Positions 1 to 64,000 of a DNA stretch of 64,000 nucleotides are shown one piece after another. The notes below the pieces were generated by a model. It did no database searches. It was not told the DNA's origin and saw only the letters and a list, made by a program, of their open reading frames with translations. Position 1 is the first letter of the stretch. Each line of letters starts with the position of its first letter. This DNA is from Trueperaceae bacterium (GTDB lineage Bacteria; Deinococcota; Deinococci; Deinococcales; Trueperaceae), in the NCBI GenBank assembly GCA_965213925.1, contig OZ243927.1, forward strand, positions 800,001 through 864,000, written 5' to 3'. The position numbers and the translations under genes were made by a program.

Positions 1-331
1 CTCGTCATCCTCACCCGCCAGACGCTCGAACTGCTTGAGGATATGACCGTCGGGAAATGCGGTATTCACTTCCTCGATAATGTCGCGCAGACTCCAGGTC
101 ACCACACTCTTCTCTCCAGCTCCATCATGAAAGATAGAGCCTGGGAATGAAGGTAAGATTCGTCACAAACATGCCGAGGCTCGAGCCCTGCTGCTTGGAC
201 GCTGCTCGATCGGGCGTCAGGTGACTGCGCACCGCCCAAGCCAGCCTGCTCGAGCGTTGACGCTGTTTTTAAGACTTTTATCCACCTTGAGGAAATAAAG
301 GATGACGAGCCATCAGGTCTATACTTGCGTC

Positions 332-712
332 AATATGGCTCATTCGATTGCCGCAGTCATAGTCCACACAGCCGACGTCGAGCGTGGGCTCACCTGGTAC
401 CAGCAGGCATTCCCCACGGCCGGGCGGGTGCTCGCGCCCGGCACGGACTTCGAGTGCCTGCACCTTGGCGAGCTGCAGCTCGAGCTGGTGTTAGCGGACG
501 ACAAGGTGGCTTCGGGGCCGGCGGGCGCGGTCGTCTACTGGCGCGTCGCTGACCTCGACGAAACGTTGACCCACTTAACCTCGCTGGGGGCGACGTTGTA
601 CCGGGGTCCCCTACGGCTGCCAGGCGGGTTGGGCATGTGCCAGGTCAGAGGGGGCAACCTTCTCGGTTTGCGGGGGGTGTACACCGGGGCTGAGGCTCGG
701 GAAACCGCATGA
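332..712 (+). CDS. VOC/glyoxalase family protein
   Basis: ORF MAHSIAAVIVHTADVERGLTWY...VVYWRVADLD...GATLYRGP fits the glyoxalase/bleomycin-resistance fold; start chosen at ATG 332. Confidence 0.8.
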   Translation, partial: NMAHSIAAVIVHTADVERGLTWYQQAFPTAGRVLAPGTDFECLHLGELQLELVLADDKVASGPAGAVVYWRVADLDETLTHLTSLGATLYRGPLRLPGGLGMCQVRGGNLLGLRGVYTGAEARETA

Positions 713-887
713 CCCCTTTGCTATGCTCAGACGGGCTCGGGTGAAGTGTTTCTTGCGGATGGCGGCTGCTAAGCGACGCTAAAGAAAGGCTCGTGGTGAG
801 GAGCATCTCGAGCGACAGGCTCTGCACAATGTTCAGTTAGCCAAAAGGCTTCTCTCAAATGGCCGAGCCAATTCTTAGGAGGAAATC

Positions 888-1409
888 ATGCTGGACGCCA
901 GAGGACAACTAACCCCTAACGCTTTAGAAGGCTACGCGCGGTCCACCGGGTACGCCTTGGCTTGCCTCGAAAAAGAACGCGAGCGCACTCATGAAACCGT
1001 CGCCGACCTGTCTACCGAAGATTTGGACGCTCACGCAGAAGGCTTCCCGAACAGCATCGGCAGCTTGCTCTACCACATCGTCCTTATCGAGCTCGACTGG
1101 CTCTACTGCGAAATTTTGGAGCGAGATATTCCTGAAGACTACCGGTCTCTTTTCCCCGTCGACGCGAGAGACGAAAACGGTAACTTAGCGGTCATGACGG
1201 GCGTCGGGCCCTCCGAACACCTGCACAAGCTGGCTTCGGTCCGAAACGACGTACTCGAGAAGCTCAAAGGAATGAACGAGGACGAGTTTTACCGGCTGAG
1301 GCGTTTGGAGAGCTACGACGTGAACCCCGCTCGGGTTTTGTATCACTTGCTCGAGCACGAAGCCAAGCATGGTGAGCAGATGGCGCACATACGCCGCATC
1401 ATCAAATAG
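888..1409 (+). CDS. DinB family protein
   Basis: NSIGSLLYHIVLIELDW and YHLLEHEAKHGEQM His motifs; AGGAGG RBS upstream. Confidence 0.85.
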   Translation: MLDARGQLTPNALEGYARSTGYALACLEKERERTHETVADLSTEDLDAHAEGFPNSIGSLLYHIVLIELDWLYCEILERDIPEDYRSLFPVDARDENGNLAVMTGVGPSEHLHKLASVRNDVLEKLKGMNEDEFYRLRRLESYDVNPARVLYHLLEHEAKHGEQMAHIRRIIK

Positions 1410-1498
1410 GGTTGTGACTTGAGGCGCTTCGGTTTCTAAGTGCTCGCACAAATTTAAGTTAAACCAAAAGAGCATCGTTAAAGCTGCGTAATACCGTA

Positions 1499-1597
1499 CA
1501 GCATTTCCACACTTCGCTGCACCAACTGATTGCGTCTGTTTCTTCTCGCATCCGCTCGCACGTTTCTTTGCTACAGCAAAGAAACGTGGAAATGCTA
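1499..1597 (+). repeat. Dispersed hairpin element E1 (terminal IR CAGCATTTCCA...TGGAAATGCTA)
   Basis: Homologous to 55031-55131 and to the reverse complement of 19439-19578; shares CGCATCCGCTC followed by a perfect stem-loop. Confidence 0.8.
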
Positions 1598-1671
1598 GTA
1601 GAATCAGCAGTTCGAACGCTCTAGGATAGTTAAAACTAATTAGGTACGGGTACTTATGACGCTGGTTTTTA

Positions 1672-1775
1672 TCGGTTCGTCCGGTTAACCTCTCATCACT
1701 CTCGCAGTTGTTTAATCTCGCCAGTAGCGCAAAAAACGTAAAAGATGATCTGCAACAGATTAGCGGATGAACCAT
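1672..1775. mobile_element. IS630-derived MITE (104 bp)
   Basis: Ends TCGGTTCGTCC...GGATGAACCAT, TA on both flanks, ends match the IS630 at 46283-47544. Confidence 0.75.
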
Positions 1776-1777
1776 TA

Positions 1778-1803
1778 TGCAACAGACGCGCGCGTCCGTC
1801 GCA
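1778..1803. repeat. REP-like palindrome
   Basis: TGCAACAGACGCGCGCGTCCGTCGCA, directly after the MITE TA. Confidence 0.75.
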
Positions 1804-2000
1804 CAGCGGCTCCCATACCCCTCAGTACGAGTAAGCACTCTTCATCTTACTTAGCTCAACTATCTTGAAAGTGTGTCTTCCAATTCCACAGTTTTACAAG
1901 ACCCTCTCATCTTTAGGTTGCAGTTCACACCTTCTTATCAACCTCACCACGTGATAGATCGCACAGCCTGTAGGATTACTTACTCCTTAAGATAGGTAGC

Positions 2001-2876
2001 GTGACATTTACTACTCCTACTCACTCCTTCGCTGTCGCCTCTAGCGTTTCTCTCCCAAATTTGTTGAGTCGCATCTGCGTCCGCCCTCCTTACTTCGCGC
2101 TAAGCGACTTTAGACTCGAGGGGCGCTACTTGCGCGCGTCAGCCATTGCGGAAGCACCTCCTTTTTTGGAGCGAGCCCCGATGACATCCGCCGAGCTAGG
2201 CCGCCACGCCGCTATCGCCGGTTCGTGCCACGCCGCCCTCTCCCAAACAGACGACAAGCGGCGTTTTTACCTCGCCAATCATGCGACCTGCCACTACACT
2301 GCGAATAGCGTTCCTTACGGTACACCTGTGGAGTTCACCACCGAGGTCTCGTCGTTGACGCGCCGGGCGCTGCAGGTACGGGCTTGGGCGCTGGCTGCCG
2401 GGCGTCCTCTCGCGGAGTTCACCCTTTCTTACACCGTTCTAACAGAGCCTACCTTTTACCGACTCTTCCAGCAGCATCACCTACCGACTCACGAACAGAC
2501 CAACCCATACCGGAATCTTCTACAAACCTCCTATAAGCGTGGACCTGGCTGGGCCGAGCAGGAGATACCGAGCCTCCCCACTGAGGCGTGCGCGGGTCAC
2601 TTTGAGTCGTATCCGGCTTTACCCGTGGCGGTGCTGATGGGGCAACTTTCATACCTTGCTGGACAGGTCGTAGCGGACGAGCCGACACCCTTTCGAGTGG
2701 TTAAAGGGATAGTGGAAGCTGATACCCTTTTGTGGGCGCGAGAGCCTATCCGCTTCCGAGCCGATCGCGTCGAAGTAAACGGCGCGTTGCAGCATTACCG
2801 GTGCGCGGCATTCTCCCGCGACAAGCAGGTGGCTGGGATGGACCTATGGCTCGAGCTAGTTGACGAGCGCGTGTAG
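2001..2876 (+). CDS. Double hot-dog fold protein (AfsA/FabZ-like), function unknown
   Basis: C-terminal half has CAGHFESYPALPVAVLM (FabA/Z-like GHFP..P..P); N-terminal half has AELGRHAA (AfsA-like helix). Confidence 0.55.
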   Translation: MTFTTPTHSFAVASSVSLPNLLSRICVRPPYFALSDFRLEGRYLRASAIAEAPPFLERAPMTSAELGRHAAIAGSCHAALSQTDDKRRFYLANHATCHYTANSVPYGTPVEFTTEVSSLTRRALQVRAWALAAGRPLAEFTLSYTVLTEPTFYRLFQQHHLPTHEQTNPYRNLLQTSYKRGPGWAEQEIPSLPTEACAGHFESYPALPVAVLMGQLSYLAGQVVADEPTPFRVVKGIVEADTLLWAREPIRFRADRVEVNGALQHYRCAAFSRDKQVAGMDLWLELVDERV

Positions 2877-4817
2877 CAGTTTAACGGGCTCGGCTTGGGG
2901 TCGAAAAAGGTGTGCGAGCGCCTCGGCAGGGAGCGGCTTAGCGAAGAAGTACCCCTGACCTACATGGCAGCCGAGGTGTCGGAGGAGGTCGCGCTGCTCT
3001 TCGGTCTCAATACCCTCGGCAACGACCTGCAGGTCGAGGTGAACCGCGAGGCTCATGATGGCTTCGATAAGAGCCAGCGCGAACTGCGGGCCGACACGCG
3101 CTGCGCAGAGGTCTTTAACGAATGAGCGGTCGATCTTCACCGTATCGATGGGAAGGTCTTTGAGGTAGGCTAACGATGAATAGCCGGTGCCGAAGTCGTC
3201 GATCGCTAGGCTGACGCCCAGACGTTGGAGCTTGTCGAGTGTTGTAGCCACGCACCGTACACCTTGCATAACCGCGCTCTCGGTCAGCTCCAGCTCGAGA
3301 AAACCGGCCGGGAGCTGGTGCCGCTCCAGCGCCTCCACCACAGTAGTGTAGAAGTCAGGCTGAGCGAACTGAAGCGGTGACACGTTGACACTAACTCTAA
3401 AGTCAGCGAAGCCCTGCTGCGACCACACCTTAGCCTGGTGACACGCCTCGTCGAGTACCCAGCTGCCTATCTCGATGATAGCGCCGCTGCGCTCAGCACT
3501 AGGGATGAAGTCGGCTGGGGACACCCGCCCGAGTTGAGGGTGGTGCCAGCGGAGAAGGGCTTCGAGTTTGATTAGCCGACCGGAGGTCAGGTCATAGAGA
3601 GGCTGGTACTCTAAGTGAAGCTGGCGTTTCTGCACTGCCGACCGAAGATATCGCTCGATCTCACGCTGCTTCTCGAACTGCCCGTCTAAGTCGCCGAAGA
3701 ACTGGGCGACCCCGGCCTTGCCTAAGCGCTTCACCCGGTACATCGCACTGTCAGCATGTCGCAGCAGGGTAGCGCCATCTTGTCCGTGATCGGGAAATAA
3801 GCTCACGCCGATGCTGGCGGTGACATTCAGGTGCTGCCCACCGCAGTAGAATGGCTCGGCTAGCGTGCCTAGAAGTTTATGGGCGATTTGCTCAGCATGT
3901 TGGCGCTCACCGCTATATTCGACGATGCAGACGAACTCATCGCCGCTGATCCGAACGAGCAGGTCGCCGCGTCTCACTTCTCCTCGGAGCCTCTCGGCAA
4001 CTTGCTTGAGCAACTCATCTCCGGCTTCGTGACCTAACGTATCGTTGATGAGTTTGAATCCGTCGAGGTCGATGAAGAGCACAGCGGCTCTCATGCTATC
4101 GCGGCGCACACAAATGTCCTCGAGCCGTTCTTGTAACGTTTGCCTGTTGGGTAGTCCGGTCAGCGCATCCGTTCGCGCGAGCAGCTCAGCTGCCTCTACC
4201 CGAGTGTAGGCGCGGGTATAGTCCTCTTTGAAGTTGATGAAAGCTATGGTGAGCGCCAGCAACACAGAGTTCGCCAGGTTCATCTGCATGAGTGCGTAGA
4301 GGATACCCCACCAAGCCGTAGTCACGTATGCGCCGCTGAGCAGATGTGCCCCAGTATAGGCAGTGCACAGTGCAAGTACGGAAGTGGTAAAGATGACGGC
4401 TACCCGCCGCCCCAACTGCTGTCCGGGTAAGATAAATGAAAGCAGGTAAACGACGGGTACCCAATAAAACGTCTCGGTGAGCTGAGCTTGGAGATCGACA
4501 GACCCATTGAGAAAAAAAAGAAGCGCGGCAAGTTTCACGAGAAAGAAAAGGCTTGCGCCCGAGATAATACTGAGCACCACAAAGTGTAGAGAACGTTTGA
4601 GAAAAGCCAATACCCCTTCCAGCACGATTAGGACTCCCGCCATGAGAGCGTACCCCACGATATCGAGAGCCGTCGCCTGGTTGCTCGGATGCTCTAACAC
4701 CAAGCCGATGAGGAAAGCCGCCGCTCCGAACGGGATGGCAATGAGAAGCGCTTTGCGCCACCTCTGTTGGTACAGTCTGTCGCCTGGCGTGTAATCGTGC
4801 AGTGCCTGAAACATCAC
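2856..4817 (-). CDS. Membrane-bound diguanylate cyclase/phosphodiesterase (GGDEF-EAL)
   Basis: About 6 N-terminal TM helices, DALTGLPNR, SGDEF, EALLRW, DDFGTGYSSL. Confidence 0.95.
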   Translation of the reverse strand: MMFQALHDYTPGDRLYQQRWRKALLIAIPFGAAAFLIGLVLEHPSNQATALDIVGYALMAGVLIVLEGVLAFLKRSLHFVVLSIISGASLFFLVKLAALLFFLNGSVDLQAQLTETFYWVPVVYLLSFILPGQQLGRRVAVIFTTSVLALCTAYTGAHLLSGAYVTTAWWGILYALMQMNLANSVLLALTIAFINFKEDYTRAYTRVEAAELLARTDALTGLPNRQTLQERLEDICVRRDSMRAAVLFIDLDGFKLINDTLGHEAGDELLKQVAERLRGEVRRGDLLVRISGDEFVCIVEYSGERQHAEQIAHKLLGTLAEPFYCGGQHLNVTASIGVSLFPDHGQDGATLLRHADSAMYRVKRLGKAGVAQFFGDLDGQFEKQREIERYLRSAVQKRQLHLEYQPLYDLTSGRLIKLEALLRWHHPQLGRVSPADFIPSAERSGAIIEIGSWVLDEACHQAKVWSQQGFADFRVSVNVSPLQFAQPDFYTTVVEALERHQLPAGFLELELTESAVMQGVRCVATTLDKLQRLGVSLAIDDFGTGYSSLAYLKDLPIDTVKIDRSFVKDLCAARVGPQFALALIEAIMSLAVHLDLQVVAEGIETEEQRDLLRHLGCHVGQGYFFAKPLPAEALAHLFRPQAEPVKLLHALVN

Positions 4818-5042
4818 AGAGTTACTATAGAGAACCGCTTCTTACAGAAGTCTTACTCGAGCTCTGTGCAATGAGCTGAAGAGAACTTACGCCAAAAGCC
4901 GACGCGCATATGGTTGTTGTTATTTGGTGAATGTTTAGGGGTTGGCAGCAGCCACTTAACAGTACCCATTCGGTGCATAGCCGCCGCAAGCTTTAACGTA
5001 AAAAGCGCTGCCTTATCTCTCCCGATTTTTCAAAACGGCTGC

Positions 5043-5071
5043 GCGACGAACGCGCGCGTTTCACGCAGAAG
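5043..5071. repeat. REP-like palindrome
   Basis: GCGACGAACGCGCGCGTTTCACGCAGAAG. Confidence 0.65.
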
Positions 5072-5101
5072 CTGTAAGCCGCGCCGTCCCGCGTGAACGC
5101 C

Positions 5102-6259
5102 CTACAAAGGTTCTAAACCCAGCGCCAGGCGTCCGCTCAGGCGCTGCTGCTGCTTCTCGGGCAGCGGGTGGAACTGCGCGCCGTGCACGTCGCGCAAGAG
5201 GCGCTCCAGGCCCAGGTCGCGGTAGTAGCCCCGGCCGCCGACCGCCTCGAGCGCCTTCTCGACTGTAGACACGCAGGCTCTAGCCGCGACCGTCTTGCGG
5301 ACGAGCGCCTTGCTCGCGTTCTCGGTGGTCGGCTCGAAGTCGTAGTCGTTGGTCGTGACGATCATGTCCCCTAGCGCCAGCTGCGCCGTGACGAGGAGGG
5401 TCTCCATCTCGCCGAGGAGGTAGGGGAGGTCGGGATCGCCCTGTCGCTTGCGCGCTTCGCGTTTAGCTATCTCGGCGGCGGCCTCGGCTGTCCCCACATA
5501 GGCCGACATGATGAGCGGCAGCGCGACACTCAGGATCACGTTCCAGACCCTGTGCCATTCCCCTGCGGGGCGCTTAAGCACGATGGCGTCGTCGGGAACG
5601 AAGACATCGTCGAGAATGACCGTATGCGAGCCCGTGCCGCGCATCCCCAGCACGCGCCAGTCTTCGCGGACGGTGACGCCCTCGGCTTTTAGAGAAACCG
5701 GGAAGTGCAGCACGCTGACGCCGTCCTCCGGGTCGTCATGGGGGGCGCTCGTTACCAGCACGTCTCCGGCTTGACAGCCGCTCGCGAACGCTTTGGTTGC
5801 GCTTACGCGGTAGCCCCCTTCGGTCCTCGTCACCTCGCCGTTCGAGGCGAGCCAGTCCCTGGCTCCGGTACTCACGAGCACGAGTTCTTGTTCAGCGACC
5901 CGCCTGAGCGTCCTCTCGCCCGGCTGCCCGCGTCGATACTTCCACACGTTAGCCGCGACCAGATGTTGGTGCATGGACAGCGCGAGCGCGGTCGAGGGGC
6001 AGTAACGCGCGAGGTTGCGCAACGCGGCGCACAGTTCGGCGTGCGACGCGCCGCCGCCCCCGAGTTCTTTGGGAACACCCGCCGAGAAGAATCTGTGCGC
6101 TTTCAGCTCGGCGTAGTTGTCTGCAACGAAGGTGTCGTTCTTGTCGTGGACGTCGGCCCTGGCTGCGAAGGTTGGCCCAAGCTCATGGACGGCGGCGAGC
6201 CAGTCGTATCGAGCTCCGTCGCTCCGGGCTCGTGGGGACTCGGTCACGGATGTATTCAT
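5102..6259 (-). CDS. Acyl-CoA dehydrogenase family protein
   Basis: GVPKELGGGG, LGMRGTGSH, GGRGYY..LERLLRD motifs. Confidence 0.9.
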   Translation of the reverse strand: MNTSVTESPRARSDGARYDWLAAVHELGPTFAARADVHDKNDTFVADNYAELKAHRFFSAGVPKELGGGGASHAELCAALRNLARYCPSTALALSMHQHLVAANVWKYRRGQPGERTLRRVAEQELVLVSTGARDWLASNGEVTRTEGGYRVSATKAFASGCQAGDVLVTSAPHDDPEDGVSVLHFPVSLKAEGVTVREDWRVLGMRGTGSHTVILDDVFVPDDAIVLKRPAGEWHRVWNVILSVALPLIMSAYVGTAEAAAEIAKREARKRQGDPDLPYLLGEMETLLVTAQLALGDMIVTTNDYDFEPTTENASKALVRKTVAARACVSTVEKALEAVGGRGYYRDLGLERLLRDVHGAQFHPLPEKQQQRLSGRLALGLEPL

Positions 6260-6376
6260 GGTGCCTCCTCAGTGGCTAAAGGGTGAGCGGGCGGACGCGC
6301 TCATGGGTCGCGTGTCGCGGTCGCCCTCGTGTCGGGCTGTCACTGAGCACTCTAGCGAAGCTTGACCTGTACGCCT

Positions 6377-6393
6377 AGTTCAGCAATAGAACT
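6377..6393. promoter_or_regulatory. Putative HxlR-type operator
   Basis: Inverted repeat AGTTC-N7-GAACT between divergent ACAD and HxlR genes. Confidence 0.45.
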
Positions 6394-6441
6394 GGTCATT
6401 TGCGAAGCGGAACATTATAGTGCGTAGAAAGAGGTGAAACC

Positions 6442-7146
6442 ATGACCAAATACGGCCAGTTCTGCCCGGTCACACGGGCGCTAGAGCTGCTCGGCGAGCG
6501 CTGGACGCTGCTGATCCTCCGCGATCTCCTACACGACGTGCATCACTTCAACGAGTTGTCGCGGGGGTTACCGCGGCTGTCGCGGGGCCTTTTAGCCAAG
6601 CGGCTGCGTCAGCTGGAGGAGGCGGGGCTGCTCGAACGCGAGGGCGACGGCAACCAGACCGAGTACCACCTGACGGAGGCGGGCGAGGCGACGCGCCCTA
6701 TCGTCCACGCCTTACTGATCTGGGGCGCTGAGCACGCGCTCGAGCAGCCTATGCCCGACGAGCTCGACCCGGTGCTGCTGATGTGGTGGCTGCGGCGGCG
6801 CGTCCGCGCGGAAGCCCTGCCGCCGGAGCGCACCGTGGTACAGTTCGACTTTCGGGGCGACCCGAGGAGCTACTGGCTTATCCTAGATCAACGTGACGTA
6901 TCGGTGTGCTTTGACCCGCCTGACTTCGCGGTAGACGTGTGGGTCGAAGCTGACCTGTCAGCCTTTTACCAGGTGTGGCTCGGGCAGGTTCCGTTTGAAA
7001 TAGCCTCAGAAAAAGGGCTTGTCGAGGTGTGGGCGCTACCCGCTTTGGAGCGCGCGTTCCCCAGTTGGTTCGCCTGGAGCCCGGCAGCAGAGGCGGTGCG
7101 GGCCGTGACGCACGCTGGCTCGTCCTACCCGGCGGGGGTCGGCTAG
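6442..7146 (+). CDS. HxlR-family winged-helix regulator with SCP2-like C-terminus
   Basis: YGQFCPVTRALELLGERWTLLILRDL; C-terminal LDPVLLMWW...VQFDF. Confidence 0.9.
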   Translation: MTKYGQFCPVTRALELLGERWTLLILRDLLHDVHHFNELSRGLPRLSRGLLAKRLRQLEEAGLLEREGDGNQTEYHLTEAGEATRPIVHALLIWGAEHALEQPMPDELDPVLLMWWLRRRVRAEALPPERTVVQFDFRGDPRSYWLILDQRDVSVCFDPPDFAVDVWVEADLSAFYQVWLGQVPFEIASEKGLVEVWALPALERAFPSWFAWSPAAEAVRAVTHAGSSYPAGVG

Positions 7147-7188
7147 GCTACGTAATGGATTGGCGGAGCTGTAACTCTAACCTTGTTA

Positions 7189-7400
7189 TTGGTTCGTCTC
7201 GAAAGTCCGTTGCGAAGTGTGCTCGGTGCTTTTCGCGTTTCTGAAACAATCGAATGGTTATGAAAGTGACGAGAGATTTAGCGGATGAACCATTATTGGG
7301 TCATCCAGTTAATCCTTCACCACTCTCGCAACTGCTTAATCTCGCTAGCGACGAAAAAAGCGCGTCAGATGATTTGCAACGAACTTGCTGGATGAACCAT
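7189..7400. mobile_element. Two tandem IS630-derived MITEs (7189-7293 and 7296-7400) sharing a TA
   Basis: Each 105 bp with TTGG(T/G)TC(G/A)TC...GGATGAACCAT ends; junction AACCAT-TA-TTGG; second copy aligns with 1672-1775. Confidence 0.8.
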
Positions 7401-7583
7401 CATGGGAGTTGCGCGCGCGTTTGTTGCAGAAAGCCTCAGATGTCTCCCGCAGCGTGACCGGGGTTGTTCAACGGCTCCCGAGCCAGGGGCGTTGGAAGCC
7501 TCTCGCACTGGGCGCGCAATAATCGTAGAGAGATTAAGATGTCAAAGGAGCACGTCCGTGCTTAGCGGCCCTGAGGAGTTCTG

Positions 7584-8165
7584 TTGATGCTTAACCCTGA
7601 ACGCAACCCCGTTCCCGCCACCTTGGTGACCCCTGGTTTCCGACTGCACCGTCAGCGACCGGGCGACAACTTGAAAGACTACGGCGCTATCATAGCGTCC
7701 AAGGCGCTGCTACACGTCTGGAGCGACAGCCCCTGGCCTGAGGACGACTTCAGCCTTCAGAACGCTGAGGACCTTGCCGGACATATCGAAGACTTCGAGC
7801 GCGACTTGGCCTACGGCTTCAGCATCTTCACCTTGGGCGAGCGTCAACTGCTCGCGCTCTACTTCGACCCCGTCGCGCCCTTTTTGGACGACTACGCCGT
7901 TGACGAGGCAACAGCCGCCCGACTGTCCCAGTTCGACGTTCGGCTCGAGCACTGGCTCAGGCGCGGTACGAAGCGCGATTTTGAGGAAGATTTTGTGCAG
8001 GAGGTATTGGCTTGGCTAGAGAACGCCTGGTGGTTCCGCCGTCCCGTTTTCGGGTCGCGCCGTGCGATGAGGGCTCGCCGGGCGCTTTATGAAGCGCTAG
8101 GGTTAAGGGAAGTCGCCGTCCTTGACCACAGAGATGAGCCGCGGCGCTTTCACTTCCACGCCTAG
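7584..8165 (+). CDS. Hypothetical protein, possibly GNAT-like
   Basis: 193 aa ORF with GAGGAG RBS; WP..DFS..N.EDL..H...F pattern. Confidence 0.45.
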   Translation: MMLNPERNPVPATLVTPGFRLHRQRPGDNLKDYGAIIASKALLHVWSDSPWPEDDFSLQNAEDLAGHIEDFERDLAYGFSIFTLGERQLLALYFDPVAPFLDDYAVDEATAARLSQFDVRLEHWLRRGTKRDFEEDFVQEVLAWLENAWWFRRPVFGSRRAMRARRALYEALGLREVAVLDHRDEPRRFHFHA

Positions 8166-8282
8166 CCGGGCGCGTCATTCTGTAGGAGGAAAGCCCGAAG
8201 GAGAGCGTCTGCCGGACAGTGCACCACTCGACCCCCCTTATGTAGGCAGCGGTTCTTGGTCTTTTCGCGCTTGACCTTGTTG

Positions 8283-8308
8283 TGCGACAGATGCGCGCGT
8301 TAGTTACA
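8283..8308. repeat. REP-like palindrome (degenerate)
   Basis: TGCGACAGATGCGCGCGTTAGTTACA. Confidence 0.5.
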
Positions 8309-8353
8309 GTAAACCGGCTTACGCATAAGAATTTTGAATACGTCCCTGTAGCT

Positions 8354-10174
8354 CTATAGAGCCTTCGGCTCATAATCTGGCGACTGATGGCGAAAATACG
8401 TATTGTAAAGCTCTGCGTAGTGGCCGCCTTGCGCCAAAAGCCCCTCGTGCGTTCCCTCTTCGATCACGTCACCCTTTCGCAAGACGAGGATGCGGTCGGC
8501 AGTACGAATCGTCGAGAGGCGATGCGCGATGACGATAGCGGTGCGCTCGCGTAGAACAAGCTCCAACCCCTCTTGAATCTGCGCCTCGGTGAGTGGGTCC
8601 ACGCTGGCAGTGGCCTCGTCTAAGATCAAGATGCGCGGGTCTTGGAGCAGCACTCGCGCCAAGACCACGAGTTGCCTCTGTCCCATCGAAATGCCACGTC
8701 CCCCCTCACCCACGTCGGTGTCCAAGCTTTGCGGCAGTGCCGCCAACCAGTCGCCCCCGCCGATGCGCTCGGCTACCGCGATGACGGCCTCGTCACTCGC
8801 CGAGGGGACACCGTAGCGGATGTTGTCACGCACCGTGCCACCGAACAGAAAGGGTGTTTGCTGAACAATTCCCAAGCAGCGGCGGTAGCTCGGGAGGTCG
8901 AAGCTGCGAATGTCGCGCCCACCGATAAGGAGCTGTCCACCTTGAAACTCATAAAAGCGTGCCACGAGTTTGCCGAGGCTCGACTTACCCGCGCCGGTAT
9001 GACCCACGAGCGCTACCGTTTCGCCCGCCCGAATGGTCATGTCGAAGTTCTGCAACACCTGCTCCTGAACAGTATAGCGAAAGTCCACCCCGCGAAATTC
9101 GATGTGTCCAGCGAGGTTAGTTACTTTGACCGCGCCTGTCTGCTTCACTCTCGGTTCTGCGTCTACCAGGGCAAAAACGCGCTCGCTCGCCGCGAGCCCT
9201 TGCTGGAACTGGCTCCAGAACGAGGCGATGCTCGTTAAAGGAAACCAGAAGAGCGCTACCGCCTCGACGAATAAAAACCACTGACCCGGCGTGACTGCGC
9301 CCGCTAAGACGCTCTGCCCACCGAAGTAGACAATTAGCGCCGTGCCGACCCCAGCAATCGTCCCAAGGATCGGGAAGATAGCGCTGAAGACCAAGCCCTG
9401 CCTCAAGGAGAGCGCGTACGACTGCGCGTTGACGCGGCTGAATTCGTCGTAGATGGTGCGCTCGCGCCGAAACGCCTTCGCCACCGAGATGCCCGTGACC
9501 GACTCCTGCACGTTCGCATTGACCTCCGCAACGACTCGCCGTGCTTGCTGCGTGGTTGAGCGGGCGACGTGGCGAAAGGCGAGCGCCGCCGCGACGATGA
9601 AAGGCGCGATAATGAGCGCGATCAGTGCGAGGCGCACGTTGATGTAAAAGAGGACGCCGACGATGATTACCACTTGCAAAAGTTGACTCATCAGGTTAAG
9701 CGTAAGCGTTACGACCGTAGCGAAGTCCTGGGTGTCCGAGGTGACGCGGCTCACCACGCGCCCGGTGGAGAATTCGTCGTAGAAGGACATGTCGCGCTCT
9801 AAAATGGCGTCGAAGGCATCCTTGCGCAAGTTCAGCACCACATTGCCGACGGCTTTGGCGGTGTACCACTGCCGCAAAAAGTTGAAAGTCCAGGCGAATA
9901 CGCCCGCCAGCAAGACCGCCACGAGCAGCCAGCCCGTCTGCCGCCATAGCCCTGTACCGAGGCTAGTGGGGTCCGTCCCGAGCGCGTCCAGGCTTCTCGC
10001 TAAGAGAACGGGCAACAGTGCGCCCATGAGCGCATCTAAAAAGATCATCGCTGAGACGAAGACCATCAGCCCGGTGTAGGGTCTGAAGTAACGGAGGATG
10101 CGGCGCAGCAGTTGTGCGTCCGAGTACTCGCGGTCGTACGCCTCCGCTGCAACGCCGTCCATCAAAAATCCCAT
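8354..10174 (-). CDS. ABC exporter ATP-binding/permease subunit (consensus site)
   Basis: TM domain, GHTGAGKS, ISMGQRQ, LILDEAT, AHRLST. Confidence 0.95.
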   Translation of the reverse strand: MGFLMDGVAAEAYDREYSDAQLLRRILRYFRPYTGLMVFVSAMIFLDALMGALLPVLLARSLDALGTDPTSLGTGLWRQTGWLLVAVLLAGVFAWTFNFLRQWYTAKAVGNVVLNLRKDAFDAILERDMSFYDEFSTGRVVSRVTSDTQDFATVVTLTLNLMSQLLQVVIIVGVLFYINVRLALIALIIAPFIVAAALAFRHVARSTTQQARRVVAEVNANVQESVTGISVAKAFRRERTIYDEFSRVNAQSYALSLRQGLVFSAIFPILGTIAGVGTALIVYFGGQSVLAGAVTPGQWFLFVEAVALFWFPLTSIASFWSQFQQGLAASERVFALVDAEPRVKQTGAVKVTNLAGHIEFRGVDFRYTVQEQVLQNFDMTIRAGETVALVGHTGAGKSSLGKLVARFYEFQGGQLLIGGRDIRSFDLPSYRRCLGIVQQTPFLFGGTVRDNIRYGVPSASDEAVIAVAERIGGGDWLAALPQSLDTDVGEGGRGISMGQRQLVVLARVLLQDPRILILDEATASVDPLTEAQIQEGLELVLRERTAIVIAHRLSTIRTADRILVLRKGDVIEEGTHEGLLAQGGHYAELYNTYFRHQSPDYEPKAL

Positions 10175-10214
10175 CAGGTGACCTCCCTAATCATCGTGGT
10201 CCAGCCACCGCGCC

Positions 10215-11987
10215 TCAGTCATAACGCGCAAAAATCCTCCCGTACAGCTCACAGCGTTCTAGCAGCTCACCGTGTGTGCCCTGGTCAATCAGCCGCCCTT
10301 TGTCAAAGACGAGGATGAGGTCGGCGCGGCGAATCTGTGAGAGGCGGTGGGTGATCATCAGCGTGGTGCGCCCCTCCAAGACGCGGTTGATAGCGCGTTG
10401 GATGGCGTCTTCGGTGGCGCTGTCGGTGGCGCTCGTCGAGTCGTCCAGGATGAGGATGCGTGGGTCGGTCAAGAGGGCGCGGGCGATGGCGAGGCGTTGG
10501 CGCTGTCCGCCCGAGAGCGTCACACCGCGCTCGCCGATGACAGTGTCATAACCGTCTGCGAAACCTGTGATGAAATCGTGGGCTTGGGCGGCTTTCGCCG
10601 CTTTGATAATGGCGTCCCTGTCCGCCTTGCCCACGCCGAAGGCGATGTTGTCGGCAACGGACCTCGAGAACAAAAACACGTCCTGCTCGATAACCGAAAT
10701 CTGCTGGCGCAGTCCGCTTAGTTGCCAACCGCGCACGTCCACCCCATCGATGAAGATGTGCCCCGCCGTCACATCATAGGTACGGTTCACGAGCTTGGTG
10801 AGCGTGCTCTTGCCCGAGCCGGTCTGCCCGACGATCGCCACCGTCGTTCCCGGTGGGGCGCGAAACGACACCTCACTGAGCGCCTCTTTGCCGCCCACGC
10901 CCGCGTAGGCAAAGCTCACCTCTTCAAAAACGATGTCGCCGAGGACGTCCGCGTCGTATCCGTCCACGTTTTCATCCAACTCCGTCTCGGCTCGCATCAA
11001 TGCTAGGATGCGCTCCGCCCCAGCAAGTCCAAGCTGTACGAGCGAAAAGGTGAAGACCGAGATGAACGCCGTGAAACGCATCGCGCCGACCAGACCCATG
11101 TAGGCGACCACGTCACCAATGGAGAGTTGACCTCTCGAAAGCAGCCACAGCCCGTGCGCGAACGCCGCGGCGAACGCGACGCCGAAGAGCAAAATAGGCA
11201 GATAGCGCGCCTGCACCTGACCCTGCTTGACGAAGTGGTCGCGGTAGAGGGATGCATCCTGGACGAACTTACGCCGCTCCTGCGCCTCTTGCACGACCGA
11301 CTTGACAACCTCGATGCCTGCGATCGTCTCGTTGAGCCCCGCGTTCATCACCCCATACTGCGCCCGCATTGCGCCTGAAACCGGGTTGAGCTGCCGCATA
11401 TAGCGGCGCAGGGCGAAGACGAACACCACCACGAAGGCGACGGGCGCGGCGAGTAGCCGCAGGTCGATGAAGGCGATGAAGATAAGCGGCACCGCCGTAC
11501 TGATGATTGACTCCGAGATAAGCGCCACGCCGGGGTTCATCATCGGGTTGAGCTGCCGCACGTCGCCTGTAGCCCGCGCCATGATGTCACCGACGCGCTG
11601 CCGGTTGTGAAAGGTCTGGCTCTTACCGAGCAAGCTCACATAGAGTTCGTCCCTCGCGCCCCGCTCCAAGCGCTGTCCGAGCGTCTCGATGGAGAAGCTA
11701 TTGATGAGGTCGAGCACGCCCCGCACGAGCACCGTGCCGAGGATGACGAGCGATAAGGTGAGCAAACGCTGCGCGCTCGGTTCGGGTTGCACCACCTCAT
11801 CGAAGGCGAGCCCGGTCAAGCGCGGCACGGCGGAAAAGAGGACGTTAGTGAGCGTGACCGAGAGAAGAAAACTAGCGAGCAGAAGTTTGTAGCGCGTGAG
11901 GTGTGAGAGTACCCAGCGTACCGGTCCCGCACGGTTGTATGTTGCCGCGCCCGCAATACTGAACTCACTATTGGCCGCTTTTTGCAC
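10215..11987 (-). CDS. ABC exporter ATP-binding/permease subunit (degenerate site)
   Basis: GQTGSGKS, LSGGQRQ, Walker B LILDDS (E to D), typical of heterodimeric exporters. Confidence 0.95.
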   Translation of the reverse strand: MQKAANSEFSIAGAATYNRAGPVRWVLSHLTRYKLLLASFLLSVTLTNVLFSAVPRLTGLAFDEVVQPEPSAQRLLTLSLVILGTVLVRGVLDLINSFSIETLGQRLERGARDELYVSLLGKSQTFHNRQRVGDIMARATGDVRQLNPMMNPGVALISESIISTAVPLIFIAFIDLRLLAAPVAFVVVFVFALRRYMRQLNPVSGAMRAQYGVMNAGLNETIAGIEVVKSVVQEAQERRKFVQDASLYRDHFVKQGQVQARYLPILLFGVAFAAAFAHGLWLLSRGQLSIGDVVAYMGLVGAMRFTAFISVFTFSLVQLGLAGAERILALMRAETELDENVDGYDADVLGDIVFEEVSFAYAGVGGKEALSEVSFRAPPGTTVAIVGQTGSGKSTLTKLVNRTYDVTAGHIFIDGVDVRGWQLSGLRQQISVIEQDVFLFSRSVADNIAFGVGKADRDAIIKAAKAAQAHDFITGFADGYDTVIGERGVTLSGGQRQRLAIARALLTDPRILILDDSTSATDSATEDAIQRAINRVLEGRTTLMITHRLSQIRRADLILVFDKGRLIDQGTHGELLERCELYGRIFARYD

Positions 11988-12149
11988 GCGCGCTCCTTCT
12001 GAATTCTCGATTCTGCCTAATCCTCAACCGCATATACCTTAATTATTAAGGTGACTAGCGATACTATAAACTATCTTGTTTCGATTTGCAATGCTCGCTG
12101 CTGAAAAGCGGTTCCACATACCGACAATAGAAGGTGTTGCGCAAACTTC

Positions 12150-12254
12150 TTGGCTCGTTCAGCAAGTTCGCTCTAGATCGCTGATAGGCTAAATCGTGCT
12201 CGCAACACGAAAATTCGCCTTCAAATACTATGCGAGATTTACCGGATGATCCAA
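12150..12254. mobile_element. Degenerate IS630-derived MITE (105 bp)
   Basis: TTGGCTCGTTCAGCAAGTTC...GATTTACCGGATGATCCAA, followed by a REP variant CAGTTGCGCGCGACTG. Confidence 0.6.
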
Positions 12255-12371
12255 AAGGTACAGTTGCGCGCGACTGGCGCAGAAGCGCAAGGGCACCCGC
12301 TGACCTCTGTGCTCCGCCGCACGCGCCGCTTGCCGCCCTCGCCTGCCTAGGAAACCGAGGTAATGGCAAAC

Positions 12372-13340
12372 TCAGTGGCTATACAGCTTTGTAGTCGCTT
12401 TAGCCGCCTCCGCGACCCGCTTACGCAGGGCTAGAGGCTCTATCACCTCGACCTCCGGACCGAAGGAGAGTAGGTACTCGCACGCCTCCCACGCCACCTC
12501 GAAGAGGATCTCCAAGGTTAGCCAGCCCCGAGCGTCGAGTGGGTCGCACGGCTCTACGCTCAGCACCCGCGCGTACCTACCCGAGGTGCGCATCCTCTTT
12601 ACGAGCCCAGGCGCGGCACGGACCTTAGCCGGATACCGCGGCAAGGCCGCCTTGAACGCGACCTTCGACGTTTCCCAGTAGCGAACCAGATCGAACCCAT
12701 CCGGACGGCGACAGGGCTCATCCGTGACCTCGGCGCTCTGGACACGTGAGATACGGTAGGTCCGCGCTTCGCCCTCGCTGGCGGCAACAAGGTACCAGGT
12801 ACTGCCACGCGCCACCAGACCTAAGGGGTCCGCTAGCCGCTCGACTATCCTCCCGTCTCCACGCGCGTAGACGAAGCGTAGCTTGCGCTCCTGCCACACG
12901 GCCTCCTGGAGGGTGAGCAGATGAGGGACGGCGTCCCTATGTTCTTGCCAGCCGGTCGTATCGACGTGGAGGCGCTGCCGCGCGTGCCTAGCGTCCGGGC
13001 GTTGCCTCTCGGGGAGGGCAGCGGTCAGCTTGACGAGGGCAGCCTCGGCTGTTCGCGACAGACCGAGATCATGCAGTAGCGCTCGGGGCGTGCCGACGAA
13101 GAGCGCCCTGGCCTCCGCTTCGCTGAGCCCGGTAAGTTGCGTGCGGTAGTCCCCGAGTAGTGCCACACCCCCGCTCGGTCCCGGCGCGCCGTAGACCGGC
13201 ACCCCAGCGGCGGTCAGCGCGTCCAAATCGCGGTAGATAGTGCGCCGAGAGACCTCGAGTCGCCGTGCCAACTCCTCAGCTTTGACCTTCCCTTCGGTCT
13301 GGAGTATCAAGAGCAGGCTCAGCAAGCGGTCGGCGCGCAC
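12372..13340 (-). CDS. YafY-family HTH-WYL transcriptional regulator
   Basis: RADRLLSLLLILQ...LEVSRRTIYRD; GSTWYLVA; TYRISRV; GTG start after AGGAGG. Confidence 0.95.
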   Translation of the reverse strand: MRADRLLSLLLILQTEGKVKAEELARRLEVSRRTIYRDLDALTAAGVPVYGAPGPSGGVALLGDYRTQLTGLSEAEARALFVGTPRALLHDLGLSRTAEAALVKLTAALPERQRPDARHARQRLHVDTTGWQEHRDAVPHLLTLQEAVWQERKLRFVYARGDGRIVERLADPLGLVARGSTWYLVAASEGEARTYRISRVQSAEVTDEPCRRPDGFDLVRYWETSKVAFKAALPRYPAKVRAAPGLVKRMRTSGRYARVLSVEPCDPLDARGWLTLEILFEVAWEACEYLLSFGPEVEVIEPLALRKRVAEAAKATTKLYSH

Positions 13341-13387
13341 GGTTCTTCCTCCTAAGTTCTTCCTCATCTGACCCTACAGCGAATCCT

Positions 13388-13402
13388 TGACAGGAGGTGT
13401 CA
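13388..13402. promoter_or_regulatory. Putative WYL-regulator operator overlapping a TTGACA -35
   Basis: TGACA-GGAGG-TGTCA inverted repeat between divergent genes. Confidence 0.55.
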
Positions 13403-13432
13403 TGAACCCCTTTTACACTCGCCTTGGAGGTC

Positions 13433-14329
13433 ATGATGCAGACACTAACAGGCAGAGTGGCGGTGGTCGCGGGAGCGACACGTGGGGCAGGACGGGGCAT
13501 CGCGGTCGAACTCGGGGCGGCAGGTGCAACGGTCTACTGCACAGGGCGCAGCGTCCGCGGGCAGCCCTCCGACCTGGACCGGCCCGAGACGATCGAAGAG
13601 ACCGCCGAGCTGGTGACGGCGGCGGGCGGTCACGGTATCGCGGTGCGCACCGACCATACCAAGGAGGAGGAGGTCAAGCGGCTGTTCGAATATATCAGCG
13701 CGGAGCAGAACGAACGACTTGACATCTTAGTCAACGACGTCTGGGGCGGCGACTCGCTCATCCGCTGGGGGCACCCGTTCTGGGAGCAAGATTCAAACGT
13801 GGTGGCCAAACTCATCGAGCGAGCCGTGTTCAGCCATATCCTCACCAGCCGCTACGGGGTGCCGCTGATGGTGGCCCGGGGGCGCGGGCTGATCGTCGAG
13901 ATCACCGACGGGGACACCCTGAACTACCGCGGCAACTTCCTCTACGACCTCGTCAAAACCTCAGTGATCCGCCTGGCTGTGGGGATGGCAGCTGACCTGA
14001 AGGCGCACGCGGCTAGGCGGAGGTCAGAAATCACCGCGCTGGCGCTAACGCCGGGATTCTTACGCTCTGAAGAGATGTTGGACCACTTCGGCGTCACCGA
14101 GGCTAACTGGCAAGATGGCGCGAAAAAAGACCCGAACTTCATCGCGTCTGAGACGCCGCACTTCATCGGGCGGGCGGTGGCGGCGCTCTCGGCGGACCCC
14201 GGCGTACATGAGAAGGCGGGCAAGGTGTTCTCGAGCTGGGGGCTTTCGGACGAATACGGTTTCACTGACCTGGGCGGGGCGAGGCCGCACTGGGGGCGGC
14301 ACTACAACGAGGCTGGGCTGGGGGAATGA
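13433..14329 (+). CDS. SDR family oxidoreductase (DHRS1-like)
   Basis: GATRGAGRG, LDILVND, YDLVK. Confidence 0.9.
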   Translation: MMQTLTGRVAVVAGATRGAGRGIAVELGAAGATVYCTGRSVRGQPSDLDRPETIEETAELVTAAGGHGIAVRTDHTKEEEVKRLFEYISAEQNERLDILVNDVWGGDSLIRWGHPFWEQDSNVVAKLIERAVFSHILTSRYGVPLMVARGRGLIVEITDGDTLNYRGNFLYDLVKTSVIRLAVGMAADLKAHAARRRSEITALALTPGFLRSEEMLDHFGVTEANWQDGAKKDPNFIASETPHFIGRAVAALSADPGVHEKAGKVFSSWGLSDEYGFTDLGGARPHWGRHYNEAGLGE

Positions 14330-14649
14330 GGATGCCGGAGGCACTCGCCTTCCCCTTCGTCTACCCGTTTCAAGAGGAGTGGTGCTGCGATGATGACCCG
14401 CTCTTTTGCGTAAGTAGCGCGCAACTCACGCTCTATTTTCGAGATTAGTTATCCCGCTATACCTCGACGGTTTGGAGGTAGATTTCGAAGCCAGGCCTAA
14501 GCAAGCCGTTGATGCGCCGTGTCTGCTTGTATTGGTAGGTTAGGCGACCGGCGGCATTAGCTCCCGCACGCGAGCACTTTCGTGTACGCTTGAGACGCTC
14601 ACTACCGTCTAATCCCTATCAACAGAGGTCCAATCAGCGCGCTTTAGAG

Positions 14650-14966
14650 CACTTCTGACGGGAATGCTCAGTTTCGTCCAGACTACTTCGTGATGACTAC
14701 CATTGAGGTCGTCGAAGCTGAAGATGAGGATGGACCCCGCGTCGGTCACCTCACCGTCACTCGCGCCTTCAGCAACGACGCGGCGGCAGTTCGCGGAGGG
14801 TCGCTGCGCACACGGCGTTAAAGGCGAAGTAATCTAGGCGTCCGCGCTGGAACATCGGCTGAGGATCAGGAGGCTGGACGCCAGGTACTACGAAAGAATG
14901 CAGCAGAGTGCGGGGACCCATCTTGATGAAGGCGTAACGCACACCCTCATCGTTCTGATCGAGCAC
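14650..14966 (-). pseudogene. Frameshifted VOC-family remnant
   Basis: PMFQRGRLDYFAFN continues in another frame as GASDGEVTDAGSILIFSFDDLNGSHHEVVW. Confidence 0.45.
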
Positions 14967-15296
14967 CAGCTCGGCGTACGCCGAGCAGCCAAGGCGCGAC
15001 CACTGCGTGGGGGCAGTCGGTCTCCCAAGTTCCCCCTCCGGCGGGCTCTACGACGCCTCGGGGGGTGACAGTACACGCACCACACGCGTAAGCGCTTCCT
15101 CTATACCCAAGCGGAGCCGCACCCCCTTAGCGTGAATCTTCTCGGTGTAGGTGTGGGTCTCGCGGCGGTGGCGCTGTCGCGGGCGAAACGCCCCTAGAAG
15201 TCGTTATAATTCTCTAGCGCATGAGAAGGTTATCCCGAACCCGGAGCCCATCTTTAGCGCCGCAGCTTCAAGAGACTTTCAGTAAGAGGGGGCGCG

Positions 15297-16271
15297 ATGA
15301 ATAAGACCAAAGCGGCAAAGACATCTATAGACCGGGTGACCGGAGAGAAACGTTCACTCCAGAGGCTTACACAGGACATTACCTACTTGCGTACGCGCAT
15401 CGTCAATCTCTACTTCGTAGGCGAACCCAGAGCTCAGAGCGGCGAATGGGTGCTCGTCGACGCCGGTTTGCCCTGGTCTGCCGGAAGGATAGTAGGGGTG
15501 GCCGAAGAACTCTTTGGGCGCGGCAGCCGACCTGCGGCCATCGTGCTCACCCACGGACACTTCGACCACGTCGGCGCGCTGCCCGAACTCGCCCGGCGGT
15601 GGGAGGTGCCGGTCTGGGTGCACCCCCTCGAGCTCCCCTACCTCACGGGCCGCTCGAGCTACCCGCCCGCTGACCCCGGCGTTGGGGGCGGTTTGATGGC
15701 GCGCCTCGCCCCGCTCTACCCGCGCCACCCTATCGACCTGAGGGGGTATGTGCGATCCCTACCGGCCGACGGGACAGTGCCGCCGCTTCCCGGCTGGCGC
15801 GCCCTTCACACGCCCGGTCACAGCCCCGGTCACATCTCCTTGTTCCGCGAGTCGGACCGGGTGCTCCTTGCCGGTGATGCGTTCACTACCGTTAAGCAGG
15901 AGTCGGCCCTGGCAGTGCTGAGACAGCGCCAACAGGTCCACGGCCCGCCCGCCTACTTCACCATCGACTGGCAGAAGTCTCGGGAGTCGGTGGTACGGCT
16001 CGCCGCGCTAAAGCCGTCGCTGGCGGCGACCGGGCACGGCCTGCCGATGAGCGGCGAGCGGCTGTCGCGTGAACTCGAGGGGCTGGCACAGAAATTCGAC
16101 CGGTCTGCAGTGCCCGCACGTGGACGTTACGTTCGCCGCCCGGTCCTCACAGATGAGCGCGGCGTGGTCGCGGTGCCGCCCCCTAGAGGGACTTCCTACG
16201 TCTCCTTGGGTCTCAAGATGGTGCTCCTCGGGGTTGCGCTCGCCGCCGTACGCAGGCGTGTTCATTTTTGA
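15297..16271 (+). CDS. MBL-fold metallo-hydrolase with C-terminal membrane anchor
   Basis: THGHFDHVG, HTPGHSPGH, AGDA, GHG; hydrophobic tail. Confidence 0.92.
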   Translation: MNKTKAAKTSIDRVTGEKRSLQRLTQDITYLRTRIVNLYFVGEPRAQSGEWVLVDAGLPWSAGRIVGVAEELFGRGSRPAAIVLTHGHFDHVGALPELARRWEVPVWVHPLELPYLTGRSSYPPADPGVGGGLMARLAPLYPRHPIDLRGYVRSLPADGTVPPLPGWRALHTPGHSPGHISLFRESDRVLLAGDAFTTVKQESALAVLRQRQQVHGPPAYFTIDWQKSRESVVRLAALKPSLAATGHGLPMSGERLSRELEGLAQKFDRSAVPARGRYVRRPVLTDERGVVAVPPPRGTSYVSLGLKMVLLGVALAAVRRRVHF

Positions 16272-16565
16272 GCCGCGCTGGACGTCCGGGGTTTATGACC
16301 GCCGCAGGTCGTAAATAGAAGCCGGACCTCGCGAGAAGAGGCGGCTGGGAAGCGCGCCGACCAGCCCGTAGCGTGCCGCAGCCCGTGGTTTGTGGGTAAG
16401 GGAGAGGTAGAACGCTCAAAGTAGCGGCGACGGTGAACTCGTCGCCAAAGAGCCAAGGCGAAACCGCTATAACCCCCCCGACTAGGTCAGTCTCAGAGGC
16501 TACTTCGGGACGTCAGGTCCAGAGCCGTCACTTGGGTGTTACCCTTGGTACGAGGGGGAATAAGT

Positions 16566-18350
16566 ATGAACGTTAGAACAGAAACGGTTGCGCTGGGCGT
16601 CGTGCGCGTGCCTATAGTCTTCGTCAACGCTTATCTGATTGATGCGCCGCAAGGGAGTTGGGTCTTGGTCGATACGGGGCTGCCCAACTCGAGCCGCTAC
16701 CTCCGCGAGGCGGCTGAAGAGCGCTACAAAGAGAAGAGACCAGAAGCGATTATCCTCACCCACGGACACTTCGACCACGCGGGCACGGCGCTCGAGTTAG
16801 CCGAAACTTGGAGCGTGCCCATCTACGCGCACCCGCTCGAGCTGCCCTACTTAACGGGCGCATCGGACTACCCGCCACAAGACCCAACCGTAGGCGGTGC
16901 AATCGCGATGATGTCTCGAGCCTTCCCGCACCGCGGCTACGATTTCGGTGCTCGGGTGCAGCCCCTCCCGGCGGACGGCAGCGTGCCGGGGCTACCGGGG
17001 TGGCGCACGCTGCACACGCCGGGTCATACACCCGGTCATGTGTCCTTGTGGCGCGAGTCGGACCGGACCCTCATCGCGGGCGACGCGCTCGCCACGATGG
17101 ACCTAGATTCGTGGACCTCTCAGCTTACACACAGGCGGGAGCTGAGTCGCCCGCCTACGCCCTTTACACCTGACTGGGGCGCGGCGGAGCGTTCGCTTTC
17201 GAGGCTTGCAGAACTCGGACCCCTCGCCCTCGCCGCAGGTCACGGCAGGTCGCTCTCCGGGTCTGACTTGGCGGCTCAGTTGCGACGCTTCACCGACGAC
17301 TTCTCGCCGCCGCAGCGAGGACGTTATGCCCAGAGTCCAGCCCGCACCGATGAACGGGGGGTCGTGGCGCTGCCGCCGCCTGTACACGACCCGCTACCGA
17401 AGCGGATTGCTTGGGGGGCGCTGGCGACCGCATTAGGGGTAGCTGCAGCAGCGGCCATTAGAGCAGCGCGGCGTTCGCCGGATAGTGCACGTTATACCGA
17501 AGGAACCGCCCTCGCCGAACGAACTGCTTTAGTCGGTGATATTAGGATGCGCTGGCTCGAGCACGGGCAGGGTCAGCCGGTGGTGTTCGTGCACGGCATC
17601 CCGACCTCCCCCGAGCTGTGGCGAGAGGTGATGCCGCGCCTCGGTGCCCGCACTTTAGCGTGGGAAATGGTCGGTTACGGAAAATCTATACCCGAGGGGA
17701 GCGGTCGCGACATTTCGGTCGCGAAGCAGGCGGACTACCTCACCGCCTGGCTGGACCACCTCAATATAGAACGCGCTGTACTGGTCGGACACGACTTGGG
17801 CGGGGGTGTAGTCCAAAACCTGGCTGTTCGCCACTCGGAGCGGTGCGTAGGGCTCTTGCTCACCAACGCCATCGGCTACGACTCGTGGCCCATCCCGGAG
17901 GTGGAGGCTATCCGGGCTCTAGGCGGTCTCATTCGCCGTCTACCGAACTCCGTTGTCAAACTGATACACCGACTACTCTTCAGCCTCGGACACGACGAGG
18001 CGACGGAGGCGCGGGAGGCGCTCGCAGTTCACTGGCAGCATTACGTACACCAGGGTGCGGGAGAGGCATTTATACGTCAGGTCCGTTCACTCAACGTACA
18101 GGACACTTTGGACGTGCAAAGCACGCTGCCTCACCTAAATGTACCCGCCAGAATTGTGTGGGGCGCAGCCGACCAGTTCCAGAAGGTCCGCTACGGCGAG
18201 CGGTTCGCGCGCGACCTGGGAACGACCCTCCAGCGCATCGAGGGAGGCAAACACTTTACGCCCGAAGACTATCCCGAGGTGCTCGCTGAGGCGCTGAGCA
18301 GTCTCCTCTTAGAGATTCAGGAAATTTCTACGGCGCGGCGAAGTGAGTAG
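16566..18350 (+). CDS. MBL-fold hydrolase fused to an alpha/beta hydrolase
   Basis: THGHFDHAG / HTPGHTPGH, TM-like linker, then VFVHGIP, GHDLGG, GKHF. Confidence 0.85.
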   Translation: MNVRTETVALGVVRVPIVFVNAYLIDAPQGSWVLVDTGLPNSSRYLREAAEERYKEKRPEAIILTHGHFDHAGTALELAETWSVPIYAHPLELPYLTGASDYPPQDPTVGGAIAMMSRAFPHRGYDFGARVQPLPADGSVPGLPGWRTLHTPGHTPGHVSLWRESDRTLIAGDALATMDLDSWTSQLTHRRELSRPPTPFTPDWGAAERSLSRLAELGPLALAAGHGRSLSGSDLAAQLRRFTDDFSPPQRGRYAQSPARTDERGVVALPPPVHDPLPKRIAWGALATALGVAAAAAIRAARRSPDSARYTEGTALAERTALVGDIRMRWLEHGQGQPVVFVHGIPTSPELWREVMPRLGARTLAWEMVGYGKSIPEGSGRDISVAKQADYLTAWLDHLNIERAVLVGHDLGGGVVQNLAVRHSERCVGLLLTNAIGYDSWPIPEVEAIRALGGLIRRLPNSVVKLIHRLLFSLGHDEATEAREALAVHWQHYVHQGAGEAFIRQVRSLNVQDTLDVQSTLPHLNVPARIVWGAADQFQKVRYGERFARDLGTTLQRIEGGKHFTPEDYPEVLAEALSSLLLEIQEISTARRSE

Positions 18351-18404
18351 CGTTTACGTTTCTAAGGCGGGAGGTAGAGGGTCTAGTCGTGAAAGGGGTA
18401 AGCA

Positions 18405-19421
18405 GTGAGCGTAAAACTAAAGAAGCTAGAAGGTCAAGTAATCGTCATCACGGGCGCGTCCTCGGGCATCGGGCTGGTAACGGCGCGGCTCGCGGCGGGG
18501 CGGGGCGCGCGGCTGGTGCTGGCGGCGCGGAGCGAGGCGGCGCTCCGGCAGCTGACCGAAGAGCTGAACCGAAGCGGCGCTCAAGCCGTCTACGTCGTTT
18601 GTGATGTGAGTAAGCGCGACGACGTGCGCGAAGTCGCGCGGACCGCTCAGGCGACCTTCGGCGGCTTCGACACCTGGGTGAATAACGCGGGCGCGTTCAT
18701 CTTCGGCAAGCTCGAGGAGGTGCCCGTAGAGGACATGCGTAAGCTCTTCGAGACGAACGTCTGGGGACTTGTCTACGGCTCGCTCGAGGCTGTGAAACAC
18801 CTTAAAAGGCGCGACAAAGAATATGGTGGCGCTCTAATCAACATCGGCAGCGTCTTGTCTGAGCGCGCCATCTTGCTGCAGGGCGCTTACAGCGCGTCCA
18901 AGCACGCCGTCAAGGGCTTTACCGACGCGCTGCGCATGGAGCTGGAGAACGAGGGTGCGCCCGTGTCCGTCACGCTGGTCAAGCCGAGCGCCGTCGACAC
19001 GCCCTACCCGCACCACGCGAAGAACTACATGGACGCGGCGGCGGAGGTGCCGCCGCCCGTCTACGCGCCGGAAACCGTCGCCCGCACCATCTTGTATTGC
19101 GCGGAGCACCCGAGGCGTGACGCCTACGTCGGCTCGGGCGGCAAGAACCTGGCCGCGCTCAGCCACTATGCGCCGAGCTTTTTGGACAAGGTGATGGAGA
19201 CGGTGTTTGTGAAGCAGGAGCGCAAAGACCAGCCGCCCCTCCCCCTGGAACAAAACAGCTTGGATAGACCAGCAGGCAAGCTGGAGGAGCGCGGCGGCTA
19301 CGAGGGGTTAGTCATCGGCTCGAGCCCCTACACCGCCGCCTCGCTACGTCCGGGGCTCGCCGGGATTTTGCTCGCCGGTGCGGGGCTCGCTGCCGCGCTA
19401 TGGTACGCGGTGCGGCGGTAA
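18405..19421 (+). CDS. SDR family oxidoreductase
   Basis: TGASSGIG, NNAG, YSASK. Confidence 0.93.
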   Translation: MSVKLKKLEGQVIVITGASSGIGLVTARLAAGRGARLVLAARSEAALRQLTEELNRSGAQAVYVVCDVSKRDDVREVARTAQATFGGFDTWVNNAGAFIFGKLEEVPVEDMRKLFETNVWGLVYGSLEAVKHLKRRDKEYGGALINIGSVLSERAILLQGAYSASKHAVKGFTDALRMELENEGAPVSVTLVKPSAVDTPYPHHAKNYMDAAAEVPPPVYAPETVARTILYCAEHPRRDAYVGSGGKNLAALSHYAPSFLDKVMETVFVKQERKDQPPLPLEQNSLDRPAGKLEERGGYEGLVIGSSPYTAASLRPGLAGILLAGAGLAAALWYAVRR

Positions 19422-19438
19422 ATGGAGGCTGCTACTAA

Positions 19439-19578
19439 TAGCATTTGCAGGGGTCTTTGACAGGTGTGTCAAAGACCCCCGAGCGGATGCGTTCACGAAG
19501 TCGCCAGTGGGAACGCAGTGACGCGAAGCCTTGTACCAATGAACGCTCTCAGTGTGTCAATAACTGATGCAAATGCTG
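19439..19578 (-). repeat. Dispersed hairpin element E3
   Basis: TAGCATTTGCA...TGCAAATGCTG ends, hairpin GGGGTCTTTGACA-GGTG-TGTCAAAGACCCC, GAGCGGATGCG (reverse complement of the E1/E2 core). Confidence 0.75.
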
Positions 19579-19707
19579 TCAAGAGGCGAAAGGCAAGGAG
19601 CGCTGCTGAAGCCTGCTGCACCGCGTAACGAAACTGCACAACAAAGAGGCGACTAAACGCTCGCCGCCGCATAAGGACCGCTCGACGCTGTGAATAAAGG
19701 AGACGCG

Positions 19708-20232
19708 ATGAACCCAACGCAACTCAGCCGCGAACTGCGCAACCACAAAACTCCCGACTTGACCCGCCGCCGCTGGATCGTCGGCTTAAACCTCTTGGGT
19801 GTCTCGATGGGCCAGCTCGTCTCGGCCTACCAGACGGGCCTCATCCCCCGCCTGCCCGACCCGCCCGGCAAGCTCGGTGAGGTTTTTAATGCGACCAAGG
19901 TGGACGCTTCGGACTACGCCTACAAGCGCTACCGCAGCCCCGACGGGGTGGCGATGGTGACGACCTACGCCGTCACGACCTGGCTCGCGGGCGCGGGCGG
20001 CGAAGACCGGGCGAACGAGACACCGCTGCTGCCCATCGCGATGGGCGCGAAGCTCCTCTACGACGTAGGCACGACCTTGCAGCTGGCCCGCGAGGAGTGG
20101 GAGGAGAACGGGGCGTTTTGCCAGTACTGCCAGGTGGCGACGCTCGCCTCGGTCGTCTCTGCTGCGCTCGCTGCGCCCGAAGTGTGGCGGGCGGTGAAGG
20201 CGCTGCGTGACAAGTCCGGTCAGTCGTCGTAA
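19708..20232 (+). CDS. Vitamin K epoxide reductase (VKOR)-family membrane protein
   Basis: YQTG..PRLPDPP, VDASDYAY, CQYC (CxxC) before the last TM helix. Confidence 0.7.
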   Translation: MNPTQLSRELRNHKTPDLTRRRWIVGLNLLGVSMGQLVSAYQTGLIPRLPDPPGKLGEVFNATKVDASDYAYKRYRSPDGVAMVTTYAVTTWLAGAGGEDRANETPLLPIAMGAKLLYDVGTTLQLAREEWEENGAFCQYCQVATLASVVSAALAAPEVWRAVKALRDKSGQSS

Positions 20233-20284
20233 GCAACCTCGAGTTTTAGAGGAGACGTTGGGCTAGGTAGACGAGCGGTTCCGG

Positions 20285-21062
20285 GTGAACGTGGAGGGCG
20301 TGACGAACCTCTGTAAGCTCTTCTCCTGGCCCGAAGGACTACCGAGCCACTTGCGCCCCTTCACGTCGGGGCAGATTCAAGAAGGGGGCGAACTCGGCTA
20401 CAGCCTCTCGCACGCTTACGGCGCAGCCTTCGACAACTCCGAGCTGATCGTGGCGTGCGTGGTGGGTGACGGCGAGGCGGAGGCGGGGCCCTTGGCGGCC
20501 GCGTGGCACTCGAACAAGTTCCTAAACCCGGCTAGGGACGGCGCGGTTTTGCCCATCCTGCACCTTGACGAGCATAAGATAGGCGGCTTGATCCTCTTCG
20601 GGCGGATGAATCATGGGGAGCTGCAGAACCTCTTCACGGGCTACGGCCACCGCGTGCACTTCGTGGCGGGCGACGAGCCGGAGGCTGTTCACAGGTCGCT
20701 TTGGGGAACGCTGAATCGATGTTATGAAGAGGTCGAAGCGGCGCGAAAGGAAGCTAGGTCCAATCCAGACTCTAAACCCACCTTGCCGCTGATCGTCTTG
20801 CGCACGCCGAAAGGGTGGACCGGTCCTAAGACACTGGCGGGTCAATCCGTCGAAGGGACCTTCCGCTCGCACGGCACGCCGCTGTCTGACCCTAAAGACG
20901 ACGAGGAGTTTGAGACGCTCAAGACGTGGCTCGAGAGCTACGACCCTGCGTCGTTCAACGAGGTGGGAGAGCCAGACGAGGCAGTGCGGTCTCTATTGCC
21001 CGAATCTGACAAGAGGTTAGGCCGCAATCCGCACGCGAACGACGGTGCGCTCCTAGTCCCTC
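20285..21062 (+). pseudogene. xfp: Phosphoketolase internal fragment
   Basis: EGGELGYSLSHAYGAAFDN, GDGEAE, WHSNKFLNP.RDGAVLPILHL, LRTPKGWTGPK; both ends missing, 3' end cut by IS21. Confidence 0.85.
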
Positions 21063-21863
21063 TGGACCGCGAGCCAGTCTTGGCTGTTCTGGCTGGCGGT
21101 GACTTCGGCGTAGGTGTAGTTGCTTGCGCCTAAAACAGCTACGAAGACTTGTCCCTGTTGCACCTCACCACTTTGAGGATCGGTGATCGGTAACGTGACC
21201 CCGGCGTAGTCAACGAACAGTTTCTCGCCTGCAGTATGGGACTGCCGCATGATGACGCCTTGCTCGCCCAGCTAGACTCTGTAGCAAACGGTGAACGTCG
21301 AATACTCGTACCCCGTAGGATGCTGCACTTTATATTCCTGCCACAAGAGCAGCAGGGTGACCCCTTTGCGCTGCTTTTCCTTATGGACGTATTCCCAATC
21401 GGGTTCAGGACGTGACGCTTCGCCTTTCACGGCAAACAGCCTGGCTTCTAATGCCGCATCATCCCACTCAGCACTGAGTGGCCACGACAGCCCAGCGGCT
21501 TCGGCGCGGCGCAGATAATTGCTGACGCTGCCCTTGCTGAGCGCACAACTCTGAGCAATCTGCCGCTCGCTCAGCTCGCACGCATATCTCAACCTTAGAA
21601 TCTCTCGGACCTTCCTCAAAAGAGTCCTCAACAGCAGGTAGCATCTGGTCATAAACACAGCGGCTCAGTAACGGCATGATACGCCCTGTTGAAGACTCTT
21701 TGACGCTCGCTTTCTCGACATGCTCTATCTTGCCGGGCATGTCTCGGGAGTGTCTCGCGTCGCTACGCTGAGGTGGTCAAGGTTGCTAAAACACTGGTCA
21801 ATTTATGTAAATTGACCGCCCACGTATCGTAAAGTCAATGGTCAAATTGGGCTGAAATACGCA
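21063..21863 (-). mobile_element. istA: Truncated IS21-family element (istA pseudogene plus left end)
   Basis: [45 protein letters not shown]; internal TAG at 21272-21274; end starts TGCGTATTTC with repeated TTGACC units. Confidence 0.85.
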
Positions 21864-22245
21864 AACGCTGACAAGTAAAGGAGAGGTCCAGGTACGGGTG
21901 TACAAACGCGCCCTTATTCTGCTGCTAGCAGATGAGGGACTAAAAGACGCTGAGATCACCTCACGAGTAGGCGTGAGCCGAGTAACGGTGAGCCGCATTC
22001 GGCAGCGCTACGAAGTGGAGGGTTTGGGGGCGGTAGCGGAAAGGGCGAGACCGGGGCGTCCGAGTATCTTCAGTGGAGAGACGATCGAAATTGAGTTCTC
22101 CGCCCTCGCTAGGCAATGTCTCAATAGACGTATCCCTTGTCAAAAGCAACTAGGGCGTGAAGTCTTGGCTTGGGTCGACGCTCGTAATGCTGAATGCATC
22201 TCCGTCACCTGGCAGTTCTCTATCCAGAGTGCGCGTGACACTTAG
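21864..22245 (+). pseudogene. Internally deleted IS630 transposase remnant
   Basis: KRALILLLADEG...RPGRP joined directly to IEIEFSALARQCL.RRIP...WQF; N-terminus cut by the IS21 end. Confidence 0.75.
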
Positions 22246-23957
22246 GTGTAGCGGGAAGCTCAAAGCGGATTACGTTTAAGATATCCCCTTTGAATTTTGT
22301 CGTCTCAAAAGAGATGTGCAGATACTTCTCAGCTAAAGCGATGAATAGCCTCGGGAAGAGTTCGTCATCGTCTCCTACCCGCCGCCGCAATTCATCGACG
22401 ACGACGCTTTGCATCAAGGACCCGCTGCTGAAAGAGGTAGGCTTAAACCCGAAGTCCTTAACGAGAATGTGGAGCACTTTAGGTAGATTTTCGGGCTGCT
22501 TCTCCAGATAATCAAAGAGAAGATTGAGCGCTATGCGGAAGTTGTCCGGGCTCGAGTACACAAACGCACTTAGTATGCTTAAAATTGATGGTCTGGGGAT
22601 GCTCGAGTCAGGTTTTGTTTTCAAGCTCGAGAGGTCTATGCCTTTCGGTTCCAAGCGGTCGATGTAGGCTTGAGCAAAAAGCAATGTCTCAGTTTTCTTC
22701 ACGAACCAGAAGGTATTTACGAGGTACAGCAAACCTTCCTGATCGTTAGCTTCCTCAAATGCCTTCCACGCCTCATCCACGCATGGACGCATCACCTCCA
22801 CAACAGCTTCGGCATCGAAAGCGTTGAGGATAGGGTTGATCATATCGATCAGCTTGCGCTCCTGCTCGGGGAAAAAGTGAGTCAGAAGCGCCGAGAAGTC
22901 GAGCGTCCGCTCTTTGAAGAAAGCGAGATAGGTGATGTACGTGGCGAGCACCTGGTCTGAGAACCGGAGCACCTCGTTTTCGTACATATCCATCACCTCT
23001 AACTCGTGAAGGCGTTGAGCCGTGCTCCAGAACGCTTCCGGTGTGATGCCGAAGGCTGCGACGATACTATGCATCTGTTCCGCATTTGCCCTGTCAACGT
23101 ATCTGAAGAAACCGACAATGCCAGCGACTCTCAGTAAGTCTCGGTTCCCTAAGCTCTCAAGGTCCTTACGGATGGAGCTGAAATATTCGTCGTAGAGTGC
23201 GGACACGTCGAGGATGCTTTGGAGGGTGTTCTCACGTTTCGCTACTTGCGCCGCCATGACGGCTAGGCGCGGGTTGTCCTGCGCTATGTTGATGATGTGA
23301 TCAAGATATGAAGGGTGAGTAATTTCAAACTCGTCTTCCAGTAGTTGCCTTATCTATGTATCGTCGAAGGGTCCAAGTCCGACCTCCGTCCGCTCACCGT
23401 AAATCTTTACAGCTTCGCGCACTTTCTCTAATGCGTAATCGCGAACAGTGACCACGACCTTGAATTTCTGATCTACCCTTTGAGTATGGAGAAGTTGGAG
23501 CACGTAGTCAAAGCCGCTCACGCGGTTCGCGTCATCGACGAAGATGAGGTACTCCCCCGAGTCGGAGAAATGAACCCGTAAATCTTCGAAAAGGTCCGCC
23601 CCTCGGTTATAAATACAACGCACGTCGTAGCTCGAGTAACTCCCCACAAATTTACGACAAGCTTCCAGAGCAAGGCTTGACTTCCCTATGCCTGCAGAGC
23701 CAGAGATGATAACGATGTCGGTATGCACAAGCGCGTTTAGAACTCGCTGCAACTCCTCGTCCCGGAAGAGAAAATCGGTGTCGAGTGGCGTGGCAAGCGT
23801 ATTTCTATTGTAGGCGCTGACGAACTCATCCGATTCGACAATCTGACCGGTATCGACTTGAACGCCCAAGAAGTCTCTGGCAAGACCGGGGAAGTTCTGG
23901 TAGAGATCAAAAGCGATGCGCTCAAGGTTAAAGAAGTTTACATTGACGCCTTCGTCT
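22246..23957 (-). pseudogene. Fragmented STAND-type P-loop NTPase, putative defence protein
   Basis: GSAGIGKS Walker A, IFVDDAN Walker B; in-frame TAG at 23354-23356 joins the two ORFs; truncated by IS elements at both ends. Confidence 0.65.
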
Positions 23958-25186
23958 GGTACTGCTCCAAAAATTTCTTCAAGCGGCTAAGCGAGGGTTT
24001 GCCGCTCCAATAAGTGTAGCCCAGGGGGTGGTGTAGTCCAAAGCTGAATGCCGCCGCTTGCGGTTATACCAGCAGTGAAAGTCAGGTAGAGCCTGTTGAA
24101 CTTCGGCGAGTGATCGCCAGTCATGCCTAAAAGCGAACGAGTATTTGTAGGTGCGGTTGAGCCTTTCAAGGATGCCCATACCGCCTTTTTGGCTGACTTT
24201 GCATCTGACCCACGCACCGTGGCGCAAGCAAGCATTTTGAAACACCTCGCCGGTGAAGTCCGAGCCGTCGTCGCTCTGGACGAGGATAGCGCTGCGGATA
24301 CTCTGCGAGCGCAACACGGCAATGCCTTCGTCGAGGGCTGCTTTGGCTAAGTGCATCGACAGACCCCTAACGGCTTTGCTCGCTAGCACGGTACGCGGTT
24401 GCACGTCCAACACGTGATAGACCCAGCACACCCCATCAGCGAGCGATAAACGGGTAGCGTCAATCTGCACCCGTCTCCCAGCAGGCCACTCGGGAGGCGG
24501 CACGACCTGCGGCGAGGGGTTTCTCGTCTTGCGCGGTTGTGGTGGGTTTAGCTCGAGGTCTCCAAGTAGCTGGCGCACACGGTGCAGACCTATTTGCTCC
24601 CCTTGATCCCGCAACTCCTGATAGAGAAATCTGTAGCCATAAGTCGGGTGTTGCAGCGCTACGTGCTTGACGGCTTCGCGCAATTTGTCCCCTTCTTCTT
24701 CGCGAGCACGCCTTGTAGCACTGCTTTTTTCAAAGTCACGTAGCTGCCGGTATCCCGGCATACTGGGCAAAGCGTCTTAAACTCAGCTCCGGTCGGCTCT
24801 GACGTAGCGCTAACAGCTCAGCCATACTCAGAGCCGCCGCACTTTTCGCGAAATATCTAGCTCCAACTCTTTCTCAGCCAAAATGCGCTTCAAGCGGTCA
24901 TTCTCGCGCTCTAAGGTTACCTGTCCGTTATCCGGCTTGTTCCCAGCGAGCCTGGCACGCCCGCCTTCGAGAAAGTTTGCCTTCCAGGTGTGAATCTGGC
25001 TCTTATTGACCCCATGCTGTCTGGCTGCCTCAGCCACGCTGACCTCGCCTCGCAGCACCGATAACACGGTGGTCTCTTTGACCTCTAGGCTCCAGGACTT
25101 TCGTTGCTTGCCCATCTTCTTCCTCCAAGTTCTTCTACCCTCGCATAATTCGGGTTGAGTTTGGAAGAAATCGCTGGAGCACTACC
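23958..25186 (-). mobile_element. IS3-like insertion sequence (orfA 24828-25115, orfB about 23979-24825, frameshifted)
   Basis: IRs GGTACTGCTCCAAAAATTTCTTC / GGTAGTGCTCCAGCGATTTCTTC; HTH orfA; rve orfB (YGYR, QIDAT, SDDGSDF, ERLNRT, YNRKRRHSAL); no target duplication. Confidence 0.85.
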
Positions 25187-25572
25187 GGTACACCTGTCCT
25201 CGCCACGTCAGCGACGTTCCGGGTGACGAGCGTCAGATTATGCGTGTGTGCTGTTGCTGCTAAGAGGCTGTCTATGACAGGTAAAGGGTCGGGTGCGTTG
25301 AAGCTGCCCCAGGTCTCTGCTACTTCAACCGTGATCAGCAGGATTTGGTCGCGGTAGTCGCGTTTGAGCGTCCCAAGCCACGCATCATAAACAGCAGCCT
25401 GAGCTGGATCGCGCTGCCTGAGTCGCTCGACCCCCTGTCGTATTTCGCCGACGACCAGCACGCTCAAGAAGAGTTCGTCGCTGCGAACGGAGGCAAACCA
25501 GGCCTTCACTCCCTCGTCGCCCCGAGGCTTACGCACTTCGGAGAGGATGTTCGTGTCCAGCAGATAGCTCAA
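25135..25572 (-). CDS. vapC: VapC/PIN toxin, C-terminus supplied by IS sequence
   Basis: YLLDTNILSE, VGEIRQG, DSLLAATA, LVTRN..D. Confidence 0.9.
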   Translation of the reverse strand: MSYLLDTNILSEVRKPRGDEGVKAWFASVRSDELFLSVLVVGEIRQGVERLRQRDPAQAAVYDAWLGTLKRDYRDQILLITVEVAETWGSFNAPDPLPVIDSLLAATAHTHNLTLVTRNVADVARTGVPVVLQRFLPNSTRIMRG

Positions 25573-25811
25573 AACTCGATCACACGACTGCGCTCGTCGG
25601 AGCGTTCGATTTCTAAGGTACTGAGGTCAGGTCCGCTCGTGAGGAAGCTTTTGAAATCCTCCTTGCTGCCGCTCAGCTTGCGATACGCCTCAGCCGATAC
25701 GACGACGGCGACCTCCTCGCCGTGGCGCGTGGCGACCTGCGGACCCTCGTCCTGGGCCTGTTTGATAAGCTGACTTAATTTCTGTTTCGCCTCTTGCAGT
25801 TGCCACACCAT
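25569..25811 (-). CDS. Phd/YefM-family antitoxin
   Basis: WQLQEAKQKLSQLI..A..EGPQ.ATRHG; overlaps the vapC start. Confidence 0.9.
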   Translation of the reverse strand: MVWQLQEAKQKLSQLIKQAQDEGPQVATRHGEEVAVVVSAEAYRKLSGSKEDFKSFLTSGPDLSTLEIERSDERSRVIEF

Positions 25812-25869
25812 ACTGACCTCCTACCTAGTCTGTCTAGATTATAGCAGAAGCATCTGACAATACCTTGGG

Positions 25870-26006
25870 CTTCTGCAAAAGACGCGCGCGTCTTACGCAT
25901 AATGGTGCATCCGTGAAATTCCGTATAGTTTCCAAAGTCCGTCCTCGGTGTTCCCAGCGCAAATCACTGCGTCGGCGATTTGTAACGAACTTTGTGGACG
26001 AACCAA
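25870..26006. mobile_element. REP-like palindrome (25870-25899) abutting an IS630-derived MITE (25902-26006)
   Basis: CTTCTGCAAAAGACGCGCGCGTCTTACGCA-TA-ATGGTGCATCC...GGACGAACCAA-TA. Confidence 0.8.
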
Positions 26007-26197
26007 TAAGGTTCGTGCCCAATAAGGGCCGATTTTTGCCGAAACGTAAAAGCAAGAGCGGGTTGCGTTAAGTGCCGCGCTGCCCTCTCCGATTGACCTT
26101 TGGAGTACCATAATGGACAGATAGAACATAAGAGGATGACCTAAGGCTAGCTGCTCACCTCTTCCCCTTTAAGGGGGCGCGTCGCCAGGAGTTCTTT

Positions 26198-28906
26198 ATG
26201 TCTCAGCTTCTCAGTCCGCTACCCGCTCAAGGTAGCCTTGTCACGCTAGGCGACCTAACGCTTAAAGGGAGCAGCTTCGACCGAACAAAACCGCTCTTGC
26301 TCCTGTGCTATTTGTGTTTAGAAGGACCCAAGGAACGCCGCCACTTGGCCGAACTTTTCTGGCCGGGGGCTGCAGACCCACTGGCGAGCCTTGCTACTGA
26401 ACTTTCGAGGCTCAAGCGTCACCTCGGTGACGTCGTCGATACCGACGCAAGCCACACTAAAGCGCTCCTGCAAACCGACGTCCAGGTTTTCTTGCGCTCG
26501 CTCGAGCGGCAAGACCTAAGCCAAGCTGCGGCTGTCTACAAAGGTGATTTTCTCAAAGGAGTAGCGTTAAAGAACGTCTCGCAAGAACTCGAGGCGTGGG
26601 TCTACGGCACACGCGAATTCTTGGCGGGGCGAGCCCGCGACGTGTTGCTCGGCTTGGGCGAGGCGGCCGCCCGCCGTGACGACTATACCGAGGCGGCCGG
26701 GCGCGCTCACGAAGCCTACGCACAGGTGCAGACCGCCGCGTTAGAACCCGAGCAGTTGCGGAGGGCGTACACCCTTCTGGTCGCGGACGACCACCCTTGG
26801 GCAGCGACGCTCAGAGAGGAAGCGCGCGACTTGGGAATGTCCCTGGACGTTAGCAAGGTCGAAGCGCGCAAGCGTTTACGCCCGGCGCAGGGTGACGCTC
26901 TCCCGGGCGACGCGACGAGCTTTGTGGGGCGCGGCGCGGAGGTTCGCGACGTGGTGGCCTTGCTGCGGGGCGAGGCCCGGCTCGTCTCGGTCGTCGGGCT
27001 GGCCGGCACGGGCAAGTCCAGGTTAGCCGCCGAGGTGGTGAGGAACCTGCAGGCCGAGGGGGTCTTTCCTGACGGCGTCCATCCTGTGTGGCTCGTCGCC
27101 CTGACTCGTCCCGACGACGTGCCGACGGCCTTTGCAAACGCGCTCGGGCTGGTTGAAGAGAAAGAGGGCCCCCTCGAGGGGGTCGCCCGTCACATAGAGG
27201 ACAGGCGCACCCTCGTCTACTTCGACAACTACGAGCACGTCATCGAGGGTGCATCCTTTCTGTCCGAGCTGCTCACGCGCTGCCCGAAGCTGAAAATTTT
27301 AGTCACCTCGCGCGAACGCCTCAACCTAGAGGAGGAGTGGACCTTTTGGCTCGAGGGCCTGAGCGTTGCGGCGGAGCCGCACCTTCTGTCCGATGCGGCC
27401 GAGCTTTTCATCGCGCGGGCCAAGCGTATGGACGTCACTTTCGCGGTTCCGGAGAACTTAGAGGCCATCGACGACCTTTGCGCCTTGGTCGAAGGCTCAC
27501 CGCTGGCGCTAGAGCTGGCGGCCTCTTGGGTCCGAGTGATGTCCTGCGCCGAGGTAAAGGCGCAATTTGAACAAGACCTCGGCGCGTTGAGCACGCGGCT
27601 TAAGAACACCCCCGAAAGACACAGGAGCTTAGAGGTGGCCTTTGGCTACTCCTGGGACCTTCTCTCCGGCGAGGAGCGGCGGGTGTTGCGCGAGCTGTCG
27701 GTGTTCCGGGGAGGCTTCAGCCTCGAGGGGGCTAGGAGGGTGGCGGGCGCGGGGCTCTCAACCCTGGTATCGCTCACGGACAAGTCGCTTCTCAAACAAG
27801 CGGGGGGGCGCTACGGGCGGCACCCGCTGCTCTACAACTTTACGCAGCACAAGCTTGCCGAGCACCCCGAAGTGGAAGCAGCGGCGCGACATCGACACGC
27901 AGCTTTCTACACCGCCTGGGCTGAGGAAGCCGCTCCGCACCTGTCCGGGGGGGAGCAAGCGACCTGGCTGGAGCGCGTCGCGCGCGACCTTAGCAACGTC
28001 CAAGTCGCGGCGCGCTGGGCCGTGGCGCATGGCGAGGTGGAACTGGGTTTACGTGTCTTAACAGCTTTGGAAACATTCTGGTATGTGCGTGACGTACGCG
28101 CAGGCAAAATCCTCTTAGAAGAGACCTTGGCCTCAGCGGAGCTTGACCCTACCAATGCCTGCCGCGCCGACGCTTCAAGGGTGCTCGGCGTGCTCCGCTG
28201 GCGCGAAAACGACCTCGGTGGCGCAGGGGCGGCTTATGAGGACAGCCTCGCCGCCTACCGCGCCAACGGCGACGAGCAGGGCGTTGCCAAGCTCCTCAAC
28301 AACCTGGGGATTCTTGCCTCGCTCCGCGGCGAGTTCGGCGAGGCGCAGGGGCTCTACGAGGAAAGTCTGACCATCAAGCGCCGCCTGGGTGACAAACGCG
28401 GCGTCGCCGCGTCACTTAACAATTTAGGCATCGCCGCGCGCCACCGCGGCGACAACGTGGCGGCCTACGCGTTCTACCGGGAGAGCTTGGCGCTCGAGCA
28501 AGAGCTGAACAACGCACACGGCTTGATCGCCTCGCTCAACAACTTGGGCAAGGTGTCCCTTACCCTCGGCCGCGAGGGTCAGGCGCACAAACACCTGGCC
28601 GAGGCGCTGCGGTTGGAGCGTGAGCTGAGCGACATGATGTACCTTCTCGACACGCTCAACGTGTTGGCGGCCGTCGAAGCAACAGCCGACCGCTTTGAAC
28701 ACGCCGCCACGCTGCTGAGCGCTGAGAAGGCGCTACGCGGACATTTCGGCGTTGGGTTTCGACCTGAAGAGAGAGCGGAATTCGAAAAAGACGTCAGCTT
28801 GGCGCGCACCAAGCTGAGTGAGGTTGATTTCGGCGCGGGGTGGACGAAAGGGTGTGAGATGGACAAGAACAGTGCCATCGCCTACGCGCTCGAGATTTGT
28901 CGTTGA
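26198..28906 (+). CDS. AfsR/SARP-like STAND regulator (wHTH-BTAD, NB-ARC ATPase, TPR)
   Basis: LAELFWP, FVGR, GLAGTGKS, YFDNYEH, TSRERL, GSPLALELAA, multiple SLNNLG TPRs. Confidence 0.9.
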   Translation: MSQLLSPLPAQGSLVTLGDLTLKGSSFDRTKPLLLLCYLCLEGPKERRHLAELFWPGAADPLASLATELSRLKRHLGDVVDTDASHTKALLQTDVQVFLRSLERQDLSQAAAVYKGDFLKGVALKNVSQELEAWVYGTREFLAGRARDVLLGLGEAAARRDDYTEAAGRAHEAYAQVQTAALEPEQLRRAYTLLVADDHPWAATLREEARDLGMSLDVSKVEARKRLRPAQGDALPGDATSFVGRGAEVRDVVALLRGEARLVSVVGLAGTGKSRLAAEVVRNLQAEGVFPDGVHPVWLVALTRPDDVPTAFANALGLVEEKEGPLEGVARHIEDRRTLVYFDNYEHVIEGASFLSELLTRCPKLKILVTSRERLNLEEEWTFWLEGLSVAAEPHLLSDAAELFIARAKRMDVTFAVPENLEAIDDLCALVEGSPLALELAASWVRVMSCAEVKAQFEQDLGALSTRLKNTPERHRSLEVAFGYSWDLLSGEERRVLRELSVFRGGFSLEGARRVAGAGLSTLVSLTDKSLLKQAGGRYGRHPLLYNFTQHKLAEHPEVEAAARHRHAAFYTAWAEEAAPHLSGGEQATWLERVARDLSNVQVAARWAVAHGEVELGLRVLTALETFWYVRDVRAGKILLEETLASAELDPTNACRADASRVLGVLRWRENDLGGAGAAYEDSLAAYRANGDEQGVAKLLNNLGILASLRGEFGEAQGLYEESLTIKRRLGDKRGVAASLNNLGIAARHRGDNVAAYAFYRESLALEQELNNAHGLIASLNNLGKVSLTLGREGQAHKHLAEALRLERELSDMMYLLDTLNVLAAVEATADRFEHAATLLSAEKALRGHFGVGFRPEERAEFEKDVSLARTKLSEVDFGAGWTKGCEMDKNSAIAYALEICR

Positions 28907-28927
28907 GTTGCGTGTACCAAACGAGGG

Positions 28928-30601
28928 TCAGGTCAGACGGTGAAGCGTTTCTAATCCCAACGCTACCCGCTGCCCCAAGTTGAACTGAATCACCCGCTGA
29001 CCCACCGCCTCGAGCGCCTCTTTGTCCCCCAACGCCTGCGCCTTTTTGAGCACGTAAAAGGACACAGGAGCGCCCGCCCCGCCAGGAATAAGCGCGTTTC
29101 GCAGCGGCTCGGACACGAGTTGCACGATATGCCCGTTACGTTTGCCCCCCTTTTGCAACTGCCCCGTACTGTGCAAATAGTGCGGCCCAAACGCGCAGGT
29201 GACCGCGCACCCAAAACGCTCGCGCAGGGCCGCGCGAAGCCGGCCCAACTCCGCGCTCACCTCAACAGAGGGGGGCAAGTAGGCTTGCAACGCGATGTAG
29301 TCGCCCGGTTTCACCTTGGCAAGAAACCTTAGCAAAGCCTCGGCAGAGACGGCGGACGCCCCATCCGGCAAGCTATGAACCGCGTCGTAGTGCGCCATAA
29401 ACTCTCTTGTACGGGCATCGGCGGTTGCCACGTCCGGCTGGGCGAAGGGGTTGACGCCGAGGTGATAGGCGGCGACCGCCGCCCCGAACTGCCACACGAA
29501 GAGCTGTTCGGCCACGCTGTAGCCGTCGGGTAGCGCTACGTGCATGACAGGCTGCCCCACGGCCTCCAGCACTGCAAGAGGGGGCTCAAAAGAGGTGTCG
29601 TCGCCAAGCTGTAAGTGAACGAACACGCGGTCGCCGCCGTAAAGCTCGGGCGTGCCCAGCGGCTCCCCCAGCACCGGCACGAGGCCCACGCCCGCCTTGC
29701 CGGTAGCTTCAGCCAAGAGGCGCTCGAGCCACGCGCCCAGCCCCGCGAGCGCGTCGGGCAGCACGAACGTCACCTTGTCGCGCCCCGCTTTCGCCAAGGT
29801 GCCCAGCACGGCCCCGAGCCACACGCCAGCGTTGTTGGGCGTGAGGTCGGCGGCGCAGGCGGCGGCCCCGGCGAGCGCGTAGGTGCGCAGCTTCGGCAAG
29901 TCCACCCCGGCGAGCGCCGCCGGGAGGAGTCCGCAGAGCGACAGCGCCGCGTAGCAGCCGGGGACGTTAGCGTCGTTCAAAAAGGCTGCCCGGAAGCGGT
30001 GCTGCTCAGCGAGCGCCGCCAGCGGGTCGCCGGGGTTGCAAATAGCGACAAAGCGGTTTCCCGCTCCCGTACCCAGCTCGGCCACAACGCGGTTGTAAAA
30101 AAACTTGAAAAGCGCGTGCGTCTCTGTTGCTCCGCCTGACTTGTCTGCAACGATGATGAGTGTGGTCGGGTCGAGGTCACGCGCCCGCGCCATTACCGCG
30201 TCCGCGTCGGTACTCGCCAACGCGTCAAGCTGCAAGTAACCCTCGGCTGAGCCGAAGGTGGTGCTGACGAGCTCGAGCGCCAGGTAGGGCGCGCCCACCC
30301 CAAGGAGCAGCGCGCGCCCAAAGCCGCCTGCGCGCACCTCGTCGGCGAAGGTTGTCAGAGGCGCGGAGGCGGCGTTCATCCCTTCGGGCGCGTCCAGCCA
30401 CCCGAGGTTTGCGGGTTGGGTGACGCCGGGCCACAGCGTCACGTCACGGTCCCAGATACGCCGCGCCACCTCGTCTTTTGCAGCCTTCTCGAGCGCCGCC
30501 GCTACCCGTGGAGCGTAGCGACCGAGCGCAGCGCGGTAGCGCGGTATCTCCTCAGAAGCTTTTTCTCGCTTAAACTCCACCGATGTACCTTTCTTAGCCA
30601 C
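28928..30601 (-). CDS. Glucose-6-phosphate isomerase-like protein (Tal-Pgi type) with altered active-site motifs
   Basis: IWDRD.TLW, LGWLD, GRDKVT, AEATGK, GVNPFAQPDV, YLHSTGQLQKGG. Confidence 0.75.
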   Translation of the reverse strand: MAKKGTSVEFKREKASEEIPRYRAALGRYAPRVAAALEKAAKDEVARRIWDRDVTLWPGVTQPANLGWLDAPEGMNAASAPLTTFADEVRAGGFGRALLLGVGAPYLALELVSTTFGSAEGYLQLDALASTDADAVMARARDLDPTTLIIVADKSGGATETHALFKFFYNRVVAELGTGAGNRFVAICNPGDPLAALAEQHRFRAAFLNDANVPGCYAALSLCGLLPAALAGVDLPKLRTYALAGAAACAADLTPNNAGVWLGAVLGTLAKAGRDKVTFVLPDALAGLGAWLERLLAEATGKAGVGLVPVLGEPLGTPELYGGDRVFVHLQLGDDTSFEPPLAVLEAVGQPVMHVALPDGYSVAEQLFVWQFGAAVAAYHLGVNPFAQPDVATADARTREFMAHYDAVHSLPDGASAVSAEALLRFLAKVKPGDYIALQAYLPPSVEVSAELGRLRAALRERFGCAVTCAFGPHYLHSTGQLQKGGKRNGHIVQLVSEPLRNALIPGGAGAPVSFYVLKKAQALGDKEALEAVGQRVIQFNLGQRVALGLETLHRLT

Positions 30602-30674
30602 CGCAGTCCTTAGCTACCAAAGCCGCCGCACTGGAAGCGCGTATCCTGCACCTTAGAACGTGTAAAGTGGGGCG

Positions 30675-30691
30675 TCTTGAATGTTCTTGCG
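30675..30691 (-). promoter_or_regulatory. Putative AraC-type operator, copy 1
   Basis: TCTTGAATGTTCTTGCG (plus strand), about 75 bp upstream of the pgi-like gene. Confidence 0.65.
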
Positions 30692-30862
30692 AAGTTACGC
30701 CCGGTAAGTCGGAGGTCTGTGGGCCGTGGTCGGGTCATCGCTGTGTCTGCAGAGCGTCTGCCTCAGCTTGATGCGAACCTTGTGGAAGGTAAAATAAAGC
30801 TATGCAGCCCTCTAAACCTGAAGCAGCGTCGCGGCCCGAACAACTCCTGACGTGGCTAGGAC

Positions 30863-33790
30863 ATGACTAACGACGTCACCGGGGACGTGCGTCTGCGCAC
30901 GCTCGGCGGTCTCGCGCTCGAGGGCTGCGACTTCGGGCGCACTAAGCCGCTCCTTTTGCTCAGCTACTTGTGCCTCGAGGGGAAAAAGAAGCGACGGCAC
31001 CTCTCAGAGCTGTTCTGGCCGAACGCGAAGGACCCTCTGGCGAGCCTCTCGACGGACCTTTCGCGGCTGCGTAAAAGTTGCGCAGAGGTGGTCGGGGCCG
31101 ACGACGCTTACGTTTGGACCACACTAGCAACTGACGCGGGCGCGCTGCTCGCGGCGTCGGAGCGCGGCGACTTTGCGCGGGCAGTCGAAGCTTACGAGGG
31201 ACCGTTCTTAAGTGGTGCTCACCTGAACGATTGGCCCGTGGAGCTAGAAACGTGGCTTTACAACACCCGCGAGTTTTTGGCCGAGCGCGTCTGCGAAGCG
31301 CACGTGCAGCTCGGCGAGGCGGCGACCAAGGCGGGCGACTTTAGGGAGGGCGCGCGGCACGCCGAGCGGGCCTGCACGGTGCCGGGCCTTGGCGGGCTCG
31401 CGCCAGAAATCATGCCGCGCGTCCACGCGCTCCTCGTCGCGGGCAGTCACCCTCACGCCAAAGACTTAAGGCGACTCGCCTTAGACTTCGGCGTCACCTT
31501 GACGCTCGAGCCCGCCGAGGCCAGGAAACGCCTGCGCCCCGCCTCTCGCTTGCTACCCAGCCAAGGCACCTCGTTCGTCGGGCGGGAGGCGGAACTGGAG
31601 AGAATAGAAGAGGTGCTCGGCAGGGGTCGGGAACGCCTGTTGAGCCTTGTCGGGCTGGCCGGGATGGGCAAAACGCGCCTCGCGGTCGAGGCGGCCAACC
31701 GGATGATTGGGCAGGGACTTTTTCGGGACGGCATCCATTGGGTCGCGCTCGAGTCGCTCGCTTCGGCTACGGGGCTTCCTTACCACGTCGCCGACACTGT
31801 CGGTGCCGAACTCAAAGGAAACGCTGCCCCTGCCCAGGTCATCGCCGAAAGAATCGGCGACGGGCGGGTCCTGCTCGTTCTCGACAACTTTGAACACCTC
31901 ATGGACGCGGCCCTACTCTTGCCCGAGCTGCTTGGCCGTTGCCCCAACCTCAAGCTGCTGGTCACCTCGCGGGAGCGCCTAAACCTCGCCGAGGAGTTTG
32001 TCTTGTGGCTCGAGGGCTTGCCTTTCGAAGCAGGGTCGCGTCACTCGGACGCCCTCACCCTGTTCTTGGAGCGGGCTAGGCGTCACCGGCAGAGGTTTGA
32101 ACCCTCATCTTTAGAGGCCGTCACCCGTATCTGCCGCGCGGTAGGGGGCTCACCGTTCGCCACGGAACTCGCGGCGGCCCTCGTCAACACGCTGTCCTGT
32201 GAGCAGATTGCCGCGTACCTCGAGCGAGACTTGCTCTCGCTCAGCAGCCGCGCGCGCAACCTGCCCGAACGCTTGAGGAGCGTTCAGGCGGCGCTCGAGT
32301 CGACCTGGCGTTTACTCACGGAGGGCGAACGGCGGGCCGTTAAGCAGCTCTCGGTGTTCCGTGGTGGGTTCACCAGAGACGCGGCCTTGCAGGTGGCGGG
32401 CGTGGGCCTGTCCCTGCTGGTGACGCTGAGCGACAAAGCGCTCCTGCGCCCGCAGCCGCATGGGCGTTTTGACCGCCACCCGCTCGTGTACGAGTTTACG
32501 AAGCAGAAACTTTCGGAGCAGCCTGAGCTGGCTGAGGCCAAGCGGCAGGACCACGCGGGCTACTATACGACCTTTTTAGAAGCGCGTCTCAAACCCGTCC
32601 GAGGTGAACAATCCAAGGCTATCCTTCAAGAAATTTCTAGCGACATGGACAACATCCGCGACGCTTGGGCTATTCTGCTCGAGCGGAGCCAAGCTGGCGA
32701 ACTAGCCAGAAGCGTCTTCACCCTCGCTTACTTCTTCGAGTTTACCGGCCGCTGTGAGGAGGGGCTGGACCTCTTTTCGAACACGGTCCGGCGTCTCGAC
32801 GCCCTACCTGACGTGGTGCCCGACGCGCTCCTCGCCCTCGGCAAGCTGCACTACGCCTCCTCGTGGATGTTTGACCACTTAGGCCAAACGCACCGGGCGC
32901 TGCAAGCTGCCGAGGTGGCGCTCGGGCACTACCGCGCGCACGGCGACCCAACACTCATCGCACACGGGCTCAACAACCTCGCCGGATTTGTCGCAGACCG
33001 TAAAGGCGATTATCAAGAGGCCGTGCGGCTGCTCGAGGAAGCCCGCGGGCTGGTCAATCAGGATGACCCCTACTACGAAGCTGTACTCCTCACCAACCTC
33101 GGCATCATGTACCTTTTCGCTGGGGACTATGCAGCCTCGGAGGGCTATCTAAACCGAGGTGAACATCTCCACCGAAAAGTGGATAACCAGATGGGCGTAG
33201 CGGTTTGCCTACAAAACCGAGGAGACCTTTTTACAAACCTGGGAAGGTCCAGCGAAGCGGCGTCTGTTTTAAAAGAGGGTTTGACGCTCTGTGAAGCGCT
33301 CGGCCTCGAGCACTTTGAGCCGTTTTTTCACTGCAGCCTTGCGCGAACCAAAAGGTTGATGGGTGAGGTTGACGAGGCATTTGAGCACATAGCGTCAGCT
33401 CTGGAGCTTGCTCAAGAAATCGACCACCTGCAGGCAATGCCGAACATTTTGGTCGAGTACGCCCGTGTTGCGCTCTCCCGTCAGGACGTAAAGGGCGCCG
33501 TTGGCTCTTTAAGTTGGGCCTTAGCGACCGCCCAACAGGGCGGTATGTTGGCTAAAACGCTGCACGTCTTGACCGGCTTCAGCGAGCACTACTCAGCGCA
33601 AAGGGAAAACGCCCTGGCGCTCGAGCTTGCCTGGTACGTCACGCGGCAGGGGGCGGCGCACGCTTCAGACCGCAGCCTGGCGCAAGCTGTTCTCGACAAG
33701 GCCGTGGCTCGCGGGGCGGAGATGCCCGTACAACCCGAATACGTTTCTCTCGAGGAGCTAATAAACACCCTCCCTATGGCTCAGTCCTGA
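30863..33790 (+). CDS. Second AfsR/SARP-like STAND regulator (paralogue of 26198-28906)
   Basis: TKPLLLLSYLCLEG, GLAGMGKT, VLDNFEH, TPR C-terminus. Confidence 0.9.
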   Translation: MTNDVTGDVRLRTLGGLALEGCDFGRTKPLLLLSYLCLEGKKKRRHLSELFWPNAKDPLASLSTDLSRLRKSCAEVVGADDAYVWTTLATDAGALLAASERGDFARAVEAYEGPFLSGAHLNDWPVELETWLYNTREFLAERVCEAHVQLGEAATKAGDFREGARHAERACTVPGLGGLAPEIMPRVHALLVAGSHPHAKDLRRLALDFGVTLTLEPAEARKRLRPASRLLPSQGTSFVGREAELERIEEVLGRGRERLLSLVGLAGMGKTRLAVEAANRMIGQGLFRDGIHWVALESLASATGLPYHVADTVGAELKGNAAPAQVIAERIGDGRVLLVLDNFEHLMDAALLLPELLGRCPNLKLLVTSRERLNLAEEFVLWLEGLPFEAGSRHSDALTLFLERARRHRQRFEPSSLEAVTRICRAVGGSPFATELAAALVNTLSCEQIAAYLERDLLSLSSRARNLPERLRSVQAALESTWRLLTEGERRAVKQLSVFRGGFTRDAALQVAGVGLSLLVTLSDKALLRPQPHGRFDRHPLVYEFTKQKLSEQPELAEAKRQDHAGYYTTFLEARLKPVRGEQSKAILQEISSDMDNIRDAWAILLERSQAGELARSVFTLAYFFEFTGRCEEGLDLFSNTVRRLDALPDVVPDALLALGKLHYASSWMFDHLGQTHRALQAAEVALGHYRAHGDPTLIAHGLNNLAGFVADRKGDYQEAVRLLEEARGLVNQDDPYYEAVLLTNLGIMYLFAGDYAASEGYLNRGEHLHRKVDNQMGVAVCLQNRGDLFTNLGRSSEAASVLKEGLTLCEALGLEHFEPFFHCSLARTKRLMGEVDEAFEHIASALELAQEIDHLQAMPNILVEYARVALSRQDVKGAVGSLSWALATAQQGGMLAKTLHVLTGFSEHYSAQRENALALELAWYVTRQGAAHASDRSLAQAVLDKAVARGAEMPVQPEYVSLEELINTLPMAQS

Positions 33791-34616
33791 GCGCTCCATA
33801 CTGCCCCGGCGTCACCCCGACATAGCGCTTAAAGGTCCGCGTGAAGTGCGCCTGGTCCGCAAAGCCGAGGTCGATAGCGACGTGGGCGATGGGCTCACGC
33901 AGCAGCAAACTTTTCGCCTCGCGGACGCGCAGCGACATCCCGAACACAGCTGGCGTGACGCCGACGACCTCCTTAAAAGTCCGGCTCAGGTGAAACTTGC
34001 TCATGTTCACGAGTTCGGCGATTTGGTCGAGGGACAAGGGAGTGGAAAAGTGCTCCGTCAGGTGCGCCTTGACCGCCTCGACCGCGCGCATGGTTCTGGG
34101 CGTCACGGTTTGCGGGTGCGGTGGCCGGTCCTGGTGCCTCGCCAAGACCCGCACCACGGCAACAAGCTTTGCCTCGCTCTCGAGGCTGGGCGCGCCCCGC
34201 GCGAGGCTCGAGAACGCGTCTGTAAAAAGTTCGCCGAGCTTGTGGTTTATCGCCGCGTCCGGGGAGATGGGGACTGTAAAGGGCAGCCGCTCGACACGAG
34301 CCGCCCCGGCGAGGTCTAGCATCAGGTCGGGGCTGACGCGCAGCGTCTGGTAGCCCCAACGCTCGCCCTTTTGGGGCGCGGCGACCAAGGCCTCGCCCGC
34401 CCCGAAGCTCTGGAAGGTACCCCCTTTAAGCGCGTGCTTCTCTCTCCGGTACTGCACGCTCGCGGGTCCCCGCAAACAGAGTGACAGGCAGTAGTCGCCC
34501 AGCAGTTGTGGGGCCACCGGCCGCGCCGTGCGGGGGGTGCGCTCGAGCTCGAGACCGCCAAACCCCTCGGGGTGCCAAAAGGTCGTCTCTGGGGTTTGCG
34601 CAGTAGCTCCCGTCAT
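33774..34616 (-). CDS. AraC-family transcriptional regulator
   Basis: SKFHLSRTFK..GVTP; LGFADQAHFTRTFKRYVGVTPGQY. Confidence 0.95.
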   Translation of the reverse strand: MTGATAQTPETTFWHPEGFGGLELERTPRTARPVAPQLLGDYCLSLCLRGPASVQYRREKHALKGGTFQSFGAGEALVAAPQKGERWGYQTLRVSPDLMLDLAGAARVERLPFTVPISPDAAINHKLGELFTDAFSSLARGAPSLESEAKLVAVVRVLARHQDRPPHPQTVTPRTMRAVEAVKAHLTEHFSTPLSLDQIAELVNMSKFHLSRTFKEVVGVTPAVFGMSLRVREAKSLLLREPIAHVAIDLGFADQAHFTRTFKRYVGVTPGQYGALRTEP

Positions 34617-34655
34617 GGTCCGTCTCCTCCCGGAAACAGTCTTGACCGGAGGGGT

Positions 34656-34692
34656 TTACCGGGGCCTTACACGCCTCTTACACGAGCGTTAC
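34656..34692 (-). promoter_or_regulatory. Four TTAC direct repeats at 11-bp spacing upstream of araC
   Basis: TTAC at 34656, 34667, 34678, 34689. Confidence 0.55.
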
Positions 34693-34726
34693 TTGGGCGT
34701 TGGTTTGGTGTAACGGCGCGCCAGCC

Positions 34727-36169
34727 TCACCTGCTAAACCTTTCTAGCCCCCTCTCGAGCCCGCCACGACCTCCGCCTGCCTCCTCACCTAAGCGCATAA
34801 AAAGGTTGTTCAGCGACTCATTGTAGGTCGGGTGGGCGAAAACACCGTCGCGCTGGACCGTGTAGGGGGCCCCGCACTGCATCGCCAGCTGCACCAGCGA
34901 CATCACCTCGCCGCCTTCGGTGCCGAGTATGGCGCAGCCCAAAATTTGCTCCGTGTCGGCGTCCACCACCGCTTTCATAAAACCGCGCGTGTCGCCCGTC
35001 TCGACCGCGCGGGCGATACTCTCGCCGGGAAGCTTGGCGACCCTCACGCGGTAGCCCTTGGCGCGCGCCTCCCCCTCGGTGAGATTCACCCGACCGAGTT
35101 GCGGGTCGGTAAAGACCGCGTAGGGCACCACGCGCCCTTCGTTCTTGAGCGCCGCGCCGCCGAGCAGGTTGGCTTTGAGGATGCGGAAGTCGTCGTACGA
35201 AACGTGTGTAAAGGCGGGGCCGCCCTTCACGTCGCCTAGAGCATAGACGCCGGGCGCGCTCGTTTCCAGGCGCGCGTTGACTTCTATAAAGCCGCGCGCG
35301 TCCGTCCGCACTCCGGTGCTCTGCAACTCGAGCGCTTCGGTATCGGGCACCCGCCCGGTGGCGACGAGCAGGTGCGAGCCGCGCAAAACCGCCTCGCCGT
35401 GCGAGTCGCAGACGTGGAGGTCGAGCCCCACTTCGTCGCGTCGGGCGTGAAGGGCTTGGCTGTGTAGGCGCACGTCGACGCCTTCGTCCATAAGAATCTG
35501 GGTCAGCGCGTGAGACACGTCGGGGTCTTCTCGCTCCAAAAGCCGCTCGCCGTGGTGGACAAGCGTGACTTGTGCGCCAAAGCGCCGGAACATCTGCGCG
35601 AACTCCACGCCGACCACCCCGCCGCCTAGCACGATGAGGTGAGCGGGCAGCTCGGATAGCTCCATGATGCTCGTCGAGTCGAGTGCCCCGACCTCGCTCA
35701 ACCCTTCGACGGGCGGCACGCGCGGGCGCAGGCCGGTGTTGATAAAACTACGCTCGGCCTCCAAAGTCAAACCGCCCCCATCATCAAGCGCGACCTCGAG
35801 CCGCCGTTCGCCGCTGAACTGTGCCGTGCCGCGGAGAAAGTCTAGGTTTGGTGTCTCTTCAACCCAGCCCTCGACCCTTGTGCGCGAGTGCGCTACCACC
35901 GCCTCCTTGCGCTCGCGGACGCGTGCCAAGTCGACCTTGACAGGGCCTGTCTCCACCCCGTAGCGGGCCGCCTGTCGCGTGAGGTAGGCGACGCGGGCGC
36001 TCGCCACCATTGTTTTGGTGGGGGTGCAACCGTCGTTGACGCAGGTGCCGCCCAGGGCGCGGCGCTCGACGAGCGCCACCCGCCAGCCCGCGTCTGCGAG
36101 CGCAATGGCGAGGGGAAGCCCCGCTTGCCCCGCGCCGACGACCACGGCGTCGTACCGTCGTTCGTTCAT
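34727..36169 (-). CDS. Flavoprotein disulfide reductase (MerA/RclA-like)
   Basis: GAGQAG, GGTCVNDGCTPTK, GGGVVGVE, AHPT; no C-terminal Cys-Cys pair of true MerA. Confidence 0.85.
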   Translation of the reverse strand: MNERRYDAVVVGAGQAGLPLAIALADAGWRVALVERRALGGTCVNDGCTPTKTMVASARVAYLTRQAARYGVETGPVKVDLARVRERKEAVVAHSRTRVEGWVEETPNLDFLRGTAQFSGERRLEVALDDGGGLTLEAERSFINTGLRPRVPPVEGLSEVGALDSTSIMELSELPAHLIVLGGGVVGVEFAQMFRRFGAQVTLVHHGERLLEREDPDVSHALTQILMDEGVDVRLHSQALHARRDEVGLDLHVCDSHGEAVLRGSHLLVATGRVPDTEALELQSTGVRTDARGFIEVNARLETSAPGVYALGDVKGGPAFTHVSYDDFRILKANLLGGAALKNEGRVVPYAVFTDPQLGRVNLTEGEARAKGYRVRVAKLPGESIARAVETGDTRGFMKAVVDADTEQILGCAILGTEGGEVMSLVQLAMQCGAPYTVQRDGVFAHPTYNESLNNLFMRLGEEAGGGRGGLERGLERFSR

Positions 36170-36233
36170 CGTTTCCTCCTGTTTCATGAGCACAAGATTG
36201 ACCCGTTTCAGCTGCGACGCGGGCGAGCCGCCG

Positions 36234-36749
36234 TCAAAAAGCGGTTTCCAAACTTGCCGTACTAAACACCACGTGAAAGGGTTTGCAGTAGATGACCACG
36301 CTCCGCACGCTCGAGAGGTCAGTACCGCCCGGAACCTCGTAGTTCTGGTTGCCGACGTTGCCTTTTAGGTTTCCCAAGTCAAGATACGCGCCCGAATTCA
36401 CCTCCTCTTGGTCTGCTGGGTCCGGGTGCGAGGAGAGGATGACGTGCAGGTCGGGGCCGTTGGTGACCGTAAAGTTCTCGAGCCGCAAGAAGAGGCGACC
36501 GTCGTCCAGAAGGTAGAGGGTCACCTTGCCGCTGCCCCTATGGAAATCGTCGGCGTCCCGGAACTCCCCCGCGAGAAGCGGAACCGCGTCGGCCTGCACG
36601 AAAATTGGCCCCGGTTTCGGTCGCTCGGTGGGGAAGGGCTCATCTACCGTCCTGTTCAAGAAAAGGGGTGAGCCGAGCCACCAGGCGAGGGCGAGAAGGA
36701 CTATCGCCACAACTGCGATGAGGACACGACGCATCATTCGTCTGGACAT
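36234..36749 (-). CDS. DM13 domain membrane-anchored protein
   Basis: H.GSG, NGPDLHV.LS, LKGNVGNQNY, VVIYCKPF..VF..A. Confidence 0.9.
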   Translation of the reverse strand: MSRRMMRRVLIAVVAIVLLALAWWLGSPLFLNRTVDEPFPTERPKPGPIFVQADAVPLLAGEFRDADDFHRGSGKVTLYLLDDGRLFLRLENFTVTNGPDLHVILSSHPDPADQEEVNSGAYLDLGNLKGNVGNQNYEVPGGTDLSSVRSVVIYCKPFHVVFSTASLETAF

Positions 36750-36752
36750 TGT

Positions 36753-38129
36753 TCACCTCCCGTTACCTGTTTCAAAATACGCAGGGGCGTTCAGCACGCG
36801 CTGCGCCACACACTCACCCTGCGCCATGCCGTTCTCGGCTGAGACGCGGTAATGCACGCCGCCGTAGAGCCGCGACAGGGCGTTTTCCTGAGCGGCGTGG
36901 TGAAACGACTCAAAGGAGCGGGTCATGGCCTCTTGGTCGTGCGCCGCAAAAGCGCCACGCGGATTTTTCACGCCGTAGGCGTCGCTAAAAGAAATTTCAC
37001 CAAAAAAGTGTGTCAACACTTCAGCGGCGGCAGCCCCGACGACGGCGTGTCCTGACGGGTACTCGGGGAAGTTCGGGGTTTGTAAAAGAGGCCGCCAGTC
37101 GGGGTCGAGCGTCTCGCGGAGAAGCGTTTCGGGCCGCACCAGCATCACTTTGTACTTCGACCACCACGCCGAAACGAAGGCGTCGTGCAGCGCGGTGCCG
37201 AGCACGGCGTAAAAGGTGGCGGCGTCACGTAGACTCAACGCTTGCCTCTCGACCATCATCGTGCCGAGCATGAGAAAATGCCCGCCGATGGTGCCCGTTT
37301 CGACGGGCTCGTCATCCCAAAAGTAGGCCGTGTCGCGTTCGGCTTCGCTCAAGGTCTGCGAGGTCTCGTAGACCTCTAAGAGCTGCGTGTGAAAGGCGGA
37401 GCCGGGGGTGAGGTCGAAGGGGATGCCCAGGGGCACGTGGCAGGCGTCAGGTGCGGCCAAGCTCAGCGGCGCAATCTGTCCCCAAAACGGTTGAATCGGG
37501 GTGCGCCCCGCACCGCGCGAGACCCACAGCGAAGCGTCCTCGGCGCGGGCGGCGACGAGGGCGGCGGCGGTGGCGTACATGGCGTCGCGGGCCTCGGCAA
37601 ACCCGTCCGTCTCGGCCCAGGCGAGCACGGCCCGCCCGATGTTCATGCCCAGCTCGAGCGACGCCGACACGACCTCAGCACTCACGCTTTGCTCTCTCAC
37701 CGCAACTTGTTCGGCGTGTAGGGCGGACAGGGCGCGTTTGGTTTCGAGGACGCTTACCGCAAAAGGCTGCCACATGTCGCTGTTCTCTCGCAGCAGCCCC
37801 GTTGTCACCGTGTGGAGCGCAGCGCTCAGGACGGTGAGGGTGTCGTAGGTCGCGTCACCCGCTTGGGGAACGTTAAGCCCCCCCCTTATTCCCTCCGCCA
37901 GCGACGCCGTGTCGCCGAGTACGGCGAGCGTTTCGTTCATGGTGATACCCGTGTAGGCAAATATCCGGGCGGCCACCGGCGGCGTGACGCTCTCACCTTT
38001 GACGCGGGCGTAAAGCAGCGTCATCCAGTCGTTGGCAAAGGCGGCGTCCTGGGCGTGTCCAGAGGACAGGGCGCAAGATAAGGTAAGCAGGGTCAAAAGG
38101 ACGCGTATCCTTCTCGCAGGTCGGTTCAT
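36753..38129 (-). CDS. Secreted vanadium-dependent haloperoxidase / PAP2-like protein
   Basis: Signal peptide; WWSKY....RP, PEYPSGHA, SRLYGGVHY vanadate-binding motifs. Confidence 0.8.
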   Translation of the reverse strand: MNRPARRIRVLLTLLTLSCALSSGHAQDAAFANDWMTLLYARVKGESVTPPVAARIFAYTGITMNETLAVLGDTASLAEGIRGGLNVPQAGDATYDTLTVLSAALHTVTTGLLRENSDMWQPFAVSVLETKRALSALHAEQVAVREQSVSAEVVSASLELGMNIGRAVLAWAETDGFAEARDAMYATAAALVAARAEDASLWVSRGAGRTPIQPFWGQIAPLSLAAPDACHVPLGIPFDLTPGSAFHTQLLEVYETSQTLSEAERDTAYFWDDEPVETGTIGGHFLMLGTMMVERQALSLRDAATFYAVLGTALHDAFVSAWWSKYKVMLVRPETLLRETLDPDWRPLLQTPNFPEYPSGHAVVGAAAAEVLTHFFGEISFSDAYGVKNPRGAFAAHDQEAMTRSFESFHHAAQENALSRLYGGVHYRVSAENGMAQGECVAQRVLNAPAYFETGNGR

Positions 38130-38195
38130 CACGTCTCCTTGTAAAAACAAACACCCCAGAAACCAAGTTCCAGGGTGTTGAGAGGTTCGTAAGAC

Positions 38196-39380
38196 CTAGA
38201 GGAAGCGGAAGACGATGGGACAGTTGACGATGATGCCGACCGAGCCGTAGGGCTCGCCGCCCGGCCCCGTCAGCCAGCCCTGCTCGGCGAAGCCCAGAAT
38301 CTGGAACTCCTCGATAAGCCGACTCCGGTAGCCCGCGTCAATCGCCTCTTGCGTCCACTCGCCCAAGTTCATGTCCCACAGCGGACTGTAGTCGGTAGCG
38401 ATGGTGGGAATGCCGCCCAGGACGTTAAGCGAACCCCTACCGTCGAGAATGGCGCTGTTCAACCCCTGACGTTGCGGGTTGTCCGCGCCGGTAGGACCGT
38501 TGGTAAAGACGAAAATGCGCTCAACCGCGCTCGTGAAGGAGTCGTCGCGGCCTACGGTGATGTCGTCTAAACCCGGCGCGAGTGTGACCGCTTCCAGAGT
38601 AGCCGCCAGCGGATTGTTCGAGTCCAGACTCAGGTAGAGGTTGGGGCGGGCGAATGAGAAGCCGGGGGTGAGCGCAAGGGTCACCGTCTGCTCCTGGGGG
38701 CAGATACGCACCACTTTGTCATGCACCACACTGTGGTCGGCGTCGGCATTGCAGAAAAGATTCAGTTCTTCGGCGGGCACGTCAAACGCGATGATGGGCG
38801 CGTTGTAGATGTAACCCCCGGCGTTTTCTATCATCACCAGCGGGCTGTAGTTGTCGTCACCGACCGAGCCGGGTTGAAACTCGGCGGGCGGGAAAGCGTT
38901 GGGGGCCTCGCCGGGGGTGAGCATCCGCTCTGGCGAAAAGTCCACCGTGCCCTGCATAAAGGTTAAAGAGGCGTCGGGCTCGAGTCGCGCCGTCCGCGCC
39001 CCACGCCCGACGTTGGCGTAGGTGAGTTTGGGCGAGAAGTTGAGCCCCAGTTGCGCGGCGTTGCCCTCGTCGTCGGTATCGGTCACGACGTACCAAACGT
39101 TTTCACCCGATTCCATCTGGCCGCGGTACAGGGGCAGGGTGACGGTGCCCGCCTCTTGGTCCACGGTGCCCGCCTTGAGCAGGTGATACGGCCCGATGAG
39201 TTCGCGCTGCACCTGCGAGGGGGCCGGGCCAAAGTAGGTCAAGGGAACATCCGCGCCGATGCTTGCAGGCGCGGGGGCGACGTCGTCGTCCGCGCCGCCC
39301 TCTTCCTGAGCAAAGGCGATACCGGCAAGGAAAACGAAGCTGAGGACTAGAAGGGTAAGGCGTTTTAAGGCTAAACTCAT
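38196..39380 (-). CDS. Secreted acidic protein of unknown function
   Basis: Signal peptide ending AFA-Q; NYSPL and DYSPLW repeats; AGGAG RBS. Confidence 0.7.
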   Translation of the reverse strand: MSLALKRLTLLVLSFVFLAGIAFAQEEGGADDDVAPAPASIGADVPLTYFGPAPSQVQRELIGPYHLLKAGTVDQEAGTVTLPLYRGQMESGENVWYVVTDTDDEGNAAQLGLNFSPKLTYANVGRGARTARLEPDASLTFMQGTVDFSPERMLTPGEAPNAFPPAEFQPGSVGDDNYSPLVMIENAGGYIYNAPIIAFDVPAEELNLFCNADADHSVVHDKVVRICPQEQTVTLALTPGFSFARPNLYLSLDSNNPLAATLEAVTLAPGLDDITVGRDDSFTSAVERIFVFTNGPTGADNPQRQGLNSAILDGRGSLNVLGGIPTIATDYSPLWDMNLGEWTQEAIDAGYRSRLIEEFQILGFAEQGWLTGPGGEPYGSVGIIVNCPIVFRFL

Positions 39381-39531
39381 GGTGCTGACTCCTGTTCGCG
39401 TAGGGGCGGCGTGGGCGGTAACCGACAAGCGATGGCACTCGCTGTTGTAGGGTGCCGCCTTTGTTATGGACACAGATAAGGTAAACCTCCTTTGGTCATC
39501 ACGAGCAGTTTAGTCACTCGAGCTTGTGGGT

Positions 39532-39548
39532 TCTTGAATAATCTTGCG
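39532..39548 (-). promoter_or_regulatory. Putative AraC-type operator, copy 2
   Basis: TCTTGAATAATCTTGCG. Confidence 0.65.
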
Positions 39549-39659
39549 CGCGTTTGTAACAGCGCCCAGCAAAAAACGCACGGCCGACGCCGCGCGCTTC
39601 CTTTCCTTTTTACAAACTCAAGACTCTAAGCTGTCCCGCCTAAAGCGCCCCGGCGTCGT

Positions 39660-40475
39660 CTACGTGTACGCCTTGAAGGTGCGGGTAAAGTGCGCCTGGT
39701 CGCTGAAGTTAAGCTCGAGCGCCACGTCTACAAGCTCCGCGCCCTGCACCAACCTGTCTTTGGCCCGGTTGACGCGCAAGCCCGTCTGGTACTTGTGCGG
39801 GCTGACGCCCACGTCGCGCTGGAACACACGCGTGAGGTGGTATTTGCTGAGGTTCGTTACACTACCCAAATCGTCCAGGGTGACGTCCAGCTCGGGGTGC
39901 GCGTGTAAAACCTCTTTGACGAGTGAGACGGCCTTGTGCTCCCGACCCAACTTCACCTCGGGAGGTGGGCTGTCAGGGCAGTGTTTGAGGACGGCGTGGA
40001 GGAAACCCAAGAGTTTACATTCGCGCTCAAGATGTGTGGCGGCTTTATCGAAGGACCGAATAGTATCAGTAAGCAACTTGGCGAGTGGATCATTGAGCAC
40101 TTCAGGCGTGCACATATCGGGGATGTAAACCGGGTCCCTGATTCCTACACCGGAAGCAAAACCCATCATCGTTTCAGGTTGTAGGCGTAAAGTCCACGCT
40201 GTTGTCAGCATATCGCTCGAGGCGTGAACGGTACAAACCTCTCCGGGATATTGGGCAAGAACAAGACCCTCAGCCCTGACGTATTCAACGACCTGTTTAC
40301 CGTAGCGTGTCCAACCACTGCCCCAACCCACTGTTATCTCATAGCTTTGGAATATAGAGGGCGTTAATTCGAAGTCTTGTACGTTCTCGAAGATGTCAAC
40401 CTCCACCCCCGCAAACCCCTGCGGCCTCCAAACTTTCACCCTTGGTTCAGGCGCGTTCCCGCTCTCCATACTCAC
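39660..40475 (-). CDS. AraC-family regulator with premature TAG in the last helix
   Basis: SKYHLTRVFQ..GVSP; FSDQAHFTRTFKAYT* then TTPGRFRRDSLES in frame to 39618. Confidence 0.85.
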   Translation of the reverse strand: MSMESGNAPEPRVKVWRPQGFAGVEVDIFENVQDFELTPSIFQSYEITVGWGSGWTRYGKQVVEYVRAEGLVLAQYPGEVCTVHASSDMLTTAWTLRLQPETMMGFASGVGIRDPVYIPDMCTPEVLNDPLAKLLTDTIRSFDKAATHLERECKLLGFLHAVLKHCPDSPPPEVKLGREHKAVSLVKEVLHAHPELDVTLDDLGSVTNLSKYHLTRVFQRDVGVSPHKYQTGLRVNRAKDRLVQGAELVDVALELNFSDQAHFTRTFKAYT

Positions 40476-40540
40476 CTCACTGTTCGTCCTGAGTTGTCAT
40501 GCCCGGTCTCGTTAAGGGTAGCACGCAGCTTGAGTCGTTG

Positions 40541-40557
40541 TTTTGAATAAAGTTGCG
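40541..40557 (-). promoter_or_regulatory. Putative AraC-type operator, copy 3 (degenerate)
   Basis: TTTTGAATAAAGTTGCG. Confidence 0.5.
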
Positions 40558-40621
40558 CTTTTGCACACGCCCCTCAAATATTCGCTCCTGCCATAACATC
40601 TGGCAGTGCCTTGTACGCCAC

Positions 40622-41311
40622 CTACATTTGAACTTCCTCAGGACGGCTGCGAAACGCCACACCCGTCAGCCCAGGAGCGAGTTGCGAGGTCCTGACGAGG
40701 TAACGGCCTCTCGAGCCCAGCAAGCACCCTTCGCTGCGCAGTTGCTTAAACACACAGGTGACCGTCACACGGGTGACGTTGACCATAATCGCCACGTCGT
40801 CGTGGGTCAGGGCCAGCGCAAGTTCGGCCCAGCCACCCGGATGCGGGACACCGAAGCGCGCGACCAGCCAGTCTAAAAGCCACGCGACCCGCGTTTCGGC
40901 GGGGTAGGTCGAAAACACTACCCGCATTTCTGCGTAAGACAGCTGCTGCGCTACCTGACGAAAGAGGTCCAGGGGTACACCCTTTGAAAACGCGGCGCGC
41001 GGCGTGTAGGTGAGGGCAGCGTTTGGGGCGACGCAAACCGCGTCCGCTGTGTGATGTGCCTCAGGCGTCAAAAAGTTCGGCTCGAGGACGTCGCCAGGTC
41101 CTGCCAGACGTACGGTAATCTCGCGCCCCTGCTCAGTCAGGTGCGTCAACCGCACCAGGCCGGACGCAACCGTCTGAAGCCCTGTCACGCGGTCCCCACA
41201 GTGAAAGATGAGGTCGCCCTTGACGTAGTCGGTGACGAGGCCGGGGGCAACGTAGGCAACCGTGAACGGTGAGGGAGTAAAGTCTTGATTAGACGGCGTC
41301 AAAGTGTTCAC
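40622..41311 (-). CDS. Crp/Fnr-family transcriptional regulator
   Basis: SGLVRL...GREIT...GPGD; LTHDDVA.MV.VTRVTVT HTH. Confidence 0.9.
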   Translation of the reverse strand: MNTLTPSNQDFTPSPFTVAYVAPGLVTDYVKGDLIFHCGDRVTGLQTVASGLVRLTHLTEQGREITVRLAGPGDVLEPNFLTPEAHHTADAVCVAPNAALTYTPRAAFSKGVPLDLFRQVAQQLSYAEMRVVFSTYPAETRVAWLLDWLVARFGVPHPGGWAELALALTHDDVAIMVNVTRVTVTCVFKQLRSEGCLLGSRGRYLVRTSQLAPGLTGVAFRSRPEEVQM

Positions 41312-41358
41312 AAGCGTACCTCCTTGGCCTCGAGGCTAGGTGTTGAGCCAGGCTGCCG

Positions 41359-41375
41359 TCTTGAAAAATCTTGCG
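41359..41375 (-). promoter_or_regulatory. Putative AraC-type operator, copy 4
   Basis: TCTTGAAAAATCTTGCG. Confidence 0.65.
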
Positions 41376-41402
41376 CCGCAAAAAGGTGAGTCGTGCCCGT
41401 CC

Positions 41403-41843
41403 TCAAAACCGCCGAATCAGCGTCACGCCGCCCAACAAGAGCACAGCGCCCAAAACGCGCTGCCAGTTGAGGCGGTGCAACTCAAAGTTGAGGAGCCCGT
41501 AATGGTCAATAACGAGTGCCGCGACGAGCTGCCCCGTGATGATGAGCCCGATAAGGATGGCGGCTCCCAAGCGTGGCCCAGCGACGATGGTGCCGACCTG
41601 GTACAAAATCGCCAGCAACGCTGCGCTCCAGGCCCACAGCGGTACGGCGGGGAGGTCGGTAACACGGGGCGCAGGCGAGCGTACGCCCAGCGCGAGCCCC
41701 AACGACAGCGCGAGGCCGAGCGCGAAAATAGCGACCGACACCCAAAAGGGATGCCCGAGAAAGCCGCGCAGGGTCGTGTTGGCGGCGACCTGCACGGGGA
41801 TGGACGCGCCGATGAGCAGGGCGAGTAAGATGAAAGGCACCAT
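41403..41843 (-). CDS. DMT-superfamily (YdcZ-like) transporter
   Basis: PVQ.AAN..L, PRLGAA, GQL..ALVIDHYG. Confidence 0.85.
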   Translation of the reverse strand: MVPFILLALLIGASIPVQVAANTTLRGFLGHPFWVSVAIFALGLALSLGLALGVRSPAPRVTDLPAVPLWAWSAALLAILYQVGTIVAGPRLGAAILIGLIITGQLVAALVIDHYGLLNFELHRLNWQRVLGAVLLLGGVTLIRRF

Positions 41844-41937
41844 AGCTGACCTCCTTGAACCCGCACAGTTACAGGTAAAGGGTAAAAGACGGTGCCCCAA
41901 CCGTCTTTACCGATGTTCAATACGCGTTCGGCTCGAG

Positions 41938-42651
41938 CTAGTTTACAGGGGTGACGCTCACCCTGACCCACGACTTGTTGAGCGGGTAGATATAGCCGTC
42001 TTTCACGACGCGCACCACCCCGGTTTCGGTCTCACCCGTGTCGGGCCCGCTTTGGCGGGGGGCTTGGTTGGGGCCGCTCGGACCCTCGTTGACCTCGGTA
42101 TCCGCGTCCCAAAGAATAAGGTACGAGGTGATGTCGCCCGAGAGCGGGGTGCCGTCCGGGGCGAAGAGCGGGACGCCTTGCTCGGTCGGCGCGAAGAAGA
42201 GGTCGTTCGAGTCGCCAAACATCGTCGCCAGGGATAAGAGGTCGCCGGGCTCCGCCTGGAAGGAGAATGCGAAGCCGTCGCCGGGCAGCGCCGCCCCTGG
42301 CTCACCGGTGCTGTTCAGCGCGGTGAACGCCGCAGCCGACTTGACCGCGCCGCCCATGCGCGACTCCATCGCGGCGACGAGCGCGGCCAACGCGTCGCCC
42401 AGCTCCGCCGCGAAGCCGTCCTCGGCCACCGCTTCTAAGCCCTCACCGTAGTCGGGCTCTTCGTTTTTGAACAGAGGCGCGGGCGAGGTATGGACGACCC
42501 ACACGCCGGGGGACAAGGCGGGGATAACGTCTCGACCGGAGACTTGGATCATGTCAGAAGGCGAGATGTTCTCAACGGAGACGTTGAAGGTCGTTTGGGC
42601 GAGGCTTAGGCTGAGCAAGACGGTTGTCAAGAGTGTTAAGAGGTATTTCAT
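41938..42651 (-). CDS. Secreted spondin-domain protein
   Basis: LSPGVWVVH, GLE.VAEDG, LSLATMFGDSNDLFFA, LWDADTEVNE. Confidence 0.85.
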   Translation of the reverse strand: MKYLLTLLTTVLLSLSLAQTTFNVSVENISPSDMIQVSGRDVIPALSPGVWVVHTSPAPLFKNEEPDYGEGLEAVAEDGFAAELGDALAALVAAMESRMGGAVKSAAAFTALNSTGEPGAALPGDGFAFSFQAEPGDLLSLATMFGDSNDLFFAPTEQGVPLFAPDGTPLSGDITSYLILWDADTEVNEGPSGPNQAPRQSGPDTGETETGVVRVVKDGYIYPLNKSWVRVSVTPVN

Positions 42652-42881
42652 ACCTTTCTCCTTTTTCTTTGCTGAGTGCGTACGTTTAGGTCAAAGCCCT
42701 GTCTTCCCTAGCTTTAAGTATCGGGTCGCGTCGTCTCAGCAGACGATGATGGTCTTGTTCTCCCTCTCGACCTAAAGGATGAGAAGGTGCCTGGGCCGGT
42801 AGCGCTTGCCTTGATAAGTGATGCAGGAGGCGTTCCTTGCTTACGTCCCGCCAATAAAGGCGCACATGTAGACACTGCCTC

Positions 42882-43764
42882 ACCCCAATTCGGAAAAGGG
42901 AAATTCAAAGCTCAAATGCCCCTAAACGGCTGAGTTGGTAAGCGAGCAAGGTGGTGTAAACGTGCAGGATGCAGCCCACCGTCGAGCGGTAGGGTCTGTC
43001 AGAGAGTCCAAGTCTATCCAAGGACGAGAAGACCGACTCAACGATGCGGTGTCCTTGGTAAAGCCTCTGCTCACGCTTGGGCGGGGGTAGCTGGTTGCTG
43101 CGGCGCGGGGTTATAAGGTCAACCGCTTGGGAGGCAACGTCGGCTTTAAGCTCGGAGCTGATATAGCCTTTATCGGCGGTTACAATGGCGTAAGTGAGTT
43201 TGTCTAGTAGGCGAGGCGCGACCTTAACATCATGTTCGTTCGCGCCTCGCAGCAGTACCTCACAGAGTCTGCCTGTATCGTCCACACGCGCATGAAGCCG
43301 AAAGCCATAGAAGGTGGTGTTATGGACGTGGTCACGCCCATAACTGCCCGCAAGCTTGGTCCTTTTAGCACGGGCAAAATCTACTACTTCTAGTTTCTTC
43401 GAGTCGAGGTGCTGTTTCGTCGTGTTATGCCCGGTGCAAAGCTGTTTAACCGCGAGAATAATCTGTCCTATCAGGAGGCGCTTACGCTCACAAAACGTTG
43501 AGGGTACAGGTACGTCCACGCCGAACGATGCAGCAACTTCAAGCATCTTCCGGCTATAGCGAAAACTCGACAGCTTCTGATAGACCGCTAAGGCGATGAT
43601 GAACGAGTCTGGAAAAACAGGAGCACGTCCTTGAGGGGCTTTTCTACGCTTCTTGAGGGGTAAACGTTCGACGGCTTGTATAATCTCTTCGAGGGTTGGG
43701 ATTTTGCGCATACATCATTGCAACCCTCACTTCTCCCGCTGTCAAATCTTTTCCGAATTGGCGT
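42882..43764 (-). mobile_element. Complete IS982-family element (transposase 42905-43711)
   Basis: 17-bp IRs ACCCCAATTCGGAAAAG / ACGCCAATTCGGAAAAG; 6-bp direct repeat TGCCTC; FYGFRLH, ADKGYIS, RIVESVFS. Confidence 0.9.
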
Positions 43765-43806
43765 TGCCTCGTCATCTCTCACGTGTCCAGATGCCATATG
43801 TATTTG

Positions 43807-45666
43807 TTAGGGCTCGAGCGGCAGCGTATAGACCGCCGTGCCTGCCGTGATGAAGAGCGTCCGTCCATCCGGCCCGCCAAAGGCGACGTTCGTGCCGACC
43901 TGTGGCAGCGGGACGGTGACCAGAACCTCGGCCTCGGGCGAGAGAACGACCAGGCCGCCGGGTGCGGTAGCGAAAAGGTTGCCTGCGCCGTCCACTTTGA
44001 GCCCGTCCGCGTTGCCTTCTAAAGAAGAGTCGAACTGATGGAACATGTGGCCGTTTAAAAGCGTCCCTTCCTCAGCAACGTCATAAACGTACAGGGCCTG
44101 CGTCGCCGTGTCGCTGACGTAGAGCAACGACGCGTCGGGTGAAAAGGCGAGGCCGTTCGGCGCGGCCAAATCGTCAGCCAAGAGGGTCACGTTGCCGTCC
44201 TCCTCGAGCCGGTAAACGCCGGAGAAGTCGAGCTCGGCCTCCTGCCCTTCGAGGCCGAGGGGCGGACCCAGCAGACCGAAGGTCGGGTCTGTGAAGTAGA
44301 CCCGACCCGAGCAACTCACCACGAGGTCGTTCGGGCTGTTGAGCTTGTCGCCCTCGTAGCCATTCGCCAGGACGTTGAGAGTCTCGCCGTCAACCTTGGA
44401 CACCGCGCGGTCGTGCTGAGCGACGATGATGTCGCCCTCTTCAGTCTGGACGAGGCCGTTCGCGTGACCCGAGGGCTCGAGCCAGACCTCGGCGTTCCCT
44501 TCCGAGACCTCGTAGATGGCGTTCGCGTAGATGTCGCTCACGAGCAAGCCGTCGCCCGTCCACAGCGGGTCTTCGGTAAACTCAAAACCGTCGGCGTAGA
44601 GGACCGGCGTCGCACCTTCGGCCACAGGCGACGGCCTCTGCTCGAGCAACGCCGCCACCGGCACCCCAACCAGCTCGAAGGGCAGCTCGGGCGGCGTATT
44701 TAACGCGCCGTTCTCGTCGTCGATGATGTGGTCGAGCTGGCTGTTGACCGTCCAGAGTCGCCCGTCAAGGACAGCCGACGAGGTCGGGCGGTTGTAGACC
44801 TCTTCAAAGGCGTCGTGAGAGGTCAGCTCGGTGCTCGAGTAATCCTCGGCGAACACAGCGCTGACGACGGACGCGGGCGGCGTCACGTTGACCATCAGCA
44901 GGCTGTCTCCGTGAAAGAACATCCCGTCCGAGCCGCCAAAGGTTTCTACCGCGTCGCCCGAAAGTTCAACGTCCGTGACCTCTTTCGTCTCCAGGTCAAC
45001 GCGCACCAAGCGCCCGCCGCCTTGGTTGATGCGGTCCATCACCGAGGCGATGAGATAATCTCCGCCGGGCGTGAGCGCCAGGCCGTTCAGTCCAAAGGCC
45101 CGCTCCGGGTCGGGGTTCATCAAGAGGTCATCCTGCACGAAGACCTCGACCCCTTGTAGCTCCGGGGCCGCCGTCCAGATGACGGGCGCGGCCGTGTCCG
45201 AGACGTAAACGCGCCCATCATCGGCAATCGCGATCTCGTTAAAAAAGTGCGGGCTGTCGTCCGGGTCGGCCAAAGAGGCGAGAGGTTCGCCCGAAATGAG
45301 GTCATACACCTTGAGATCGCTCGTAAACCCGTCAAAGGAAAAGTTGGCGACCCACAGACGGCTTCTGGTCTCGTCCGCGGCCAAGCCGACCGCGCTCGAG
45401 AGCCCATCCTCGCCTGGCTCCTTGAAGCTCTCGACCTCGCCGCCTGCAACTTTCAAGATGGAGCCGTTGCCGAAGCCGGTGATGAACATGTCGCCGTTCT
45501 CCAGCGCCACGATGCCTTCCGGGTAGAGTGCCTCGCCGGGCAGAGCCAGTGTGGCGACCTCCTGCGCCCTTGCACCCGCCGCTAGCATGAGCACCGTCAG
45601 CGCGAGCAGCGCCACCAAGCCCGGAAGACCGCGACGAGCCGCAGCCCCCAATCCTTTTCGCCTCAT
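43807..45666 (-). CDS. Secreted tandem SMP-30/gluconolactonase beta-propeller protein
   Basis: Signal peptide; YPEGI, FNEIA, LNGLA in domain 1; FTEDPLW, LNSPNDL, YFTDP, PNGLAFSPD, ADGLKVD in domain 2. Confidence 0.85.
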   Translation of the reverse strand: MRRKGLGAAARRGLPGLVALLALTVLMLAAGARAQEVATLALPGEALYPEGIVALENGDMFITGFGNGSILKVAGGEVESFKEPGEDGLSSAVGLAADETRSRLWVANFSFDGFTSDLKVYDLISGEPLASLADPDDSPHFFNEIAIADDGRVYVSDTAAPVIWTAAPELQGVEVFVQDDLLMNPDPERAFGLNGLALTPGGDYLIASVMDRINQGGGRLVRVDLETKEVTDVELSGDAVETFGGSDGMFFHGDSLLMVNVTPPASVVSAVFAEDYSSTELTSHDAFEEVYNRPTSSAVLDGRLWTVNSQLDHIIDDENGALNTPPELPFELVGVPVAALLEQRPSPVAEGATPVLYADGFEFTEDPLWTGDGLLVSDIYANAIYEVSEGNAEVWLEPSGHANGLVQTEEGDIIVAQHDRAVSKVDGETLNVLANGYEGDKLNSPNDLVVSCSGRVYFTDPTFGLLGPPLGLEGQEAELDFSGVYRLEEDGNVTLLADDLAAPNGLAFSPDASLLYVSDTATQALYVYDVAEEGTLLNGHMFHQFDSSLEGNADGLKVDGAGNLFATAPGGLVVLSPEAEVLVTVPLPQVGTNVAFGGPDGRTLFITAGTAVYTLPLEP

Positions 45667-45748
45667 GTCGTCACTCCTTTCGGCGCCGGTGCTTCGCCTC
45701 GAGGGTGCGCCAGCGCGTATCGAGCCTAGAAGCTTTTGGACCATGAAG

Positions 45749-45765
45749 TCTTGAAGAATCTTGCG
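45749..45765 (-). promoter_or_regulatory. Putative AraC-type operator, copy 5
   Basis: TCTTGAAGAATCTTGCG. Confidence 0.65.
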
Positions 45766-46282
45766 AGACGATGCGGCGTGACGGGTTCCGGGCTCAATCG
45801 TGACTAGCGGGTTGTGCATTCCCGCCTCACGCCTTCGCCCACCTTCCGCGTTCGCCACGCTTCGGGGAGATTGTTAAAGCGCAGCTCGAGCGCTTCAGGA
45901 AGTGGAGCTTGAACACGCCATAGTCATGCTCGTGCCCGAAACGTCCCCCGTCTGCGCGCACCAGCGTCCTCACCCCGGCGAGCAACAACCTCGAGGAGGG
46001 GCAAGATGACCTGCGCGTTCGCGGCGGGCGGACTGGGTCGCCACCGGGTTCGTTAGCGCGGCGTCGCCGACCTCTGACACCTCGGCTAAAGCCAGAAGAT
46101 GTGACGGGCAGCCCGTCTTTATTAACCTTAGTCAGGTCATGCGGGCGGTTTGTAAACCCCGGTGTATGCAGAATGCCCGTTAAACACTTCGGAGGAGAAA
46201 CGAATGCGTTTGTGTGGCTATGTCAAAACAGCCACGTGAACTGATGTTGAAGAAATTATGGGGAAAGGTGCAGAAGTTCTTA

Positions 46283-47544
46283 TTGGCTCATCCAGTTAAT
46301 TCGACTCAGGACTAAGCTGAGGACCTCACTTTAAGGAGGTCGGTGATGCGTCCTTGCGCCCGTGTTCGTCAGCTAACCGAGGAAGAGTATAGGAACTCAA
46401 GCGTTGGGAACGCTCACGGACGATGGGGCTAGTTCACGGCGGGCACGCACCGTGCTGCAGTCGAACCTAGGGTTGTCGGTACATGAGGTGGGCGAGAAGC
46501 TCGAGCTACACCACCAGACGGTGCGCAAGTGGGTGAACCGCTTCACGAAGCTGGGTATTCCTGGTTTAGAAGAAAGCCCGCGTCACGGGCGACCTCACAT
46601 CTACAAAAGCGAGCATGTCGGCACTGTTATTCAAACGGCTTTAACGAAACCTGATGAGCTAGGTTTACCTTTTGGCGCTTGGACCCTCGACAGGCTGGTC
46701 GTCTACCTCAGTGAAGAGAAGGGCATCATGATGGGACGCAGTCGTATGAGCGAAATCTTCAGGAACGAGGGGCTGAGGTGGCGACAACAAGGAGGGTGGT
46801 ATGGACAAAAGGTGGACCCCGAGTTCGCTGAAAAAAAGGGTGCCACCCTACAGCTCTACACCGACCCACCAGAGAACAGCGTCGTCCTCTGCATAGACGA
46901 GATGGGACCGCTCGCCTCAAGAACATATGAAGGTAAGGAGCTGACCAAAATTCGTGGACCCCCCGCCGGACGCGCGAAAGTCGCGCTTGACTATACACAT
47001 CGCCCGAAAGGTGGTTTCGTCTTCGGCGCATTAGAACCCGCCTCAGGCGCAGTATTCACTGAGATGGTCCCGCGCCGCATCGGCGGGCACTATACCGAGT
47101 TTCTGGGAAAGGTCGAGCAGTGGGTCCCGCCCGAGGTCAAGCACATCTACGCCATCATCGACAATCTCTACATGCACAGCTCTTACGACGTGCTCCTTTT
47201 TAGTCTGGCTCACCCCAGGTGGGAGTTCGTCTTCCAGCCCAAGTACGCTAGGTTACCGACAATACCCGCTTCGCAGGGCACAGGACCGGATTCGCCTAGC
47301 GGCGATCACCTAGGGGTATCTCAACCTCACCGAGCCCTGGTGGAAGACGTTACGCTCTTTAGCTCTCAAAGGCAGGCGCTTCGAGGTCTGGACCGAGATG
47401 GTTGAGCCCATTCGAAGAGCCACTGCCTACTGGAATGACCACAAGCACCCTTACGTTTGGGGCAGAAGAAGACGCCACCGCACGCCGCGTAAGTTTGGCG
47501 TCGCCGCCCTCCCTACCGTGAGCGCTTTTTAATGGACGAACCAT
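46283..47544 (+). mobile_element. IS630-family element with disrupted transposase
   Basis: TA-TTGGCTCATCCA...TGGACGAACCAT-TA; CIDEMGP, IIDNL..H, PKYA, YLN..EPWW; 5' frameshift and a 66-bp insertion. Confidence 0.88.
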
Positions 47545-47546
47545 TA

Positions 47547-47651
47547 TTGGTGCATCTTTTAAGTCCGCTGCAAGGTGTTTTCTCAGTGGTTTGCGCTGGC
47601 AATACGGAAAGCCACTTCCGAAGCGTGCGCGAGATTAACCGGATGCACCAT
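47547..47651. mobile_element. IS630-derived MITE (105 bp) sharing a TA with the IS630
   Basis: TTGGTGCATC...GGATGCACCAT-TA. Confidence 0.8.
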
Positions 47652-47689
47652 TATGCAACGAACCGGGCCGTTCGCGATCTAAAACCTTG

Positions 47690-47719
47690 TGCGTGAGATG
47701 CGCGCGTCTCTTGCAGAAG
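47690..47719. repeat. REP-like palindrome
   Basis: TGCGTGAGATGCGCGCGTCTCTTGCAGAAG. Confidence 0.75.
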
Positions 47720-47975
47720 ACTTCAGCTATCTGGTCGCCGTAAATATGGTCCGCGCTGCTGAGCAACCGGCCTGACTCGAGCAGGTGCTCCGCCTTCAGC
47801 TACGTACTTGGCGTAGTTTTTGCTCACATAGACGATGTTTTTAAGTTCACACGGTGCAAGTAGCGTCACATCGGAGAGCATCACGGTAAGACCGCTGCGT
47901 TCAACCAGCAAATTTGTTAGAAGATAGACGGTGCTACCCTTCAATTCTCACCAATCCACGCCGTTTTCGTTAACA

Positions 47976-49157
47976 TCAGGTTTCTTCGTCTATAAAAAGT
48001 ACATCGCGCACGAGACTGCGGCTGTCCGCCTGACCGCCAAGCGAACCCGCCAGGGTGCCGAACGCGGAGACGAACAGGCTCAGCTTGATATGGTCGAGCG
48101 TTCGCACCGCCGGGTCTACGGTCGGCCACGTCTCCATAAGTTGGCGCGGAAAAATCGTAGCGACGCCCAAGTAGACGAGCGCGGCGAAGGCGGCAAAAAT
48201 AAACAGCGTCGTCAGCGTAAGACTGAGCAGGATAGCCGCCCCGGTGACGACGCTCGACTCGGCTAAACGTCGGCCCCTGCGCCGGGGTGCGCCGAAAGCG
48301 AAGGCGCGGTAGAGCGCAAACGTTCCCACCGCTACGGACACACCCGCAAACAAGATGAGTTGGTACAGCTCGACGGTGCTTGCTACGTCCCACATCTCCG
48401 GGCTGAAAAACACGACGATGATAACCGACAGCGCTGCGGTAATCAGGGTAGGCAGGCGCGTCGCCAAACGCAGCGGGTTCGCCCTGGCTACAGCGTGAGC
48501 GATACTACGCCAGTCGCTCCGAAGCGTGCGCAGCACGAAACCCCAGCGGTTGCCCTGGCTCGTGCGCTCGTGCGCTTCACGCGGCAGGGCTAGGCGCACG
48601 TGGTTCCGCTGCTCGGGCGTCAGCGTCGCCATCGCGCCCAAATCGTCTACGCTTTCAAAATCGTACATCGCGTTGTGCGCCTCGTCCGAGTGCGGCAAGT
48701 TGAGAAGATGACCGAGCGTATGCAGCAGGAGGTGATTTAGGCGCTGCACGGTGAGCGCCTCGTCCGCTTCTTCCCCCCAAAAAGCGGGCTCGAGCCGCTT
48801 CGTCGAGATGACGCCGATGTTGGTCAGCTGACTCGGCAGGGCGAGGGTGTAAGAAAGTGTGGTGGCGGCGAGGTCGACTTCAGTGACGATGAGGAGAAAG
48901 TCGGCGTTACGCTCGAGTTTTTCGCTCACGCCGAGGCGCAGAAAGTCGAGCGGCGCGTAGGCTCCGGCGGTCGGGGTGAGGTGCGGTCCGTCGAAACGGA
49001 GTAGGTCAACACGCAGCCCTAGTTCGGTGCCAAGCGCCTTGTCAAACGCCGTCACCGCCTCGTTCGCCAGCCTCTCGAAACGCTCCGAGTGCTTGCCCTC
49101 CACGTCTATCGTCATCACACCGACGACGTACTCACGGCTCGAGGGGGTCTTAGACAT
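47976..49157 (-). CDS. Zincin-like domain fused to a multi-TM membrane domain
   Basis: HTLGHLLNLPH...NAM Met-turn; C-terminal TM helices with FSPEMWD. Confidence 0.6.
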   Translation of the reverse strand: MSKTPSSREYVVGVMTIDVEGKHSERFERLANEAVTAFDKALGTELGLRVDLLRFDGPHLTPTAGAYAPLDFLRLGVSEKLERNADFLLIVTEVDLAATTLSYTLALPSQLTNIGVISTKRLEPAFWGEEADEALTVQRLNHLLLHTLGHLLNLPHSDEAHNAMYDFESVDDLGAMATLTPEQRNHVRLALPREAHERTSQGNRWGFVLRTLRSDWRSIAHAVARANPLRLATRLPTLITAALSVIIVVFFSPEMWDVASTVELYQLILFAGVSVAVGTFALYRAFAFGAPRRRGRRLAESSVVTGAAILLSLTLTTLFIFAAFAALVYLGVATIFPRQLMETWPTVDPAVRTLDHIKLSLFVSAFGTLAGSLGGQADSRSLVRDVLFIDEET

Positions 49158-49582
49158 GGTTGCTCACTAAGCTGAGTATACGTGACGCGCCTGTGCCAAT
49201 TCGGGACAGTTCCCTCAATCAGAAAATTTCTTACGCTAAGGCAAGCTGCCCCGTTTACAGCATTCGGTTCGTTTTGATCAGTTGTGTCGGGAACGTTCTA
49301 CTTGTGAACTAGACACTCAAACCGTCCGAAGAGCAAAGACAGGGCAGCTACGCTTAGTGCAGCAAAGCTTATTCAGGACTCAACTTATTCGCTTACCGTT
49401 AATTTTTTCCAAGCAGGGAACTACCCCTATTTGCGGTGTCCCTACGCGGAGAGATGTTCACCGAGAACTTGATACGGTGATGGAGCTACAACACGCTTGG
49501 CTGAATGGCGAGCAAGGGCACCGGATTAGCGGTTCAAGGACCACTAGCGCCCTTTTGCTTACTCAAGCTGCATAAGTCCTTC

Positions 49583-49608
49583 TGCGAGAGACGCGCGCGT
49601 CTCTCGCA
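49583..49608. repeat. REP-like palindrome (perfect)
   Basis: TGCGAGAGACGCGCGCGTCTCTCGCA. Confidence 0.8.
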
Positions 49609-49656
49609 TACCGCTTATGCAACCCTCGGTCCGTAGTCCTACCTTGTAGATTTCAA

Positions 49657-50187
49657 TCACTCAGCCTGCTGTCGGCTTGGGAACCGCTGCTCGGCGACCT
49701 TACGCAAAAGACGGTGCAGCGTCTCCCGCTCGGTCCCGCTCAAACACCCGTAGGTATCACTATCCGCCGCGTCGATAATGCTCCTACTCTCTTTGAGAAC
49801 GCGCTCACCCCGAGCGGTCAGTACCAGCTCGTAATAGCGTCGGTCATGGGTGCTCTTCACGCGCTGCACGTAACCGAGCGCTTCTAAGTCGTCTACAAGG
49901 CGCACCACGTGGGTGCGGTCCAAGCCTAGGTTCTGACTGATGGCGACCTGTGAGCGATGCTCGCTCTCGGCGATGAGCTTCATCACGCCAAGCTGACGCG
50001 CGTCGATGTGAAGCGGCTCCAACATCTCCTCCAGGACGAGCTGCGCCATCTGCGCGACGTAGCTCAGTACGTACCCCGTCTCCGACGCCAGCGTCTCGGA
50101 GAGGTCGTGAGAGTTGAAGTAGAGGGGCGGCGCGGGCACGCGATTCCGTTTAGGGACTGCTCGAGCATCTTTTGAAGCCTCAGACAT
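49657..50187 (-). CDS. MarR-family transcriptional regulator
   Basis: SQ.AIS..LGLDRT..VRLVDDLE..GYV.R....DRR....LTARG. Confidence 0.92.
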   Translation of the reverse strand: MSEASKDARAVPKRNRVPAPPLYFNSHDLSETLASETGYVLSYVAQMAQLVLEEMLEPLHIDARQLGVMKLIAESEHRSQVAISQNLGLDRTHVVRLVDDLEALGYVQRVKSTHDRRYYELVLTARGERVLKESRSIIDAADSDTYGCLSGTERETLHRLLRKVAEQRFPSRQQAE

Positions 50188-50890
50188 GGGCTAGTCTACA
50201 CGTCGTGCGCCGAACCACTCTCATGTGGGTAGCCCTGCGCAGGTACGCGAGCAAGCGGTGCTGCATTTCAAAGGTCTCCAAAAGCACGTCTCGAAAACCC
50301 TTGTCCGTTACCTCGTCGTCGCGGAAATGTCGGATGGTCAGGTACTGGTTGAGCCGCAGCAGGTGAATCGCGGGGTGGTCAGTGCTGTAGCCGCGCGGCG
50401 CGTTTTTAAGGCTGTCCTCATCGTCTAGAACGTCAGAAAACACCTTGCGAAAGGCGTCGTTGTCAACGAGCTGCTCGAGTTCCTCCGGCTTGTCATGGAT
50501 GCACTCGCGAATGGTACTTAGCACCTCGCGCTTAGGCGAATGAAGCCCGCCGCCAGCGACGCTCCCGCCGGGCGTGATGTTGAGGTAGTACCCCGGTTCG
50601 ACCTCCCCTAGAGGCGCAATGACCGCCATGATGTACGTTTTGAGCGGCGCGGCGTTGTCAGGGTGAAAGCGCGTATCGCGGTAGATGCGGGGCAAGCTCA
50701 CGACGCTGCCGCCTCCTAAATCCTTGCGCAGGCGTTCGTCGAAGGGGGCGATGTCGACTGCGACACCCTTGATACTCTGCTCGAAGGCAACTTTCATCGC
50801 CTTATAGTCGTCTTTACGCTCGTTGAACCAGTCCTTGGTGTTGTTTTGCTCGAGCTGGCGGAAGAACTCGAGCAAGGTCGGGTCGATCAT
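50180..50890 (-). CDS. DUF2461 (TIGR02453-like) protein
   Basis: FF.QL..NN.KDWF...K..Y, RIYRDTRF, LKNAPRGY..DHP.I.LLR. Confidence 0.85.
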   Translation of the reverse strand: MIDPTLLEFFRQLEQNNTKDWFNERKDDYKAMKVAFEQSIKGVAVDIAPFDERLRKDLGGGSVVSLPRIYRDTRFHPDNAAPLKTYIMAVIAPLGEVEPGYYLNITPGGSVAGGGLHSPKREVLSTIRECIHDKPEELEQLVDNDAFRKVFSDVLDDEDSLKNAPRGYSTDHPAIHLLRLNQYLTIRHFRDDEVTDKGFRDVLLETFEMQHRLLAYLRRATHMRVVRRTTCRLAHV

Positions 50891-50900
50891 GCTGCCTCTA

Positions 50901-52184
50901 TCATATTGCGCCTCGGTCGGTATCTCCCCCGCGTAAGTTCAGCATCTTGTCCATAATGACCTCCCCGCGACCAGGTTCACTCCAAGGGCAGACCTCGATA
51001 CAGATCGCGCAGCTCTCGTTGGCGACGAAGTAAGGTGCGCAGCGGTCGAAGTTGATAAACCACCGCTCCTCACCTCGGACCATCTGTTTGGTTTCGAAGA
51101 TGGCTTGCGGCGGGCAGTTGGTCGTGCAAATCTGGCAGGACATGCAGAAATCGTCCACGCCTATGTCGATAGGTACATCGGGTTCCAGGGGCATGTCCGT
51201 AAGTACCGTCGCTAGCCGCACGTTAGAGCCGTAGTCCTTGGTGATCATCGAGTTGTGCTTGCCGAGCTGCCCTAAGCCCGCTGCAATCGCGATGGGCACG
51301 TGTTGCACTTCAGACGTACCGGGCGCGATGTTCGTACACGCTATCGCCGGATAACCCCGACTGCGGATGTATTCGGCAAGACGGATCGCTGCCAAGCCGA
51401 CCTTACGGTAAATGCGAAAGACCTCGGCATGCGTGCGTATCTGGGTCGGGTAGCGCATCTCCTCGCGGTCCATCGGCACAGCGATAGAAATGGCGTACTT
51501 AAACGAAGGCTCGAAACCGTCGAAGAACCACTCATCTTGAGGCTCGGTGATGCCGACTAGAGCCGCGCCGTGCTCCTTGGCAACCGCTTTGACTCGTCCG
51601 CTCATCGCTTTGGGGCTCGTCACCGTCTCCCGCCGCCTCGCGACCGCCCCGACGCGCCGCCGGTCATCCCAGAACAGACGTACAATGACACGGGTAATTC
51701 GCCAAGATGTGAGCGTGAGGAGTACCTGGTGCAAGCCGCCCCAAGCGTAGCTAAAATCGAAGAAGAGGTAGTAGGGCCGACGCTTTTCTGTTTCGTCCAG
51801 ACCGCTTATGACCATACCCGAGACGGGCGGTTTGCGGTAGGCAAAAGGATAGCTGGGCTCCGGGTAGGACGGAAGGGCGACGTCGGGGGACTTGCGGGGC
51901 GGCAAGTCAGTTTTGGGCGACAGGTCCGCGCTGATGTTCGGCAGTGTGTCAAACTGCTGCGTCTCCGCGTCTGGCGGCTTTGGGAGGTCTTCGATCCAGA
52001 TGGTCTCTCCCCTCGAGATTTTCCGCCTGAACTGCCACTTTTGCCACTCACCGACCGTCCAATAGGCGAGTGTTGCCCCGGCGGCAAGCCCGACGCTTCT
52101 CAGCATCCTCCCCGCTATACGGACGTGCTGAGCGAGCTGTTCGGTACAGGTTCGGGGACGTTCAATCTTGACTGCCATCCACAT
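50901..52184 (-). CDS. Reductive-dehalogenase-like 2x[4Fe-4S] protein, copy A
   Basis: GA.LVGIT, AAGLGQLGKH..ITKDYG.NVRLATVLTDMPL..D.PIDIGV..FCMSCQICTTNCP, C-X9-CAICIEVCPWS. Confidence 0.8.
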   Translation of the reverse strand: MWMAVKIERPRTCTEQLAQHVRIAGRMLRSVGLAAGATLAYWTVGEWQKWQFRRKISRGETIWIEDLPKPPDAETQQFDTLPNISADLSPKTDLPPRKSPDVALPSYPEPSYPFAYRKPPVSGMVISGLDETEKRRPYYLFFDFSYAWGGLHQVLLTLTSWRITRVIVRLFWDDRRRVGAVARRRETVTSPKAMSGRVKAVAKEHGAALVGITEPQDEWFFDGFEPSFKYAISIAVPMDREEMRYPTQIRTHAEVFRIYRKVGLAAIRLAEYIRSRGYPAIACTNIAPGTSEVQHVPIAIAAGLGQLGKHNSMITKDYGSNVRLATVLTDMPLEPDVPIDIGVDDFCMSCQICTTNCPPQAIFETKQMVRGEERWFINFDRCAPYFVANESCAICIEVCPWSEPGRGEVIMDKMLNLRGGDTDRGAI

Positions 52185-52256
52185 CTCCTCTAGGTTGGGG
52201 CTTTTTACAAAAAGTCAATACATCTTCGTTACGGTAATGTGACAGGAAAGTCACCT

Positions 52257-53525
52257 TCACGTTTCGGCACTCCCGCGGCGGCTGAGCATCTTGTCCATGA
52301 TGACGTTGCCGCGCCCCGGTTCACTCCACGGGCAGACCTCGATGCAGATGCCGCACCCCTGGTTGGCTGAGAAATAGGGGACGCACTGATCGAAATTGAT
52401 GAACCACCGCTCTTCACCCCGCACCATCTGCTTGGTCTCGAAAATGGCTTGCGGCGGGCAGTTTGTCGTGCAGACCTGGCAGGACATGCAGAAGTCGTCC
52501 ACACCGATGTCCACGAGCTGGTCAATTTCCAAAGGCAGATCAGTCAAGACCGTCGCGAGCCGCACGTTCGCGCCGTAATCCTTTGTGATGATCGAGCCGT
52601 GTTTGCCAAGCTGCCCCAACCCGGCTTCAACCGCAAGGGGAATGTGTAGCACCTCCGTCGTGCCAGGAGAGATGTTCGTGCTAGCCCTGGCGGGATAGCC
52701 TAGGCTGCGGATGTGTTCGGCGAGGCGGATGGCGACGCGCCCCACGTCCTCGTAAATGCGAAAAACCTCCACCATCGCACGCTCGCTCGGCGTGTAGCGC
52801 ATCTCCTCGCGGTCCATTGGCACGGCGACGGAGATGGCATATTTGAATGAGGGCTCGAAGCCCTCGAAGTACCACTCGTCGCGCGGCTCGGTAATACCGA
52901 CTAAAACCGCGCCGCACTCCTTCGCGACCTCTTTGATTCGTGCACTCATCGCCGCTGTATCAGTAACCGGCTGCTGGTCTTTCCAGACCGCCCCGTCACG
53001 CCGCGCGTTATCCCGGAAGATGCGCACGACCGATCGCACGACGCTGAGTGGGATCAGAGTAAAAAACACTTGCGTCAAGCCGCCCCAGGCGTAGCTAAAG
53101 TCGAAGAAGAGGGGGCGAGGTCGGCGCTTCTTTGCCTCGTCTAAGCCGCTGATGACCATGCCCGACACGGGCGGCTGCCGGTAGGCGAAGGGATAGCGGG
53201 GTTCGGGGTAGGACGGCAGGGCGACGTCGGAGGACTTGCGGGGCGACAGGTCGGTTCTCGGTGATAAATCAGCCTGAATATTCGGTAATTCGCCGAACCG
53301 CTGCGTCTCGGCGGAGGGGGGCTTGGGCAGGTCCTCGATCCAGACGGTTTCGCCGCGGGCGCTCGAGCGCGTCAGGTGCCGCTCCTGCCAACGTTTGAGC
53401 GTTCGGCTGGCGAGCGTCACGCCTAGGGCTAAGCTCGTGTTCACTAGCTTGTGCCGCGCGGCGCGAATGCGCTGGGAGAGGTGCTCGGCGCGGGTTTTCG
53501 GATGGTCATTTTTGGGAAGAGTCAT
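52257..53525 (-). CDS. Reductive-dehalogenase-like 2x[4Fe-4S] protein, copy B
   Basis: Same motifs as copy A (CMSCQVCTTNCP; CGICIEVCPWS); close paralogue. Confidence 0.8.
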   Translation of the reverse strand: MTLPKNDHPKTRAEHLSQRIRAARHKLVNTSLALGVTLASRTLKRWQERHLTRSSARGETVWIEDLPKPPSAETQRFGELPNIQADLSPRTDLSPRKSSDVALPSYPEPRYPFAYRQPPVSGMVISGLDEAKKRRPRPLFFDFSYAWGGLTQVFFTLIPLSVVRSVVRIFRDNARRDGAVWKDQQPVTDTAAMSARIKEVAKECGAVLVGITEPRDEWYFEGFEPSFKYAISVAVPMDREEMRYTPSERAMVEVFRIYEDVGRVAIRLAEHIRSLGYPARASTNISPGTTEVLHIPLAVEAGLGQLGKHGSIITKDYGANVRLATVLTDLPLEIDQLVDIGVDDFCMSCQVCTTNCPPQAIFETKQMVRGEERWFINFDQCVPYFSANQGCGICIEVCPWSEPGRGNVIMDKMLSRRGSAET

Positions 53526-53540
53526 GGTAGTTTGCGACGG

Positions 53541-54950
53541 TTACGCCGCTCGAGCCTCGCGCTTCACCATGCTAGGCTCGACCTCCGCCGCCTCCAACAT
53601 CGCCTCGACGGATGCGAACTTCGTGCGCCACCGCCTGTTCTGCAAACCCCCTGCACGTCGCTCCGCCCGGTCGATGCGCCGCCAGTCCTCCTTAGTCACG
53701 TAGCGCACATCCTTCTCCTCTAAGAGCCGGTTCACCGCCTCAGGTTCGGGGTTTTGTGCACGGGGCAGGCTCGGCAAGTCTTCGAGAAGATGCCGCACGG
53801 TCTCCTCGGCGTCGGTTTTGTTCGTACCGATGACGCCCGAAGGTCCGCGCCGCACCCAGCCGGAGGTGTATTCACCCGGTACGACCTCACCATCTGAAGT
53901 CGTCACACGCCCACCCTCGTTCGGGATGACGCCGCGCTTATCGTCGAAGGGCACGTCCGGAAGAGGCTGGCTGCGGTAGCCGACCGAACGCAGCAGCAGA
54001 CCGGTATCCAAGTGCTCAAGCTCACCCGTGCTAACAGCCGAGAGGCGGTCGCCCTTGGGCTCGAGCCGGTTCTTTTCCAACTTGAGCCCTTGTACCCGCC
54101 CCTCTCCTAGCACTTCAACCGGCGACCTGAAGAAGTGAATATGGACGCGCTTCTCTGCGCCGGGCTTGCGCTGATCTGCGTATTCGGTAAACAGCGCCAC
54201 GTTTCGCCGGGTCTTCTTCGCTTCTAATTCATTTTTGAACGTGTCCTCTTGGTCGGACTCGAGGTCCGCTGGGTCCACAACCATATCTACATCAGGCAGT
54301 TCACCCACTTCGCGCAGCTCTTTGGGCGTAAAATTCGCCTGCGAGGGTCCGCGCCGCCCTAAGATGTGAACGTCGGTGATGCTCGAGCGTCTAAGCGCGT
54401 CCACCGCATAGCCCGCCATGTCGCTCTCGGCGAGCGCGTCCGGGTCCTTGAGGAGTGCCCGCGTCACGTCCAGCGCGACGTTGCCCATGCCGATGATGGC
54501 GGCGTGCTGCGCATCTAGGGGCGGATTCAACCCTGCGTGGTCCGGGTGCGCGTTGTACCACGCGACGAACTCGGTGGCGGAGAGGCTGCCGGGGAGGTCT
54601 TCGCCAGGGATGCCCAAGGACTTATCGCTGCTCGCGCCGACCGTATAGATGACCGCGTCATAGTGCCGCTTTAGCTCGCCATGCGTGATGTCCTGACCGA
54701 ACGTGACGTTGCCGAAGTAGCGCACCGCCTCGTGCTTCAAGATGAGGTCGAAGGTGACCGACTTGGACTTCACTACGGGGTGGTCGGGCGCGACGCCGTA
54801 GCGAACTAGCCCGTACGGACTCGGCAGGCGTTCGAAGAGGTCCACGGACACCTTGCCCCCATTTTTCAGTAGGGCGTGCGTCGCGTAGAAGCCTGCCGGA
54901 CCTGCGCCGATGATCGCGACGCGCAAAAGGCGTGAGGAATGTTTAGACAT
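53541..54950 (-). CDS. Ferredoxin-NADP+ reductase (adrenodoxin reductase/FprA-like)
   Basis: GAGPAGFY, PYGLVRYGVAPDH, GMGNVALDV.R, GRRGP, GW.RRGPSGVIGTN. Confidence 0.92.
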   Translation of the reverse strand: MSKHSSRLLRVAIIGAGPAGFYATHALLKNGGKVSVDLFERLPSPYGLVRYGVAPDHPVVKSKSVTFDLILKHEAVRYFGNVTFGQDITHGELKRHYDAVIYTVGASSDKSLGIPGEDLPGSLSATEFVAWYNAHPDHAGLNPPLDAQHAAIIGMGNVALDVTRALLKDPDALAESDMAGYAVDALRRSSITDVHILGRRGPSQANFTPKELREVGELPDVDMVVDPADLESDQEDTFKNELEAKKTRRNVALFTEYADQRKPGAEKRVHIHFFRSPVEVLGEGRVQGLKLEKNRLEPKGDRLSAVSTGELEHLDTGLLLRSVGYRSQPLPDVPFDDKRGVIPNEGGRVTTSDGEVVPGEYTSGWVRRGPSGVIGTNKTDAEETVRHLLEDLPSLPRAQNPEPEAVNRLLEEKDVRYVTKEDWRRIDRAERRAGGLQNRRWRTKFASVEAMLEAAEVEPSMVKREARAA

Positions 54951-55030
54951 GGAAACTCTCTTTCATCTAAATTTGCTTCTGAGATACGAGTAATTGCGAA
55001 GCGCCACGGTTGTCTCCTCGAGTTGACAAA

Positions 55031-55131
55031 CAGCAATTCCATTACTCGTTGCTACACCACTGATTGCGTCCATTTCTATTCGCATCCGCTCACACTTTTG
55101 CTTGCTACAGCAAGCAAAAGTGGAAATGCTA
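55031..55131 (+). repeat. Dispersed hairpin element E2
   Basis: CAGCAATTCCA...CGCATCCGCTCA-CACTTTTGCTTGCT-AC-AGCAAGCAAAAGTG-GAAATGCTA. Confidence 0.8.
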
Positions 55132-55293
55132 AAACAAGTGAAAGGGCGAAAAGGCTTCTTCATCTAAACTAAGTATATTAGGTGATTATTTCATCTATAG
55201 GTATCTTCACTTACATTGTGATAGTGCTTTTGTGAATCCTCCATTTTTGCCTATCGCACAAAGCTCTGGACGTAGCGTCCTTAAACACCTTTG

Positions 55294-55424
55294 TTGGTTC
55301 ATCCAGCAAGTTCATCGTAATTTTTTAGCTCAAGAGTCCTGTTCACAACGTAAAAAGTGATTAGCAAACCTACACGAAATTTAGTGGACGATCCATTGTG
55401 CGGCAGACGCGCGCGTTCGCCGCG
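55294..55424. mobile_element. IS630-derived MITE (55294-55396) plus abutting REP-like palindrome
   Basis: TTGGTTCATCCAGCAAG...GGACGATCCAT-TG-TGCGGCAGACGCGCGCGTTCGCCGCG. Confidence 0.7.
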
Positions 55425-55666
55425 TAAAACTTTGCCGTAGTTGAGCCGAAGTACCAAAGAGGAGGTACCTGTTTTAGCAGGTGTCCACGCCCTACCTGAT
55501 CCCTCACACCCTTGCCACGTCGCGGCTATAGTGTTCTAAGCAGCCCGCTTAACGCGCCTGAAAGGAGAGGTGAGACGCGCTTGGTCAAGCATCGCAGTTC
55601 TTACACGCGTCAATACAACTTTTTTGGAGACACCACGTTGACTCAAGGTGTTTTCAAGAACTACTT

Positions 55667-56587
55667 ATGAAAGCCGTCGTATACACAGAGTACGGACCCC
55701 CCGAAGTTCTGCACCTCAAAGACGTCCCCAAACCCAAGGCGCGCGGTAACGAGGTGTTGGTCAAAGTTCACGCAACCACCGTCACCGTTGGCGACACCAT
55801 TATGCGCAGCCTCGACATCCCTGGTCCGCTTTGGCAGCGGCTTCTGGCGCGGCTCTACCTGGGCATTCGCAAACCCCAGCGGCAGGTTCTAGGGATGGAA
55901 CTGGCTGGGGAAATCGAAGCCGTAGGCAAGAAGGTGACCCGCTTCAAGCCCGGCGAGGCAGTTTTTGCCTCTACTTTTGCCATCAACTTTGGCGGTTACG
56001 CCGAATACAAGTGCTTGCCTGAAAGTGGCATACTGGCGCACAAACCGACCAACCTCACCTTCGAACAAGCCGCCGCGGTCCCTGGTGCAGGGATGACAGC
56101 TTTGCACTGTCTCAGGAAAGGGAACATCCAACCCGGACAGAACGTGCTAATTTATGGCGCGTCCGGCGCGGTCGGCACGAACGCGGTGCAGCTCGCCAGC
56201 CGTTACTTCGGGGCGGACGTGACCGGGGTGTGCAGCGCCGCCAACCTGGAACTGGTTAAATCCCTGGGCGCAGTCAAAGTCATCGACTACACCCGCAAAG
56301 ACTTTACCCAAAGTGGCGAGCGCTATGATGTCACTTTTGACGTGGTGGGCAAGCTTTCACCCGCGCAGGCGGAAAAGGCGCGTCAACAGGCGGGTACCTA
56401 CCTTGACGTCCACGCCGACTCGAACGGCGGCGACAAAGTTGAAAATCTGCTCTTGCTTAGAGAGATTATCGAGGCGGGCAAGCTAACGCCAGTCATTGAC
56501 CGCGTGTATCCGCTGGAACAGATTACCGAGGCGCACCGGTATGTAGATCAGGGGCACAAAAAGGGAAATGTAGTTGTAACTGTGTGA
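55667..56587 (+). CDS. NAD(P)-dependent alcohol dehydrogenase (MDR family)
   Basis: MKAVVYTEYGPPEVL, GGYAEY, YGASGAVG, VIDYT, GHKKGNVV. Confidence 0.92.
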   Translation: MKAVVYTEYGPPEVLHLKDVPKPKARGNEVLVKVHATTVTVGDTIMRSLDIPGPLWQRLLARLYLGIRKPQRQVLGMELAGEIEAVGKKVTRFKPGEAVFASTFAINFGGYAEYKCLPESGILAHKPTNLTFEQAAAVPGAGMTALHCLRKGNIQPGQNVLIYGASGAVGTNAVQLASRYFGADVTGVCSAANLELVKSLGAVKVIDYTRKDFTQSGERYDVTFDVVGKLSPAQAEKARQQAGTYLDVHADSNGGDKVENLLLLREIIEAGKLTPVIDRVYPLEQITEAHRYVDQGHKKGNVVVTV

Positions 56588-56598
56588 GCGGTAAAAAA

Positions 56599-56667
56599 GT
56601 TTAACAACGGATCACAAGCGGCGTTGCTCCGCTGCGCTCTGCGACTGCCTGAACTCAACCGTTAGGA
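56599..56667 (+). other. attC-like integron cassette recombination site (degenerate)
   Basis: GTTTAAC ... imperfect palindrome ... GTTAGGA, 69 bp, 11 bp after the ADH stop. Confidence 0.5.
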
Positions 56668-56765
56668 GAGACAGACGTGCGCTTCTCTCGGACATTGTTC
56701 TACTTGCACCTGGCGCTGGTTGAGCCAGACCCCTATAGTGGGGCAGGGGCAACGAGGAGATCACG

Positions 56766-57415
56766 ATGCGACATGCCTACGGTCTGGACATCCCGCAAAC
56801 TCTCGAGGAGACGCTCGACCCCCAACGTACCGCCCTCATCGTCTACGACATGCAGGTCGGCATTCTGCAACAACTCGCTCACGGCGCGGAGGTCCTCGAA
56901 AAGGTACGGCAGGTGTTAGGAGCCGCCCGCGCGGCCTCCATGCGCATCTTTTTCATGCGGCACATGTCCTTGCCCAAAGAAGCCGGCGGCGTATTCGGGC
57001 TCCACATGGCGATGCGCTGGCAGCACGTGACAAGTGTAGAGGATGTGCAGCCTTGGTTCCTGCGTAACTCGCCGGGCTTTCACATCACCCCGGAACTCGA
57101 GCCCCGAGCGAGGTCGTCTTCGACAAGATCACGATGTCTGCCTTCGAGGGTACCCCGCTCGACATCGCCCTGCGCGACTGCGGCATCAACAGCTTCGCCA
57201 TCGTAGGCGTCGCCACCGAGATAGGCATTGACCCTACGGTGAGGCACGGCGCGGACCTCGGCTACCTGCCCATCGTCGTGCGCGATGCGTGCGGCGCGGG
57301 GCACCACGAGGCGGGGGAGCGCGCTCTGGAGAACCTCGCCTTCGTGGGGGACGCCCTATTTACCGACACCGCCACAATCACCGACCTGCTCGCTAGGTAC
57401 GTAACGACGGTCTGA
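56766..57415 (+). pseudogene. Isochorismatase/cysteine hydrolase, frameshifted near 57105
   Basis: TALIVYDMQ in frame 1; FDKITMSAFEGT..D..LR, GVATEIGI, V.DAC in frame 2. Confidence 0.8.
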
Positions 57416-57441
57416 CCCTTTACTGAAGTGAAACTGCCTTC

Positions 57442-57467
57442 TGCGTGAGATGCGCGCGTTCGTCGCA
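57442..57467. repeat. REP-like palindrome
   Basis: TGCGTGAGATGCGCGCGTTCGTCGCA. Confidence 0.7.
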
Positions 57468-57595
57468 CAAAAACACTTCCGTCCGGAACCTCTAAGCTGC
57501 TCTCGCATCAAGGCAGTTGCTTGACAGAAGGCTGAACTCTTCTTGGTAGGTTGCGCTGTTACTTAGCTGCGTTAAGTTTCAATTAGGAGGCGAAC

Positions 57596-59434
57596 ATGGA
57601 GCAGTTCGACCGGCGGACGTTTCTGAAGCGGATGGGCGTGACGAGTTTAGCGTTGGCGACGCCCTATATCCTCACAGCGTGTAGCGAGTTAGAAAGCGTA
57701 CCCGCTTTTAGCGGCGAAGATGAGGATGTCGCGGACGAGTTCGCGGCGCTCCAAAAAGACCGTGATCCGAAAGAAGTTTTTAGCTTGTCGGTAGCTTCGG
57801 GCGACCCCACGCCCTCAGGCGTGATGCTCTGGACACGCATCGACCCAGCGGCCTATAAGAAGAACAAGAAGCTCGCCTTCGAGGTGGCGCGTGACGCGGA
57901 CTTTGAGGACGTCGTGGCGAGAGGTCGCGTCAAGGGCAGTGACATCACGCCGGAGAACGACTACACAGTTAAGTTGCACCTAGACGGCAAGCTACCTCCC
58001 AATACGCGCCTCTACTACCGCTTCGCCTACCGGAAGACGGGCAGCCAAGTCGGGCGTTGTCGCACAGCTCCGGCAAGGGGTGAGGAGACCGAACGCCTCA
58101 AGTTGGGCGTCATCACCTGCCAGGACTACACCAACGGCTATTACGGAGCGTTGGAGCAGCTCGCTCAGGACGACGTGGACTTCGTCGTTCACCTGGGAGA
58201 CTTTATCTACGAGACTTCGGGCGACCCGCGCTTTCAGCGTCAACCTTTTGAGGACCGCACCTTTTCCTTGCCGAGCGGCGGCGAAGCAGCGCTGAACTTA
58301 GAGGACTACCGCTTCATCTACCAGCTCTACCGGAGCGACGCCTTTTTGCAGACGCTCTTGGAGCAGCACACCCTCATCGCCATTTGGGACGACCACGAGA
58401 CCGCTAACGACTGCTACTGGGACTACGCGGACGGCTGCGTAGGCGTGCCCGACCACCCGTACGCGGACGCACCCCGCGAAGTTCGCAACGCCCTCGCCTT
58501 CGACGCGCGGCGGGCTTGGGCGGAGTATCTGCCTGCTAGAGTCACCTTGCAAGAGGACGCTGATGACCCGCGCCAGTTTTTGGACATCCGCCGGACGTTC
58601 GCCTTTGGCACGCTGCTCGAGCTGTTCATGACCGACGAACGCTCCTACCGCGATCCACCCCCTTGCGGCACCGGCGACGCAGGCGAGCGCTACTTCACGC
58701 TGGGCTGTCCCGAGCAGGATGACCCGGAGCGCAGCATGTTAGGGCCGCAGCAGCGTGAGGGACTTCTCAGCGGCATCAAAAATTCCGAGGCGACCTGGAA
58801 GGTATGGGGTAACGAGGTCTTTCAGGGACCTCTCAAAGTCAATCTGGGTGACGGAGCCTCTCTTTACCTCAACCTGGACGCTTGGGACGGCTACGAAGCC
58901 GAACGCGAGCGGATCATGCGAGAGCTGAAAGAGGCTAACGTGAAGAACCTAGTCGTGCTGACGGGCGACCTGCACACCTACATCGCCTCGTACCTCAAGG
59001 TGGACTACGGTAGAGACCCCTTCAACATTGACCCGCGCAACCTTGTCGGGGTGGAATTCATGACGCCAGCGGTCACGTCAGCGAACTTTGCTGAACTCAT
59101 CGGGGTAGGTGGGGACAGAGGTTCGTTCGGCGAGTCGTTCGGAACCCAGAATTTAAGCACGCAGGAGGTCGAGCGGTTGGAGCAGCAAGGGTTAGAAACC
59201 CTCGTGCGCATCACCAACCCCCATATTCAATTCTTCAACTCCGAGGACTGGGGCTACTCCACCGTGGAGTTCACAACCTCTTACTGCGAATACACCGCTT
59301 ACAAGGTGGACAAGTCGAAGCCCGAAGGAGATGACAAAGTGATCTTGAAGCGGCTGCGCGTGCCGGTGAACCGAGTGCGCATCGAGGATACGACCTCAGC
59401 TGGCACAGGTATCTCGCTCGTCACGTCGGCTTAG
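57596..59434 (+). CDS. phoD: Alkaline phosphatase D, Tat-exported lipoprotein
   Basis: DRRTFLK, LTAC lipobox, SVASGDP, HLGDFIYE, WDDHE, DAWDGY, LTGDLH. Confidence 0.93.
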   Translation: MEQFDRRTFLKRMGVTSLALATPYILTACSELESVPAFSGEDEDVADEFAALQKDRDPKEVFSLSVASGDPTPSGVMLWTRIDPAAYKKNKKLAFEVARDADFEDVVARGRVKGSDITPENDYTVKLHLDGKLPPNTRLYYRFAYRKTGSQVGRCRTAPARGEETERLKLGVITCQDYTNGYYGALEQLAQDDVDFVVHLGDFIYETSGDPRFQRQPFEDRTFSLPSGGEAALNLEDYRFIYQLYRSDAFLQTLLEQHTLIAIWDDHETANDCYWDYADGCVGVPDHPYADAPREVRNALAFDARRAWAEYLPARVTLQEDADDPRQFLDIRRTFAFGTLLELFMTDERSYRDPPPCGTGDAGERYFTLGCPEQDDPERSMLGPQQREGLLSGIKNSEATWKVWGNEVFQGPLKVNLGDGASLYLNLDAWDGYEAERERIMRELKEANVKNLVVLTGDLHTYIASYLKVDYGRDPFNIDPRNLVGVEFMTPAVTSANFAELIGVGGDRGSFGESFGTQNLSTQEVERLEQQGLETLVRITNPHIQFFNSEDWGYSTVEFTTSYCEYTAYKVDKSKPEGDDKVILKRLRVPVNRVRIEDTTSAGTGISLVTSA

Positions 59435-59538
59435 TGCAATTGAACGTAGGCTCACTGCGGGATGGCCGCTGCTACTGAGCGCCATCTCTACGGTGTAAGG
59501 ATGAGCGGTAGTGGCAACTCTCCCTGGGCATGGTTCGC

Positions 59539-59575
59539 GCTTCTGCCACGAACGCGCGCCGTTCGTGGCAGAAGC
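59539..59575. repeat. REP-like palindrome variant
   Basis: GCTTCTGCCACGAACG-CGCGC-CGTTCGTGGCAGAAGC. Confidence 0.7.
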
Positions 59576-59795
59576 GTTGCAGTTAGCTGAGGTCACCGAC
59601 AAGGTCAGCAGACGTCTTCACTTGACAAGAGAGGTCCGTAACGCCGAGCGAGTCATCTTCCTAAACGAATCAGGCACAAGGCAACGAACGGCTGACAAAG
59701 GGGTGTTATGAAGGATTATCGGTACGGAGATGTCTTCTTGTAGACAGGTCTCTTCAAAGGGCTGAGCGAGCAAGCAAAACGCACGAGAGGGAGCG

Positions 59796-60797
59796 ATGCA
59801 AACCCTAAAGGTCATGACCTGGAACGTTGAGAACCTCTTCCTGCCAGGTGAGGACGGCGGCGCGGAGGACGAGGCCGCCTTCGCGCAGAAGCTCGCGGGG
59901 CTAGTCGAGACCATTCTGCAGCTAGCCCCCGACGTTTTAGCCGTGCAAGAGGTCGGCAGTGAAGAGGCCTCCCGGGCGCTGCAAGCAGAGTTGAAACGGT
60001 ACCCCTACGGTCAACTTTCCACCTTACCCGACCGACGCGGCATTCGGGTCGGCTTCCTATCGCGGTTACTGATTGAAGGCTATGAAGACTTCGCCGCCTT
60101 CCCCGAGGGGCCGCTTGCAAGCGTCCCCGGTCTGAACGCTTTTGGCGACCCTGAACCGGTCACGCGTATGGGTCGGGGGGCGTTGCGCGTCCTGGTGCGC
60201 CCGCTGCCCGAGCTACCTATCCAGCTCGTCACCGCTCACCTCAAGTCGAAGCTGCTGAGTTTCCCCAGCGACGCGGGGCAGACGCGCTTCTCGCCAAGGG
60301 ACGAAGACGAGCGGGCCTTCGTCGCCGGGCTAGCGCTGCTCAGGAGGACTGCCGAGGCGGTCACCTTACGCGTCAAGGCCAACGACCTGCTCGTCGACCA
60401 AAAAGTTCCACTCATCGTGCTGGGTGACCTGAACGATGTGACCGACGCAGCCACCACGCAGATCCTTCAGGGACCCCCTGGGAGCGAGCTCGGCACGGGC
60501 GGCTTCGACCGTCCGGATAAGGGGGACGACGCCAGGCTCTTTAACCTGGCCCCGCTCATCCCCGAGACGCAGCGCTACTCGCGGGTCTACCGGGGGCAGG
60601 GAGAGCTGATCGACCACATCCTGGTGAGCGAGGAGCTCCTGCCGGGCAGCTCGCGAGCCTGGCCGCTGGTGGACAGCCACGTGGATATCCTGGACGGTCT
60701 CCCTTCGGTTTCGGACGTGCCGAGCGAGCGGCGGAGCGCGCCGCGCTCGGACCACGCGCCCGTGACGGCGACCTTTGACCTCGGGGACGGAACGTAG
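59796..60797 (+). CDS. Endonuclease/exonuclease/phosphatase family protein
   Basis: TWNVENLF, QEV, HLKSK, GDLND, IDHILVS, SDHAPV. Confidence 0.92.
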   Translation: MQTLKVMTWNVENLFLPGEDGGAEDEAAFAQKLAGLVETILQLAPDVLAVQEVGSEEASRALQAELKRYPYGQLSTLPDRRGIRVGFLSRLLIEGYEDFAAFPEGPLASVPGLNAFGDPEPVTRMGRGALRVLVRPLPELPIQLVTAHLKSKLLSFPSDAGQTRFSPRDEDERAFVAGLALLRRTAEAVTLRVKANDLLVDQKVPLIVLGDLNDVTDAATTQILQGPPGSELGTGGFDRPDKGDDARLFNLAPLIPETQRYSRVYRGQGELIDHILVSEELLPGSSRAWPLVDSHVDILDGLPSVSDVPSERRSAPRSDHAPVTATFDLGDGT

Positions 60798-60922
60798 CGC
60801 CTACCTCGAGGAGAGTCACAGCTACCACCTTGCTATGCGGCATCACGCCAGTTTCTTGACAACTTCGGTCCCATGATTCTGGGGTCTCCGATGTCGGGTT
60901 CGCAGCACTGGCTTGAGGGTTC

Positions 60923-60948
60923 TGCAAGAGACGCGCGCGTCTCTCGCA
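60923..60948. repeat. REP-like palindrome
   Basis: TGCAAGAGACGCGCGCGTCTCTCGCA. Confidence 0.8.
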
Positions 60949-61035
60949 CAAAGCTCGCGCCAATAGGGTTCAGTTTGTTACGTAGAGCCTATGTGACCGG
61001 CGCGAGCGACTCAGATAGCGCCAGCTAAACGAAAG

Positions 61036-61067
61036 GAGGAGGGCCGCACGGTCGTGCGACCCTCCTC
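61036..61067 (-). terminator. Probable intrinsic terminator
   Basis: Stem GAGGAGGGCCGCACG / CGTGCGACCCTCCTC followed on the minus strand by CTTTCGTTT. Confidence 0.6.
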
Positions 61068-61086
61068 GGAGATAGTGGAGCGTTCG

Positions 61087-63183
61087 CTACTGCGTCGCGG
61101 TTCGGATAGCCTCTACAGGTAGGTTGAAGTTGAACATGAAGACCTGACCGCCCTGGTCCGCGTTCGTTTCGGCTACCGCGCCGCCGGACTCGCCGCTCTG
61201 CTGTACCACGCCGATCATCACGGTCTCGGCTAAGGGCACGCTGCTGTTGACCTCTTGCTCGCCGGTGCCAGCGAGTTCGTCCACGGTGTAGAAGCTGCCG
61301 TCCTCCTTGCGGGTGACGAGCGCGGTCACGTTCCACGAGCCCGAGAATTCAGACGAGGTCGCCTCGCTGAAGGTGCCGCCGTAGGACGAGACCTCGTTTA
61401 AGAAGCGTGGGTTCTCCGAGCCGCCCGCCATCGCCAGGAAGTAGCCGGTATTCGCTTGGGCAAGCTCGAGCGTCTCAGGATTGAGGGGAAGCGCGTACTT
61501 ACGTTCGCCATATTGATTGCCCGAGTCCTCGTCGAGGACCAGAACATCGGCGTCGGCGGTCTTGATCCACATCAAGCCGTCGTTGCCTACGATCTTCTCA
61601 CTGCCGTCTTCCCAGACGGCGTGGGTGCCCTCGCCGCCGTGCTTGACGCCCTTATCGGCGACCTCGAGCCTCAGGACGCCGTCGTAACCGCCAACGATGC
61701 GGCGAGCCGTCGCGGGGATGATCTCGGGAAGGTCGCCGCCGAGTTCGGCAAAGGCGTCGCCCAAACCGTCGAAGTCCACCGCGAGTATCGCGCCCGTGTT
61801 GGTCAGGTTCTGGATGTAGCGCTGCTTGCTGATATCGGGGTCGACCGCTGGGTGCTCGGTTTTGGTGTTGGCGACGAAGAAGGTGTGACCCTCGGGCTGC
61901 TCGCTCTCCTGCGTCCAGAGGCTGATCTCGGTCTCGCCGACCGATACGGGCGCGTCCCAGCCGCTCCACTGATAGCTCGTCGGCGCGTAGACGACCTCGA
62001 AGGTGGCGGGCGCGTCCGGGTTGCTTACGTAGGTATCCAACATCTCGGCGCTCAGGTCGATGGTGTCGATGCCGAGTTCGGCGAACGTCTCGTTGGCGAG
62101 CGCCATGCCGTAAATCTTGCCGTGGAGGAGGCCGTTGCGAGCTAAAAACTGGTCGCGCTCGGGCGCGTCAGAGGCGAGCGGCTGACCGCTCACGTCCAGA
62201 CCCTTACGACCGACGTAGATTTTGAGCGGCGCACGTTCGTAATCGTGGTTGTAGCCCGCGAGCACGAAGACGACGTAGTCGGGGTGACCGGGGTTGATGG
62301 GCAGGATTTTCTCGTAGCCCGACTGCCCGAGCGCGGGCACGGTATAGGCCGTCTCGTTGGCGATGTCGACGACGACCGAGGCGAGGCCCATCGTGTCGTT
62401 CGTGTCGATAAGCGACTCGGTCGTGTCGCCGTTCTCATCAGTAACGTCGAACATCTCCTGGATGTTCCACTCCTCGGCGGCCAGCCAAACGTCGTCCGCT
62501 AAACCGACGCCGTACTTATTCGCCCTCTCGTAGTAAGCACCGCAGAACGACTGGAAGAAGAAGTCACCTTGGGAGAGCTGGAAGTCCGGCGCGAAGTTGA
62601 CGAGCGTGCGGTCGGGCAAGGTCTGGTTACCCCAGAGCCCGCCTTGGTCTTTCGGCGTCACCTCGTCGCCGAAGACGTTATAGACCCTATTGAAGAGGTG
62701 ACCTGAGGCTGTGACCATCTCGCTGGCCGCTTCGTCGTTACTCAGAAACTCAGCAAAGCCTTCGCGGCCATAGTCGATGGTGTGGATGTGCGAGCCGGTG
62801 AAGGCGACGCCGCTGTCCATAGGCCACGGATACGTCTCGCTGCTCATCGTCGCGTAGGATTCCGACTGGTACGCCACGCGCACGGTGTCGTTGTCGGCGA
62901 GCCAGGCGGCGTGGCCGTCAGGGTAGCCAGTCAAGGCTTGACCGGTGGTCGCGTCCACTTCGCCCACCGTCGCCAGCGCTTTAAGCTCACCCATGAAGGG
63001 GTAGGCAGTGTCACCCTCGACGCCGTCGATGCAGCACTCGGACCTCTCGTCGGCGGTGCTGGCTTCGGCCATCTCCGCGTCGACCTGACCGATGGTTTTG
63101 AATTCCTGATCCTGCGCGTGAACTGTTAGTAAGGTGCACAGCAGCACGCTAAAGGAGATACGTAGAAACGAGGACACGTTCAT
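61087..63183 (-). CDS. Secreted acidic protein, probable atypical (PhoX/PhoA-aty-like) alkaline phosphatase
   Basis: Signal peptide; TGYPDG, YQSESY, QSFCG, EEW, GYEK, KTEH, DEDSGN, SEFSG; phosphatase neighbourhood. Confidence 0.55.
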   Translation of the reverse strand: MNVSSFLRISFSVLLCTLLTVHAQDQEFKTIGQVDAEMAEASTADERSECCIDGVEGDTAYPFMGELKALATVGEVDATTGQALTGYPDGHAAWLADNDTVRVAYQSESYATMSSETYPWPMDSGVAFTGSHIHTIDYGREGFAEFLSNDEAASEMVTASGHLFNRVYNVFGDEVTPKDQGGLWGNQTLPDRTLVNFAPDFQLSQGDFFFQSFCGAYYERANKYGVGLADDVWLAAEEWNIQEMFDVTDENGDTTESLIDTNDTMGLASVVVDIANETAYTVPALGQSGYEKILPINPGHPDYVVFVLAGYNHDYERAPLKIYVGRKGLDVSGQPLASDAPERDQFLARNGLLHGKIYGMALANETFAELGIDTIDLSAEMLDTYVSNPDAPATFEVVYAPTSYQWSGWDAPVSVGETEISLWTQESEQPEGHTFFVANTKTEHPAVDPDISKQRYIQNLTNTGAILAVDFDGLGDAFAELGGDLPEIIPATARRIVGGYDGVLRLEVADKGVKHGGEGTHAVWEDGSEKIVGNDGLMWIKTADADVLVLDEDSGNQYGERKYALPLNPETLELAQANTGYFLAMAGGSENPRFLNEVSSYGGTFSEATSSEFSGSWNVTALVTRKEDGSFYTVDELAGTGEQEVNSSVPLAETVMIGVVQQSGESGGAVAETNADQGGQVFMFNFNLPVEAIRTATQ

Positions 63184-63476
63184 AGTTGATCCCTCCCAGA
63201 GATCATATGGCGGCCTGACCCTCCGGCCCTTGCTCCGGTTCGCTTCTATACCGAACGTCTACTTGATGATGAACCTCTGTAAACTTAAACCGGCTACGTC
63301 ATCGCTGTGTCATTGTGAGAGAATCCTCGAGCAACTTCATACAGCCCTTGTTTTAGAAACCTGCTGTCAGTTACCAGCCCTGGGACAGACAGGTGCTCGA
63401 GGAACCCCTTCTCGTCCTTGTTTGCGCCAGACGTTCACGTCTGGCGCTACTGAACCGAGCGTCGTTGTGCTAAAGC

Positions 63477-64000
63477 TCAGTCTGCCACCTCAAAGACCTG
63501 CGAGGCTTCCGAGACTTGTCCATAAGGGTCGGTAGAGCGCACCGTCACGGTGTGGACACCAGGCTCGAGGTTGTCGGGCAGGTCAGCCACCCAGATGTGC
63601 GACGAGGGATTCGGCGTCGAAACCTCTTCGTCTGTACCTAGGTAGCGCAAATAGCGGTCCTCCATAAAGGGGTCGGTGCGCAGGGTGTGCTCCATCGGTT
63701 GGTAGTCGCCATCGTCGAGTCGGTACGCCACCTGATGCTGCTCTCCGCCGTCGAAGACGTTGACCACAAGTTGCGGCGCTTGCCACGCGGCGACCTCGAA
63801 CTGGTCAGGGCTGAGCTGGTTTCGGCTCGCGCCCTCTTGCTCCAGCATAATGCGCATCTGGTAGTCTTCGGGCTCGCCCGCCGCCTTGAAGCGCGTGCTG
63901 TAGTCGTCCCCTTCAAACGAGAGGATGTAGTAGCCGTTAGGGTTGCCGTCTTCCATCGTAGTCGCCGGGAGGCCATGCTCGTTCTTGGGTCCGCTCCAGC
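63477..64000 (-). CDS. C-terminal part of a calcineurin-like phosphoesterase (partial, runs off window)
   Basis: MEDGNPNGY..L.F.G..Y, QMRI, VNVFDG, SSHIW, GVHT..VR..D.YG. Confidence 0.75.
   Translation of the reverse strand, partial: WSGPKNEHGLPATTMEDGNPNGYYILSFEGDDYSTRFKAAGEPEDYQMRIMLEQEGASRNQLSPDQFEVAAWQAPQLVVNVFDGGEQHQVAYRLDDGDYQPMEHTLRTDPFMEDRYLRYLGTDEEVSTPNPSSHIWVADLPDNLEPGVHTVTVRSTDPYGQVSEASQVFEVAD

Follow-up and report, generated by a model that had tools for sequence, protein, structure and literature searches.

Organization of the Locus

The window analyzed here is a 64,000-nucleotide stretch of a Trueperaceae genome (contig OZ243927.1). Its ORF listing shows five co-oriented genes between positions 49657 and 54950, all on the minus strand (Table 1), with intergenic gaps of 15, 72, 10, and -8 bp from 5′ to 3′, reproducing the arrangement described in an earlier, sequence-only reading of this DNA. 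The last value is an 8 bp overlap between the DUF2461 and MarR genes. A terminator-like site was looked for on the minus strand within the cluster and not found, and no ferredoxin gene is among the cluster's genes. The product of the first gene matches Pyr_redox_2/NAD_binding in Pfam and gave full-length matches to Mycobacterium tuberculosis FprA (1lqt, 388.8 bits, residues 10-452) and bovine adrenodoxin reductase (1cjc, 337.2 bits).

Table 1. Genes and upstream repeats of the cluster (window coordinates).
Feature	Position	Strand	Basis or location
FprA/adrenodoxin-reductase-type NADPH:FAD oxidoreductase, 469 aa, first gene	53541..54950	-	Pfam and PDB sequence match
RdhA-like protein 1 (Rdh1), 422 aa	52257..53525	-	TIGR02486, PDB matches, model
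RdhA-like protein 2 (Rdh2), 427 aa	50901..52184	-	TIGR02486, paralogue of protein 1
DUF2461/TIGR02453 protein, 236 aa	50180..50890	-	PF09365 match
MarR-family regulator, 176 aa, last gene	49657..50187	-	MarR_2 and MarR Pfam matches
Second palindrome	55010..55029		60-79 bp upstream of FprA start
Perfect inverted repeat, 14+14 nt, 2-nt spacer	55093..55122		143-172 bp upstream of FprA start

The 14+14 nt repeat is retained at a duplicate cluster on contig C6 (L016, 6380-6407), and a search of four other Rdh loci allowing up to five mismatches did not recover it. The second palindrome is retained in L016 with one mismatch and is missing from the other loci. We regard the 14+14 nt repeat as a candidate operator.

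RdhA-Type Proteins in a Conserved Family

Both paralogues match the 4Fe-4S dicluster and TIGR02486 RDH profiles (Pfam, NCBIfam), the latter at 130.8 bits for Rdh1 and 142.4 bits for Rdh2, each below the curated cut-off of 160.35; PF13486 matched neither at E 0.01. The RdhA core motifs noted earlier (AGLGQLGKH..ITKDYG.NVRLATVLTD, CxxCxxCxxxCP, and C-x9-C-x2-C-x3-CPW) are present in both translations. The two proteins are 71% identical across 414 residues and are sisters in the tree (100/89), a mutual closest relationship that points to a recent duplication. In the predicted model of Rdh1 (pLDDT 91.1, pTM 0.92), an N-terminal helix hairpin and an extended linker lead into a corrinoid-type core, which is followed by the 2x[4Fe-4S] domain.

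Whether such proteins belong with RdhA or with the epoxyqueuosine reductase QueG was checked by several routes, all of which fell on the RdhA side. Against PDB sequences, Rdh1 scored 98.5 bits with NpRdhA (over the C-terminal half), 95.6 with PceA, and 39.8 with QueG, while the QueG profile TIGR00276 gave 57.9 bits against a cut-off of 200. In Foldseek, the Rdh1 model matched PceA and NpRdhA with E-values of 1e-16 to 1e-18 (TMq 0.48-0.59; PceA 8q4h, E 2.3e-18, TMq 0.49), and QueG with an E-value of 2.7e-8 (TMq 0.34). QueG was split from the 74 other rows of the tree at 100/100, and a second tree gave SH-aLRT 99. Sequence and predicted structure thus support classifying both proteins as RdhA-type rather than QueG-type.

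Their home family is large, with members of about 420 aa in cyanobacteria, Chloroflexota, Myxococcota, and others, and falls below the NCBI RDH cut-off. Identity is about 45-55% between phyla. The mean column identity across phyla, 59%, is unusually high for an RdhA group, and tree branches are short; the two together are more easily reconciled with a single conserved physiological substrate than with diversification toward xenobiotics.

The catalytic columns also set the family apart from QueG. Tyr258 is present in 25/25 family rows, 9/9 short forms, 2/2 NpRdhA-like rows, and 19/22 Tat RdhAs, as compared to 0/4 QueG rows. At position 322, the 25/25 family rows have Arg. The NpRdhA-like rows carry Lys there, at the site of K488, and either residue occurs in 18/22 Tat RdhAs and 0/4 QueG rows; QueG has His and Thr/Leu at the two columns. 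The eight Fe-S cluster cysteines are invariant, and both window paralogues retain all eight together with the Tyr and Arg. Y426, K488, and R552 are named as catalytic and binding residues in a report on NpRdhA (PMC10463259); at the R552 position the window protein has Phe. K308, H309, S311, and N320 are invariant across the 420-aa family and are replaced by other residues in Tat RdhAs and NpRdhA-like proteins. Ten N-terminal residues are likewise family-invariant (P107, Y111, F113, P119, S121, G122, G127, E130, R134, and W147).

The evidence also supports a cytoplasmic, RdhB-free pair, as had been claimed. A search of both proteins for the Tat motif RR.F[LI]K found none. The interval 46500-58000 contains 57 ORFs with lengths of 50-200 aa; none had at least two TM-like segments, and hence no rdhB-like gene lies nearby. 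Both proteins stop about 20 residues past the second cluster motif and so lack a fused reductase domain. These sequence features make a cytoplasmic location probable. A PhoD-like protein encoded at 57596 in the same organism carries a canonical N-terminal Tat signal (MEQFDRRTFLKRMG).

Neighborhood, Fusions, and Copy Number

Coupling to a stand-alone FprA-like reductase, proposed on the basis of the window, gained support from gene neighborhoods, natural fusions, and phylogeny. FprA and MarR genes adjoin 6/6 family loci of three Trueperaceae genomes (G000, G206, and G199), in two gene orders and with identities down to 54-67%; MarR orthologues of 57-99% identity adjoin every one of these loci and also lone DUF2461 genes in G278 and G291. 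Four proteins (P0224, P0235, P0238, and P0230) carry an RdhA-like domain (TIGR02486 72, 67, 69, and 42 bits) N-terminal to FprA, and the Tyr, Arg, and eight Cys are retained in the three that are whole. The FprA domain of P0224 is the closest relative of the window FprA outside the window's lineage (61% identity). In an FprA tree (quick LG+G4 search, SH-aLRT support only), one 13-row clade (SH-aLRT 99) holds all six Rdh-neighbor FprAs and all four fusions. The RdhA domains of these fusions form a different RdhA-like subgroup, scoring 117-133 bits against the family core HMM, as compared to 285-402 for members. In other FprA relatives (P0261, P0270, and P0283), the direct fusion partner is a 2x[4Fe-4S] ferredoxin domain. 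Some members of the 420-aa family are themselves fused to a phthalate-dioxygenase-reductase-type module: six proteins of 749-792 aa (P0214-P0219) share 38-44% identity over 85-94% of Rdh1, and the three that were scanned (P0214, P0217, and P0219) have C-terminal Fer2 and FNR-type NAD/FAD-binding matches.

Gene-order conservation was found only in part: FprA and MarR adjacency holds throughout the Trueperaceae loci, but the five-gene order does not extend beyond them. No relative of FprA, DUF2461, or MarR was found within up to 6 kb at any of 80 metagenome loci of the family, nor near the non-Trueperaceae locus L002. Neighbors there are variable, including SNF and MFS transporters, TauD, amidohydrolases, and GST. 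The FprA link is therefore real but local to the Trueperaceae lineage. For NpRdhA, the neighboring ferredoxin reductase did not sustain activity in vitro (PMC10463259), so neighborhood alone can mislead. Taken with the fusions and the shared clade, the sequence evidence supports a probable functional coupling of the RdhA-like proteins to FprA.

The six Trueperaceae loci carry 1, 1, 2, 2, 2, and 3 Rdh copies. All three loci of G000 hold tandem pairs, giving six Rdh genes of 55-86% identity; G206:C8 and G199 have single copies and G206:C2 has three. Among metagenome loci, 79/80 are single-copy and 1/80 has a second copy. An obligate pair or heterodimer was accordingly not supported.

The functional context proposed for DUF2461 likewise gained no general support. 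The protein is a PF09365 match (170.8 bits), and its predicted model (pLDDT 92.2) resembles DUF1054 (2a8e with Z 13.9 and rmsd 3.0 over 179 aligned residues; 3mqz with Z 11.4). The gene is intact at only 3/6 Trueperaceae Rdh loci, occurs in 73/301 genomes of the phylum as compared to 3/301 for the full-length 420-aa family, and forms a DUF2461-MarR pair without an Rdh gene in two other genomes (G278 and G291). DUF2461 is a loose passenger of the cluster, and any role it may have in the system is conjectural.

Comparison With Known Systems

We found no published account of an RdhA-like pair with its own FprA-type flavoprotein and MarR regulator. The best fold matches, PceA of Sulfurospirillum multivorans (4UQU) and the Desulfitobacterium complex (8Q4H), have the Tyr/Arg pair in common with the window proteins; PceA is Tat-exported, RdhB-anchored, respiratory, and above the RDH cut-off, whereas the window proteins lie below it and lack Tat and rdhB. 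QueG (5D6S, 5D08) shares superfamily, predicted cofactor set, and cytoplasmic location, but differs in profile score, catalytic columns, and clade. BhbA and JtRdhA are self-sufficient catabolic RdhAs fused to a phthalate-dioxygenase-reductase-like module. They resemble the system proposed here in drawing NAD(P)H electrons via a flavin reductase, and P0214-P0219 carry a C-terminal module of this kind. The window reductase, by contrast, is a separate protein, lacks a [2Fe-2S] domain, and comes from a different flavoprotein family. M. tuberculosis FprA and adrenodoxin reductase are NADPH- and FAD-dependent and are known to serve small ferredoxins or adrenodoxin, which in turn supply P450s, whereas neighborhood and fusion point to an RdhA-like enzyme as the partner here.

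The catabolic, naturally ‘truncated’ NpRdhA of Nitratireductor pacificus (4RAS, 6ZXU-6ZY1) is likewise cytoplasmic, lacks Tat and RdhB, and has a corrinoid core with 2x[4Fe-4S]; its catalytic Tyr aligns with that of the window proteins and its Lys488 with Arg322. Its gene is clustered with a separate ferredoxin oxidoreductase (PMC10463259). NpRdhA differs in its length (about 700 aa), in being a monomer, in its second cobalamin-type domain, which is vestigial, and in the two ferredoxins of its cluster, whereas the window has an FprA/adrenodoxin-reductase-type partner. A study of cold-seep metagenomes describes a ‘simplified cytosolic’ RdhA-like type from Chloroflexota (about 395 aa on average, no vestigial domain), cytosolic rdhA-like genes that often adjoin IclR or MarR regulators, and a ‘novel clade’ with a single N-terminal helix; its passages on these groups mention no FprA-type partner or such fusion (PMC12219181).

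Proposed Function and Alternatives

We consider it probable, though far from certain, that the cluster encodes a soluble, NADPH-driven class-III cobalamin (RdhA)-type reductase system, most likely dehalogenating and MarR-repressed, with a tandem-duplicated pair. FprA would pass hydride from NADPH to FAD and then single electrons, directly or via a host ferredoxin, to the two [4Fe-4S] clusters of the C-terminal ferredoxin-like domain. These would reduce the corrinoid to Co(I) for attack on the substrate, with Tyr258 as the putative proton donor backed by Arg322, as in PceA and NpRdhA. CobS is found in the genome, making corrinoid use plausible; CbiB was looked for in the genome and not found, so the corrinoid would need to be salvaged. 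Of the sequence-only reading, the RdhA type, cytoplasmic location, and FprA coupling are supported, while an obligate heterodimer, a general DUF2461 context, and synteny beyond the bacterial family are not.

Dehalogenation is our leading guess for the reaction. A somewhat unlikely alternative adds a third class of function to those of dehalogenases and QueG. Here Co(I) would reduce a conserved non-halogenated compound of cellular or environmental origin (e.g., an epoxide or other leaving group), and the Trueperaceae operon would serve stress response or detoxification under MarR control. The cross-phylum conservation, including the invariant N-terminal residues and the K308, H309, S311, and N320 set, suggests such a class, as do the family's abundance in oxygenic and aerobic lineages, its usually single-copy, stand-alone genes outside Trueperaceae, its sub-cut-off scores, and a tree group without a characterized enzyme. 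Yet the dehalogenase-typical Tyr/Arg pair is invariant, PceA and NpRdhA are nearer in sequence and fold than QueG (to our knowledge the sole known non-dehalogenating member), and six divergent copies in one genome look like substrate-range diversification. A stand-in for a missing QueG or QueH is scarcely credible. G000 (96.9% complete) has QueA (255 bits), no QueH, and no QueG above cut-off, with only the six Rdh genes matching TIGR00276 (53-59 bits); QueG is missing from all three sampled genomes of this bacterial family, as compared to matches at E <= 1e-40 in 58/58 genomes of other families of the phylum (57 above the curated cut-off). However, neither QueG nor the Rdh family occurs in G059 or in G058, a 99%-complete genome of the same genus; alphaproteobacterial G302 encodes a genuine QueG (421 bits) alongside a family member; the catalytic columns and tree split speak against it; and six copies under presumed MarR control with an FprA partner ill suit a housekeeping tRNA enzyme.

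We judge it very improbable that these are respiratory enzymes of the ‘transmembrane’ RdhA class, anchored by the N-terminal helix and fed from the quinone pool. The model does contain a long helix (H12-56), and the most hydrophobic 19-residue window reaches KD of at least 1.6 in 13/38 aligned members, mostly cyanobacterial; the helix has KD values of just 0.65 and 0.99 in the window proteins and 0.82-1.34 in their nearest relatives. A soluble NADPH reductase adjoins, the cluster has no membrane protein, members with hydrophobic helices also include NAD(P)H reductase fusions (e.g., P0217), and inspection of the family alignment by eye revealed no conserved twin-arginine motif ahead of the helix. 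An obligate Rdh1-Rdh2 heterodimer, one subunit catalytic and one structural, also seems unlikely, if less strikingly so. PceA, like other RdhAs that lack the vestigial second core, is dimeric, and the G000 pairs are consistent with this arrangement; but loci carry one, two, or three copies, both window copies keep all catalytic and cluster residues, and their duplication appears recent.

Under the favored reading of a soluble dehalogenating system, the most likely reaction would be the reductive dehalogenation of a naturally occurring organohalide, small and probably aromatic, serving detoxification or catabolism. MarR would repress the operon until its ligand arrives, and the recently duplicated paralogues would probably widen the substrate range, with no obligate heterodimer implied.

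Organization of the five-gene cluster

The cluster is a real system, in which a tandemly duplicated, cytoplasmic and putatively cobalamin-dependent Fe-S reductase of the RdhA type stands together with a dedicated FprA-type NADPH reductase and a MarR regulator (table). Its co-oriented genes are spaced, from gene 1 to gene 5, by 15, 72, 10 and -8 bp. ORF listing, Pfam and NCBIfam scans and a PDB sequence search confirmed this arrangement, as well as the RdhA-type motifs that a sequence-only reading had quoted from the two paralogues, Rdh1 and Rdh2, which are 71% identical. No terminator-like site was found on the minus strand within the cluster, and 716 bp lie upstream of it, followed by a divergent zinc-type dehydrogenase gene. 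The five genes are probably co-transcribed.

The flavoprotein belongs to the FprA/adrenodoxin reductase family, matching Mycobacterium tuberculosis FprA (1lqt) with 388.8 bits over residues 10-452 of 469 and carrying Pyr_redox_2 and NAD_binding_8 domains (Pfam). The regulator is a MarR winged-helix protein (PF12802, 35.7 bits; PF01047, 32.9 bits; each exceeding its own cut-off), and none of the NCBIfam equivalogs scanned reached its cut-off on it. The DUF2461 assignment is likewise clear, with 170.8 bits on PF09365 (cut-off 22.8) and 161.5 bits on TIGR02453 (cut-off 105.4).

GC falls to 0.55 on either flank of the cluster. Directly downstream lies the gene of a protein whose N-terminal half resembles archaemetzincin (NF033823, 53.6 bits, under cut-off) and whose C-terminal half is hydrophobic, and about 2 kb from the cluster lies an ORF with domains typical of transposase N-termini. 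An isochorismatase-family gene of the window is split into two overlapping frames, reflecting a frameshift or a sequencing error.

Features of the cluster and its surroundings (window positions)
Feature	Length	Position	Strand	Basis or remark
Five-gene cluster		49657-54950	minus	
FprA/adrenodoxin-reductase-type flavoprotein	469 aa	53541-54950	minus	Pfam, NCBIfam, PDB sequence search
Rdh1	422 aa	52257-53525	minus	ORF listing, TIGR02486
Rdh2	427 aa	50901-52184	minus	ORF listing, TIGR02486
DUF2461/TIGR02453 protein	236 aa	50180-50890	minus	Pfam, NCBIfam
MarR regulator	176 aa	49657-50187	minus	Pfam
Palindrome, candidate operator	30 bp	55093-55122		upstream of fprA
Second palindrome, candidate operator		55010-55029		upstream of fprA
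Protein, N-terminal half archaemetzincin-like	393 aa	47976-49157	minus	
Transposase-like ORF		46404-47405	plus	HTH_32, HTH_23, HTH_29, HTH_33
Split isochorismatase-family gene	146 aa + 93 aa	56766-57415	plus	profile positions 1-86, 96-164

Relationship of Rdh1 and Rdh2 to RdhA and QueG

On the RdhA profile TIGR02486, Rdh1 scored 130.8 bits (E 1e-38) and Rdh2 142.4 bits (E 3e-41) in matches to profile positions 86-280 of 314, both short of the curated NCBIfam cut-off of 160.35 bits, and PF13486 gave no match to either protein at E 0.01. The QueG profile TIGR00276 reached 57.9 and 57.5 bits, below its 200-bit cut-off. Sequence searches of the PDB ranked NpRdhA (98.5 bits) and PceA (95.6) ahead of QueG (39.8), in alignments confined to residues ~196-402. 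An AlphaFold2 model (pLDDT 91.1, pTM 0.92) was built from a 38-row alignment of the full-length RdhA-like proteins to which Rdh1 and Rdh2 belong, hereafter the 420-aa family. Its best Foldseek matches were PceA of the Desulfitobacterium complex (8q4h, E 2.3e-18), PceA of S. multivorans and NpRdhA (TMq 0.48-0.59), and the QueG match was far weaker (E 2.7e-8, TMq 0.34).

The catalytic columns follow the same division. Both Fe-S motifs of RdhA are present, CxxCxxCxxxCP as C346, C349, C352, C356-P and a second motif with four Cys, closing in CxxCxxxCP, as C381, C391, C394, C398-P, and all eight cysteines are invariant in 25/25 family rows. The putative catalytic pair, Y258 and R322, aligns with Y426 and K488 of NpRdhA, the residues named catalytic in the available text of PMC10463259. 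At the Y258 column Tyr occupies 25/25 family, 9/9 short-form, 2/2 NpRdhA-like and 19/22 Tat rows, while all four QueG rows have His. At the R322 column Arg is found throughout the family (25/25), Lys in the NpRdhA-like proteins and one or the other of these in 18/22 Tat rows, as against Thr or Leu in QueG. One difference from NpRdhA is its R552, which is Phe in the window's proteins.

For phylogeny we used 78 core domains: 25 from the family, 9 short forms, 16 other Tat-less proteins, 2 NpRdhA-like (~740 aa), 22 Tat RdhAs from small Chloroflexota genomes rich in RdhA genes, and 4 bona fide QueG. The score and length filters excluded four further QueG loci and some incomplete ORFs. The groups were labelled by length, Tat motif and score on the family core profile, so that this profile partly defines them. 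QueG separated from all other rows with 100/100 support in the careful IQ-TREE analysis and an SH-aLRT of 99 in the quick tree. The 420-aa family formed a single clade in the quick tree (SH-aLRT 96); in the careful tree it made up a 30-row group (93/97) together with five short, very long-branched proteins whose placement was weak (81/86). Since these five fall inside it, we do not claim strict monophyly for the family. Its group is separate from the NpRdhA-like pair and from a 25-row clade bearing the Tat RdhAs (22 Tat RdhAs and 3 Tat-less proteins; 99/94), with no resolution of the backbone between RdhA groups.

Scores, fold, tree and catalytic columns thus all side with RdhA, which refutes a grouping with QueG and upholds the RdhA-type assignment first made from sequence. 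The family holds no characterised dehalogenase.

A replacement of QueG by the Rdh proteins could nonetheless be suggested, because the sampled Trueperaceae genomes are without QueG while those from other families of the phylum match it. The window's genome (G000) encodes QueA and lacks both QueH and a QueG above cut-off, and QueG is missing in 3/3 sampled genomes of the window's bacterial family; in other families of the phylum, 58/58 genomes match QueG, in 57 cases above the curated cut-off. We reject this replacement, given that two sampled genomes (G058 and G059) have neither QueG nor the Rdh family and another (G302) encodes both a 420-aa-family member and a true QueG (421 bits).

Cellular location

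The Tat motif RRxFxK is absent from Rdh1 and Rdh2; every Tat RdhA taken for the tree shows it, and a PhoD-like phosphatase encoded in the same window bears a textbook RRTFLK Tat signal. Of 57 small ORFs surveyed near the cluster, none was rdhB-like in having at least two TM-like segments, and the gene gaps of at most 72 bp leave no space for rdhB inside it. Nor is there a fused NAD(P)H reductase domain, as both proteins stop just past the Fe-S domain. All three absences had been read from the sequence, and the motif scan, the ORF survey and the protein ends agree with that reading.

In the model, a long N-terminal helix pair (12-56) is followed by ~90 residues of extended chain with invariant residues, and then by the core. 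The first helix reaches a Kyte-Doolittle value of at least 1.6 over 19 residues, enough for a membrane anchor, in 13/38 family members, mainly cyanobacterial; the 19-residue maximum in the window's proteins is 0.65 and 0.99. From these values we infer that Rdh1 and Rdh2 would be soluble.

A large and conserved family

A word-indexed search returned 1957 relatives at E <= 1e-5. Almost all of the best 120 are 415-430 aa long, with 43-88% identity, and the named sources among them are cyanobacteria (Leptolyngbya, Nodosilinea, Synechococcus, Cyanobium), Chloroflexota, Myxococcota, Bacteroidota and Rubrobacteraceae. The nearest named genome is a Trueperaceae MAG. Mean column identity in the 38-row alignment is 59%, unusually high among RdhA-like proteins. 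Short forms of 317-377 aa from Proteobacteria begin at a conserved "P-x-SGN-x-ING-x-GE...RRP" segment, the first ~100 residues being absent. Full-length members are rare in the phylum of the window, occurring in 3/301 sampled genomes: G000, G206 of the same genus, and a further Trueperaceae genome, G199. A gammaproteobacterial MAG (G305, the genome of locus L007) has nine RdhA-like genes, namely two NpRdhA-like (~740 aa) and seven frames of 319-370 aa, two of these in tandem.

Databases call family members "4Fe-4S dicluster domain-containing protein", "reductive dehalogenase domain-containing protein" or "epoxyqueuosine reductase", and the ESM Atlas gives only an automatic "4Fe-4S ferredoxin-type"; the naming as QueG is wrong. 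Outside subscription journals, we found no literature on the family and no publication using the second of these names as a term.

FprA as the probable electron-supplying partner

We searched the window's FprA, without a profile, against 1.84 billion representatives. Its own lineage came first (88%), followed by P0224, a protein of 799 aa that shares 61% identity with FprA over residues 344-797 and is RdhA-like in its first ~330 residues (TIGR02486, 71.9 bits; 30% identity to Rdh1 120-408; Fe-S domain at 258-315). A domain scan of 11 of 150 listed FprA relatives, picked by length, revealed the same RdhA-like::FprA build in P0235 (829 aa) and P0238 (812 aa), and P0230 (598 aa) keeps only the end of the RdhA-like domain. 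The three whole fusions retain the Tyr, the Arg and the eight cysteines. The RdhA domains of the fusions represent another RdhA-like subgroup: the core HMM of the 420-aa family gives them 117-133 bits, and its own members 285-402.

In a tree of 83 FprA sequences (quick search, LG+G4), a 13-row clade with an SH-aLRT of 99 united all six FprAs that neighbour Rdh genes, all four RdhA-like::FprA fusions and three proteins of unassigned context, among them the copy on C6, another G000 contig. FprA relatives joined to plain 2x[4Fe-4S] ferredoxin domains (P0261, P0270, P0283) indicate that FprA-type enzymes can directly adjoin Fe-S clusters of the RdhA kind. The scan also brought up FprA-type domains combined with an N-terminal ferredoxin and a C-terminal molybdopterin oxidoreductase (P0320, 1293 aa; P0367, 1024 aa) and with a thioredoxin-reductase-like domain (P0227).

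The 420-aa family has fused forms of its own: six proteins of 749-792 aa cover 85-94% of Rdh1 at 38-44% identity. The three of these that were scanned, one from Aquimarina sp., carry a C-terminal [2Fe-2S] (Fer2) domain and FNR-type NAD/FAD-binding matches, and so are built like the "self-sufficient" catabolic RdhAs. Given the FprA clade, the FprA fusions and the Fer2/FNR-type fusions together, NAD(P)H-derived electron supply is the best-supported part of the mechanism. The stand-alone FprA-like reductase had been proposed as the partner, and this proposal gained support from neighbourhood in two gene orders, natural fusions and a common FprA clade. Outside subscription journals, we found no publication that pairs a reductive dehalogenase with adrenodoxin reductase and, among those listed, none that pairs it with FprA.

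Conservation of the gene neighbourhood

G000 contains six Rdh copies in three tandem pairs. Besides the window, C6, a 15.9-kb contig (L016, 1-15909), has the same five genes adjoining a DDE transposase, with a mosaic of identities to the window (MarR 99%, DUF2461 96%, Rdh2 98%, Rdh1 86%, FprA 88%) that could stem either from paralogous loci having recombined or from an assembled strain variant. The third locus reads Rdh-Rdh-FprA-MarR, without DUF2461, and lies inside a Bmp-type ABC transporter operon. G206 has FprA-Rdh-DUF2461-MarR on one contig and Rdh-FprA-Rdh-Rdh-(46-residue DUF2461 remnant)-MarR on another contig, and G199 has Rdh-FprA-MarR.

An association that recurs elsewhere was one expectation of the sequence-only reading, and it held in part. 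Within Trueperaceae, FprA and MarR are kept in 6/6 loci of the three genomes, in two gene orders and at identities of 54-88% (Rdh) and 67-88% (FprA); DUF2461 is intact in 3/6, and Rdh copies number 1, 1, 2, 2, 2 and 3 per locus. Elsewhere it failed: relatives of FprA, DUF2461 or MarR occurred in 0/80 metagenome loci (tblastn E < 1e-6; loci fetched with the family alignment), on contigs that are often short, ~25 of the 80 having at least 5 kb on each side. A second Rdh was present in one of these 80. Neighbours vary across them, and an alphaproteobacterial locus (L002) is likewise without relatives of the three partners. Clustering the ORFs of 84 loci gave no shared partner beyond small sets of related contigs, and within 1.5 kb of other RdhA types, FprA, MarR and DUF2461 relatives were found at 0/40 loci.

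DUF2461 and MarR

MarR regulators accompany rdh genes in Dehalococcoides. Across the window's phylum, DUF2461 relatives occur in 73/301 genomes. Close ones (at least 45% identity) are confined to six genomes, three of which lack the full-length Rdh family at the search threshold. In G199 the DUF2461 gene lies ~2 Mb away from the Rdh locus, and in two sampled genomes (G278 and G291; loci L182/L181) the gene after DUF2461 encodes a MarR that shares 58% identity with the window's, Rdh and FprA not being adjacent. This lone unit is divergent from a PIG-L-type deacetylase gene. Such units indicate that the same MarR lineage goes with Rdh/FprA, with DUF2461, or with both, which hints at a shared regulon. 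The hope that the cluster would supply a functional context for DUF2461 was not realized, as a MarR association gives it no function.

As candidate operators, a pair of palindromes lies upstream of fprA. Conservation is limited to the near-duplicate C6 locus, so that they provide no phylogenetic footprint; both are absent from the four more distant Rdh loci and from the DUF2461-MarR loci.

The DUF2461 model (pLDDT 92.2) aligned in VIA-align with the DUF1054 structures 2a8e (Z 13.9, rmsd 3.0, 179 residues) and 3mqz (Z 11.4) at ~10% identity, and in these comparisons DUF2461 and DUF1054, both of uncharacterised function, appear to have one fold. Weaker rows (Z 4.4-6.4), to which we attach no meaning, were type III secretion chaperone and YbjN-like folds. 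A PDB sequence search returned nothing below E 0.06, and Foldseek no match at E <= 0.001. One publication, in the text available, cites DUF2461 solely for its position next to genes of an ECF sigma factor group.

Classification and implications

Published RdhA classes, as far as the available text of two accounts goes, are respiratory, transmembrane and two catabolic subfamilies (PMC10463259; PMC6797604). The accessible part of a newer account adds a "simplified cytosolic" RdhA of ~395 aa and a single-helix "novel clade", and states that cytosolic rdhA-like genes often adjoin IclR or MarR regulators (PMC12219181). RdhA-like enzymes that are catabolic, have no Tat signal and draw their electrons from NAD(P)H are a kind already known. 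What is new is that the catalytic subunits come from a very large, conserved, uncharacterised family, and that the partner is an FprA subfamily which also exists fused to RdhA-like domains. As to chemistry, dehalogenation is our leading guess, ahead of a reaction on a conserved substrate that is not a halide.

The electron source of catabolic, non-fused RdhAs is an unsettled question in the field. For NpRdhA, the text available describes the neighbouring reductase and ferredoxins as inactive in vitro, non-native partners being used instead (PMC10463259). Here, neighbourhood, natural fusions and a shared FprA clade point to one defined NADPH flavoprotein partner, and therefore to a simple two-protein system suited to in vitro testing. 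A bolder reading, which we consider unlikely, is that the FprA subfamily, adjacent or fused, is the physiological donor so far missing for the class-III cobalamin reductases in the cytoplasm of aerobes, and that the 420-aa family, with ~50% identity from cyanobacteria to Deinococcota, uses one widespread natural substrate and so forms a third class beside respiratory/catabolic dehalogenases and QueG.

These results draw attention to a very large RdhA-like family spanning cyanobacteria, Chloroflexota, Myxococcota and marine metagenomes. If the family dehalogenates, aerobic and phototrophic bacteria would constitute a large unrecognised sink in the natural halogen cycle; if it does not, a new B12 reaction would be there to be discovered.
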